DNA of 64,000 nucleotides, taken from positions 35,464,001-35,528,000 of the forward strand of contig NC_079173.1 in NCBI RefSeq assembly GCF_947568905.1, in the 5' to 3' direction. Below are positions 1 through 64,000 of this stretch, piece after piece. The notes under the pieces are model-generated. The model was not told the DNA's origin and did no database searches. It worked only from the letters and a program-made list of their open reading frames with translations. The stretch is from Ostrea edulis (taxonomy: Eukaryota). The position numbers and the translations under genes are program-made. Position 1 is the stretch's first letter. The number at the start of each line of letters is the position of its first letter.

Positions 1-337
1 TTAAATACAAAGAAAAAACATGAACAATTTGCTACTTATGGTAACATGGAAAATACCGGTATGTATATCAAACGTAGGCCGATGGAGTGGGAAGCTCTTC
101 ACAGCATTTCCTAATTAACATTATACTAATTAATCTATACAGGTACTGATTATAAAACATGGTACATACATTTCTATCAAAATACACAACATGAACAACA
201 TATAGGCCCTCTCATCTCACATCAATGCATCTTAAAAAAAAAACTTTTCCAAAATTCAATACAAAATTCACATCTGGCCCTTTTCTAGAATATATAAACT
301 TTTCATGCACAATTCTAAAAAAAAAACAAAAACAAAA

Positions 338-339
<2 letters not shown>

Positions 340-388
<49 letters not shown>

Positions 389-575
389 GAAGATGGCCAA
401 GGTCACAAGGGCAAATATCTTGGTACCAGTAGAAAGATCTTGTCAAAATAAATGCTCATGTACAACATGAAAGCTTTAATATTTACCATTTAGAAGTTAT
501 GACCAATGTAAACAAAAAATTAAAAGTAGGTCAAATGTCAAGGTCAAAAGGTTCAATACCCACGGAAAGGTCTTG

Positions 576-611
<36 letters not shown>

Positions 612-617
612 TCACTT

Positions 618-685
<68 letters not shown>

Positions 686-721
686 GGGGTCAAAAATGTT
701 GGTACCCACGGAAAGGTCTTG

Positions 722-757
<36 letters not shown>

Positions 758-798
758 TCTCTTACTGTTCAAAAGTGATAAACAAGGTTAAAGTTTTC

Positions 799-831
<33 letters not shown>

Positions 832-867
832 GGGGTCAAAAATGTTGGTACCTACGGAAAGGTTTTG

Positions 868-903
<36 letters not shown>

Positions 904-909
904 TCATTT

Positions 910-949
<40 letters not shown>

Positions 950-1006
950 GTAGGTCAAACTCCAAGGTCAAGGTGTCAAAGATGTTGGTACCACGGAAAG
1001 GTCTTG

Positions 1007-1042
<36 letters not shown>

Positions 1043-1048
1043 TCACTT

Positions 1049-1115
<67 letters not shown>

Positions 1116-1170
1116 TACCCCCGATCTTCGATCTCAGGGGGGGGGGGGGGGGGGGGGGGGGCATAAAAAA
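340..1170 (+). mobile_element. Non-autonomous Helentron/HINE-like element with about four 146-bp internal repeats
   Basis: Starts AACAAG; GGTCAAGGTCA-containing 146-bp units (569, 715...); (ACAG)n-like microsatellite; terminal CCCCC...GGGG hairpin followed by GCATAAAAA. Confidence 0.75.
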
Positions 1171-3861
1171 AAAAAAAGAAAAAAAAAAAAGTCGGTGTGT
1201 ATACTATACAGCAAAATATATTCACTGTAAAAAATTAGAAACTCACTTTTGATATCAAATTAAATCTTGCAATAGTTAAAACAAAGGATTGGCTGGTGTT
1301 ATGTTTGTTTACTAGAATCTGCACATCAAGAATTACTGGATTTCAATTCAAACAAAATTAATTTTTACATGGCTGCAAAAGACTGGCAGATTTTTTGCTA
1401 GGTTAGTAGAATTCTCAAGCGCTGCCACATATTGGACTAATGGACAAACTTGCTTAGGGTCACTTCATTAAAATATTTGTAGTAAAGACAGTCAATCTCA
1501 TGAGAGGAAATATGCAACAGTTCCTATTGGTGGATCCAGGATTTTAAGGATGAGATGAATTCCAAAGCCTAGCTGCGACACATTTATCTTCAAAGAGGGG
1601 TACCTTTGGAAATGCTACACTTAGCTTTTGGGAGACTGGACAAAGGCTGGTGTTTTCCGATTAGATTTTGTATGAAAGTTAGCAAAATTACCAAAAGAGG
1701 TGATGTGAATTTTTCATTTCTTTTAAATTTTCACTATCTGTAACAACAAATGATTTCACTTCCGTGGAAATTTAAAGGTGGATTCTGGACTTGTACGGGG
1801 CTTTGTGCAGTCTCTAGGCAGTCTCTGAACACTTTTGTGCAGATGGAATGAAAAACCACAAAGAATATTTCTCATTTTGTGTCTCTGACTATTTTCTGTA
1901 GAAATCTTTAAATTTTACTTTTATTTTTTTTTCATATATGCCTAGTGTACACTAATACCATGTTTTTCTGGAATGTAATGTTTGTTAGTTATAAGTACCA
2001 AAGAAAAAAAAAGAAAATAAATAAATTAAATTAAAAAAAAAAACTTGGAAACTAAACTACTATGTGCTCATTATTTAAATATTTGCAGTGCTGCAATAAA
2101 AATCCAATACGATTTAGAAAATTTAAGTAAATTTACTGGGAAACAAAAGGAGGACGGAGCATATGTGTGAAAAAATTGCATATATTTAACTCGATGCCAT
2201 AAATCAGGGGGCGTCATTTCACTCACTCCTTATAAACTGTAAGGACAAAATCCCTGTCACATTTTAACACCTACATGAATTAAAACATACAATGTTCTGG
2301 CAACTGCTACTCATATTTGGAATTAATTAATCAACATATTGTCAAGATTAATTAATACAGATTTGGTAGAGTTTTCAGCAACAATGACTTTGCACAATAC
2401 ATTCATTTCCTCCAATGTAAACAGGCCATTTGGGTTTATCAGGTATAACTTGTCATGTGGTGACCCATTTTATTCTCAGAAGCAAAATTGACTGCATTGA
2501 AATTTTAACAACCTGTAAAATTTTCATATGGTATCATTTAATTTTTCTCTTGGAGAAGGCCTGTATGAATTGAAACAGATTTCGAAGTTTTACAAGAGGC
2601 GACCGCCAATGGGAGGAGATCTTGCATAAATTATCAGTCTTGTCATCCGCATTGTCATCTTCATCGTCCGATGGATCAGCATCTAGTGAGAGAGATGACG
2701 TGGAGTCCGAATCAAGCAATGTCACACTCTCCGAAGACTCCTCACAGCTGAAAATGTAGGCAGCGGCAGTCAATACAACAATATTGCTCACTCCCTTTTT
2801 TAGTACATCAACTTGGTCACATCATTTTCTGTCTTTAAATATTTTTCTTCTTTATCACAACACTTAAAAATGCCAAATATTATTCAATGTTGGAGCGTTT
2901 CTGAGATCTTTAAAACCATACCTGACTGTTAATACTATACATGTATCTACAGGGAGTTTGGTTAAAACAACACACATCATGCACTATTTCAACAAAATAC
3001 ATGCAACTGGTGTCCAGGCTGTGATTAATTCCTCGCTTTCCCTAACCATCCATTCCATCCAAGACGATTTGTAGTATTTGGCACAAGTTGGCAATTATTG
3101 AAAAAAAGACTGGACGGTGTGGATATTGTGTCTCGTGTGACGGTAAATTGTATCACTCATTCCTAAAAGTAACCCTGTGGAAAATGTGAACTTTCTGAAG
3201 ACTTTCCGTGTCTCGAGTAATGGTACATGGTACATCGTACTCTTAGGAACTTCAAAGAGGTAACCAAGTGACAAGAAAAATTATGTACAAACCCTGCACA
3301 TCAAACACCCTGAATGAGACTTTAATTGAGCAAACTTATTTGAGACCTTGCACACATTCTAACATCCTGCTCACTTACAATTCTGCACAGAATTCACCCA
3401 AAGCAATATTCAAGCAGTAATACTGCTCCTGTTTGTATCACAGATTCTATGTAGAACACTCCATGAGTATGAGCTGAAGGCAGCAATGTTTGATAATGAA
3501 CCAAGGCAAAGGATCTTGACAGTGAAGGCACAAATTGATTTCCTGTAACATACATCATAAGATGCTAAGGTACATATAAATGAAGGGCAAAGTTTCTTTA
3601 AAAGGGGACTATCCTGGAAGGGAAGCTGTACAAGTCCAATGTTAAGGCTTTCTATGATCCAGACTAGAAAAATTTCTCTGATGTCCGCAGTTGAATCCGT
3701 TTCTTTTTCCGATTAAGCTGAGCTCGCCGAACTGCATCCAAGCTAACATCGGCACTATGTCGGACTAACGGCTTCAGGACATGTCTCTGGTATCTTGCAG
3801 AATTAAACATGGGCATACTTCCATTGAAGAGTTCCTTAAGGGGAGGTAAGCGGACCGCCAG

Positions 3862-4042
3862 TCATCTGGAGGGAGTAGCAGCTTTGCTGACAGTTTGTGA
3901 AGGTGTGGGTGAGGTGAATGAAGGAGCTGACGACGAGGCGGAACTACACTGTGACAAGGTGCGGGCTGATCCCAACATGCTGTGACTGGGTGCTTTAGGA
4001 GGTTTTTTGCCCATTTTAGGCAGACCTGAGGACGATGATTGA
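3862..4042 (-). CDS. TTLL4: TTLL4 last coding exon (S/P-rich tail, ends TGA)
   Basis: Acceptor TTTTTGTCTCTCCACAG; phase 2 matches the previous exon; reads SQSSSSGLPKMGKKPPK...AATPSR*. Confidence 0.8.
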
Positions 4043-5809
4043 CTGTGGAGAGACAAAAACAATAACTGACTGGCTAAACATACAAGAACTAAACTAAATA
4101 ATACACAATGCATGTGCAGCCTCCGTCCTAATGTATCCTAACTTCATATCCAATTTCAAATTATCTCAATCAGGTTCATAATCTTATATCTCAATTAGGT
4201 TAATAATCATTAATATATACTTATATCTCAATCATTAATATATACTTAATCTAAAAAAATCTTTTATTTTTTCAACATCCTTAATGAAATCTTTCATGTA
4301 GCTGCAAGACATGCAGATTTTTAATTGAAAGTTTTCCAGATAAGAATAATTTGATTGTTTTTTTTTAATTTCACATTCTTTATGAAATCTTCCATGCAAT
4401 AATCAATCACTCTGTGACAGATGTAGAATGGAAGTTTTCCAATATATTGGAATTTTTCTAATAATTCACTTTAAAGCTATAAAAATGAGGCAGAATCGTG
4501 AGTGAGAATATCAGTGGAGAAGCTGTGAACACACAGTGGAGGAACTAAAGAAAACTTCACTGCTTGAATGGATCGATCATCTAATTAAATTCAGCTCTTT
4601 CTGACACGACTGTCATTAATTTCAAGATATGTAATAAATTCAAATTATCGAAACTTTTATTTTTCGTGTTTATAATTTAATAAACCAAAATGAATGACAA
4701 AATTGGAACAAACATACAAAAAATAAGATAGTTTACAACATTTTTATTACTTTACTTTGAACTTACCATAAGTAGATCCATCCAAACAAGTCATGTTACT
4801 AAATATCTCAACCAATAATTCTTATGTACACAAACACACAGACATATATATGTGAGTGTGAATATAACACCCTAACTGCATACAAATGCACTCTTTAAAA
4901 TCACCAGTGACGGAAAATAACAAGGTGCTCTTTCTACAAGCAAAGTGACCGGTTAGTAATGTCTTGTAAGGGAACATTGTCTATATACAAGGACGATACA
5001 GATAATCTGAAGGCAATGTTTGAGACTGTTACATGTACATGTGTATCGTTAGTAATGCAACTACATGTTGTAGTAATTGAATAAAATTAAATCAAATGTC
5101 TAAACTTGTTACCCATACAGTATAGAGTAAGAAAATTCATTCTCATTCTTAGAATTCTACAATTAATAACATTTAGGGCAGGGACTTTCTTTCTCTATTA
5201 TAGAAGGTAGCCCATATTTAAACATTTAACACCCCCCCCCCCCTAATTTCCTGAACATGAATCTCATTTTTCGGTGATTTGCGGGACTCGTATAGCTGCC
5301 TGTGCAATGCATGATGTATTACAATGAGTACTGTTCACTTTCAAATCACACGCATGTCGTGCTAATTCAGGGGTGGATCTTAAATTTTAAAACCTGATGA
5401 CATCTGACTTACATCATTTTATACAAGGGAATCAAACTGCATGCTGCCCTATATACACACACAACAATCTGTATTAAATCTACAGTCTAGGTCAGGAATT
5501 TTGTTAACAGCTCAGAAATTGTTACACTTCAATAAATAACACACGTTATATACAGAATGTGGGCGGGGTGGTTCATGCTGGTTAACATTATACATGACAG
5601 GAGTTAATCAACATCACAGGCTCCTGGTTATAGCAAAATCAAATCTTATTACACAACAATATCAGCCTAATTCAAAGTCTTTCGTTAAACTGCAAACCAT
5701 TGAAATCGTTAACATTGCCGGTACCATTCAATTTCTGCAATGCTGTATTTGCTGGTATACTTTTCAGATGGCAAAGAACCACATTTTGTTGTATTTAGGG
5801 GGCGTGTAC

Positions 5810-5907
5810 CTGTGTTTGTGTGTGCCATCCTTCTCCACATGTTTACTGGGGGCGCTGTGTGTCCTGTTTTCGCCTCGATGGCTCAAAAGACCATTGGGAG
5901 GGCACCA
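5810..5907 (-). CDS. TTLL4: TTLL4 coding exon 16
   Basis: TTTAACAG acceptor, AG|GTACAC donor; 98 nt, phase 0 to 2, which bridges the flanking exons; WCPPNGLLSHRGENRTHSAPSK... Confidence 0.75.
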
Positions 5908-5978
5908 CTGTTAAATAGTAAGAAACCCATTTCATTTTTATCTGACAATTATTTCTCAACTTTGAACAATTAAAGATT

Positions 5979-6748
5979 ATGACTGGGATTTGTGTGGATA
6001 TACCTGAAGACTGGGATTTGTGTGGATATATCTGATGATTGGGGTTTGTGTGGATATACCTAATGTCTGGGATTTGTGTGGATATATCTAATGACTGGGA
6101 TTTGTGTGGATATACCTAATGACTGGGATTTGTGTGGATATACCTAATGAATGGGATTTGTGTGGATATACCTAATGACTGGGATTTGTGTGGTATATCT
6201 AATGACTGGGATTTCACTGTGTGGATATACCTGATGACTGGGATTTGTTTGGATATACCTAATGACTGGGATTTGTGTGGATATACCTAATGACTGGGAT
6301 TTATGTGGATACATCTGATGACTGGGATTTGTGTGGATATATCTGATGATTGGGGTTTGTGTGGACATACCTAATGACTGGGATTTGTGTGGATATACCT
6401 AATGACTGGGATTTGTGTGGATATATCTAATGACTGGGATTTCACTGTGTGGATATACCTGATGACTGGGATTTGTTTGGATATACCTGATGATTGGAGT
6501 TTGTGTGGATATACCTGATGACTGGGATTTGTATGGATATATCTAATGACTGGGATTTCACTGTGTGGATATACCTGATGACTGGGATTTGTGAGGATAT
6601 ACCTGATGATTGGGATTTGTGTGGATACACCTGATGATTGGGATTTGTGTGGATACACCTGATGATTGGGATTTGTGTGGGTATACCTGATGACTGGGAT
6701 TTTTGGATATACCTGGTGACTGTGATTTTTAATATACCTGATGATTGG
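5979..6748. repeat. 28-bp minisatellite (about 27 copies, with 31-bp variants) containing the exon-15 donor site
   Basis: Plus-strand unit ATGACTGGGATTTGTGTGGATATACCTA/G; minus strand (C/T)AG|GTATAT in each unit. Confidence 0.95.
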
Positions 6749-6811
6749 GGTCCTCCGTAGGATTTTGGAGATGAAGCCCGTCCTCACAAAATCCTTCCAG
6801 CATGGCAATTC
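6738..6811 (-). CDS. TTLL4: TTLL4 coding exon 15
   Basis: GAACAG acceptor, CAG|GTATAT donor; 74 nt, phase 1 to 0; GIAMLEGFCEDGLHLQNPTEDPNHQ. Confidence 0.82.
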
Positions 6812-8147
6812 CTGTTCATATATATAGGAAGAAATATTAATAAGAAATACATGGACCAACGGATTCCACACCTTATTAATTTCCACTTCTTAAAAGAGCA
6901 TCAAGTGTTTGGGTTTGAACAGCATTTTCCCTGTACACATCTCATTTAAAGAAAACAAATCAATAACATGAGACGTCTCCAGTGAGTGAAAGATTCTCGA
7001 GAGGGACGTTAAACAATATACAATTAATCAACAACATGCAGTAATTGCCATTTCCTTAATCTATTCTGTCAAATCAAGCTGTCCTTAATTAGTGTAATTA
7101 ACATTTTTCACCAATTCATAAAACAGGCAAAGAATTACAGAGTAGCATATGAATAGTCTCTCCACACTATAAAACTTGGTTACAGCAGACACATATATAT
7201 AATGGAGATAAGCAACTCCTACAGCAGCATGTCTCCCGCTTAAAACATATGATGGTCCTACCTATAAATCGTTAATTAATTCCTATTTATTGGTTTGATA
7301 AATTGCTGCTGATTTAAGTTTATTTCACTCTTATCATAAATTGGAATTGAATGTATTAAGTTTTGAAATGATTTGAAGATCAACAAATATACTATTAACA
7401 AAAAAGTAGGCAAATCGTAAAAAATTTTCATGAAATTTTGCCGATTTTTTCAAGTTTGGGTTATGTGTCGCCTTTTGAAACTTTAATTTCATTTCACTTT
7501 GAAGTGAAACATCTTCTGAAAATATTGTATCTTGCTTGTTAGAGTGATAGGATGTGGAAGGCTTGAACTTGTCAATGACATCTTTCATTCTTGAGTTGGT
7601 ATATGTGCATGTAATTTAAATCGGAGTGTGCATTTTTATTGAAAAACGGAGGACCGCAAGGTAACATGAGAAGTTGCTAATCTCTGTTATACATGTCTCT
7701 GGTTAAAGTGAATACGCTTATAACGAATTCCTGGTTTAAACAGAGTGATATTCATTCCCTAATTAGATAAAAATAATAATTTTTACTGATTGTTTATTGA
7801 AATACAGTGGGTTGATCAAGTTCCATCAATGATAAGGCACACACCAAGCTGTCTCTGATGGTCAGCGACACTTACTCAACTGACTACACTTCTATAGACG
7901 GTCAGCAACACTTATTCAACTGACTACACTTCCAGAGACGGTCAGTGACAAACTTAAACATGATTTGTTTTTGTTAAAACCAAATGTCTCCCCAGCTCCC
8001 TAAATTAAAAGTGTTCCAAATTACACCCCCTTCCCTTAATGTACTGCATGGTATGGAGAATTTTCCACTCATGTCTCTACTTCAGATGAACAGCCAAAAA
8101 TTTTGACATGAAGTTTACAACTGTAGCTGTGAGGTTTCTTCATCATG

Positions 8148-8316
8148 CCAAGGCCTATTGCTTCTAAGGTCATATTTGAGAAACCCTCGACTTTCAATTC
8201 TAATATTCCGGATGCTTGGTAAAGGAACCGTCGCTACCTATGTTTAAGCGAATGGGCTCTAACCAGAGACTGCTGGCTGCGAATAGAGCGCACAAATGAC
8301 TAAGCTACCACCACCA
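8148..8316 (-). mobile_element. Decayed tRNA-derived SINE (head plus Meta-like core)
   Basis: Minus strand GGTGGTAGCTTAGT (A-box-like) and GGTTAGAGCCC (B-box-like), then GACGGTTCCTTTACCAAGC...GAGGGTTTCTCAAATATGACC. Confidence 0.5.
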
Positions 8317-8398
8317 GTGTGTTTCGCTGAAGGATATCCCCAGCGATTTGATATCTAAATATGTATCACTATATTTCAGTTACACAATCTTTCCGTAC

Positions 8399-8609
8399 CT
8401 TTTTGTTCCATCCTGTTAAATCTCTGAACCCACTGACTGACCAGGAGGTTGTAGTACCGTGGGGCCTCCATGTATCGCAAGTACTTGTGGGAAGATGGGG
8501 TTGGAAACACGCGCTGGAAGCAACCCTTCCTGCTGTCTTCATCGATGCACTCTGTCAGAACTCGAATATCATCTGGCGTCAAAACATCCAAAATTGACTG
8601 CAAAGTTTG
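8399..8609 (-). CDS. TTLL4: TTLL4 coding exon 14
   Basis: QTLQSILDVLTPDDIRVLTECIDEDSRKGCFQRVFPTPSSHKYLRYMEAPRYYNLLVSQW matches the conserved TTLL4 C-terminal helix region; TTTAG acceptor (an alternative TGCAG lies 12 nt downstream), G|GTACGG donor. Confidence 0.92.
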
Positions 8610-8867
8610 CTAAATCAAAACAGAAGTAGGTTTAAATAGGAGTCGATTTAGGAGACCTAACCTTTAGTCTTCTAACGGCAACTATCATCACAACAATGAA
8701 TAACAAATAAGTCCTGTATTGATGTCAGTAATTATAGTCGAGCCGCAATAATCTGGAATTTTATTCGAGGCAAGATCATTTGGAAAAATGAGACATCTTG
8801 ATTTCTGAATTGCATCTAATAAAAGAAATACAGGACATGCCAAAAGTCATGTGCAAAGGAATACCAT

Positions 8868-8871
<4 letters not shown>

Positions 8872-8906
<35 letters not shown>

Positions 8907-10749
8907 TCACCTTGGTCCATATCAGAAGATTTTCCATATCTATTTGCATGTAAAACCGTAGTCCCTATTATGGCCCCAAACCTACCCCTGGAGGCCATGG
9001 TTTTTGCAAACTTGAATCTACACTATGTCAGAAAGCTTTCATGTAAATATGAACTTCTTTGGCCCAATGGTTCTTGAGAAGAAGATTTTTAAAGATTTTC
9101 CCTATATATTTGTATGTAAAACTTTGATCCCCTATTGTGGCCCCATCCTACTCCAGGGGGGGGCTTGATTTCAACAAACCTGAATCTGCACTATATCAGA
9201 AAGCTTTCATATAAATCTCAGCTTTTCTGGCTTAGTGGTTCTGGGAAGAAGATTTTTAAAGATTTTTCCTATATATTTGTATGTAAAACTTTGACCCCCT
9301 ATTGTGGCCCCATCCGACCCCCGGGGGGCCATGATCTTAGCAATTTATAATCTGCACTATATCAGGAAGCTTTCATATAAATCTCAGCTTTTCTGGCTCA
9401 GTGGTTCTTGAGAAGTTGATTTTAAAAGATTTTTCCTATAAATTTGTATGTAAAACTTTTATGCCCCCCTTGAGGCCCCATTCAATCTCCGGGGTCCATG
9501 ATTTTAACGAACTTGAATCTGCACTATATAAAAAAAAAACAACAACAACAAAAAAACAAAAAAAACAAAAAAAAAACTTTGACCCCCTATTGTGGCCCCA
9601 TCCGACCCCCGGGGGCCATGATTTTAATAATTTAGAATCTGCATTATATAAGGAAGCTTTCATATAAATCTCAGTTATTCTGGCTTAGTGGTTCTTGAGA
9701 AGAAGATTTTTAAAGATTTTCCCTATATATTTGTATGTAAAACTTTGATCCCCTATTGTGGCCCCATCCGACCCCCGGGGGCCATGATTTTAACAATTTA
9801 GAATCTGCATTATATAAGGAAGCTTTCATATAAATCTCAGCTTTTCTGGCTCAGTGGTTCTTGAGAAGAAGATTTTTAAAGATTTTCCCTATATATTTGT
9901 ATGTAAAACTTTGACCCCCTATTGTGGCCCCATCCGACCCCCGGGGGCCGTGATTTTAACAATTTAGAATTTGTATTATATAAGGAAGCTTTCATATAAA
10001 TCTCAGCTTTTCTGGCTCAGTGGTTCTTGAGAAGAAGATTTTTAAAGATTTTCCCTATATATTTGTATGTAAAACTTTGACCCCCTATTGTGGCCCCATC
10101 CGACCCCCGGGGGCCGTGATTTTAACAATTTAAAATCTGCATTATATAAGGAAGCTTTCATATAAATCTCAGCTTTTCTGGCTTAGTGGTTCTTGAGAAG
10201 AAGATTTTTAAAGATTTTCCCTATATATTTGTACGTAAAACTTTGACCCCCTATTGTGGCCCCATCCGACCCCCGGGGGCCGTGATTTTAACAATTTAGA
10301 ATCTGCATTATATAAGGAAGCTTTCATATAAATCTCAGCTTTTCTGGCTCAGTGGTTCTTGAGAAGAAGATTTTTAAAGATTTTCCCTATATATTTGTAT
10401 GTAAAACTTTGACCCCCTATTGTGGCCCCATCCGATCCCCGGGGGCCATGATTTTAACAATTTAGAATCTGCACTACCTAATAAAGCTTATCTATAAATT
10501 TCATCTTTTCTGGCCCAGTGGTTCTTGAGAAGAAGATTTTTTAATGACCCTACCCTATTTTTACCTTTTCTTGATTATCTCCCCTTGGAAGGTGGCCTGG
10601 CCCTTTATTTTAACAATTTAGAATTCCCTTTACCTAAGGATGTTTTGTGCCAACTTTGGTTGAAATTGGCCCAGTGGTTGTTGAGAAGAAGTTGAAAATG
10701 TGAAAAGTTTACAGACGGACAGACGGACGGACGGACGCCGGAATATGGA

Positions 10750-10795
<46 letters not shown>
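8872..10795 (+). mobile_element. Helentron-type non-autonomous element carrying a 166-bp HindIII (Cg170-like) satellite array
   Basis: 5' AACAAGAGGCCC...GCTCACCTGAG; about 8 monomers with period 166 bp (9739, 9905, 10071) containing AAGCTT; (GGAC)n microsatellite; 3' GCTCACTTGAGC...CTCAGGTGAGCTAAAAA hairpin end. Confidence 0.88.
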
Positions 10796-10796
<1 letters not shown>

Positions 10797-10886
10797 CCTG
10801 AAGGATCCGGATTATTACTGTTTAGATAAATAAAGTTGGACTGAATATAATTTCAAAATATTATCATTGGATAATATGATGCCTAC

Positions 10887-10998
10887 CTCATCTTGGTGTC
10901 TTTGGCAGTAGTAAGCATGTTTGGCACGCTCATCGGGGGCAAGTATACTGGTAAACAACCTTTTGTCCATACATAAGTCATTTGGGGGATGATAGGAA
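10887..10998 (-). CDS. TTLL4: TTLL4 coding exon 13
   Basis: TTTACAG acceptor, GAG|GTAGGC donor; 112 nt, phase 2 to 0; SSYHPPNDLCMDKRLFTSILAPDERAKHAYYCQRHQDE. Confidence 0.88.
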
Positions 10999-11694
10999 CT
11001 GTAAAGGATATTGTTAGATATTACATAGTGCTCCTGTAAAGGACATTGTTAGATATTACATAGTGCCCCTGTATAGGACATTGTTAGATATTACATAGTG
11101 CCCCTGTATAGGACATTACATAGTGCCCCTGTATAGGACATTGTTAGATATTACATAGTGCCCCTGTAAAGGACATTGTTAGATATTACATAGTGCCCCT
11201 GTATAGGACATTGTTAGATATTACATAGTGCCCCTGTAAAAGATATTGTTAGATATTACATAGTGCCCCTGTATAGGACATTGTTAGAGATATTACATAG
11301 TGCCCCTGTATAGGACATTGTTAGATATTACATAGTGCCCCTGTATAGGACATTGTTAGATATTACATAGTGCCCCTGTATAGGACATTGTTAGATATTA
11401 CATAGTGCCCCTGTATAGGACATTGTTAGATATTACATAGTGCCCCTGTATAGGACATTGTTAAATATTACATAGTGCCCCTGTAAAGGATATTGTTAGA
11501 TATTACATAGTGCCCCTGTATAGGACATTGTTAGATATTACATAGTGCCCCTGTATAGGACATTGTTAGATATTACATAGTGCCCCTGTATAGGACATTG
11601 TTAGATATTACATAGTGCCCCTGTATAGGACATTGTTAGATATTACATAGTGCCCCTGTATAGGACATTGTTAGATATTACATAGTGCCCCTGA
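10999..11694. repeat. 35-bp minisatellite (about 20 copies) containing the exon-13 branch point and acceptor
   Basis: Unit CTGTATAGGACATTGTTAGATATTACATAGTGCCC; minus strand CTAAC...TACAG. Confidence 0.96.
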
Positions 11695-11861
11695 TGGGAA
11701 TTAATTGATCCCCGATGGGACTTTACAATGTTTTCTCAATCATTAATAAGGGCTGAGCTGGTAAAAGTATTAAGTGTCAGATCTATTTCATTTACAGAGG
11801 AATGGGTGTCTACCATAAACCAAAGGTGGAATATGCAACATATATGTAACATGAGATCACA

Positions 11862-12712
11862 AACAAGAGGCCCACAGGCCTTATCGGTTACCTGAGTATT
11901 AGTTTAAAGTATCACTAGCACCAAAGGCTGCGAAATCTAGAAAAAATATCCTGTTCTGAATAACTAAGCTAAATTCTAATATTCAGCAACAGTATAAATG
12001 CCCCTGAAAGTGATTATACAGATGAAAGGCTTTATATAATACATATGTAACACTAACACAATATAGCTAATTTGAACTCATCCTAGTGTAAAAACCCTGG
12101 GGTTGCAAAATTCAAAAATTTGGTACATCATGTTCTGCTTTTCCTAAATATGTATTTAGTTTTTTATACCACATTAGCAAACTTAAAGAAGCGAAATCTT
12201 TCAAATGATAAAAACAATAATCACTGATAATTTTGGTCCCACCTTAAAACCAAAGCCCTTACTACTGGGATCATGAAATTTAAAATGTGGGTAAAGGGCT
12301 GCTCATTCTAAATATCCATTTAGTTTCAATTTAGTATCAATAGTAAAAAAGAAGATATTTATAAATGTTTTACACATACACACTATATATACAAAGTTTT
12401 ACCCCAATCTGAGGTCAGAAACTCTACCCTGGGGATCATAAAATTTACAATTTTGGTTGAGGCCTCCTGCTCTACTTCACTATGCATTTAGGGTTTTTAA
12501 AATGTGCAGTTGTAGAGAAGATTTTTTTAAAATTGGTCAATGTTTGGGAGTTTTTGCCTCACCCCTAAGGCTCCAGGGGTGCAGAAGCCCTGACATTAAC
12601 AACTTAAGTCCCCCTTGTCCCAAAGATGATTCATACCAAATTTGAATAGAATTGTTCAATTGCTAATGTACAACAGACAACACATGCCAGACGCTGAACA
12701 ATTGCAATAGGA
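11862..12712 (+). mobile_element. Degenerate HINE-like element related to 8872-10795
   Basis: Starts AACAAGAGGCCCACAGGCC...CCTGAG; decayed monomers (CCCTGGGGATCATAAAATTTACAATTTTGG) and an ACAGAC tail. Confidence 0.6.
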
Positions 12713-13675
12713 AAGAGGAGATTTACGGGCAGTGCGACACACCTAGGTAAAAAGTGTAACAGACATGTATCATAATTTTATGGTAAAAAAATAATTTCAA
12801 ATTATCTTATTTAGATAAATTTGCAATTTTTGTTGTAAATTCAACAGGGATCGAAATACAAAAAATTTCACTACTGCCAAATTTTAGCTAGTGGATTCTT
12901 TTCCAAATAGCAAAATTGAGATTTTACTAGCATTTCTTTATCAACTGCTTTCTTAAATAGGAATTCAAGAAAATCAGCAAGCCTCTAGATATCAAAATAT
13001 ATGAAAATAAAGTGCAATAACAAAAATCAGATTAAGAGTTCTTTTATTTATCACTTAATAGATTACAAAATGCATCACTTGATTAGACAACATATCATTG
13101 GTAAGGGTTAAAGAGGACATCTGTACAGCATACTGGCTCTTCTGAGATCCACCACCTATTTACAACATCAAATGGCTTGAAATCCGTAACAGTCTTAACG
13201 GTGAAATTTTAAAATATATATTGAAAAAAATTGGAAGATTTCATTTTTTAAAAACTGTTGCTGAAAAACATGCTACAATAACTCTTAAGTGTTTGACTAT
13301 ACCCGACAACCTGAAGTGGTGGTACTAACATCCTCTGGTGCTGAGTGTAGGATTTTTAAAGATTCCTCTTATATCTTTTTAATCAAAACCTTGATCCCCT
13401 TTATACTGAGACGACCCCATCCAACTTTAAATTACCCCATCCTATTTTTTGCCTTTTCTTGATTATTTCTATCAAACAAACTTTAATCATTGAATCAAGG
13501 ATACTCAGTGCTAAGTTTGCTTGAAATTGGTCCAATAGTTCTGGAGAAGATGATGAAATTGTAAATTAAGGGTTTACAATGCCAACAGACAAATTTTGAT
13601 CAGAAAAACTCATTCAGGTAAGCTAACAGTGAGGAATAGCTCCATCCCACATAAACTAAAGGACACATGTGAACC

Positions 13676-13780
13676 TAGAAATGCTTTCTGACTGACTTAA
13701 TTCTGTAGCAATGGGTGCTGTTGAATTTAGAAATGCTTTCTAACTGACCTGAATTCTGTAGCACTGGGTGCTGTTGAATT
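13676..13780. repeat. 52-bp tandem duplication spanning the exon-12 donor
   Basis: TAGAAATGCTTTCT at 13676 and 13728. Confidence 0.9.
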
Positions 13781-13889
13781 ACTGTGGAGAACATCAGCTT
13801 TGTCTGGAATTCTGAAGCCTGCGATGTTCATCAGGTCTCGGATCATCTGACCTTTGATGTTGATATCCAGCTGCGAGTTGGAATGTAAA
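13749..13889 (-). CDS. TTLL4: TTLL4 coding exon 12
   Basis: LHSNSQLDINIKGQMIRDLMNIAGFRIPD; TTTCAG acceptor, AG|GTCAGT donor; 141 nt. Confidence 0.95.
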
Positions 13890-14380
13890 CTGAAAGCAGA
13901 GATCATGCAGTCACCAATGGAAATCCATAGAAACAAAATGAGCTACTGCCCTTGTTTTTGGTAAATTACACATGTGTAAATATTCTCCTGTCTATGCTGG
14001 TAATTTTGCTGTTAACAATTTCAACCTTGAAAAAAAAATTGATGATAAGCTCGAAAGAACTATATAAAGCTTTCTTCAGACCAGAGCAATGTTCAAGCCA
14101 TTGCTAGGAGTATCACTTCAATATAAAGTTAAAACTGTCTGATCCAACAGGTGTGCAAATTCCTTAACTTTTTTGCAATACATTTTCACCTTTACTTTCA
14201 TGCACAATTCTCACCACCCCCTCCATGTCCTTCAATGTGAACCTGAAATCCGGTCTAATCCAACACACAATTGATTTCCCAGAGTATGTAAGAATAGACA
14301 AGGTTCACTGTAGTGCTTCTCATCCAACATTACCCAATCATTGATTCCGCCGACCCTGGAGTCAGCACACCTGTACATAC

Positions 14381-14515
14381 CTAGGTGATATGTTGACCTC
14401 TAAAATCCACGGCTTCAGAGTCTCATCCAGAAGGACGTCAAATCCGAATAACTCATGGACACAGTATCTGCTGCGGCAGTTAGACTTGATCATGCTATTG
14501 ATGGGTGACTCGGCA
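14381..14515 (-). CDS. TTLL4: TTLL4 coding exon 11 (catalytic ELFGFD/EVN motifs)
   Basis: [44 protein letters not shown]; CTTTCAG acceptor, AG|GTATGT donor; 135 nt. Confidence 0.97.
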
Positions 14516-14580
14516 CTGAAAGAGAGACCCATTAAACAAATAAAAGTCGGTTGTTTTAATGACTCTGTAGTCACACACAG

Positions 14581-14679
14581 AAATCAGTCATTTTACTCTG
14601 AAGTCAGAAAAACATACAAATCAGTAATTTTACTCAGAAGTCAGAAAAACATACAAGTCAGTCATTTTACTCTGTAGTC
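14581..14679. repeat. About 37-bp tandem repeat, about 3 copies
   Basis: CAGTCATTTTACTCTGAAGTCAGAAAAACATACAA repeated. Confidence 0.8.
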
Positions 14680-14745
14680 CGAGAGCAAGTAGGAAGGTAA
14701 GTCTCGTCACTCCTTTCTCTGTTCATTATCTTCACCTTTTATATA

Positions 14746-15652
14746 CAGTCAGACCTGTACTAAGCAGTCACCCGTGGGATTCAGTAAATTTGACCTTCAT
14801 AGAGAGGTGACCTCTTGATAGAAGTTCACTTTATCAAACAAAACTTACACGTGCGATGATTTTCAATACTGCGTGCATATAAAGTACATGTGTATATACA
14901 CTTACATGCATGTAAATGCATATAGATTGCTGCATAATAAACAGCAAAATTTGAAACATTTCAAGTTATTGAAGGAGGTCAATTCACATACAGTTGTATA
15001 CATACACTATTTACTGTTTGTAAAAAAGCTGGTCATTTTTGGTCAGCAAGTAATGCATTGTTTTCTACATCACTAATTAATATTTCAGCTTTCCTTTTCA
15101 AAATAATAGTAACTTGAGTTTTTCCATCGCCCAATTTCAATGCTGTAGTGTCCACTTTCCATCATATTAATGGCTTTGTATCGTTCTTTCTGATTTAGCG
15201 CTTTCATTCCAACATTTTTTGCCAATTTACTTGAAATGAATACCCTTGGATTACCGTGTAAAAACAAATCATTATGATATGCTAATACAAGGTAGATACC
15301 TCTATTGTTCATCCAACCATTCAAAATTAATCTAATTAAACCAATTACATTCTTACGATCTCGTCATGCTCAATTAGTTGATAATATTAGTAACAGCACA
15401 TTCGGAAACCATCTACCTGCGTTCAGAAGATACATGTAAACTCCAGATTTAAGTTATGTGACAATTCGAAATGGTTGCTATATGCAGGGAAAATGGTGGT
15501 TTGGTAAGAAATTTGATGACCGTTGCTAAACAGGTGGCCACTTGTATAGGAATTTTAGTCGGGAGGAAATAAAATTTTAGTCAGGAGGAAATAAAATGAC
15601 CGTATGGGACAAGTGACCGCTTGACAGGTGACCGCTATGGAAAGTTTGGCTG
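14746..15652. mobile_element. Tc1/mariner-type non-autonomous DNA element (MITE)
   Basis: Imperfect TIRs CAGTCAGACCTGTACTAAGCAGTCACC / GGTGACCGCTATGGAAAGTTTGGCTG flanked by TA on both sides. Confidence 0.6.
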
Positions 15653-15739
15653 TATATTGATGTATGCATTTTCAGAGTAGAAACTGCACCTAAATAAGCT
15701 TATCTGGTAACAGGCGCTTAGTGTCAGCTGCATATAGAC

Positions 15740-15999
15740 GTCATTTCACATCAGTACAATCAGATGTTGCACTTGTGTATATACAATGTCATTTCACATC
15801 AGTACAATTAGATGTGTCACTTGTGTATAAACAATGTCATTTCACATCAGTACGATTAGATGTGTCACTTGTGTATAAACAATGTCATTTCACATCAGTC
15901 CAATCAGATGTGTCACTTGCGTATACACGACATAATTTCACATCAGTACAATCAGATGTGTCACTTGCGTATACACGACATAATTTCACATCAGTACAA
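15740..15999. repeat. 48-bp minisatellite, about 5.5 copies
   Basis: GTCATTTCACATCAGTACAATCAGATGTGTCACTTGTGTATAAACAAT. Confidence 0.92.
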
Positions 16000-16074
16000 G
16001 CCAACATAAACAACACAGAAATCCCTATCTTAACACACAAATTTCGGTCACTACGAACAGCTATGAGGTCTCAC

Positions 16075-16173
16075 CACACAATGGTTTTGATGACGAGATC
16101 CTTGATGCTCTCCCAGACCTGGTTAGTGTTAACTCCCTGTCTCTTCATGTAATTCCACAGCGCCTTCAGTCCC
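16075..16173 (-). CDS. TTLL4: TTLL4 coding exon 10
   Basis: GLKALWNYMKRQGVNTNQVWESIKDLVIKTIV; TTTGTAG acceptor, TG|GTGAGA donor; 99 nt. Confidence 0.95.
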
Positions 16174-16749
16174 CTACAAACACATACAGAAAAAACTTGT
16201 TTACAAGGAACTCTGTTACAAAGGAATCTCAGTTATAAGCAATGATTTGAAAATCCTTAGCTGTTCATCAATCTTTGTAAGAAAAACTGGTAATAAAGAA
16301 GTCAAATCATAAGGAACTTGGTTATAATTAATATAAATTATTGGTTATGATGAATTCTCGGATATGAGGAATTCTCAATTATACAACAGTGATATTTATT
16401 CCCCCTTATCAAGTTCACAGTCATTTGACAGGTTCTGGCTTAAATCTGCTAATCGAAGTAAAGTCTATTGTACAAATTATTCCTAAACAAAAATAAAATT
16501 CTTTCTCCAAATATCATTTAGATTTGGGGGTGGGGGTCCATAAAAATATGTTGTTGTGAAAAAAAAATACATCAAGTATGTGCCTAATCATCTTTAAAGA
16601 CATGAAACATTCTTGAAAACATGACAAACTTTCCTAAATGCATGGACACAAGAGGAATTACTATAGTACATAATATGCAAGTTTTCATGGCACCATACAC
16701 TTTCAAGTGTCACAGTACTACAAATGTTTTGAAGTTTCATTGCAATATG

Positions 16750-16968
16750 AATGGTGAAGATAACGAACAGTGATCAATTTCATAACTCCTATAAGTAATA
16801 CAAAATAGAGAGTTGGGCAAACACGGACCCCTGGATATACCAGAGGTGGGATCAGGTGCTTAGGAGGAGTAAGCATTCCCTGTCGACCGGTCACACCCAC
16901 CGAGAGCTCAATATCTTGATCAGGTAAACGGAGTTATTCGTAGTCAAAATCAGCGTGCCAAGAATGGC
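16750..16968 (-). mobile_element. Fragment of an abundant oyster interspersed repeat (class uncertain)
   Basis: Recognised from memory as a common ostreid repeat (GTGACCGGTCGACAGGGAATGCTTACTCCTCC...GATCACTGTTCGTTATCTTCACC); a related fragment lies at about 37245-37280. Confidence 0.5.
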
Positions 16969-16994
16969 AATATACATATTTAAATTTCAAGATA

Positions 16995-17165
16995 CTATAA
17001 ATGTTCAAGTTTCACAGCAATAGAGATATTCAAGTTTCACTGCAATACAAATATTCAAGTTTCATGGCAATACAAATATTCAAGTTTCACGGCAATACAA
17101 ATGTTTAAGTTTCACGGCAATAACACTGAACATGTTCAAGTCTCACGGCAATATAAATGTTCAAA
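16995..17165. repeat. About 25-bp degenerate minisatellite
   Basis: AATACAAATATTCAAGTTTCACGGC repeated about 6 times. Confidence 0.8.
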
Positions 17166-17249
17166 TTAACAATATTACTGGTAAGTTACATTAAATGAAA
17201 AGTGAACCCGGAATGACTTTCATATATATGACCTTGTCAATGACATTAC

Positions 17250-17372
17250 CATTTATGACCTTGACACACTGCTTCATCACCATTGGCCTGGTAATCTGCA
17301 TTTTTCTTGTTCACGCTGTAGTTCGTTAAGTGCATAAACTTGTTGTTGACATTTTTCATAGCCGTAGAATAC
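17250..17372 (-). CDS. TTLL4: TTLL4 coding exon 9
   Basis: YSTAMKNVNNKFMHLTNYSVNKKNADYQANGDEAVCQGHKW; TTTTTAAG acceptor, TG|GTAATG donor; 123 nt. Confidence 0.95.
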
Positions 17373-17592
17373 CTTAAAAAGCATAGAAAAGAGACAATAT
17401 AATTTGTAAACGATTGATTTCATGGCGTTACATTAATACATGTATTTATTTTGAAAAGGAAATGGTTCAACACTTTTATCATCTGCGAGTAACAACTTCT
17501 CATGAAAAACAAATTTACTCTGTCAGAAGTCAAAAGCAGGAATATAAAAATCTACTGACGCAATTAAAAAAAAAAATTCATAGCCAACATAC

Positions 17593-17804
17593 TTCATGGA
17601 AGCAAATCGAGCAAGTCCATCCTCAAAAATATAAATCCTGAGAGGGTCGTAGCTGCTGACATAAACATAGATACGCATGTCAAACTTGCTGTCATTGATA
17701 AGGTAGGGGCGACCGAGGTATTTCTGAACAATGACAGGTCGTTTCCGTGGTATCTGGTTCCACTTGTTGATGACTTTGATTCCTATACCTCTGGCTGAGG
17801 CGGG
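17593..17804 (-). CDS. TTLL4: TTLL4 coding exon 8 (ATP-grasp KPPASARG motif)
   Basis: PASARGIGIKVINKWNQIPRKRPVIVQKYLGRPYLINDSKFDMRIYVYVSSYDPLRIYIFEDGLARFASMK; TTTTTAG acceptor, AA|GTATGT donor; 212 nt. Confidence 0.97.
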
Positions 17805-17807
17805 CTA

Positions 17808-17966
17808 AAAACGAGATTTAATATAAAGTATCTGAACAAGTAAGTGATGATCAAGTTATCAGACAAAACAAGATTTAATATAGGTATCTGAACAAGTGAT
17901 GACCGAGTTGTCAGGCTAAAACAAGATTTAATATAGGGTATCTAAACAAGTGATGATCGAGTTGCC
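17808..17966. repeat. About 53-57-bp tandem triplication at the exon-8 acceptor
   Basis: AAAACAAGATTTAATATA..GTATCTGAACAAGTGATGA three times. Confidence 0.85.
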
Positions 17967-18204
17967 TCCTATTTATAAGTGAAAGCAATTTAACTCAACC
18001 CTAAATCCATAGCAACTGACTTTCTAATATATGTTTTGAAGTATCTAAAATGTAACATTCCCATGTAAACTTGACTTCAGTAATCAAATAATTACAATCT
18101 AGATTACACCTCTTCACCGACGACTTTAATACAAGGTCTCCTTAATTTCTACAGAAAACTATAACATCATTACAGAATACTCCTCACACATATCACAGGT
18201 ACAG

Positions 18205-18949
18205 TAACATCTATCTCATCTGACAGTCAAACCTATCTCATCCGACAGTCAAACCTATCTCATCCGACAGTCACATCTATCTCATCCGACAGTCAAATCT
18301 ATCTCATCCGACAGTCACATCTATCTCATCTGACAGTCAAACCTATCTCATCTGACAGTCAAACCTATCTCATCTGACAGTCAAACCTATCTCATCCGAC
18401 AGTCAAATCTATCTCATCTGACAGTCAAACCTATCTCATCTGACAGTCAAACCTATCTCATCTGACAGTCACACTTATCTCATCCGACAGTCACATCTAT
18501 CTCATCTGACAGTCAAACCTATCTCATCCGACAGTCAAACCTATCTCATCCGACAGTCAAATCTATCTCATCCGACAGTCAAATCTATCTCATCTGACAG
18601 TCAACCCTATCTCATCCGACAGTCACACTTATCTCATCCGACAGTCACACCTATCTCATCCGACAGTCAAACCTATCTCATCAGACAGTCAAATCTTACT
18701 CATCCGACAGTCAAACCTTTCTCATCAGACAGTCAAATCTATCTCATCTGACAGTCAACCCTATCTCATCTGACAGTCAACCCTATCTCATCTGACAGTC
18801 AACCCTATCTCATCCGACAGTCAAACCTATCTCATCCGACAGTCAAACCTATCTCATCTGACAGTCAAATCTATCTCATCCGACAGTCAACCCTATCTCA
18901 TCTGACAGTCAAACCTATCTCATCTGACAGTCAACCCTATCTCATCTGA
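18205..18949. repeat. 22-bp minisatellite, about 34 copies
   Basis: CTATCTCATC(C/T)GACAGTCAAAC. Confidence 0.96.
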
Positions 18950-19462
18950 CGTGCTGTGGGAGATAATTTCAATGTCGGTTTGGACAGTATGCTGGATTAC
19001 TCAGTGTGGAATATTTTCTGTTACTTTTAATGTCAGATTACTTAGGATCCAACATATTCATAGCACATTATACAGTGCTTAATTATTTTCTCCTCAGCTA
19101 ACATGCACATGTAACTATTACAAATAGCAAAAGATGTTTAATTTTCATCAATTTAATTTATATTATGCCTTCATATACACAATAGAAGATTTTATTGCTT
19201 AGAAGAAAACAAAAATCAATTGTTGTTGGTTTTGGTTGTTTGTTGTTTATGGAGTCTTTGTTTATATACACAGCTGATCTGTTGTGTACATACAATATAA
19301 CATCTCAGGGTTTCCGTTAACGCATATATGTGCGTAATTTACGCACAAAAATTTCATTTGACCCCCTGGAAAAAAATTACTGTGTCAAAATGATGCACAG
19401 TTTTCCCCCCATTAGTGCCGATGTTTTAATGCTTGGATAAATAAAGGTTTGTTTTCTTACAT

Positions 19463-19540
19463 TGGTTCTCCTCGGATATTAATGGGTCTCCTCGGATATT
19501 AATTGGTACTTCTCGGATATTCATTGGTACTCCTCGGATT
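19463..19540. repeat. 20-bp tandem repeat, about 4 copies
   Basis: TGGT(A/T)CTCCTCGGATATTAA. Confidence 0.8.
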
Positions 19541-20384
19541 TTTACCTCAAATTCACCTGAATGAAGTCAACTCGTTCGTCAGTTGGTCAGCGAATAGTCC
19601 GATGAGCGAGTTGTCAAATTATTGTTCATTTCCACCTAAGGTACAATTTCTTCCTTACTTCGGTATGGATTTAGTAAATCATCTACCAAAATCTTGGGAG
19701 ATTCAGCAGAAGATGTCAATAATAATAAAACTAAGACTGTGACTCCAAGTTCAACTTCGACTGTGGTCAGCAAATCAGTCCGGAATTTTAATAAAACACA
19801 TGGTTAATATATGACCAAAAAATGGATTCTTTTGTACTTAGGCACTGTGAATGAGTTAAAAGAAAACTTGTTGAAAATGGCATAAGTAACTTTACTGAAA
19901 AAGTAAAAAGGAGGAACTATTAGAGAAAGGGAAATAAACTGAACATTTTTAATTGTGTTCTTATTTACATTGAGTATGGTGCACAAGAAATGACACCCAC
20001 TATTTGAAAATGACCCCCTGATACTTACCCCAGAGGGTCAAAATGACCCCCAATTTTATAAAAACCAAAAAACACTGACATCTATTAACTTTGGTACGTA
20101 TGAATGATTACGCTGTGTTGAACAAACAGTACTTTTAAATCACTTGGTAACCTGGCCAGCAACTAATTATACTACTCCTACCTGGAGTTAAACAACTCAC
20201 ATGGTCATGTTGGATTATCCAGGTGAAATTACAATGAAATTAACAGGTAGTGTTTACAAAGAGTGCCGAAATTTGGAATATACCATGGTCAGATGATCAG
20301 TGTTTATTGCATGAATGATAATTATAAAGAAATTTTTGAGTACAAAATATTAGGTCAGAATTCCCAGTGTGCTGGGTTGCTCAG

Positions 20385-21133
20385 GTGTCAGATTGTACAG
20401 GTGTGTCAGATTGTACAGGTTTCGGATTGTAGAGGTGTCAGATTGTAAAGGTGTCGGATTGTACAGGTGTGTCAGATTGTACAGATATCAGATTGTACAG
20501 GTGTGTCAGATTGCACAGGTGTTAGATTGTACAGGTGTGTCAGATTGCACAGGTGTCAGATTGTACAGGTGTGTCAGATTGTACAGGTGTGTCCGATTGT
20601 ACAGGTGTCAGGTTTGTACAGGTGTGTCAGATTGTACAGGTGTCAGGTTTGTACAGGTGTGTCAGATTGCACAGGTGTCAGATTGTAAAGGTGTCGGATT
20701 GTACAGGTGTGTCAGATTGTACAGATATCAGATTGTACAGGTGTGTCAGATTGTACAGGTGATAGGTTTGTACAGGTGTGTCAGATTGTACAGATATCAG
20801 ATTGTACAGGTGTGTCAGATTGTACAGGTGATAGGTTTGTACAGGTGTGTCAGATTGTAAAGGTGTCGGATTGTACAGGTGTGTCAGATTGTACAGATAT
20901 CAGATTGTACAGGTGTGTCAGATTGTAAAGGTGTCGGATTGTACAGGTGTGTCAGATTGTACAGATATCAGATTGTACAGGTGTGTCAGATTGTACAGGT
21001 GTCAGGTTTGTACAGGTGTGTCAGATTGTACAGGTGTCAGGTTTGTACAGGTGTGTCAGATTGTACAGGTGTAAGATTGTACAGGTGTCAGGTTTGTACA
21101 GGTGTAAGATTGTACAGGTGTCAGGTTTGTACA
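20385..21133. repeat. Compound 16/17/18-bp minisatellite
   Basis: Units CAGATTGTACAGGTGTGT, CAGATTGTACAGATAT and CAGGTTTGTACAGGTGT interspersed. Confidence 0.95.
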
Positions 21134-21220
21134 GTGTGGACTGTATATCACTAAGAAAAGAGTTAAAAGTTTAGACATAGCTTATTCAAACTGCCCAATA
21201 TATTGTTCAGAATTTCTCAC

Positions 21221-21415
21221 TGGTTTGACGATCCACTTTTGTTTGGTTCCACCATCTTCCCAGGCTCGTTTTAACAGCTTCATGTCTGATGGTAAGACAA
21301 AAGTCTGGGGGAAGAACCCGAACTCCTTCTTTCCATTCTGAACCTGAAGCTTGGACAGATTCCTCCATAGGCGATCCTTACGGCCAATTTGAAAAGATCC
21401 GGGAAAGTGATTGAG
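21221..21415 (-). CDS. TTLL4: TTLL4 coding exon 7
   Basis: LNHFPGSFQIGRKDRLWRNLSKLQVQNGKKEFGFFPQTFVLPSDMKLLKRAWEDGGTKQKWIVKP; CTGCAG acceptor, CA|GTGAGA donor; 195 nt. Confidence 0.97.
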
Positions 21416-21799
21416 CTGCAGATATAATATCAGGTTAAGTTTAAAATAATAGAACTTTTCTTTATGTCAACTTTTGCAAAACTGGAAGTTTCTGTATATA
21501 GATTAAGTTTTGCAAAATTGGGTAAAAATGCTACAGGGTTCATTTTGCAAATAAAATTTTGATAAAAAAGATGTGAATTCTTTAATGATATTAATATTTT
21601 TAATTCTTCACAATTAACAAAAAAAAAAAGATATTAAATAAACTAAATATTGCCACTGATTAGGCCTTGGTATTTTGCTGTATAGGATATATACAATAGT
21701 TTGTACATGAGACTATGATGTAATATTAATTACTTGCACTTTCCTTTTTCTGCCTCAATTTCACATTTAGCTCCCTTGCATGTGTGGCTTGGTCTGTGC

Positions 21800-22266
21800 A
21801 ATCTCACCTCCTGATTGTAATACTTTATAACAATCTCACCTCCTGATTGTAATACTTTATAACAATCTCACCTCCTGATTGTAATACTTTATAATAATCT
21901 CACCTCCTGATTGGTCTCTCACACACTCAGTAATACTTTATAATAATCTCACCTCCTGATTGTAATACTTTATAATAATCTCACCTACTGATTGTAATAC
22001 TTTATAACAATCTCACCTCCTGATTGGTCTCTCACACACTCAGTAATACTTTATAATAATCTCACCTCCTGATTGTAATACTTTATAATAATCTCACCTC
22101 CTGATTGTAATACTTTATAACAATCTCACCTCCTGATTGTAATACTTTATAATAATCTCACCTCCTGATTGGTCTCTCACACACTCAGTAATACTTTATA
22201 ATAATCTCACCTCCTGATTGGTCTCTCACACACTCAGTAATACTTTATAATAACCTCACCTTCTGA
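21800..22266. repeat. 32/49-bp compound array containing the exon-6 donor (12 extra copies)
   Basis: AATCTCACCTCCTGATTGTAATACTTTATAAC (32 bp) and a 49-bp version carrying an extra GTCTCTCACACACTCAG. Confidence 0.95.
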
Positions 22267-22336
22267 TATTCTCGGATTGATTTAAATCCCAAAGACTTCA
22301 TGTGTTTACCCCAGCATCCCAGCCAGTCGTGGTTTC
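22260..22336 (-). CDS. TTLL4: TTLL4 coding exon 6
   Basis: RNHDWLGCWGKHMKSLGFKSIREYQK; TACAG acceptor, AAG|GTGAGG donor; 77 nt. Confidence 0.95.
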
Positions 22337-22659
22337 CTGTACACAATGCAAAACAACAGTTTGAAATGATACCTCTTACTGTCAAAGTCAACATGTTTTA
22401 AAGCTACCAATTTGAAAGAAAATTTAAACACAGCAAGCTGAAGATATAATTAAATATAATCTGTCGATTATAAAGTCTCCCAAACAAAATACTGACTGTA
22501 TAAAAAGGGGGCTTTTTCTGAATACTACTGTTTACCCTGCAATAATAACTTCCTTTTACAAAAAAAACATACCAATTCTAATTTTATCTAAAAAAAAAAA
22601 AATCTTAATCAAAGACATTGATTTAAAAAAAAATCAATCCTTTGTTTCCCTTGGTAAAA

Positions 22660-23210
22660 CTGGCATCACTTGACTTTGATCCTAGTTTGTGGGTCCCCTC
22701 ATCCTTTCTGAAAATCCAAGGTCTATCAAGACCTAGTTCTGAAGTTATATCAGTTTTCATGTTCAAGGTCACTGGAGTCACTTGACCTTGATACTAGTTT
22801 GTAGGTCACAACTACCTTTTATCATTTTCAAAGATTCCATGTCTCTATCGGTCCCAAAAAGTTAATTATCAAGATCAGAGGTCAAGGTCACTTGAGATAT
22901 ACTAGTTTGTAGGTCACAACATCCTTTTATCATTTCTAAAGATTTCATGTCTCTATAAGACATGCTTCTGAAGTAATAACAATTTTACATTCCAAGGCCA
23001 GAGGCCAAGGTCACTGGAGTCACTTGACCTTGATACTAGTTTGAAGGTCCTATCATCCTCTTCTCATTTCTGAAGATTCTATGTCACTATTATTCTCCAT
23101 TTTAAAGTTATACCAGTTTTTATGTTCATAATCAGAGGTCAGGGTTACTGGAGTCCCTTGACCTTAATACTAGTTTGAAGGCCCTGTCATTCTTTTCTGA
23201 TTTCCAAAGA
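22660..23210. mobile_element. Degenerate HINE-like internal repeats
   Basis: Repeated GGTCAAGGTCACTGGAGTCACTTGACCTTGATACTAGTTTG motifs. Confidence 0.5.
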
Positions 23211-23494
23211 CCCCGGGACTCTTATCATATCTGTTGAATTTTGAAATTGAAATAAAATTTGGTTGTAATCCGACAACTTTGATGTTTTAATGTTTTTGTC
23301 AGCCATTTAGAATTTTTTTAAAAAAATGATTGCACCCCTCCTAATGACCCCCTATCAGTCTGCAATGTTTGAATTGGATCTGTTGAAGCACTTTCATCAA
23401 TTAAATCATGTGAAGAAATTTATCATTAAAGAAGAGGATTCATAATAATAAGAAGAATAAAGGGGCAAAAAAGAAAATGAAAGAAAGTAAAAGA

Positions 23495-23810
23495 GAGCAA
23501 GCTCACATACTACATGCTCCAACATTGCTTGACGATGCCTCACATAATGTAATGAATGGTAATGCTATGCATTACTGCAAAAACAGGACAGGCGGGCTCG
23601 AAATTCTAAGTTCAAAAGGGACATAACTCCCAGAAAACTTATTGAATCAGAATTTTCTGGGAATATACACATCTACACAGTGTGTCCTTATTAACTACAA
23701 AATTTCATGAAATTCTGTTAAGCGGTCTCAGAGGAGTTGCACTGATGGACAAGGACATAATAAGAAATGGAGCAAAAACAATAAGTCTCCTAAATTTGCT
23801 TGGGAGACTT
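23495..23810 (+). mobile_element. HINE-like repeat fragment, same family as 45945-46440
   Basis: Shares GCTCCAACATTGCTTGAC...GCATTACTGCAA and GAATCAGAATTT...CACATCTACACAGTGTGTCC with 45945-46440. Confidence 0.55.
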
Positions 23811-24025
23811 GATTATAGCTTATAAAGGTATAGAGTTTTCAGCTGTTCCATTCTGAACATCAGATTTACTGTGGTATGGTCAGGATACAAGGACTTAATT
23901 AGGATACATTAATATTATGTCCAGACTTTTGTTAACAATATCTTAATAATCGTCAAAGTTTTTTTTTAAAAATGCTATTATGCCGTCCACAAAAACACCA
24001 ATCTTTTAAGGGGTCGCCTATAAGT

Positions 24026-24030
<5 letters not shown>

Positions 24031-24077
<47 letters not shown>
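24031..24077. repeat. (AT)n microsatellite
   Basis: Perfect AT run. Confidence 0.95.
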
Positions 24078-24080
<3 letters not shown>

Positions 24081-24172
24081 TTTCTGAACAAAATTTAACT
24101 CCCAAAAATCTACAAAATTTAACTCCCCAAAATCAACAAAATTTAACTCCCCAAACCCGACTTAGAGGCGAA

Positions 24173-24488
24173 TATATACTGTAGGTGAGCACTTTGTGGT
24201 ACTGATGTTTGGTAATTCTGAAGTGTGACCGGGCGAGTGTATGTTTCACAATATATACTGTAGGTGAGCACTTTGTGGTACTGACGTTTGGTAATTCTGA
24301 AGTGTGACCGGGCCAGTGTATGTTTCACAATATATACTGTAGGTGAGCACTTTGTGGTACTGACGTTTGGTAATTCTGAAGTGTGACCGAGTCAGTGTAT
24401 GTTTCACAATATATACTGTAGGTGAGCACTTTGTGGTACTGACGTTTGGTAATTCTGAAGTGTGACCGGGCCAGTGTATGTTTCACAA
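24173..24488. repeat. 79-bp tandem repeat, 4 copies, spanning the 3' 45 nt of exon 5 and its donor
   Basis: Units start at 24173, 24252, 24331 and 24410. Confidence 0.97.
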
Positions 24489-24554
24489 TGTTTGGTGTGA
24501 TCGGACTCATTCTCCACTTCAGAAGTTTCCGCAAATCCCATGGCAGTTGTTCCA
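24444..24554 (-). CDS. TTLL4: TTLL4 coding exon 5 (start of TTL domain)
   Basis: VEQLPWDLRKLLKWRMSPITPNIVKHTLARSHFRITK; poly-T CAG acceptor, AAC|GTCAGT donor; 111 nt. Confidence 0.95.
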
Positions 24555-24596
24555 CTGAAAAAAAAAAAAATTACATCAGACTACAATATCTTCTTT

Positions 24597-24732
24597 AGCA
24601 AAACAAATGTAATATTCAGAAAATACCACTTTATTGATTCCAGCAAAACAAATGCAATATTCAGAAAATACCACTTTACTGATCCCAGCAAAACAAATGT
24701 AATATTCAGAAAATACCACTTTATTGATTCCA
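24597..24732. repeat. 45-bp tandem repeat, 3 copies
   Basis: AGCAAAACAAATGTAATATTCAGAAAATACCACTTTATTGATTCC. Confidence 0.92.
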
Positions 24733-25899
24733 GACCTGTTTAAGAGGTGAAATGTTACTCTGAACATATGCAACAGCTAGTTCAGTCAATTTTCATCACA
24801 TTCAATATATAGTACATGCATCATCACTTTGGGAGGCATTAACCTATGATTATGTGTTTTTCCACTCTTTCATTTCATTTTACGAAGGAACACAGAGTTC
24901 AAAACAGGATATTTAACTGAATGCAATTGTTTGTGTTTCAATAAACATTCAATCAAGCTATTTTCACAATGTTACTCATGCAATTTCAAATTAATAAAAG
25001 CCTTTTGAATCAATACATTTTGTTTATCATGATATGGAAGCTAAAACAACAATATTCATGGATTTTTCTCTAAAGAATTGGTTTCATCTGATGCCAAACA
25101 CAAATGATTAAAATTGACATTCAAATTACCAATTGTACATGACAAAACAACAATTAATCTTATACACAGAAACCAGAAATCCAACCAATTAGCCTCAAGT
25201 GCATTGCTCTGACCTTCTGGCAATTAGATCTGACATTTTCTTGGACTCTTTCTGGGCCAAATTAAGGCTTTCAAATAGGGACCAATTGTGATAGAGCACA
25301 CTGGCCCACAAAAAATCAATCATGGCTGAAACATTTATGGATAACTATGGGCTTTTTTTCTTTTCTTATAGACCCCGGCTCAATCCTCCAAAAACACAAA
25401 AAGTCTCCAAGGAAACCAGCTACTCAATAAAAACATGCCAGAAGAAAAGCTGGCTAATTGAAATGTTACATTCCGATAACATGAAAAACCACCAAAGGGG
25501 ATTTCTAATTGATCCCTTCTTATACCAGCTGCTTCACAGAGACAAAAAATACTACAATTCCAAAGCCATTATTGGTCGATTTTAATTACTGCTTTGTTCT
25601 TTCCTGTTTGGCTGGAGTTTTAGGGTAATGAAAATGAGATTTCAATCACCTGATCGTGACTACCATCATGTTTTATTACATGATAATATCTGCTTCACTG
25701 AATATGGGTGAATGGAGTTCTCTCCCTTTGGACCGGTAATTACATTTTGCACACCTACACAAACCTTTTACATAAGCATTTTAATAAAACACAAACCTTC
25801 TACATAAGCATTTGATAAAAGTCAAGTGTAGATGATCAGAAAGAAAACAAGAGAAGGGTATATCACAAATCACAATGTTTTAACTATACCATTAATATA

Positions 25900-26077
25900 C
25901 AGTCAAATCTCATTATCCTGAACTTGATGGAACCGAGAGAAAACTTTCAGATATCTGAGGATTTGAGACATCAAGGGTAAAATACTTTAAGAATATGTGG
26001 TTGGGATTTCCAAATCACTTTGACATATTTTCCATGGTATTCGAGATATTAGAGTTCCAGATACCACAGTTCAACTG
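25900..26077. mobile_element. Short pogo/Tc1-like MITE remnant
   Basis: TA-CAGTCAAATCTC start and ...GAGTTCCAGATACCACAGTTCAACTG end form degenerate TIRs. Confidence 0.4.
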
Positions 26078-26514
26078 TTTGTCTAAATGAATTTTGGACA
26101 CGACTTCCGAGGTAATACTTCAATGAGGAAGATAGCGGGGAGGACAAGCATGAATGTTTATAACTGCTCTCACATACACATGCACAGACCAAGCAATGAC
26201 ACAAAGGAAAAACATTAAGTGATAAAATGTCCCTATCATCTAGAGAGACTATCAAAAGGCCTGGAGGTTATAAAACATTTTTGAGCACGTTTTCATACTC
26301 AAACTCAATGCTCTAAATCGTAATCATGCTCAAAATGAAGGCTATAAAACTTTTATGAAATTATTCTCACAATAAAATGGAGTATATGTTAATACTCAAG
26401 ATTTTTCGAGCATGCTGGGAGCTTGCTCAGAGTTGTACTCAAACATGGGTGAGTTTGAGTACGAGTACAGTAAAAGTTTTATAACTTGCAGACCTGATGT
26501 TTCAATGGGGTTAC

Positions 26515-26775
26515 CTTTAAATCCTTCCGTCTCGAAACTAATAGTGGGCGGGATGTTGGGAAACAGACTCTTTGTAAGCGGGGAACGGATTGCTGGTTTG
26601 GCCGGAACCGCAGTTGCCGGTCTCACGGTACGGGGACGTACGTCATCTTCACTAGGTGTACTAATCTGTCGAACACCTGTGACAGGTCGCATGGTGCTGG
26701 CAGACTTGGCACGAGAGCGGGCCGAAGACGACCGACGGGACAGACTACTTGTGATAGAATAGCCATCAGACCCTC
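26515..26775 (-). CDS. TTLL4: TTLL4 coding exon 4
   Basis: GGSDGYSITSSLSRRSSSARSRAKS...LTKSLFPNIPPTISFETEGFK; TTTTTAG acceptor, AAG|GTAACC donor; 261 nt. Confidence 0.92.
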
Positions 26776-26790
26776 CTAAAAACAGAATAT

Positions 26791-26920
26791 TGATAATGGT
26801 AACACTAAAATCAGTAAAAGTCTCTATAACAAACAAACCATTCCCTACAATACAACAATGATAATGGTAACACTAAAATCAGTATAAGTCTCTATAACAA
26901 ACAAGCCATTCCCTACAATA
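26791..26920. repeat. 68-bp tandem duplication next to the exon-4 acceptor
   Basis: TGATAATGGTAACACTAAAATCAG at 26791 and 26859. Confidence 0.88.
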
Positions 26921-28237
26921 ACATCATAATGAATTATATTGAATAAGTTAGGACTAATCTTGTACACAGCATCCCTCAAGTTTGACTAGTGTATATATAT
27001 TTTCTTATACATGTTAAATTCCCAGTTTTCTGACCCTCTCCATGGAATTAAACACAAAAATATGATTTGGAATTCTTCATAATTGCGGCAAATTTGTTGG
27101 CATCATTATTCTGGGGTAAAAGATTTCTCTTCATTTATAGTGGCAAAGTAAAATTTTGTGGATCACTCAATGAAGAAATAGTGGAGACCTATGGGCTCCC
27201 AGTGCCAACTGAGTATCACCCAAAATAGAACACAAATGAGAAGTGCATCTTTAACACTCTAAACAACTGGATGTAATAGGTGACCTCTGTGCAAAATATA
27301 AGCCCCTATTACCTCTTAATTACTAAGCAGTGGTGGACCTTAGTACTCAAAAATTTGTATTTTTAGTTTTAACTTTCAAATTTCATTTAATTTCTCGAAA
27401 ATTCATAGTAGACATCATCAAATAGTACTCAGGAATAAGAAACACCATCTAAAAATAATCCACCTGAAGTCATGTGAAAAATATATCATATGAATACAAA
27501 TGACAATCATTTTCATTCTTTAATAAAAATCACAGACAGTGTTTATAATTTTATATCAGAAGTATTTTCATAATTAAGCAAATCTTTAAATTTGCGTACC
27601 ATTCAAGAATAGTTTACAATGTTCTACAGCCTAAATTCTGATAAAGTTTAAAGTTTTCATAACTTTGTTTAGAATTGGACATGTAAAAAAAAGTGCAATC
27701 AGACAAGTGACCAATGGACAATTTACTCGTGGCTATTTTTGTGAATGTTGAGGCCTGCATGAGGATGTTTTCCTGTTCAGTATAGCTTTTATGTCAGGTG
27801 GTCAGGAGTACATTGGATTTTTTTTAAATTTACATTAATTGTTCCATTTGTAGAGGAAATCAGCTCTTCCCTTAAGACCCCAAAAAGGGCAAGGACTATG
27901 AAGGTAACGATGAATGGATGCCAAACGCAATAGGGCACCAGGCACTCAGATGACTAAAAAATGTTTTAAGTGTGTGTTACATAAAAATTCCTTGTTGGTT
28001 TAAATCAGTGGATCCTATACGGAATTTCAACACATGAAATCCACATTCGAGTCCCCCCCAAAAAAGACAAATTTTCAGTAGATTGAAATATACATGCATC
28101 TTTTGACGGGTAAGAGGAAACGCTTTTGCAGATGTCAATTTAGATTTCTGTTGTGTCTGACAAAAGATCACAGTATCTCCCTTAGTCAAAACATCAGAAT
28201 GTTTTCAGAAATATGACTTAAAATTGTATAGATTTAC

Positions 28238-28359
28238 CATCCGAGCCTTCCGAATCAACACAGTCATCATCTAAATTATCAATTCCATCATCATCATCAT
28301 CATCATCATCGTCTAAGTCTCCATTCACTGAGGCCTCGCCATCTCCAGGCTGGCGTTCC
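28238..28359 (-). CDS. TTLL4: TTLL4 coding exon 3 (acidic, poly-Asp)
   Basis: ERQPGDGEASVNGDLDDDDDDDDGIDNLDDDCVDSEGSD; TTTTACAG acceptor, G|GTAAAT donor; phases 2 to 1 match both neighbours. Confidence 0.88.
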
Positions 28360-30334
28360 CTGTAAAAGTTATATGAAATATATAATAATATTATTCTTAG
28401 GATTCAAAATTTAATCACCGCATGTATTACAATTAGTACAGCATTTAGTATAGTAGTGATGACTTATCATACCGCTAAGAATACACTATAATAGTACATA
28501 ATTGTTAAATGTTTTAATTCTTTTCTCGGTTTTCCTTGTTTTTTTGTTCAGTGTAGGATACTGGCATGACTAGCATGCACTTAGCATCCAATTAATATCT
28601 GTTGATGAGAGTTTTCTCTTTCCAGTGTTGAAGCATTCAGCCTGTAAACCAGTCCGACTTCAATGAATTAGGAGTATATACACCAAGTCCCAAGCCATTC
28701 TTCTTTATCAAGCTGCCTTGTGTTAGATATTTTTAATTGCTTGATAGCTTATTGAGGTTTACATTTCTGTTGGTCCACTAGAGATTGCGATAAATAGGAG
28801 GGTTTCTAAATGTATGTAGCTATGTGACTATATGTTTAATATGTTGTGTATATGGTCTGAATAAGGGTTTCTATATACACTCTTGTGGAAGTGAAGTCAA
28901 ATATTGACAAAGTGTCTCAGAGAACCATAAATAAACTCTAAAAATCAGCCCCTGGTAGTACGGGTCAACAAAAGCTGCTGACTTCTTTAACTTTAGTCCC
29001 ACACTTAGCTATCAGCTTATCTCTGCCTAACTGATTATACATATTCCTCAAATTTTGTTAAATAAATACACATGCTGTCAGACTGCAAAGACCTTCTAGT
29101 CAGAATTTCTTTTTTATCAACCTTGATAATATAGAATTCATACAGAGAGTTTCACAGTTTCTGAGTGTTATTCTTATTTCATTTGCATTACTCCACTATA
29201 ATAAATTTAATATAAGGACTTACATGTAGGAGGTTATACGAGTGCCTGTATGACATACAAAGAGATCACAATTTCAATAAGCGTTGCTTTGCAGATCAAC
29301 ACAATGACCTGCACCCTTCTGAATAACAATATTGGCAGATGTTTTGTAACCTGAGTGCTTGTTGGAGGATCATAAGCATTTGAAATCTAACTTGAGCTAC
29401 AGACTGCAGTCTGGTACTACAAATCCAGTCCAGCATTATCACTTTCAACGACATGACACAATTATACAATCAGCTTAAAACCGGAAACCCACCTCCAGGA
29501 GATATTCTTCATGTTTATCCAGTCAGGGTTAGCATCGTACAAATCATGTATGGAGAGAACCTCAAACAGATCCCACGCCCCACTGGACAAATCCTTACCC
29601 CCAAGGTCCAAGACCGGCACCTCCCCCGGGCCAACACGCTTGATAAACAATTTTGTGGTGTGGCCATGTAGAACTGAGTACTTACAACCCATCCAGCAAA
29701 CATCAGCACACTTATCTCAAACAGTTAGGGGTGGGATTAACAAGGATTATTGTAAGATTAATGATTGTATTCATGCTTTAAATGCCCACTAGCTTAGAAA
29801 CAAATGTGTATTGTGCAAATATGAATACAGACTTCAATACATATGTACATGTACCCATTTCTATATATATATAACACTTCTAATGAACCCCGAGATCTCA
29901 ATATCAGCCTGATAATTTGTCCTGTGCTGATATTAGGTGTTCTATAAGGGTACTCTATAAGGGTACTATGCTTATTATATACACAGTACAAGTAATAACA
30001 CAATACACCAACCATAAAATAAACACAAAAAATACAATTATGTTGAATGACACTACGTCTCAAAATCAGTTTGTTTGATACATCAAAATTACATCCTCAA
30101 ATTAACAAGCAAAACCTGAGCCTTGGAAAAGTTCAAATCAAAATATGTATAAAAAATTGGAAGAAAAAATGTAATTAAATAACTGTCTGAATATCAGAAA
30201 TCAATAGTATAATCTCTCTTATATATGATACTCTACCATTCTTAAATATAATCAAGGATTTACATAGCATAAACGTTACTATGCCCATATGTATGTTGCA
30301 TCTTCACAGATTTAAAAATTTCTTTGTCATGGAC

Positions 30335-30625
30335 CAAGACTGAACTCATCATCCCTAAGACCGAACTCATCCTCCAGATCTAGAGATGAGATATCCCCCG
30401 CCTCATCATCTTTCAGATCTGAAGATGAGATCGAACTCCTCATCCCCAAGACTAAACTCATCCCAAAGATTTAACTCCTGATCCCCAAGACCAAACTCCT
30501 CATCCCCAAGGCCAAACTCCTGATCCCCAAGTTTGAACTCCTGATCCCCAAGTTTGAACTCCTGATCCCCAAGGCCAAACTCCTCATCCCCAAGACCAAA
30601 CTCCTCATCCCCAAGGCTGCACTCT
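30335..30625. repeat. 21-bp degenerate minisatellite
   Basis: AACTCCT(C/G)ATCCCCAAG(A/G)CCA units. Confidence 0.85.
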
Positions 30626-30694
30626 TCATCCTCCAGATCTGCAGACAGCCTCAGAACTTCCTGAGCTGCATTAAGGCCGTGGAGCATTGAATAT

Positions 30695-31145
30695 TTGTTG
30701 TTGTCATCTGTCTGTCTCAAGAGACAATGGAGAACTACATGTATATGTATGCCAAGTCAGTCTGTTGTGCTGGGCCAGCTGTGAAGTCCGATTTTGGAAT
30801 GACAATGGAGAACTACATGTACATGTATGCCAAGTCAGTCTGTTGTGCTGGGCCAGCTGTGAAGTCCGATTTTGGAATGACAGCTAGCTAGGTTCACACA
30901 GTCTGCAACAGGACTGGACTGGTGACGTCACCTGTGGGTTCTCTTTCCCTCATTTGATTTTCCCTCCTTAACTTTCCCTGCTTGGTTGTATGCCTGTGGC
31001 AACGATACAGCGCCAGCTTTTGCGCTCGAATGTGAGCTGCTCCAGGTCATCAGGGCATCTGCTCCAGGTCATCAGGGCATATTTCACAGGCCTCTAAGTT
31101 ACGTTTGCAGATGTCCTGGTGTGGTTTGGTCAAACTGTGAGCCAT
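30695..31145 (-). mobile_element. RTE-clade LINE 3' remnant with an internal 78-bp tandem duplication
   Basis: Decayed translation ICKRNLEACEI.PDDLEQLTFERKSWRCIVATG and CHSKIGLHS (RTE C-terminal motif); 3' end CCATTGTCTCTTGAGACAGACAGATGA(CAA)n; duplication units start at 30723 and 30801. Confidence 0.62.
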
Positions 31146-31269
31146 GTGCCTATTTATTTTTTCTATCAAAAAGACATTTATTCCCTTATATATGGAGGTG
31201 AGGATATACTGGCAATATAGATTTATTAGTAGGTCAAGGTCTGCAATCAGAACTCATCTAGCAAAGGGC

Positions 31270-31392
31270 GAGAGGTTCTAAATGGGTGAGAGGTTCTAAA
31301 TGGGTGAGAGGTTCTAAATGGGTGAGAGGTTCTAAATGGGTGAGAGGTTCTAAATGGGTGAGAGGTTCTAAATGGGTGAGAGGTTCTAAATG
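31270..31392. repeat. 18-bp minisatellite, about 7 copies
   Basis: GAGAGGTTCTAAATGGGT. Confidence 0.95.
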
Positions 31393-31881
31393 AGTTGGAG
31401 TCTGTCAGTGTAAAATATAATGGTACAAGTGCATGCACTTTGTTTTTTACACTAAAATTGGAGTTTTCAGACAACAGTCTAGAGATCATCAGCCATAGTA
31501 TATGGCATATTTAGCACCTTTTTTATTGGTCGACCATTGTTGTGTCGGACGGTCCATTGAGTTATGTATAAATTTTCACCCATCGTTCAACGATGAAAAC
31601 CAGCAATCCATTCAGTGCTCGACAAGCAGTCAATGACTGACCCATTTGTACACGTTTATATCACCAAGTAAATCATCAGAGTAATTATAACGGGATTATA
31701 CTCAGTGTCTACAGTATTTCTATAAGCTGACCAATCAAAAATATCAGATCAGTTTTAAGGAGCTTGGCATGGAATGCCTAAAAAAATTGGTTATATAGAA
31801 GAGTTAAAACAATTGTAGTGTTTTAAATTAATATTTATATATATATATATATTGCTTAAAGTCCGATAATATATAGGTATA

Positions 31882-32036
31882 GGGGTGTCCAGGTAGCGCA
31901 GAGGTAGCATTCTCGCTTTTCACCGCTGCGACACAAGTTCGATCCCCATGATCAGCAATGGTTGTATGTGAGAGGGTATGGCAGTCGCCCGCTCAGACAC
32001 ATGGGTTTCCTCTGGGTACTCTAGTTTCCTCCCACA
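31882..32036 (+). mobile_element. tRNA-derived SINE head with V-domain-like core, truncated at the HINE insertion
   Basis: A box GGTAGCGCAGAGG, B box GTTCGATCC, core GGGTTTCCTCTGGGTACTCTAGTTTCCTCCCAC. Confidence 0.7.
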
Positions 32037-32660
32037 AATGTCCAGTTTGACCCTTGACCTTTGAGCTCAAAATCAATAGGAGTCATCTTCTCCTGAAGAT
32101 GTACCAGTGTACCAAGTTTAATGTCTGTCAAGAAAAGGGTTCTCAAGATATTGAGTGGACAGTATATTCCAATGTCCAGTTTGACCCTTGACCACACGAC
32201 CTCAAAATCAATAGGTGTCATCTTCTCCTGATGATGTACCAGTGTGCCAAGTTTGATGTCTGTCAAGCAAAGGGTTCTCGAAACATTGAGTGGTCAATAT
32301 ATTCCTATGTCCAGTTTGACCCTTGACCTTAAACCAGGTGACTTCAAAATCAATAGGGGTCATCTACTCCCTTAAGATGTACCAGTGTACTAAGTTTGAT
32401 GTCTGTCAAGCAAATTCAAGGGTTCTCAAGATATTGAGCGGACAGTATATTCCTATGTCCAGAGTAGATTGACCCTTGACCTTTAACCTTTTGACCTAAA
32501 AAACAATAGGGGTCCTCTTCTTTTCATAACCAACCCACATATGAAATATCATTATGATCAAGTGAATGGTTCTCAAGATATTGAGCGGACAACATGTAGT
32601 CTACCGACCGACTGATAGGTGCAAACTAATATGCCCCTCTTCATTGAAGGGGGGCATAAA
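32037..32660 (+). mobile_element. 5'-truncated HINE-like element with four internal repeats
   Basis: Repeats of GTCCAGTTTGACCCTTGACC...GATGTACCAGTGTACCAAGTTT...GGTTCTCAAGATATTGAG; 3' TGCCCCTCTTCATTGAAGGGGGGCATAAAAA hairpin end. Confidence 0.72.
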
Positions 32661-35600
32661 AATGTGAAATCCTTCAAATACATCTATTTAACATCAGCAT
32701 CAATAAGTATATTCAAGTGTTTTGAATGCCCTATTCAAAAAGCAGAGTATTGTGTTAAAACCCCAACTACCCGTTGAATTTATAAATATTAATTACACAA
32801 ATGAGACATGTCAAGGAAAATTTTTATGGAATTCCAAAAGATGTACTGTTTATGTCTTGCACTTTAGACTAGGTGACAAAGCCATCATCATTTCATTGAT
32901 CTTAATGACCCAACACTCAGTTATAAACTATAACATCTTTACTGTATATTCCTAAATAATATAAGGTTATTTACGGCTCATGTTTGCATTAAAAAAAAAT
33001 TGAAAAAAATTGATTTGAGGCATATTTGCAGTGCTGTGAAATGAACATTAAAAAATGTTCAGAAACTTCTGTTTGTGGTTCAGAAGAGCTAATGTAGACC
33101 TGACAAGCCAAAAATCCATACAATTTTAATTTTCAGGAGAAAGTGTGTGTGAAAACACCAAACCTTCTGTGTCTCTACAAACACATCAACATGAAGCCAT
33201 CCATCTGCACCATAGGAACATTGGTGAACTGCCAACAGAGACAGACACTGCAGCCAAGTCCACAGGCATGATTTATCTGGTGATTTAGTGGGGGACAATC
33301 TCGTATAGTCTGCTGATATCTCATGAGTTTTCTACTCAGATGCTATTAGAGGGCATCTATACTCAAATCTACCGTTCCACAAAATGAGCACTCAGGATTT
33401 TTTTTTCAAATTAAACTTTCCGGCAGGAGAGAGTTTGCTTTGAAGACCCATGCACTTTCTCAAAAGTGCAATATACAATGTATAATATAAATTATATATA
33501 TAGAGTTTACAAATTTTGACCACACCATACTTTTTTTTTTCTTATAGTTTGATTAATTTTTCTTCCTATCAAAAACGTATACATGTATTCCAAAATTTTA
33601 AACCATGATATAGATGTTTCATTCTAAGCTCCTAACAGACAAGTACATACACATATATGTCCATAATTCAGAGAAACTGTGAAACCTGGTAAATTTAAAT
33701 TAAAAGCTTACTTGTAAATTTGGTCTTTTACCATTTTGGCAATTTTTCATCAAAACTAGCCAATTTGAGTCACTGCTTCCCCCTCCCCTAATGTTTTATG
33801 TTAATTGTGTGCTTATGCAAATCAGTGTAATCGGGTACTTTGCAGTACCATTCAGTACTCAAGCATAGTATCCATATAAATCTGAATAAAATCATTTTGT
33901 GAAAATGTTCTATCATAATAGTTTTGTATATAATTTGAAACCATAATCATTGATAAAATTAAAACTAAGTTTAAGATTATATCAAAATAAAGATTAAAAT
34001 AGTAAATCAAAATTTTACAAACAAACTTTTTTGAAACCAAAATGACAGCTAATATTGCTTTAAAGAAACCTTTCTAAACTAACATGGCATCCGTCTAAGA
34101 TTCCGCTGCTAACAACAACATAAACATTTTGAGGCACTTAACCCATCACACAACCCTCTTTTCTTCTGCCAAGTGTCATTTAAAAGTTAAATCTTATCTT
34201 AAAGTCTACACAATATACAGCAAGTGTTGTCTTTTCTCTTGTCAAACGCAGACCACGCATGGAATCCTTAATTTCTTTAAATGACTATATATATATTATA
34301 CACATTATATAGATTTCTTTTGATAGATAAAACTGAATCTGCAGGAGATCTAAATAGTTTTTACTTTGAAATGTTTTTGATGATTTGTTTGGTTTTGCGT
34401 GCATATAAGGTCACAGATTAACCTGCAGGAGATCCTCATGTTTGATCATTAAAGTTGCTACTGCATGTCGGGCTCTTTCAATATGGAACATGTTACGATG
34501 TGTTACAATTAAGATTTCAAGTTCAAAGACACATTTAAATAGATGATTCAGATTCATATGAAAGTGACAAAACCAGAGTGATATAATGAATAAATTGGTT
34601 GGAGACCAATGTTTTATCAATTATGTAGCAATCGGGACCAAAGCACATGCATGTATAAACCAGAAATTGGCAAATTTCAAACCTTGAATAAATTTTCTAA
34701 TTGCTGATAATTTTAAAGAGATATAATCACACCTCCATGAGAGCGAGGACAGGGGGAAAAAAATCTTTTAATGTGACAATGGCTTCAAAGTATTTTCATA
34801 CAGTAACGAAACCTCAAAGTTGCCATCATGCTCACTCTACAATTATAAAACATTTTTCCCTAACATCAAAGATTTTTGCACATATACTCAGCTTAATCCT
34901 CAGCTTAAAACCACACAAAGTTGTCTCAGATACAAGTAAGTTATGTAAGTTATAGAACTCAGTTCCCCCAGAGTAGGGATCATCCTATCCAAACATTAGT
35001 TGTACAAATATCATGTTCGCGTCATTTTCTCTCCATAAAATTTACAGTTTTTTGTTCGAACTGGAGAGACCTGGCAGTCCTGCGATAAAGGAGAGTAACA
35101 AATCATGTTTAAAAATCTTCAACAGCCCTCTTCAAAGTGTGGGTCCTTGTACATGATCAATACTTTGCCAAAGAGATAAAAAGAACTAAAATATTCCAAT
35201 ATCCATACTGAAGCAATCTGAGTTGAGTGCCTTAAATTGAGTCATAGCGGGTCCCTACTATCATGCATACTGTAGTTTCTTAGTAATTCTACAACTCTCT
35301 TGTCCACACAAATTGCAATTGATTAAGTTTCATTCATTTTTTTTTTTTTAAAATGGTTTCATCATACTGTTACAGAAACAAGAAATATCTCGTCACAATC
35401 AGTTACTTTAATATAATCATGTCAATAAACAATCGTGAATATAATAAGATCATTTTTACCACTACACAATATAATGTCTGCGAAACTACAGGAAATGTTT
35501 GCCAAAGAATTTAGTTTCAAGTCAAGGAAATATATGTGACCAAAATCACATGCAAGATGTCACCAAGTCACCACAAGCACTTCATCGACATTGATGTATT

Positions 35601-37450
35601 GAACATCAAATTGATTCTTAAATCTTCCCATGTCTTAAGAAGTCACTCAAGAAATAGGGCCAAGTTTTGGGACGACTGTCTGAAACTGACTCTGTCTGAA
35701 CCTGTTCTTGTTCGGTCTATACTGTGTTACCATAGTTCTCTCGAGTGTTGTACTTTAGTGAGTGTCAGGAAGAACACATTTGCTCTTTCAGTTTGTGATA
35801 AGCCCGTTTAGATTAATATTTAAAATCTCTATCAGTTTAGATTAATATTTCAAATCTCTATCAGTTCAGATTAATATTTCAAATCTCCATCAAAAAAGGT
35901 ATAAAAAAAAAAAAAAAAGACAGTCTGTTGGACTCACATATAACCACTATACCATGCAAAAACAAATTACAAGAGAATTTGGCCATCAATTTTCATGATA
36001 TTTTAAATTCTTTCACTGTATATCTTAAAATTCACTTTCTCCTCATTATAACATGACTGCATGAAAACTAGCTCTCACTAAATTCTCTTTTTAATTCACT
36101 GAATGGGTTGTTAATGACTAGCTGACTCTTAAACATTTATAAAAAGAAGAATATAAAATTCCAGACAGCAATATGACATTAAGGATTCCTAATGATCAGT
36201 CTCAGATAATGAACCATACAACTTGAGCTCAATTAATTCTTTCTTAAATTCTACACATAAAGAAGAAAATTCTGCCCAGGAAACAAATAATCAATGCTTT
36301 ATTTTACATCACATTATATGGTGTTATCTTCCAAGTGCTTTCCTAAACAGCCTATTCCACTTCTAGCTGAGTGCATGGCATTATACTGAGCAAACAGGCA
36401 GTAATAATGCCCAAATCATAGGCTAGAAAGCTACCTTCCATGCAGAAATCATAGGAAAGAAACCCCATCTTATCCCAGTCTTCCACAGAACCCCAATTCT
36501 GTAAATTCAGTCATGCATGCAATTTCCAACTGCTGAGAAAATACATGAGAACTATATACACATGTATCTACTAATTCAGGTTTCTTATGCTGCTGGGATT
36601 GGTCCACTTCTACATTGAAGTACAGGATGAGAGCCAAGATAGTTTATGTGGTCATCTGGTCAGTATAGGGCTGTTAAGAACATACTATCTCTCAGAGACA
36701 AATCTCCAGAGTAACAGAAAGGCCATCTTGGTGACCAAATGTTGAAAATCTTTGTACAATTAAATATCCCGTAACAAATTATTGCATCCTAAAAATACAT
36801 AAAATTGAAGTTTGCAGAACTGAGATGCCATGAATGAATGAATTTTGAAGTTCGCAGTTGGAAGATTATACATTTCCCAAATTCACTGTGAATTAAGTCC
36901 TTGCTAGCTTACACTGAACATTATTGAATTCGTGAAAAACTTAATATACATGTATATTAAAAGGTCTAACCTCATTTGAGGGGACTCTCTAACAGATATA
37001 AAATTAACATACGGTACAGCAATGAAAATAAAACAGACAATTTACATATTTCTATTTCATATTTTTGGGGGAATTCACACTGGGTAAAATACTACATCTA
37101 CCAACTTCTCCTATCTATAAACAATTAGGCAGCTATACATATATATTTAGTTTCTGGGATTCTAATTGAGTAAACAGCATGTGCTGAGTTTGACTATATG
37201 GATCACTATTATACATGTACTCCATTTAACTGATCAAGATATAGGGCTCAATGCAGGTGTGACCCAGGTTAACAGGGAATGCTTATTCCTCCTAAGGACC
37301 GTAGTGATATAATCATAATCATAATTATGATGAATAATAACTCATTAAGGAGGTACTTTACATCGTCATAATGGCTACCTTCATTTAAAAACATGGAGGA
37401 AAAATCAATATCGGCAATATTTGACTTTTCCTTTTCAATTGAAATACCTA

Positions 37451-37520
37451 GCCGAGTAGTTCAGTAGGTTAGCATACCGACTGCTGAACTGTAGGTCGCT
37501 GGTTCAAGTCCAGTAGGGTT
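37451..37520 (+). mobile_element. tRNA-like Pol III head (SINE or tRNA pseudogene)
   Basis: TAGTTCAGTAGGTTAG A box and GGTTCAAGTCC B box; the acceptor stem does not pair. Confidence 0.5.
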
Positions 37521-38300
37521 TAAAAAAAAAAAAAAAATTCAGATTGGATCTTCTTCTAAACCTGTATTTTTTGACAAAATAAAGTAAATTTGAAAATTTT
37601 CAACTTCAAAATATTGTTGTACAATATCCTCCACTTTTCATCTACAGCAAATTTCTCTGATGTAGCATACCTCTTTAAATGTTTGATAGACCATGAAATT
37701 TACAGGATATGCTCCAAAAAAATCAACTCCTGAAAATTAATTATTTATTTGTTAATTGTTTTAAAGATTTAGGAAGGAGAAAGAATAATATACTGTCTCT
37801 TGCTCTAAGATTATATGTAAGTGGGCAGACATCATGTCTCAAATGAGAAACAGTATTTCTTATAAAATCAGGACTAGAATCATAGTTATTAATGCATACC
37901 AAACAATGGTGCAATTTCTATCTTGATTAAAGAGCTGAGCATCAAGGTTAAATCAGGGGCTGCATTTATTACGGGTCTGACTTAAAAGGTTTCAAATGGG
38001 GTGCTATATATGGAAAAGGGTTGATCATATTTATTACATCCTTCCTTATAACATACAATAGAGAAAACAGATGTTATTTAGATTTATAGACCAGCTGTAC
38101 CATGCATGGATCATTATTTAGATTTATTATACTTTCATGCAATGTAATTGAATCTGATTGGCCATGAAACATTTGAAACAAATCAAGAAACTGATAACCT
38201 AATAAGGCCAAACTCCAAGGTCATGAGGTCAAACAGTTTGCTACCTAAAGGAAGGTCTTGTTACAAGGAATACAAATGTAAAATACATGTATGACAAGCC

Positions 38301-38494
38301 TATCACCCCTCGGAGTATCCATATCAGCCCCTCGGGGTGTTCATATCAGCCCTCGGAGTATTCATATCAGCTAGCCCTTGAGAGTATCCATATCAGCCCT
38401 TGGGAGTAATCATATCAGCCCTCAGAGCATATTTATATCAGCCCTCGGAGTATTTATATCAGCCTTCGGAGTATCTATATCAGCCCTTGGAGTA
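38301..38494. repeat. About 21-bp minisatellite, about 9 copies
   Basis: CCCTCGGAGTATTCATATCAG. Confidence 0.9.
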
Positions 38495-39870
38495 CATTAA
38501 TTTTCTCCTTGAAGGCGTTTGATACACAGAAATATCTTCAATCATTGGATATTTCACAAGTATTCAAGAAGATGTTGGTTTGTTTGTGCAGTGTTTTGAA
38601 CCGAGGCTGTAAGATTTCAGCAATATGTCAAAAATAGGCTAAGCTGCCAAACAAACCTCCTCAGATGACCTAAACTTAAACATTAATCATGCCCTTAATC
38701 AGGATAATCCAAAAGTATTGCTGATCCTGCAATCAATATCTAACTTTCTGTTCCACCGCAGAACTTTTTAAAAAAAAATTTAAAAGAAATTAAAGAAAAA
38801 TCAATTAATCCCTTAGTGGTAGACCAAATACAATATGATATTTAGGGCATATTACAAAAGAAAAGCATGCATGTTGAGCATTGAATGCAATCCAAGTATT
38901 AAAAATGCATTGAATGCAATCCAAGTATATTTGCTGGAGTAACAATGCTGAAGTTAAACAAATCTTCCTTTAACCACATTTACTGCTGTTGGCTGTTGTT
39001 TGTGTGCTGCATTCCTTATAAAACAAAGACAATAAAATATAAATAATGAATGTACCTCTGTCTGAAAAAGCTCCAAATAGCGGGCATCTTGACACATCAC
39101 AGATATCAAACTACTGAACAGTTTTGGAAATTATAACTCCAAAAGTCCACGGTTGTGACCTGGTTGGGTTGATGTCATAGAACCTGAATTCTATGGACAT
39201 TTGATATGACAGGGGAACATGCTCATTAAAACACCAAACCGATAAGAACAACGACCTGTGAAATCTGAGTCTGACTCCCTGTAAGCATTGTGTCTGTATG
39301 TTCATTCTGCTATTGTTCTCTCAAAACCAGCTGATTGCACACAATTTTAATAAGCAATTTGTTATTAATCTGTTGTCACCACTTTAATCAATATGTAGTT
39401 TAGTCAGCACATTGGTGGTGACTTAGTGAATTACACGGTGCCGTAAAAATTTTACTCCCCAAAAAACAACTTATATGTGAGTATATACGGCACTCTTGTC
39501 CATTTTGATAATACTTGGTGAAAACTCTTCCACAATGTTTAAACAAATTTCCATTTATGCACTTTTCTGAGGACAATATTTTTTTAAGGTACACCATTTT
39601 CCAATATAATAATGTATGTGGGATATCTTTTTTTTTGACAGTATAAGTGTTTGTATTCAACTTCAATCAAGGATTTAATAAATTTGAATTATCTCAGATC
39701 TATTGAAATGAATATGATGAATTCATTAAATAGTGAAAAATAATCATTCAATATCCACTCATGTGGATTAGGAAAATTCACCCTCAGATAATCAAAGATT
39801 AAACAAATTCTCATACTAAGCAGCAAATCATGTCCCCATGGTGGAGATTCCCAATTCCACACTCACACAA

Positions 39871-39996
39871 GTGAAAGATTATTTAGTTAACACGAATGAG
39901 ATAAGCAGACATACCCAGGGGTGGATCCATACACCAGTGAAGGATTATTTAGTTAACACGAATGAGATAAGCAGACATACCCAGGGGTGGATCCAT
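39871..39996. repeat. 66-bp tandem duplication spanning the exon-2 donor
   Basis: ATAAGCAGACATACCCAGGGGTGGATCCAT at 39901 and 39967. Confidence 0.93.
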
Positions 39997-41226
39997 CCTC
40001 CTCCTCCTCCTCATCGTCATCCTCAACATCCGCTTTATCCAGAATCTTCTGCTTCCTTGCTGGAGCTCCCAAAACAGGAGGCCTCTGTTCATGCACCATC
40101 ACCTCCGATTTTGATCCTTTCCGATAGTAAGATGTCCCGTGGCCAGATACAGTGGACGGCACTGGCTGCTTCAGCTGATTGGCCCATGTGTCCGGTTTGG
40201 GTGGTTTCTTCTCTGAAATTGGTGTTTCTAAAGTCGCTGGCTGATGCTTTGAATTCTTTTCCTCTTCCTTAATAATTTTTGATATGGGATCTTTCACCTC
40301 TTCATAAGGTTTAGTTGGGGTGTAGTTCAGATTGCGTATTTTGCTGGGAGATTCTTTGGTGTTGTTACTGGACATTCCTGGTTTGGGGAGGGAAGTAGAT
40401 GATGAGGGCTGCTTTAGTGTGGCCGGTTTGGAACTTACATTGCTTGGTATCGACTCGGTTTTGGACTCTGTGACTTTTGATATAATGGTGTTAATCTGAG
40501 TTCCAAAGTTGGGAGGGGCAGCCACTTTTTGGATAACAGTCACCCCATTTGACCCTTGCCGAGTGATGACTTGGTCACCCTGTTGCGTGACGGTCTTTTG
40601 ACTCAAGGGAGCAGACTTTGCCTTGCTATTATCACTGTCCGTCTGATCGATGTTCAATTTCACAACTTTCTTCACACCATCATTGCTACTGAATTTCACG
40701 TTTTGATCCTTTGATGAATTACTAATACCAGGCTCTTTTATAACAATGTGAGCCTCTCTTTGAAGTCCTCCGACCTCCTTAGGAGCTAAGATTTCCTTCT
40801 GCACCACTTTAGTCTCTTTTTTGACTGCACTCTGAGGTCTCATAAAAGAGTTCACAGGAAATGTTCCCCCACTGGTGTTACTAGAAACACTGCCGGTGTT
40901 CCCCGGGCCAGCTGAAGATGACGGGGCAGCAGAACTTTGAGAGGATGCAAAAGTTTTTATCATTTTCTGATGATTTTGGTTCAGTAGATCCGACACAATG
41001 TCCTTGGCACTGAGTGGGCGGTTGTAAGGATTGGTGAGTGGTTTGGCAGCCTGAGAAACAAGAGGTTTGCCTACATTGTTTGGAGCAATGTATGTCTGTC
41101 CTCCCTGCTTGTTAAATGGGACTGGCGCCGGGTTAGGGTGACGGCTTACCCTGAAAGGAGTAGGGACCATAGAAGAGGTCAAGGCTGCTTGGTTGATGTT
41201 GCCATAGGCGCTGTTCCCGTCCGGTC
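39981..41226 (-). CDS. TTLL4: TTLL4 coding exon 2 (1246 nt, low-complexity N-terminal region)
   Basis: Matches the 409-aa ORF; acceptor TATTTTTCAG at 41227-41228, donor GG|GTATGT; phase 1 to 2 fits its neighbours. Confidence 0.85.
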
Positions 41227-42757
41227 CTGAAAAATATACTTATCAGTTCAGTGCTTCATATTTGGAAACGTTTCCATTGTGAAACTTAATGGCTTACTCA
41301 AAACCATACAAGTAATATCCGTGTAGTGTCTACTTCAATTTATCCATATCAACAATTCTATCTTAACAATTTCTACTCATTCCACAACAAAGACATTTTT
41401 CGTTCACGACTTCAAGCTAGAAAAATTTTAATATGATTTACTTTTTCCGCACTACTTTTTGTTTACAAAATACCATATATATCCAATAATAAAATCTCTA
41501 TGTAAATCCAAACATGGGGCAGTAAAAAAATGTCTAATTCTGATGATGCAGGGACAGGGTCAGTACACTGTCGAGTAGACTCCTGCCGATAAGTGTCTAT
41601 CACTGAAGAAACACAGATTAGGCTCTAAATTGGATTTATCATGAAACCCCCCAGAAGCCCACTTTGGATAATGGTGGAAAGTCTCCTAAAACATTTGTTG
41701 TTGAGCAATACAGAGGTGATGGAGGAAACAATCAATGATCATTACTGCTTCTTCCCCCCTTGTACTTCATTCACTGGACAATCTCACCACAGGGCATCAG
41801 GAATTAATTGATTTACAATTATTAAAGATTTGTGTGTATTGGTCCTGTTGAGATGTTGATAGCTTAGACAGGAAATGAGCACAAATTAGAAAATTGTTCA
41901 TTAACACAGATTTCCAATAAAACAGTCAATACTTTCTATCATTAACACCCCTAGATTGATAATTCTCAGATTAATACAAATTTCTCTTATTCCATAGACA
42001 TGTACTCAAGTTTCAAAAAACTTAATCAGTGGTTTAACTTTCTAATTCAAACAAATTTACTACCATCTTTGCTATTTATTTAATCAATGTTATCTCTAAA
42101 GCAGAAGCTGGTAGATGCTCAAGGTCATGTTTTCCTGCACTAGTTGTGACTATAGTGTACAGTGTAACCATGGTGACACAATATATATTCATACACTCTC
42201 ATTTTTAAAAAAAAATATAATTATATATTCTATGGAAAACCATGTTTTTAAAAAGCAATATTATAGAATACCCAGTCACTGAGGTTTTATTCTATTTTTT
42301 ATTTTTAGCAATAGGGCTAAAATAGACTGTGTCTGCTGCCCAATCCCATTCACTTTGTGAATAAAACATGGTTTACCAAAATTAGATTTTATTTTCTTCC
42401 AAATAACTGAAGTCAATTAAGTGAAAATTATGTGATTCAGAAGATTTATTCTGCTGAACTATCAAGTGAAAATGCTGATTGAAATCATTATTCAATGTTA
42501 ACTCGGCATTATTTTTAATCATCCTTACAATCATGGTAATGAAAATGAAAAACTTGGTAAGAAATTCTGCATGAAAGGGTAGTAAAAATGAAAATTCAGT
42601 TAAAAATCATAATTGCATGAGCTTTAAAACCAATATGTTTCTGTATAACATAGATATATACATGTACTTAAAAAAACAAATATTGCATTGTACAGGATAG
42701 ATGTGTATATATATATATTAAAAGAAATAGAATAAACAGTACACAAAGTTAAAAATT

Positions 42758-42795
42758 TAACGCAAGCGCTTTCATTTTATAATCCTCAGGCGTTA
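42758..42795 (-). ncRNA. Second copy of the minimal hammerhead motif (inverted arm; sense in TTLL4 pre-mRNA)
   Basis: Reverse complement of 43916-43953. Confidence 0.7.
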
Positions 42796-43027
42796 CATTT
42801 TAAAATAGTTTTGAAATGGTTTGACGTCATAAAGGCGTCCTAACATTTCACGTACATAACGACGTCATAAACGAATGAAGGGAAAGGGATTTTACGTTAA
42901 GCATATTATGACGTCATAGATAGTAACAGTAAACATATTTTACAGTAAGCTATTGAGAGCCGGTTTTAAAGTCGGGAAATAGTATTTTCTGTATACAGTT
43001 TATAAAACGGAAATACACTGAATTGTC

Positions 43028-43771
43028 CGTTTAGGGGAATTAAATAGTTATTTACAAAAACAGAATTATCCAATCAAACTTATAAACGACGGAATCAAGA
43101 AAGCCAGAGAACTCAATAGAGAAAATCTTATCAATAAATCCAAAATCAATCCCACAACAAATTCACACATTTTACCGTTTGTTACAACATACAACCCAAG
43201 GAAGTCTAATGTTACACCTATCGTTCGGCAACTCAACGACCTACTAAAAACAGATGAAAAAATGGGGAAAATTATGAAGAAATATACTTTTATCAACAGC
43301 AAGAGACAACCGAAAAATCTTAGGAGACTGTTATGTAAATCTAATTTTCAGGAAAAGTCCAACAAAAAAATTTTCACCATTACCAAATGTGACGATCGGC
43401 GATGCGGAACGTGTCCATACTTAAGGGAAGGAAGTTCGTTCGAATTTAACAACAAGGAATTTACGGTAAATTCGGATATGACGTGCTCCACCAAAAATTT
43501 AATTTATGTTATAACATGTGCTGGCTGTGGAAAACATTATATCGGTGAAACTGGAACTACTCTGCGAACTCGTATACGAGTTCATAGACAACACATTTCA
43601 GCACCCGAATACAGAAAAATTAAAGTTAGTGAACATATAGATGTGTGTGGCCACGGACAATTCAGTGTATTTCCGTTTTATAAACTGTATACAGAAAATA
43701 CTATTTCCCGACGAGAAAAAGAAAGACACTTTATTAAGACTTTAAAACCGGCTCTCAATAGCTTACTGTAA
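43028..43771 (+). pseudogene. PLE ORF remnant: RT thumb/linker plus intact GIY-YIG endonuclease
   Basis: Open frame RLGELNSYLQKQNYPIKLI...LPFVTTYNP...CDDRRCGTC...NLIYVITCAGCGKHYIGETGTTLRTRIRVHRQHI...RREKERHFIKTLKPALN; the catalytic RT core is absent. Confidence 0.88.
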
Positions 43772-43915
43772 AATATGTTTACTGTTACTATCTATGACGT
43801 CATAATATGCTTAACGTAAAATCCCTTTCCCTTCATTCGTTTATGACGTCGTTATGTACGTGAAATGTTAGGACGCCTTTATGACGTCAAACCATTTCAA
43901 AACTATTTTAAAATG

Positions 43916-43953
43916 TAACGCCTGAGGATTATAAAATGAAAGCGCTTGCGTTA
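43916..43953 (+). ncRNA. Minimal type I hammerhead ribozyme motif in the PLE pLTR
   Basis: Stem I UAACGC/GCGUUA, core CUGAGGA...GAAA, palindromic stem III AGCGCU, CUU cleavage triplet. This is the minimal HHR architecture known from PLE pLTRs. Confidence 0.72.
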
Positions 43954-44038
43954 AATTTTTAACTTTGTGTACTGTTTATTCTATTTCTTTTAATATTTTA
44001 TACCGGACACTGTGATTTTTTTTAAAAACACAATTTGG

Positions 44039-44069
<31 letters not shown>

Positions 44070-44589
44070 TATATATTCCAATTTATATATATAGTAGAAA
44101 AACAAATATTACATGTACATGGATTTAAACAAGGCCTTCATTAATCAATGACAACAATGAATATGTATGGACACCATTTACATCCTAGCAATGATTACAG
44201 TCATAAGAATATTCTAACATACACGTGTTTTTTTTTCATCATATTGCCAATAACTGAGACTGAGAGTAGGGGGAGGGGGGGGGGGGGGGGGTGGTCAAAC
44301 AAAATGCTCACCTGAGTAATTCCATAATCCCATCAACTGTCACAAGTATGGCCTCACCCTGACCCTGGGGTCTTGGTGTGAAATTTACAGTAGATGTGAA
44401 ACATTGCAGATTAATTTGACAAGTTGTACCCTGGCAGTTCTTGGGTAGATTTACAAAGAATGTTTTACCTCCGATGTTAAACTATAACCCCCTCTTTTGG
44501 TCCCACCATAAACACAGGGTTCATATCGTTTATAACCACAATTGTTCTAACAGGACTAATGTCCCCCACAGGGCACATCGGATGGTGGG

Positions 44590-45141
44590 AGCTATCACTT
44601 TCAGTTATTTATAGAACTAAGTCTAACCTATAGCTATCACTTTCAGTTATTAATAGAACTGTCTTTACCTATAGTTATCACTTTCAGTTATTTACAGAAC
44701 TGACTTTACCTATAGCTATCACTTACAGTTATTTACAGAACTGTCTTTACCTATAGTTATCACTTACAGCTATTTATAGAACTGACATTACCTATAGCTA
44801 TCACTTTCTGCTATTTATAGAACTGACTTTACCTATAGCTATCACTTTCAGCTATTTATAGAACTGACTTTACCTATAGCTATTACTTTCAGTTATTTAT
44901 AGAACTAAATCTTTACCTATAGCTATCACTTTCTGCTATTTATAGAACTGACTTTACCTATAGCTATCACTTTCAGCTATTTATAGAACTGACTTTACCT
45001 ATAGCTATCACTTTCAGTTATTTATAGAACTAAATCTTTACCTATAGCTATCACTTTCTGCTATTTATAGAACTGACTTTACCTATAGCTATCACTTTCT
45101 GTTATTTATAGAACTGACTTTACCTATAGCTATCACTTTCT
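44590..45141. repeat. 41-bp (some 43-bp) minisatellite, about 13 copies, containing the exon-1 donor
   Basis: CTATAGCTATCACTTTCAGTTATTTATAGAACTGACTTTAC; minus strand ATAG|GTAAAG in each unit. Confidence 0.96.
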
Positions 45142-45286
45142 GCTGATTGTAGAACTGGTTGGGTCTGGTTATCTGTTGGTTATATTTCAGCACCGGTTTC
45201 TGGGTCGTCTGGCGCAGGGGGAGCTGTTTCTTGAGGGATAGCTCCTCCAAGCTGGCAGTCAGGTTGCTTAAACTGGGGTCCCCCAT
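45124..45286 (-). CDS. TTLL4: TTLL4 coding exon 1 (ATG at 45286; exon acceptor at 45392)
   Basis: GCAATGG start context; MGDPSLSNLTASLEELSLKKQLPLRQ...QQKVIAI; ATAG|GTAAAG donor in phase 1 joins the next exon in frame; upstream acceptor TTGTTTGCAG. Confidence 0.78.
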
Positions 45287-45944
45287 TGCTGGAGGTCAAG
45301 GGTCAAACGTCAAGATCTGGTAATGCAGTGTATGTATTCCATAGCGTGGCCTACAAGAGATCCCTCAGAATCTCTGGTGGTGTGACAAAGTTCTGCAAAC
45401 AATAAAATATATTGTAAAATTCACTTCAGTCTTTGAAAGTTAAGCCAGTCTGGCCTCCTGACCCAAATTCAGTAAAATTGGGGATGGACTTGTAAACTTA
45501 TTACTCACACAAGACCATCAGGCCTGTGTTTTTCAACAGTATCACTGACTTTCACTTCAAATTCAATTACCATCATACATTGAAACATGAAGCAAAAACT
45601 GCAATTAGATGGTGATTTGATGTAATCTTGAACTCTTTCTTCACATTAAGTTCTTTGATTTGGGCCAGTGAATTTCGATTTCGTCAAACAGTCCTGATAC
45701 AGAGGCCGTACAGCCAGTGCTCAAAACAGTTTTTGCTTATTAAGACTTCATGAATATCTACTCTAAATGTCTCTTTATCAGGGTTTAAAACTGCATAACA
45801 TTTAAACAAGTAAGAACAGGAACTGGTGTCAACAGTAAAAGTAATCATGACATTATGTCTCTTGCTTATATAGAACATAATTAACACCACCTCCATTCAC
45901 GGCAGGATTTACAATTTTAATTCCTATTCAAATGAAAGAAAGCA

Positions 45945-46440
45945 GAGGTGAGCGTTAACTCACATAACCAAGCTCCAACATTGCTTGACAATACTTCAAA
46001 TAATGAATGGTAATGTTATGCATTACTGCAAGAACAGGATCTCGACAGTTGGGCTCAAAATTCTAAGTTCAAAAGGGGCATTTTTTAACACCTAGAAAAA
46101 TTATTGAATCAGAATTTCCTGGAATTATGCACATCTACACAGTGTGTCCTTACTAACTAAAAAGTTTCATGAAATTCTGTTGTGCGGTCTCTGAAGAGTT
46201 GCGCTGACAAGAACAGGACAAACAGATTCGAAATTTTAAGTTCAAAAAGGGGAATAACTCCCACAAAAATTATTGAATCATAATTTTCTGGGAATATGCA
46301 CATCTACACAGTGTGTCCTTATTAACTACAAAGTTTCATGATATTCTGTTGAGCAGTCTCAGAGGGGTTGCGCTGACAAGAAAGGAACTAACGGACGGGT
46401 CAAAAACATGATACCTTCCGCAACTTTGTTGTGTGGGTTA
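45945..46440 (+). mobile_element. HINE-like element with two internal repeat units
   Basis: Two copies of GAATCAGAATTT...CATCTACACAGTGTGTCCTT...GTTGCGCTGACAAG; ends ACGGACGGGTCAAAAACA. Confidence 0.55.
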
Positions 46441-46739
46441 TAGTTACGTACAACAATTCACTCATAAAGCTCAGTAACAAAACTTTCTTATCTAAACAAT
46501 ATTTCTCGGTATTTAATGGTACTTTATAAATCATACATTCCCTTGAAAACCTTTTTTTTTCCTTTTTTTTTTTTTTTTTTTACCAAAATGACAGTTATAA
46601 CTTACAAGTCTCTGACAGTATCCTTCACACACTGAAATTTCAAATAATTTACAATTTTTTTTCTCAAACAGTCACGACTCAAGTACACCCCAAACATGCA
46701 AAAGTGGACTCCGAAATTCTTTGTCTTTAAAATAGTGGA

Positions 46740-46985
46740 CTCAGGTTGAAATATATTCTTTCACCTTGTAATAGCTACTAGTGGACTCAGAAATATTCCT
46801 TGTCCTTGTAATAGCTACTAGTGGACTCAGAAATATATATTCCTTGTCCTTGTAATAGATACTAGTGGACTCAGAAATATATATTCCTTGTCCTTGTAAT
46901 AGCTACTAGCGGACTCAGAAATATATATATTCCTTGTCCTTGTAATAGCTATACATGCTACAAGCTAGTGGACTCAGAAATATTT
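46740..46985. repeat. About 40-44-bp minisatellite, about 5 copies
   Basis: TAGTGGACTCAGAAATATTCCTTGTCCTTGTAATAGCTAC. Confidence 0.88.
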
Positions 46986-49900
46986 TTTCTGTCTTTTCTA
47001 TTATGAACTCAGAAATAAGATGTTCTCTGTATTTTTAATAGTGGATTAAGATGTTGGGTTAGCAATTTATAGTTTGTACATTGGAGTCCCACAGAAATTT
47101 TAAAATTTTACACTAAAATTGTAATTTGAGCTATACAGACACCATTTCAAATTCTAAATTTTCAAGAACACTAAACTATACAATTACTAAATTACTTATA
47201 TGCTATATAGATTTTGTTCATCACAATTTCGATATGTGCGTTATTTACCCTAATAGTACATGTATGTCAAAAACATTTATTAGCTATAGAACCTTCCATA
47301 TAGGCCCAGGTGTTGTGTGCATATGTATTTTTCATTGAATGAAATAAAACAAGCTCTGCAGTTGACTGGAGGATAGTAGGAGCAATAAGAAGAGTGTCAG
47401 ATGGAGAAGTTGGAATGTGGTCACGATGGTAGCAAAGAGACAGTGATTTGGGGAGTGTGTCACTGTCTTATCTGCCTCCTGTTGTGGACTCACTCAGAGA
47501 ATTAAGTGCTATAGTAAGTCATATGATTAAAATAATTAAAATAATTCAATAATAATGTTCCAATTGTGACTTTTAAAACAAGATCTAGTAGGTTTGTGAA
47601 ACACTGATGCCACTATATGGCGCAGCAAAGTAATTCTGGTACCCAAAGAAAGATACACGACATGAAATACGAAAGCCAGCTTTACTAGCACTAATTGTTC
47701 AAAAGTCATGGCCAAGGTTAAAGACTTTCAAAAGTAAGTAAAACTCCAAGGTCAAAAGTAAGTAAAACTCCAAGGTCAAAAATTGGCAACCTAAAGAAAG
47801 GTCTTGTCACAAGGAATACACATGTATGTGAAATATGAAAGCCCTTTCACCAACCATTCAAATGTTATGGCCAAAGTTAAAGTTTTTGTGTACAAACTAA
47901 CAAACTGACCAAAAACTATATGCCCCAGGGCCTTCAATTGCGGAGGCAAAAATATCTAGTCATTTGTATGAATGTCAAAATTTTATATTTGCAGAAGCCT
48001 ATATGTTACCCATTTTTGCAAAACAATAATATTACTAGCACTAGGTTGCTACTGCCAACCGGCATGTTAATTCATAAAATCCTGTCAGTGCCGATGAATT
48101 TTTCTGTGCTTACCGTAATTTAATTGTCAGAGCAAGGTGTTAAAAATGCACAAAGATCTTTCAAGACCCTGAATACACAATTCTCCCGTTTAAGACTCTG
48201 AATACACAATTCTCACAATCAACACAAAGGCATCTTTAAATCCCTCTTTCCAAAGTACAGACTGTCAACCACAATATGCAGGCACTTGACTAAAATAATT
48301 TTAATTTCAGTGTTTACCTCAACATTCAAAGAATATTTAAATGAATTCAAAAACATTTACATCTACTTGTATATATACACACTTCCAATGAGAAATGGAA
48401 ACTTCCTTCTGATAATGATGATACCCTTAGCACCAATATCCGCGCAAGCGAGTCAGTAATAAATAATTAGTATATGCATATAGCTAATTAATGTTAATTG
48501 TTGTTTGTATGTCCGACTTAAAAAATAAAGATTATTTGCTCATCTATTTCATATCATTACAAGAAATATATACAGTTGTATTGAACTATTCAAACCAAAA
48601 CAAGGCCCTGTCATTGTAAACATCATTGTCTTCTGAAGAAAGATATCTTTTCATATCACAAATAATATAAAACTTAAAGTAAAATTATCCTATCACATTG
48701 AGAAAGTCCCCTTTAATATAGCTCTTTTCTGTACTCTCCATCATAATTTGGAGCAAAATAAATCTATTAACTAAATACAAAATAATTATACACCAATCAA
48801 CAACTCACACGGCATGCTGTGATACACGATTCAGCCTACAGAATCTGACACACAATATGGATTTCTTCAGACTTTTTACATTTCTTTCTGACTGCAAGTC
48901 TCATAAATTTTGAAAATTTTGTAATTTTCTCTCTTTCTCTGTCAATCACAGTCCCCATACAATCACCCTAAGTTCTAAGAGTTCTGCTGCATCGTGTTAC
49001 GAACACAGAGCTAACCAGTCATTGCTCTGCAGATGAACCTGTCAAGGGTAATAACTCCAGTGTCAGATTAATTATCAAGGCCATTGCCAGTTCACCACCA
49101 ACACAATGTAAGTCCACTAGAAAGTGAATGGCATTTAATATGATTTTCACATAAAATATAATTCAGGGATTAATACCAGTGTTTCACCACTAACAGGGAC
49201 TTCACATAACAAATGCATACGTCTAGCTTGTCTATCATTCAATTGATTCCCATTCAACAACATTCTCTACAAAGATATACCCATTAAACAACATTCTCTG
49301 TGCATTTTCTTCCTAAATTCAAATCATTACATAAGATTTAGAATAATGACTTCTGGTAATAAAAAATTAGATAAAATGTTAGCACAGACTAAAAAAAAAA
49401 TGGAAAGCAATTCTAAGAAATAAAATTTGTGAGTGAATTTAAACGAAGATAAAAATAAAGTAACTCTGACCTTAATATTGAAAATGAACTCCTGTGTGTT
49501 CCATATAAGAGGCAATAAAGACCTTCTTATAGACTTAGAGTACCCCAACACTTCGCTCACAACAGGCTTTTAAATTGTTTCCATAAATTCAATATATCCA
49601 AATTCAAAATCTAAATGCATTCACGTATTAAGTGAACCTGTGAACCCTTTTCCCAGACATTTAACTGGCATTTTATACACACAATATATTTGTGTATTAA
49701 TTTCCTTCAGCATGCAATATCACCTGACAATTTCAGCAAAGACTGTCATTTAATAAAAAGGGGACTTATAATTCACACAGTCAGTATCAATCTACTGCTT
49801 GGCCAAAAATCTGTTCCTTATTTAATTCTGCCTTAAATCTTCTGTTCTTTTTTAAATCTTTTCCCCCATCAACTTTCACTCGCTTACATAACGTTAACTT

Positions 49901-52900
49901 TATAGTTGATACTTGATACCGAACAAGATAATATACCCTCTAATGGAAATTTATACATAACTCTTTTTCTGAATCCAATTCCTCCTGGCCAGTATTATTA
50001 TTTATAGCTACATTTATTCTATAATATTCTTGTTATCACACCACAGACAACTATTGGAGAGTTACAAACACCACTTCTTGTACTGATTCCAACTTCTATC
50101 ATGAACCATGTGTTTCCACTACTACAATGTGCTGATTATCTGGCAATCATAAGTACAGTTTAATTTCTTACACTAGGATTCATATAATTTTTATAAAAAA
50201 ATAAAGCAAGCTCAACACTGAACGGCCCAACAAGTCAGCGGCACCTCGCAGTAGATGATAATCAAAGGACTGTGATAATCTCAAGTACAAAAATCCAAAA
50301 CAGACAAAATTCATCCTCATATTTTAAAACAGGCATATAAACTGATTACTGATTATTATCTATATTGTAAGACTTTGATAATGATAGAAAATGACTTAGA
50401 ATATATATAGTTTATATATATATATAAAATAAATGATTTTTATTACAATTCTCATACAATTTTGTATATAGTTTTTACAATGGAAGGGAAATTTTTAGCT
50501 CTGGAAGAGGAGATTCATCTGTTGTGAAAGGGCGAAAGCAAGGCTACATTGATATTCTGGTGGTAAAAACAACCTAGATAAATCCCTGGTATCAGGTTTT
50601 TTAGGGTCTGTAGGGGGCTGAAATAAAGCCCCATTCCCAATGCTAAATAGCAGGTATTTTCCCCCAAATTTTTGCTTTGAAATTCCCAAACAATATCATA
50701 AAACAAATCAGATCAGGTAGCTTATTGTTCATATTTCTCCTTCACAGGCCCACAGATTACAACTATTGCTTCAAAATTGTTATCGATAACGGATAAGTAA
50801 ACCTAATTTTTTTGGCCTCTGCTTATGTGAATGAGGTTTACAAGTGTTGACCAAACTGAACATTAGATGGCATGCAATTATACCTAACTAATGCACTCTG
50901 GTTTGGTTTTCTCCCTACTTCTTTGTATGGAACATTTTTCCAAACTTCAACCAGGCCCTCGAAATCAAGACCTTAAAAAAAAAAAAAAAACCTAGGTATT
51001 AAAGCTGATCTTGAGTCTTTTAGCAGACCATGTATTTTGTCCGTATGATAAACTATGAAATATAATATGATTTGACAAATTAAAATGATACAAAACAGAC
51101 GAGTGCCTTAATATACCAGACCTGGATATCTCAATAAATTCATGCAAGTCTGAAACTTCACTCAAATTTTGACTGCTCTAATAAAGAACAATCCAAACTT
51201 CTTTTTAAAATTTCGAGAAATCCAAGACAGCTAGGTCTCAACAAGCAGGATTTGAACTCTGACCTATACCCCGATTACTCTCAGTCAGCAAGTTGAAAAA
51301 AAATAAACATATATATATCTAGATATATTAACCCATGTGACATCCTAGCTGTGGGTCAAACAAAAATACCTACCACACTCCAGTTTCTGAACACTGCGAA
51401 TATATGAAAATACAATACCTTAAGGCCAGTTCAACTTAATTAGTAGATTATCATCTGAGGTCCAAAAAAAATATGGGGCAGGTGGGAGGATTTGACTTTT
51501 TATTTCCCCGAGGAGAAAAAAAATGACAAAAGGCATTGATCACTCAAATTGTTTACAAGTTAAACATTCAAAGACTCTTTGGTAGAAGATAGACCAACAT
51601 TCTGTGATCATTCACTCATGTCACTGGGAAGCAAGTTTGTTTTAAAATCGTAATTTTTTCAACAACAAAAAAAAAAAATCATGGTGGGCCCTTTTTTGGG
51701 GGGTGGGCAGGGATAATAATCTATCATTTAATTTTAATTGGCCTAATTCTGGACACCTATGGTAATTATTGTAAATAAATGAAATTACAAGATGTTAATA
51801 ATTTACATGTTAATTATCACTATACAGCTAATGACTCTGAAGGTGTGATTATCTGTTGTTATATTTGTCTATAATATCTCATCGTATCAAGATTATCATG
51901 TACTCTCCTGGTATTCAAGCCAGCACAGAAATATCTTTTATTCGATGATTTTAACACAGAATACACCTAATGATGTAACTCTCAATACGTAAACTCGTGT
52001 GCTGAATAATTCACCAGGGCTTACAAAATAAAACACCATTAGTTTGGTGTCATTATGGACTCTGCAGAAACTTTGGGATAGATTTTTCTGGCTGTAAATA
52101 TGTTATACAAGCAACAGAGTTATATTGATCTCATCGACAAAATCAGGTGAAGCCTGCCACAAATGTGTTAATCAAATCACAAGTCTGCCCAGATCGGTTT
52201 CTGCTAAAATAGTCTTTTCGCCAATTTTTTCAGATTTCTTGTATGGATATAAACATGAACATCAGATGAATTCAAATATTGAACAGAATCTCATTTTATG
52301 CTGAGAGTATAATTTTGTCTATCCAACATATCCCACAGTGATTAATTAAGTACTATATCAATATTTATGATATGATTTAGTAGTGCCTGTTTTGAATTCA
52401 TATGATCTATATTTTACAATCTCAAAGTAATGGGTTCTTGTCACAGATCTAGAATTTAATATTTCAGATAGTTCATTACACCACCATTTTATTTATGGCT
52501 GTGAAGTATGATTTCACCATCGAAAGAGTGATACAAGCTCAGAGTCAATTAATTTAGATGATGTTTTTGTGCTTATATATTTTAAGACCTGGAATGATAA
52601 AAAAAAAAACTTTAAAGGTATTTTACTGGCAAATAAGATATATTCTAGAGTCCAAATTTCACTAATTTCAATATGTCAGGATTGTCAGCTATGACCACAA
52701 CCAGATTGTATATACATGTACATATTAAAAAAAAATTGTATGCATAAAAGGTATTCAGAAAATTAACAAAATACTCTTTCATTGACTTTTTTTCTGAAAA
52801 GCAAAATAATTGATTTGAAAATTAGTGGGTAAATACTCTTTGTAATAAAAAAAAAAATGCATCTGTAGATCTATCTAGCTGTCACGTCATAATAAAATCG

Positions 52901-53042
52901 TAGCTTATTTAAATTTAAGTCTAATAAGAAATTCTGATTCAATTACTTATTACATAGTCTAATGTAAATATTCTTTTCCCTTAACTTTTCTCTTGGGCAC
53001 ATATGATTTTCTGACTTAATTCAAATATATATATAAAAATAT

Positions 53043-53076
<34 letters not shown>

Positions 53077-56035
53077 ATCACAGGAAATTTTCCAACATTT
53101 TAAAAAATATATATATACTACATCTGTGCTTCTAGGATTTCCATCTTATACTGTTTGTAAGTTTAATTAAATAGAGACACACAATCCAAATAAAGAACAT
53201 ACACTTTAGAATTATTTACGATTTAGGAGAGATGAGAATATGGAATTCTAAATAATGATCATTTAATTTATAATCATGTGCCTCGATCTTTCTATAGATC
53301 AACTGATGATTAAGACAAACACATTTCACATGCATGCAATTATTCCTAGTCCATTAAGATTTGTTAATATTGGAACAATCTTGGAAAGTATGTGAATTAA
53401 ATGAGAATTTAAAATACATTTATTAACTACACAAGTTATTAACTAAAAAGACCACTCATAAGGAAAATGTGATCAGTCGTGTGCCAACTAGTTCACATAC
53501 TAACACAATATGTGGCATACCAATTCAAGGTTGGATAAGTGTATTTGTTTTGTACACTCATTAATCATATATTCCCATGCATGAATCTGTTCGTTATTTG
53601 GGTCAAATCACAGACAAAAGGGTTACAGTATAAACTAATCTAATGATCACATTTTTCTGCTTCTTATCTGTGCGAGCTTTGTCAATATAAACAGTGATTT
53701 TCTTTATAAGATATAGCTATTCTGCTGCATCATTGCCAATTTACATATTAAATGCTTCTCTTGCAAATTTAATATAGACAAGTCACAGAAAGCTGACAGT
53801 AATTCTTGTCAAGCATTCATACAGAATTTTAAAAAAAATTAAATTTGAAAAGTCATTTAAACACAAAATTAAAATTCTCGCTATTATTTGAATTTTAAAA
53901 TCAATTGCTTTAATAATAGATACATTGAATCTATACCAATGTGATCATGGTGAAAGACAAATTAATTCACAAATCTATATTGATTCTAATTTTTCTGCGA
54001 GAATGCAGTTTTTCCTGTATCGCCTAAACTGAGTATGGCTTTTTCCCCACTTCAACGGAGGCACCTATCAGATGATTGGTGATTTGAGGAATTTCTCACT
54101 TGAGGATACTCGAGGGATTGAGTTGAGGTTGAGTACTAGTATTTTGAAAAGTTGGCGACCACAGGCACGACATTATATTTTTTAAAAGACAGTGAACAAG
54201 GGGGTCACATCAGGTCTAATATTTGCTGTAAGAGTTTAACTTCGTGACTTCTGTAACCACTGTCAATCACACATACTGTTAGATGAATGACTTATTTTGA
54301 CATCTGTTTTTATCCGTCCATTTGTTTTATGATTTTTAAAGAAATACAGAATCAAATAAAATGCTTTAAATGTCAAACATCAAATTGGTGCAGTGGACTA
54401 GTGGAATGAGGAAGAGATCCAAAAGTACATGTATGGCCTAGGCCAGTGACTTAATTGTTCACTATACTCAGTAATCATAGAGGAAAAAACAATTGTTATA
54501 TAAATAAAACAGAAAAAAAGATCCCAGATTCATTCTTTATTAAATTTTAGCTTGTAGGTTTTAATTTCAGCCTTTGGATTTTTATTTCCATATAGACTAA
54601 ATTAAGTCTGTAGAAAAACTTTAATTTTTGACCCCTGATATGTCAAATATAAATATGTTTTACGGTGTGACCACCGAGATGAGCGAAGACCTATCACATC
54701 TTGCAACACAACTTTATGCAAATCCGCCATTTAACGCAGGGAAATATAATGTGGTTGATGTAAACAGTGCATTGTGATGTCATATTAACAGTGTTTTATG
54801 AAAGTTTTAAGCTTGTCAGGAATTTTTATGTTTGTGGTACTTTCCAAACTATTTATTTGTTTTATCTACAAGGTTGTTAATAAAGTATACCGCAGTGACG
54901 GTGACATTTTTGTACCGCAGTGACGGCGACATTTTTGCTTTGGAGAAATGTTGCTGTCACTGCCGTATGATACTCTAATTTTTTCAGCTGATGAAAAGCA
55001 TATCATGTCACTAAGAGTGAGCTCATCGTGTCGCTTTACAACATGAGCAAAGCTCATTAGACCCTTTCCGATTTTTAATTTTTCTGACATTTCTTTAATT
55101 TTTAAAATAGTCCAAATGTTAAAATTGCTGCTGCTATATGTCAAACATGGAGAGTATGTAGCCTAGTGCAATATGTTAATTGAATTAAGTATGCATGGTC
55201 CCATGTAAAAATCAGGTAAAATCGCATAAATTGCATGATAAGTCCATGTTCACGAAATGATCCCAAATTTAGCATACTAATTAAGTCATCGTAATATGTT
55301 TAGCAAATGTAGTTTTGATTTAAAATTATATGTAACCAATATCATATGAAATTATGCATTTAATATAACTGCTTACTCTATGATACTTATGCAAAAAACA
55401 TTTGATTCTTGACTTCAGTAAAATGTACTAAATATACAGTAAACTATCAAATTACTCTTCAGCTGTGAATGGGGGGGGGGGGGACCATAAAATGCAAAAC
55501 CCATTTTTGAGTTCCTCAATAATTCTCTACCTTTGTTGAACTCCCATTAGACAAAAGGTATAATCTATATTTTATTGCATGCATGATAGTGGGCATAAAT
55601 ATGTTTATCCCTAGTACATCGTTACATTCGAATATATGTTAACATCTCTGCCATACGTCAAGCATGAAACTTTGAAAAACTTTCACCGAAGCACGTGAGG
55701 CAATGGAAGTTAGAAACAAAGAACTAATTAATACATTTAATTAGAAATGAATCATTGAATGATTATGAAAACAAATGGATGTTATTTTAGCCTAAATGAT
55801 CATCAAATTGACAGCAGAACTTTGCGAAAACATTTTTATAGCCTAGATCTAGCAAGGCTAGAAGTTGATCGCGTGTGCATTTTTAAAATAATTTCATTTC
55901 TGAAGTTTCAGATATACAGAACACAAATTTAATACTGGAGAAATATTTGATCCAACTGATCAGCTGAGGGGATGTTGAACAGCTGGATCCGTATTTACAA
56001 TGACCAGTTTAAAAAAATACATTACTTTTACTCAC

Positions 56036-56520
56036 CAGAATGTCAAGGAATTTAAAGCACCGTGATTATCTAAATCTAGCCATTGAAACATGCGAGATAA
56101 ACAAAAAGTAAACAATGTAAATCTCCGGGAAGTTACCTCATACCTGTTGATACTTGACCGCCACATGCTTGATACTATGGGAAACACATACCGCCCACGA
56201 TGAACCAATGAAATCGGATGTAACTTTGGCATTTAAACCAATGACGTCTCGTGACTCAAAAAACTTGTGCTGCGAAGATTTATTTTACCTAATGACTGCA
56301 ATATTAAGAGTGAGCACAAAATGCTAAAAAAATTTGCACGTTCCGTGCTGCAATCGCATCTGTTAAGTTCGACAAGTGATTTCCATTCTTGTTGGAAAGG
56401 CTAAAGAAATTTCGATTTTCTCTGCCCGGGCCGAGACGGTTCGGCCTACGGATGATTCGGCTCAAAGATGTTTGGCCACCATTTGCAGGAACTTGATACG
56501 CTAGCCTGGCTACACAACAC
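56036..56520 (-). promoter_or_regulatory. Candidate non-coding first exon / promoter region of TTLL4
   Basis: Locally CpG/GC-enriched segment with several consensus minus-strand donors (TG|GTGAG at 56036, AG|GTAACT at 56137, AG|GTATGA at 56144). The exon ending at 45392 has an acceptor and so needs an upstream exon. Inference only. Confidence 0.35.
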
Positions 56521-56538
56521 GTCTGACCTATCAGACCT

Positions 56539-56543
<5 letters not shown>

Positions 56544-56584
<41 letters not shown>
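56544..56584. repeat. (AG)n microsatellite
   Basis: Perfect AG run. Confidence 0.95.
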
Positions 56585-56587
<3 letters not shown>

Positions 56588-58224
56588 TATAGCGTCACAA
56601 TATGATTACAAGTACCAATGGCATGCCCCTTGTAGACTTGGACTCTATAATGATAATGATGTAAAGATATTTTCATTTAGGCCTATGAAACGCACGATCT
56701 ATAGTCCTAAACAACTCTATCTTTGTTTTTCGCAACAACAAAAAATCTACATTGCCAATTTGGGACTGAGTGACTTTTTTCAAAGGTCCGGTATTTTATT
56801 GCAAAATAAAGCATGCTTACAATTCAGCAGTCTGACTACAGCCAGATCCTACTAATTCACTACAACGCTTCGAGGTGAATAGTAGGGGCTTTAGTCAGAC
56901 TGACAATTCAGTAAATTATTGTTTGTAAGATATAGATAAGTTTCTAGGATTTGAAATAAAGTTTTGAAATACTTTTTGATATATATATTTTCCGGGATAA
57001 ATATTGCTGCCCCATCAGTGTTGAAAATAAAAATGTTTGAGTCCTATCAGTATGTGAGCCAAAATAAATGTGTGTCCTATCGCATTTTGCACTGGTCCCA
57101 ACTCCCCAATAAATATTGACCGGTTCCTAATATTGATCATGCAATTTTATTTTAAGTAAACATTGTTGATATTCTATAACACCTAACAAGACTTAAACTA
57201 CTAGCTATAGTACGGGTAATGATCGAACCAACAAGTCAAATCTACTCATTTCGAAAGTCGAACACAGTATAACAATACAACATTAGCTCTATTTTAAAGA
57301 GCTATTTACCGACTAACGTAATAATTTGATAGAGAATACTGAAATGTAAATTAAAAAAATACTTGAATGTACATGAGACAACACTTCAGTAAAACAGTAA
57401 TTAAAATATGCAAAACGTAGCACTTTAAACAACATTAGACAATTAAACTAAACGAAGTAAAAGTGTAGTTTACATAATCACGCAGCCATATATTTATTTA
57501 TTACCTTCATCTAGAGGGGATACAACACACATTGTTTGTTTGTTTGTTTTTTAATTATACAGCAAGTTTTCTTATACAGCTCCCCATTCCACGGGGTAAA
57601 GTTTCATTATAACGGGAACTCTGCTATGATATGCATGAAAACTTACGAGTTTGTTAGTATTTAAGTAAATAAATGATGGCTCGATTTTGTTGGAAGCTCT
57701 CCCCATTTTCCTATGTCTTCACGAATAGTGTAATCTTTCTATAATGAGGCTACTCTGACTGAATGACAGAAATGTAATCCATGGAATGGGGAGATCATTC
57801 GGCTGGTTCCCGCTCCCGCCACCCCATAACGACATTCGTTAACTACTCGGCTCTGGACGCAATAATGACCGTACGTGCGTCCTAGCATGGTTTAACGGTC
57901 ATACTAGATAGAGAACCCTGGGGATTTTTAATTATTACAAGTGTGTTGACTAACTACATTGCTTATTGATGTTAGTGCAGATATTGATCAAACTAACGAA
58001 TTTCATTAGGAGAGAATTTTTCTCCTATAAAATGATATGAATAAAACGGGTTACGTATAGATGGGTGGACTTGGTTTTAGTTTGATTAATTTGTGTACTA
58101 TTATTAAAAATCAATGTAGTCCGTGGACACTTGATTAAAAAAATAATAAACTATATATATTTCTTTGATCCATAAGTCATTCACTTAATACTCCCAGTAG
58201 AGAAAATTATAGAATATATAGCAT

Positions 58225-58611
58225 AGGCGGATCCAGGAATTTGTGAAAGGAGGATCTCACTTGATCTTTAAATATTTACGTACTTTTCACAACCGCCACC
58301 CTACCCCATTTACACCCTCTGCTGGTGTGCATATCTTTAGGGAAATCTTGAGACAGTTTTTTATACATGAATGTTTAGTTTATTTACTACTTGTTTCCAA
58401 AGTTCTAATCACTCTAATCGCCATACTTAGACCTGATGTCGCAATGAAATAAAGGAAGAAGAAAAGAGAGAAGAAGCTAATTTAAAGTTTACTCGCAATA
58501 AACTAAGAGGGGGGGGGGGGCTAGTCCCTCAGAAGCTCTGGGGTAAATGGTGCAAAACCCTGCATTCTGAGCATTCCCAGGCACTTCTTTTTCACTTTCA
58601 ATTTGTCTACT

Positions 58612-58642
<31 letters not shown>

Positions 58643-59347
58643 TTTATGTTAGATATACTTTTCAGTGTGTCGTCTTATTCACCCTAGAATTAAATGATAT
58701 ACGGGTGTTAATTTTGAATGATTCAATGACATGTAAGTATCCATCTTTCATACCATTTTGACTTAAAGTCTCGTTAGAATCAATAAAGATTTTCATAAGT
58801 AAACATAAATATTTTAAAAGTGAATGGTTTGTTAATAGTTTATATTGTGTCTTATTCAAGTAACTATGATATAGGCATGTAGGCATTCGTTAGATTAACC
58901 TTACATCTTTGAATACTAGTACTTTAAAAAAGGAGGAGCGATTAGTAATTTTATCTTCTTTCTTTGTCAAAATAACTAACTTTGCAAGGGTGGATCCAAC
59001 AATTTTTGAAAAGGGGGGTACCATGAATATTGGTTTTCAAATGGGGACCCATCTTTAAAATGTGTTATTTTTACCCTTTTTAAGCAAAATTTCCTGAGGA
59101 AAAAGGGATCCGACTACCACCACCCCCGGTCTTCAATTCTACGTGCCCGATTGAGATGTAATTAAATTAACCTAATCCTCCTCATTAAAAACATCATCAT
59201 AATGACACTCAGATTACAACACAAAATTTAGCGTCATATCTATGGGGCATAAGTGTCAAATCTGCTTAAGGGAGCTACAGGGGAAGGGCCCAAAAAAAAA
59301 AAAATACAAACTCCCCCCCCCCCCCGGAAAAAATTCTGAATCCGCCT
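58225..59347. mobile_element. Possible non-autonomous DNA element with AGGCGGATCCAG / CTGAATCCGCCT termini
   Basis: 12-bp imperfect inverted termini; no clear target-site duplication. Confidence 0.33.
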
Positions 59348-60119
59348 GTTATACTAGGCGTGTTCATTCCAGAGCGAATCGCCCATAGACTAAATCGCGT
59401 GGTTACCTCTGGAAAGAAATATCCGAAAATGAAAGTAGGGGATGATTATATGTGAGCAGGTTGATATGATATTTTGTTTTGATTATCTATTTTACAAATT
59501 CTTTTACCAATTTTTTTTCCAATTCATTCAGCAGCTACAGTATAATGGACAGGCGCGCCATACATTTTAGTTTCATATATTTTTAAAAGATTTATTGGTG
59601 TTTCTTGGCCGAGTACGAGCACCAGCTGATTATCACTATCAGTCTATTCTTTTTAGAAAAGTATACAGACATGTCCATTTCCTGATAGTGAATAATTATT
59701 CCCATATCGGCGAAGCCGGAGGGAACTTTAATTGCACTCTGTCTGTCCGTCCGTCCGTCTGTGTCAGTCAGTCCGGCAAGTCAGTTTTCCGCAGGTTTTT
59801 TTTTTTTTTTTTTTTTCTCGTCATGCTTGCAGATTCACAGGAGTCATCAGTTTTATCTGTAAAGGTCTACAATGTAAACACTGAGCTTCTGATGAAAGGC
59901 TTAAAATTGATAACAGATGTTCCTTGAGTCAAGGACTTTTGGACCAAGTTCTCTCAAGGTCATTTTGTAAAGGTCAGTGTAACCCAGAACATATACCTTA
60001 TGTCAACAATATTTCAACAGTTATTGATTTACATTGTCACACAAATATGTATTGTGCTGATGATTTCGCAAAATTAAAAGTTATTTATAACTTGAAGTAA
60101 AAGTTCATTATTTCAACAG

Positions 60120-61245
60120 TTTTTATATGCCTGTTTTAGATGGGACATATTTTGGTACAGCGATGTCTGTATGTCCATCCGTTCGTGGTTTTCTGTTTCT
60201 ATTTTCATTTCTCTGTCACATAGGAAGCTGAAACTTGCTATACAGCTTCTTTGTGTATCACCGTAGACTAGAACATGCAATTTTGATCTATTTGGACCTC
60301 TCTCAGGAGTTTTGCCCCTTTATTTGAAAATTATTGTTATATGAAGGGTATATACATAAGTTGTCTGGTTCACTCGATATCCCACAATTTTAAAGTGAGG
60401 ACCATCTTGTTTTACAGAGTGTTAGTATAAGTATATATGGGATGGGTATTGAACATGTGCATGTGAAATAGGTTTTGATTTCCTTCTATTTTTGAGAATA
60501 TTACAGGTTGTTGAACTTGGTCCATTTTGAGGAAATAATACATGGAGAGTATTGGATTTGTCCTGTGAATTCCTCCCAAAGTTTTCAAGTGATAACCTTC
60601 ATATTTTACACTGTATATTGAGTTAATGCATGTGGCAAGGATTTTGATTTCCTTAAATTTTTGAGAAAATTACAGGATGTCGAACTTAGTACGTTTTGAG
60701 GAATTATTAGATAGAGAGTACATGATTTGTCTGTTTTTCCTTCCATGGTTTTCAAGTGAGGACCTTCTTATTTTACAGAGTATTTGTATGGGTATGGAAG
60801 ATCTGTATCAGTGGTAAGGCTTTTGATTTTCTTCAATTTTTGAGATAATTATAGTCTTGAGAAAATATGCATATGATAGATAAAGGGCATGGTTTGTCCT
60901 TTTATATCCCCTCTCACAGTTTAGAAGCTAGGGTCTTTTGAAGATGTGCATAGTGCAAGGATTTTGATTCTCATAACAAATTTTAATTTTATTTGATGTT
61001 TTGAATATTAACAAATTGTTGAACTTGGTCTTTGGGGAAATATTTTGGTTTGCATGTCTATCTACCTCTTGTAACTGTTAAGGCTAAGAACCTTTATTCA
61101 TACAATGCAAAAAAAGTATGTCACAGCCTGATGATGGCTGATACTACCTGAAGCAAAATTCTACAAATTATGGCTTAAGAAAAACACCCTATGTAAGCAT
61201 TTTCAGGGGTGTATTATGTATTATTTGCGGTACTCTTATTTAACA
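60120..61245 (-). mobile_element. HINE-like element in reverse orientation
   Basis: Begins TTTTTATATGCC followed by CTGTATGTCCATCCGT; internal repeats with GGATTTTGATTTCC...GAACTT; ends GCGGTACTCTT. Confidence 0.55.
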
Positions 61246-61507
61246 GGTACTCTTCATGTATCACACAAATATCAAAGTATTAGGAAAAGGGCCTGAAGGT
61301 CATCTTGTAAAGATCAAGGTCATTCAGAAAATAGACCTTATATATGAAAAAACACCCTACATTTCAACAATTATTGATCATGAGGGTCATTTTGTCATAA
61401 GAAGTAGCGCATTCAATGGTTAGATGCAGTTTGGAGAGCATCCATCAGTTTTACCAATATTCCTGTTTTTTTTTAGATCAACATCCTAAACAATGAAGTT
61501 ATAATCT

Positions 61508-61954
61508 ATGAAAATGTCAATGCAAGAGACTTACATCATTAAAAAATGGCCGTGTAGTTACTATGACAACACAGTTCGAAGATGGATGTATGGGACCTTG
61601 TGTATTATGGGCCATGGCATAAAATTTACAACAGACGATGAAAATTCACATCAGGACATACATTATTCGAACATAGCTGAAGTGAAGAAAACGATGACTG
61701 GCATTATATTTAGAGCAGTCTTTGTTGCCACGAAGACTGGGATAAAACACTGGTTTTCTTCATTTTCTGATGTTCAGTCAGTTGTGCAATTCATCAACTT
61801 CTTTCTGAGGTCAAAATTATTGCAGAGAAAAGACACCAAAAGTACGATGGACACAGAGATTAAGGGACGGACTGAAATGGGTCGCAAGCTGTTGACTGTT
61901 GCCATGGATTCAGAGAAAACATTACAAAATGCTGCAGAAACACTCAATAGTCAG
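61508..61954 (+). CDS. SNAP47: SNAP47 orthologue, first coding exon (gene continues beyond the window)
   Basis: WPCSYYDNTVRRWMYGTL...KHWFSS...GRKLLTVAMDSEKTLQNAAETLNSQ resembles the SNAP47 N-terminus (WPCxYY..RRW..G.L, KHWFSS) running into the first SNARE helix; poly-T TAG acceptor at 61475-61476, CAG|GTATTA donor. Confidence 0.85.
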
Positions 61955-61994
61955 GTATTATAGATTAAGCCATCCCTTTTGTTTGTCTATCAAC

Positions 61995-62055
61995 ATAGCT
62001 CAGTGGTTAAGGTATCGGATTAGTGACCCACAGATCTTGAGTTCAAATTCACCAG
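61995..62055 (+). mobile_element. tRNA-like Pol III head (decayed SINE)
   Basis: TAGCTCAGTGGTTAAGG A box and GAGTTCAAATTC B box; no complete cloverleaf. Confidence 0.45.
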
Positions 62056-62106
62056 TGTTTGAAAACCATGTTTCTTTTAATATCCAAAATTGCACATTTT
62101 TGCCTT

Positions 62107-63004
62107 TTTATACGCACATCATTAGACGGGACGTATTATGTTATGGCACTGTCCGGCTGGCTGGCTGTCCGTCCATCCGTCCCGGGTCACGTTTTCCAGA
62201 CTTTTTTCCGTAACGGATGCATGAACAACTTTGAAATTTGATCACAATGTCTCCCTCAAGAATTGTAAGAGTGAATTTGCATTTCAGCTGGATTGGTCCA
62301 TCCTTGACCTACTTTAGGGCTATAAGTAGGTCAAACAGTTTTCTGGACTTTTTTTGTTACAGATACAGAATATTGCCCTGAAATTTACACATTAAGCTTT
62401 TTTTTTCAGTGGAATACAAGTTCAGTTTGCATTTCAGCTGGATTGGTCCATCCTTGAACTACTTTTGGAATAAAAATAGGTCAGATAGTTTTCCGGGCTT
62501 TTTTTTCATTATGGATTCAGATATTGCCCTGATATTTAGTCAAAGGCTTCCTCTCAGAGGAAGACAAGCGCAGTTAACATTTCAGCTGGATAATTGGCGC
62601 ACAATAGGAGTAGAAGTAGGTCAAAGTTTTCCAGATTTTTTTGGTATGGTCACAGATATTGCTCTGAAATTTAGTCACAACCTTCCTTTCAGAGAAATAC
62701 ATAATCAGTTCACATTTCAACTTAATTGGTGCACCATGACCTACTTTAGGGCTAAAAGTAGATCAAATGGTTTCCTGAACTTTTTATCATTATAGATAGA
62801 TATTGCACCAACATTTTGTTTCAACCTCACTCTCGGAGAAATACACAATCAGTTCACATGTCAGATGGATTGGTGCCCCATGACCCACTTCAAGGCTTTT
62901 CTATTTAGAATGTGTGTTGTATCAATTCAAAGTGCACAATATGCTTCCATGTTGAATTTCACCGTCCGACAGGCATATATTGTACCGTTTGCGGTACTCT
63001 TGTT
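62107..63004 (-). mobile_element. HINE-like element in reverse orientation with internal repeats
   Basis: TTTTTATACGC start, GTCCGTCCATCCGTCC microsatellite, repeated TTTGCATTTCAGCTGGATTGG units, end GCGGTACTCTTGTT (reverse complement of AACAAGAG). Confidence 0.7.
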
Positions 63005-63361
63005 GACACATGTATTTAATACATATCATCACATCTTTCATAATCTAAATGATTTTGTGCTGATTTGATAAATTCCTTCAAGGTGTAGTGAGCCACCATG
63101 ATTTTCACTCTGTTCTATAAATAGTACACCTCCTTTTGCTGGTCGAATGGCATTTTAATTACAAGCTCATGTGTAGTATCACGAGGCTACCAGTGGGTCT
63201 TCAGACTTTCATTTCAATTTTTAGCCGAGTTGCGTAGCAAATCTCGGCTTTTAAATTGGGGGAGGATGGGCGTCCAGTCAGGGGGGGGGGGGGCATCCAC
63301 AATTAGCTTGTCCAGTCTCTAACTTTCATACTTTTTGGTGCATCTTGTAATGCGCTTGTAA

Positions 63362-63519
63362 TGGCAGCTTGCACTGTATGCTTCCTAGGAGGCTGAGAAA
63401 GTTCTAGATTGATATAAGGTCTGCCGGGGTAATAATGTACATTGATTATTGTAAAGCGCTTTGAGCAGCATACGCTGGAAAAGGCGCTATATAAAACCAA
63501 TCATTATTATTATTATTAT
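63362..63519 (+). mobile_element. SINE 3' portion with L2/CR1-type tail
   Basis: GTAAAGCGCTTTGAGC...GGAAAAGGCGCTATATAAA followed by (ATT)n. Confidence 0.62.
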
Positions 63520-64000
63520 CTTTGTGAGACTTACATAACATGATCACATCCAAACGAGGAAGTTTCCTATTTATTTTGAGGTCAAAAGGTCAAGGTCTCT
63601 TTTTCACTATATACTGTAGATTTGAGCTTGCTTCTAACTTTTATACATGTACTTGCTGGTGCATCTTTATCAGACTTCAAATCCTGATGACATTCAAGAT
63701 TCATGTTGCTTTTGAAATCCAAAGGTCAAGGTCATTATCACACTAAATACTTATTGCGGCCATTCAAAGCTTCATACTTATAAACTATATTAAATATGTG
63801 CATGTTTTTACTTAGTGAATACAAGCGTGCATAATTTTCCAAACTGCAACTCGGCCATACGCATCTTTGATGCGTTTTAGCGATTTTTGTAAGTTCATTT
63901 GGATTTATTGCCAATGCATGCCAGTAAATTTTTAAATCATTTTTCAGGGTCACCAGCTAAATTCAGCGATGGCGACAATGATGGATATTCATTCTGACCT

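What the first reader, a model, noticed from the sequence alone, without database searches (positions are those of the whole stretch)
3664..3864. TTLL4 stop TGA-CTG is followed by 65 open in-frame codons (readthrough or premature-stop candidate)
Seen in sequence: after ...TCC AGA TGA the frame continues LAVRLPPLKELFNGSMPMFNSARYQRHVLKPLVRHSADVSLDAVRRAQLNRKKKRIQLRTSEKFF to a TAG at 3666-3664. The segment is GC/CpG-rich and coding-like compared with the AT-rich flank, and it contains a basic RR...RKKKR cluster (NLS-like or microtubule-binding-like). Established: UGA followed by C, especially UGA-CUR, is the leakiest stop context. Inference: a programmed readthrough isoform, or an allele-specific CGA>TGA nonsense change that shortens a longer ancestral tail.
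Basis: partly seen in the sequence, partly recalled or inferred. Interest (0 to 1): 0.72.

Follow-up and report, generated by a model that had tools for sequence, protein, structure and literature searches.

The report
Conserved recoded stop in tubulin glutamylase
The stop codon that ends an oyster tubulin-glutamylase (TTLL-family) gene, and the 65 codons after it, are kept as protein-coding sequence in six other mollusc-like genomes, so ribosomes most likely read through this stop part of the time to make a longer enzyme that no annotation shows.

Summary
On the minus strand, TGA (3864-3862) is followed by C, then 65 sense codons, then TAG (3666-3664).

It is not a private nonsense allele. 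Six other lineages, recovered from public assemblies, carry the same in-frame AGR-TGA-C, followed by an open frame of 60-72 codons. Public databases read the TGA as Trp only because gene callers used a TGA=Trp code.

The extension is under strong purifying selection. Window versus the nearest other genus gives pS 0.77 (saturated) and pN 0.09, which is tighter than the coding part before the stop. Only the TGA frame is open in every lineage, and two lineages have no Met in the extension.

Spliced cDNA contigs run unbroken and unedited across the TGA. A phase-consistent exon chain puts the TGA in frame with the TTL-domain coding sequence.

No SECIS element, no double-stranded RNA and no conserved downstream RNA structure were found.

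Best reading: conserved programmed UGA readthrough that adds a motif-bearing, basic, NLS-like tail. Translation itself is not shown. This is a new member of a known kind, and I found no report of it in the literature.

The parts
8399..8609 (-). Coding exon n-3 of the TTL-family gene (..DVLTPDDIRVLTECIDEDSRKG..VQRFNRMEQK). Donor AAAAAG|gtacgg; ends in phase 1.
   Evidence: Sequence and frame.
6738..6811 (-). Coding exon n-2, 74 nt (G-IAMLEGFCEDGLHLQNPTEDPNHQ). Acceptor gaacag|GA, donor CATCAG|gtatat. Enters in phase 1 and ends in phase 0.
   Evidence: The exon is conserved at the same 74-nt length in L005 129-202 (GISLLELFCEEGVHLENPTSNPYHQ).
5810..5907 (-). Coding exon n-1, 98 nt (WCPPNGLLSHRGENRTHSAPSKHVEKDGTHKH + AG). 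Donor CACAG|gtacac; ends in phase 2.
   Evidence: The loose end of three cDNA contigs leaving the terminal exon matches 5815-5844. Frame. Counterpart in L005 387-493, same phase.
3865..4042 (-). Terminal exon, part before the stop: (S)QSSSSGLPKMGKKPPKAPSHSMLGSARTLSQCSSASSSAPSFTSPTPSQTVSKAATPSR.
   Evidence: cDNA contigs X1, X2 and X3 end their genomic match at 4047/4042. Translation. Conserved in frame in L001, L003, L005, L006 and L009, with indels in multiples of 3.
3862..3864 (-). In-frame TGA, the annotated stop and candidate recoding site.
   Evidence: TGA at the homologous codon in L001/2, L003/4, L005, L006, L009, L007/12/13, L010/11 and L008. Unchanged in cDNA contig X1, whose 9 differences are all listed elsewhere.
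3847..3861 (-). Immediate 3' context CUG GCG GUC CGC UUA. The +4 C is invariant. GUC CGY is invariant even at synonymous sites across lineages.
   Evidence: Variants are UGA CUG G, UGA CGG U, UGA CUG U and UGA CUA G.
3667..3861 (-). 65-codon extension. It has a conserved N-terminal motif (L/R)(A/S)VRLPPL(K/Q)(D/E)..G..P...S.RYQR, a variable Ser-rich linker, a basic patch (NRKKKR) and an aromatic end (EKFF).
   Evidence: phmmer and profile hits. NG86 pS 0.77 / pN 0.09 against L001. It is the only frame open in all lineages. AlphaFold2 mean pLDDT 65.8, no globular fold.
3664..3666 (-). Second in-frame stop (TAG), which ends the extension.
   Evidence: Alignability with L001 collapses within about 10 nt after it.
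2400..3663 (-). Long 3'UTR of the assembled isoform, covered by cDNA-like contigs. No SECIS element found.
   Evidence: table 8 (X1 records 1-3, X2 records 7-9). Rfam scan; my own descriptor.
2534..2747 (-). Second conserved coding exon (CEESSESVTLLDSDS..LCKISSHWRSPLVKLRNLFQFIQAFSKRKIK*). Its phase-2 acceptor acattttcag|C fits the donor of exon n-1, so it is probably an alternative terminal exon.
   Evidence: pS 0.89, pN 0.15 against L001, in-frame indels. Its use in mRNA is not shown: the contigs run unspliced across its acceptor.

Best explanation
The TGA at 3864-3862 is a conserved, programmed leaky stop. Most ribosomes terminate there and make the annotated TTL-family glutamylase, which ends ...ATPSR. 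A fraction decode the UGA with a near-cognate tRNA (Trp, Arg or Cys are the usual insertions at UGA) and continue for 65 codons to TAG 3666-3664.

The longer isoform carries a strongly conserved linear motif (VRLPPL..FNG..P...S.RYQR), a basic NLS-like or tubulin-tail-binding patch, and an aromatic C-terminus.

Shown here: the UGA is in frame with the TTL-domain coding sequence. The mature mRNA is continuous and unedited across it. The UGA, its +4 C and the downstream reading frame are conserved under purifying selection in seven lineages.

Inferred: decoding is by near-cognate readthrough driven by the local UGA-C(U/G)(G/A) context. The extension changes localisation or partner binding.
For: 1. 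Conserved stop. AGR-TGA-C sits at the homologous codon in the window and in six other lineages. It never appears as TAA, TAG or a sense codon.
2. Coding signature after the stop. Window vs L001: pS 0.77, pN 0.09, differences by codon position 11/6/31. L003 vs L006: dN/dS 0.19. The extension is more constrained than the coding part before the stop in oysters (pN 0.09 vs 0.18).
3. Frame. The extension stays open for 60-72 codons in every lineage, with indels in frame, and no other frame is open in all.
4. No internal start. The L007 and L010 extensions contain no Met, and conservation begins at the first codon after the TGA.
5. mRNA evidence. cDNA contigs X1, X2 and X3 cross the TGA and the whole extension without a splice, and join 4042 to exon 5907-5810. 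X1 shows no base change at 3862-3864.
6. Gene model. The exon chain 8399 -> 6811-6738 -> 5907-5810 -> 4042 is phase-consistent and is conserved in L005.
7. Stop context. The contexts are UGA-CUG, UGA-CGG and UGA-CUA(G). The last two are the classical type II readthrough motifs listed in PMC13517186.
8. Close relatives. Between the window and organism A, both extension differences (3823, 3691) are synonymous by my codon count. The next 87 nt of 3'UTR carry five differences.
Against: There is no direct evidence of translation beyond the UGA, since no ribosome profiling or peptides were available. No conserved stimulatory RNA structure lies downstream (consensus -2.7 kcal/mol; z = +0.40), so efficiency would rest on the short context alone and may be low. 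UGA-CUG itself is not one of the best-characterised motifs. The relatives were found through an artefact (TGA=Trp gene calls), so sampling is sparse and the taxa are unnamed. Selenocysteine gives the same comparative signature and is excluded only by failing to find a SECIS element.
Confidence: 0.7

Rival explanations
1. The UGA encodes selenocysteine, so the gene is an unrecognised selenoprotein. The extension is then simply the rest of the coding sequence, decoded with the help of a SECIS element in the 3'UTR.
For: It gives the same comparative signature: a conserved in-frame UGA with constrained coding downstream. From general knowledge, molluscs have large selenoproteomes. One weak SECIS-like hairpin fits my loose descriptor at about window 290-190 (-).
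Against: No SECIS family matched at E <= 10 in window 1-4200 or in L001-L005. My descriptor found nothing in L001, L005, L007 or L010. Its single window hit is AT-rich, uses GTGA, lies 3.4 kb past the TAG and is not in a conserved island. No homologue with Cys at the site was found. There is no redox-type motif around R-U-L. The invariant +4 C and the type II-like contexts are not a feature of Sec sites.
Confidence: 0.08
2. A-to-I editing of the third base turns UGA into UGG (Trp) in a fraction of transcripts. This removes the stop, as at the hepatitis delta amber/W site.
For: Editing would yield a sense codon and explain why the genomic TGA is kept. Contigs drop minority variants, so partial editing cannot be excluded (caveat).
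Against: The cDNA consensus in X1 keeps A at 3862, with all 9 of its differences accounted for elsewhere. There is no long duplex around the site (z +0.40). The only predicted helix has little covariation and would use sequence that is intronic in L007 and L010.
Confidence: 0.05
3. The extension is reached by an mRNA isoform not seen here, made by a splice or alternative transcript that enters the TGA frame downstream of the stop. The UGA would then never be decoded.
For: The gene's 3' end is complex. A second conserved terminal exon lies at 2747-2534. In L003, L005, L006, L007 and L010 the stop is embedded in AG|GTGAC, which looks like a splice donor. In L007 and L010 an acceptor lies 1 nt before the TGA.
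Against: Codon-level conservation starts at the very first codon after the TGA, and the codons just before it are coding too. No AG or GT site between them is conserved. The window and L001 have AG|ATGAC, which is not a donor. The assembled cDNAs are colinear across the site. In L007 and L010 the exon still begins G-TGA in frame.
Confidence: 0.07
4. This is an ordinary stop and an ordinary 3'UTR. The downstream conservation would be at the RNA or DNA level (regulatory element, antisense gene), or the TGA would be a recent nonsense allele or assembly error.
For: 65 open codons alone has a chance probability of about 0.04. An antisense ORF (3809-3985, +) overlaps the site.
Against: Differences concentrate at third codon positions while synonymous sites are saturated, and Arg codons swap AGA<->CGN while the residue is kept. 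Indels are in frame, and no other frame, antisense frames included, is open in all lineages. The TGA is present in seven lineages, in independent samples and in cDNA.
Confidence: 0.03

Closest known systems
Evolutionarily conserved UGA-C readthrough genes of animals. From my own knowledge: mammalian AQP4, OPRL1, OPRK1 and MAPK10 with UGA-CUAG; LDHB and MDH1 with a peroxisomal signal in the extension; and the several hundred Drosophila and Anopheles candidates defined by coding signatures after the stop.
   Same: A conserved UGA followed by C. A protein-coding substitution pattern and in-frame indels between the first and second stop. An extension of a few dozen codons that carries short linear motifs. 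One lineage (L010/L011) has the exact UGA-CUAG.
   Different: The host gene (a TTL-family tubulin glutamylase) and the clade (bivalve-like molluscs) are new; full-text searches found no report. The window's own context is UGA-CUG-G rather than CUAG. No functional assay exists.
Type II viral readthrough signals: UGA-CGG or UGA-CUA in alphaviruses, coltivirus and a dicistrovirus (table in PMC13517186).
   Same: The hexanucleotide is identical in L005 (UGA-CGG) and L010 (UGA-CUA). Decoding would be by near-cognate tRNAs (Arg, Cys or Trp at UGA, per the same review).
   Different: The viral sites usually have an extended stem-loop starting 2-16 nt downstream. No conserved structure is predicted here.
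Eukaryotic selenoprotein genes
   Same: A conserved in-frame UGA with conserved coding sequence after it.
   Different: No SECIS element was detectable. There are no Cys-containing homologues and no redox motif.
Alternative C-termini produced by alternative last exons
   Same: The gene also has a second conserved terminal coding exon (2747-2534) whose phase fits exon n-1. The locus may therefore make three C-termini.
   Different: The extension itself cannot be reached by any splice compatible with the conserved frame.

Membership tests
Programmed stop-codon readthrough (comparative definition) | The stop codon is conserved in place and in identity across diverged species. | tested here: met
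   TGA at the homologous codon in 7 of 7 lineages, always preceded by AGR and followed by C.
Programmed stop-codon readthrough (comparative definition) | A protein-coding evolutionary signature in frame between the first and second stop. | tested here: met
   pN 0.09 vs pS 0.77 (window/L001); dN/dS 0.19 (L003/L006); third-position excess; in-frame indels; only the TGA frame is open in all lineages.
Programmed stop-codon readthrough (comparative definition) | The mature mRNA contains the stop, with no splicing, editing or internal start that would explain the downstream coding. | tested here: met
   Spliced cDNA contigs are colinear over 4047-3256. X1 is unchanged at 3862-3864. L007 and L010 have no Met in the extension. 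Minority isoforms or low-level editing are not excluded, because contigs drop rare variants.
Programmed stop-codon readthrough (comparative definition) | A leaky termination context. | tested here: met
   UGA + C in all lineages, and UGA-CGG and UGA-CUA(G) in two. These motifs are listed as type II signals in PMC13517186.
Programmed stop-codon readthrough (experimental definition) | Ribosomes or peptides detected beyond the stop, with a measured readthrough efficiency. | not testable with these tools
   No ribosome profiling, proteomics or reporter assay was available. Only contigs, not raw reads, could be laid.
Selenoprotein gene | A SECIS element in the 3'UTR. | tested here: not met
   No Rfam SECIS hit at E <= 10 in window 1-4200 or in L001-L005. 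My descriptor gave one weak, unconserved candidate in the window and none in four other loci.
Selenoprotein gene | Homologues with Cys at the UGA position. | tested here: not met
   All relatives found carry TGA. The searches could not see full-length annotated proteins.
A-to-I stop-loss editing | G instead of A in cDNA at the stop, and a double-stranded RNA around it. | tested here: not met
   The X1 cDNA consensus keeps A. Folding z-score +0.40. No conserved helix.
TTL-family tubulin glutamylase (TTLL) | A TTL / ATP-grasp domain encoded upstream in the same transcript frame. | tested here: met
   Pfam TTL E 7.8e-31. TTLL7 and TTLL6 are the best solved matches. TTL-domain exons lie at 21466-8399 on the same strand. 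The exon chain is phase-consistent.
TTLL4 orthologue specifically | Orthology to TTLL4 rather than to another TTLL subfamily. | not tested
The joined coding sequence was not searched, because exon-by-exon work only was allowed. No TTLL4 structure or named full-length hit was obtained.

The most novel reading that the evidence does not exclude
The conserved UGA is an ancient regulated switch. It would be shared well beyond oysters: by mussel-like lineages and by unnamed marine lineages in which an intron ends 1 nt before the UGA. It would set the ratio of a short form to a long form of a tubulin or nuclear-protein glutamylase. The long form would be sent to another compartment or substrate by its VRLPPL..RYQR motif and its basic patch. 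Alternatively, the UGA is decoded by an unconventional route, such as selenocysteine without a canonical SECIS element.
Probability: 0.15. Interest if true: 0.8.

Novelty: new member of a known kind. Interest (0 to 1): 0.62.

Why it matters
Conserved functional readthrough is documented mainly in insects and in a handful of mammalian genes. A case in lophotrochozoans, held through saturated synonymous divergence, would extend the phenomenon and give a clean natural context series (UGA-CUG, UGA-CGG, UGA-CUAG) for testing context rules. For the tubulin code, it predicts a hidden isoform of a glutamylase with a conserved C-terminal motif and an NLS-like patch, which standard annotation cuts off. 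It also exposes a database artefact: eukaryotic contigs called with a TGA=Trp code produce proteins with a false Trp. That artefact can mislead, but it also provides a way to search for recoded UGAs.

Tried and rejected
1. Trp in relatives. My first reading of the phmmer hits was that relatives have Trp (TGG) and the window carries a TGG>TGA nonsense mutation. I rejected this when the DNA of every hit showed TGA. The W comes from TGA=Trp gene calling, and every look-up reported 'translates_to_query: no'.

2. Acceptor at 4026/4025. I proposed it from phase arithmetic with exon 8399. The cDNA contigs place the junction at 4042.

3. Direct splice 8399 -> 5907. This gives a TAA at about 5846. It was resolved by finding the 74-nt exon 6811-6738 through its L005 counterpart.

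4. Pfam on both tail pieces: no family.

5. SECIS searches: Rfam and my own descriptor. The conserved 3'UTR island 3010-2970 was checked as a possible SECIS and has no stable or conserved fold.

6. Conserved RNA structure after the stop: none.

7. JGI metagenome scan for further taxa: it returned only haplotypes of the L007 species.

8. Upstream exons in L012: none found within 3 kb. In that call two of my exon queries were off frame, and they were corrected.

9. AlphaFold2 on the extension: low confidence, no fold to search.

10. Literature: no paper on TTLL4 or polyglutamylase readthrough, or on readthrough in oysters or molluscs.

11. Taxon names. Only L006 could be tied to a sample, sea water over a cold-seep mussel and crab community (PMC9357000). 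Calling it a mussel is an inference.

12. Limits of the read data. The stretch laid ended at 5700, so upstream junctions rest on a 30-nt loose end. The difference table was truncated, so the TGA state in X3 (organism B) is not verified, and 2 of X2's 22 differences are unlisted.
Full report
**Observation**

On the minus strand the frame ...TCC AGA TGA ends at 3864-3862. The next base is C (3861). Then 65 sense codons follow (3861-3667, LAVRLPPLKELFNG...NRKKKRIQLRTSEKFF), ending at TAG 3666-3664. G+C is 0.45-0.57 over the exon, against 0.20-0.39 around it. Sixty-five open codons alone would occur by chance about 4% of the time ((61/64)^65, my arithmetic).

**Gene context**

The minus strand upstream carries TTL-domain exons. 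Pfam TTL scores E 7.8e-31 on 17526-17804, and TTLL7 and TTLL6 are the best solved matches.

Three spliced cDNA-like contigs were laid on the window: X1, X2 (organism A, 95-99% alike) and X3 (organism B, about 90%). They lie unbroken on 3577/3256/3430..4047. They show no depth in 4065-5700, and they leave the genome at 4047 with a loose end. That loose end matches 5815-5844 with one mismatch.

This sets the last junction: donor CACAG|gt at 5810 joined to acceptor ccacag|T at 4042. The five-base ambiguity arises because both sides read CACAG.

A 74-nt exon at 6811-6738 was found through its counterpart in locus L005. With it the chain is phase-consistent:
- 8609-8399 ends in phase 1.
- 6811-6738 ends in phase 0.
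- 5907-5810 ends in phase 2.
- 4042 onward is in the TGA frame.

L005 has the same two small exons with the same phases. The TGA is therefore in frame with the glutamylase coding sequence. The label TTLL4 was not tested.

**Relatives**

phmmer with the 65-residue piece against 1.84 billion representative proteins found five short predicted proteins. One was 89% identical, the others 44-56%. All appeared to read R-W-(L/R)(A/S)VRLPPL.

Their DNA shows that the W is an artefact. Every look-up returned 'translates_to_query: no', and every locus has an in-frame TGA there. The contigs had been gene-called with a TGA=Trp code. A profile search added three more proteins, with the same result.

The distinct lineages are:
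- the window, plus L008 (same species, one amino-acid difference);
- L001/L002;
- L003/L004;
- L006 and L009 (near-identical to each other);
- L005;
- L007/L012/L013;
- L010/L011.

The contexts at the stop are:

| Lineage | Context |
|---|---|
| window, L001 | AGA TGA CTG GC(G/A) GTC CGC |
| L003, L006, L009 | AGG TGA CTG GCG GTC CG(T/C) |
| L005 | AGG TGA CGG TCA GTC CGC |
| L007 | cag\|G TGA CTG TCA GTC CGT |
| L010 | cag\|G TGA CTA GCG GTC CGT |

The source is. In L007 and L010 a pyrimidine tract plus CAG, with loss of all upstream similarity, indicates an intron that ends one base before the TGA.

No lineage with a sense codon, or with TAA or TAG, was found. A sense-codon version would have been easier to find, because standard-code ORFs of 70-224 residues were within the search range. 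Full-length annotated proteins were outside that length range, so this point is suggestive rather than complete.

**Selection**

After the TGA the frame stays open for 60-72 codons in every lineage. It is the only one of the six frames that is open in all of them.

| Comparison | Segment | pS | pN | Other |
|---|---|---|---|---|
| window vs L001 | extension | 0.77 (saturated) | 0.09 | differences by codon position 11/6/31; 89% amino-acid identity |
| window vs L001 | same exon, before the stop | 0.65 | 0.18 | 72% amino-acid identity |
| L003 vs L006 | extension | 0.49 | 0.14 | dN/dS 0.19 |

Arg codons switch between AGA and CGN while the residue is kept. Indels are in frame.

The second stop follows a similar aromatic end in five of the six other lineages: EKFF, EQFF, DLFY, DYFY, SFFTY. 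L007 ends QPRD. Alignability with L001 ends about ten bases after the TAG.

Between the window and the close organism A, the two extension differences (3823, 3691) are both third-position synonymous by my codon count. The following 87 nt of 3'UTR carry five differences.

Invariant residues are V3 R4 L5 P6 P7 L8 P17 S21 R23 Y24 R26. Every lineage also has a Lys/Arg patch near the C-terminus.

**How the extension is reached**

- *Internal initiation* is excluded. L007 and L010 have no Met in the extension, and conservation starts at codon 1.
- *Splicing around the stop* is not supported. The cDNAs are colinear. The codons on both sides of the TGA are constrained. No AG or GT between them is conserved, and AG|GTGAC in some lineages is AG|ATGAC in the two oysters.
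- *Editing of UGA to UGG* is not seen. All nine differences of X1 are listed and none is at 3862-3864. There is no duplex (z = +0.40).
- *Selenocysteine* lacks support. There is no SECIS hit at E <= 10 in 4.2 kb of the window or in five loci. My own descriptor gave one AT-rich, unconserved candidate 3.4 kb downstream and none elsewhere. The conserved 3'UTR island at 3010-2970 does not fold.

The reading that fits best is near-cognate readthrough of a UGA-C stop. UGA-CGG and UGA-CUA are the classical type II signals, and UGA is usually read as Arg, Cys or Trp (PMC13517186). The invariance of GUC-CGY at synonymous sites suggests that the first 15 nt or so after the stop are themselves constrained (my reading). 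No larger conserved RNA structure is predicted.

**What the extension may do (inference)**

AlphaFold2 gives pLDDT 65.8 and pTM 0.21, which means no globular domain. Pfam finds nothing. A short, highly conserved N-terminal motif plus a basic patch looks like a docking motif with a nuclear-localisation or tubulin-tail-binding element. Readthrough extensions in other animals are known to carry targeting signals (my own knowledge).

**Comparison and novelty**

This meets the comparative criteria used to define conserved readthrough genes in insects and mammals. It fails the SECIS test for selenoproteins. Full-text searches found no report for TTLL4, for polyglutamylases, or for oysters and molluscs. 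I class it as a new member of a known kind. Direct proof of translation is missing.

**Limits**

- Only contigs, not raw reads, could be laid, and the stretch laid stopped at 5700.
- The difference table was truncated, so X3's codon at the site is unverified.
- The relatives are unnamed. Only L006 could be traced to a sample, sea water over a cold-seep mussel and crab community (PMC9357000).

Noticed in passing
window 2534-2747 (-); L001 1647-1871: A second conserved coding exon lies about 900 nt past the extension's TAG. It reads CEESSESVTLLDSDS..DDEDD..LCKISSHWRSPLVKLRNLFQFIQAFSKRKIK*. Against L001, pS is 0.89 and pN 0.15, with in-frame indels, and similarity is lost upstream of acattttcag|. 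Its phase-2 acceptor fits the donor of exon 5907-5810, so it is probably an alternative terminal exon. The cDNA contigs run unspliced across it, so its use is not shown.
   Followed up: partly
window 5979-6749: A 28-nt minisatellite with 27 copies at 87% identity starts inside the 3' end of exon 6811-6738. On the minus strand it repeats the exon-end and donor sequence CATCAG|GTATAT. The intron therefore holds about 27 tandem donor-like sites.
   Followed up: partly
window 2970-3010 (-); L001 1337-1375: A conserved island in the 3'UTR carries two TGCATG motifs (GTTGCATG.. and GTGCATGATGTGTGT), which look like Rbfox-type sites. There is no stable fold (z -0.34), and in L001 a (TG)n run is inserted after it.
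   Followed up: partly
P0001, P0003, P0004, P0007-P0011 and their loci L001-L011: Public protein collections hold ORFs called on eukaryotic contigs with a TGA=Trp code. Their 'W' residues at TGA are artefacts, and look-ups report 'translates_to_query: no'. This misled my first reading, but it is also what made the recoded UGA searchable.
   Followed up: yes
L007 2190-2210; L010 903-923; L012, L013: In two unnamed lineages, an intron acceptor (ttttgcag| and tttcaaacag|) lies exactly 1 nt before the conserved TGA. Their last exon therefore begins G-TGA, and almost all of its conserved coding content lies after the stop.
   Followed up: partly
window about 190-290 (-): This is the single hit of a loose SECIS-like descriptor (GTGA ... 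AA ... GA, AT-rich helix, -16.3 kcal/mol). It is not conserved in L001 and was not scored by Rfam, so I judge it a chance match.
   Followed up: partly
window 15-64 (-); L001 2718-2766: A 50-nt island 82% identical between the two oyster-like genomes lies about 3.6 kb downstream of the extension. It was not examined.
   Followed up: no
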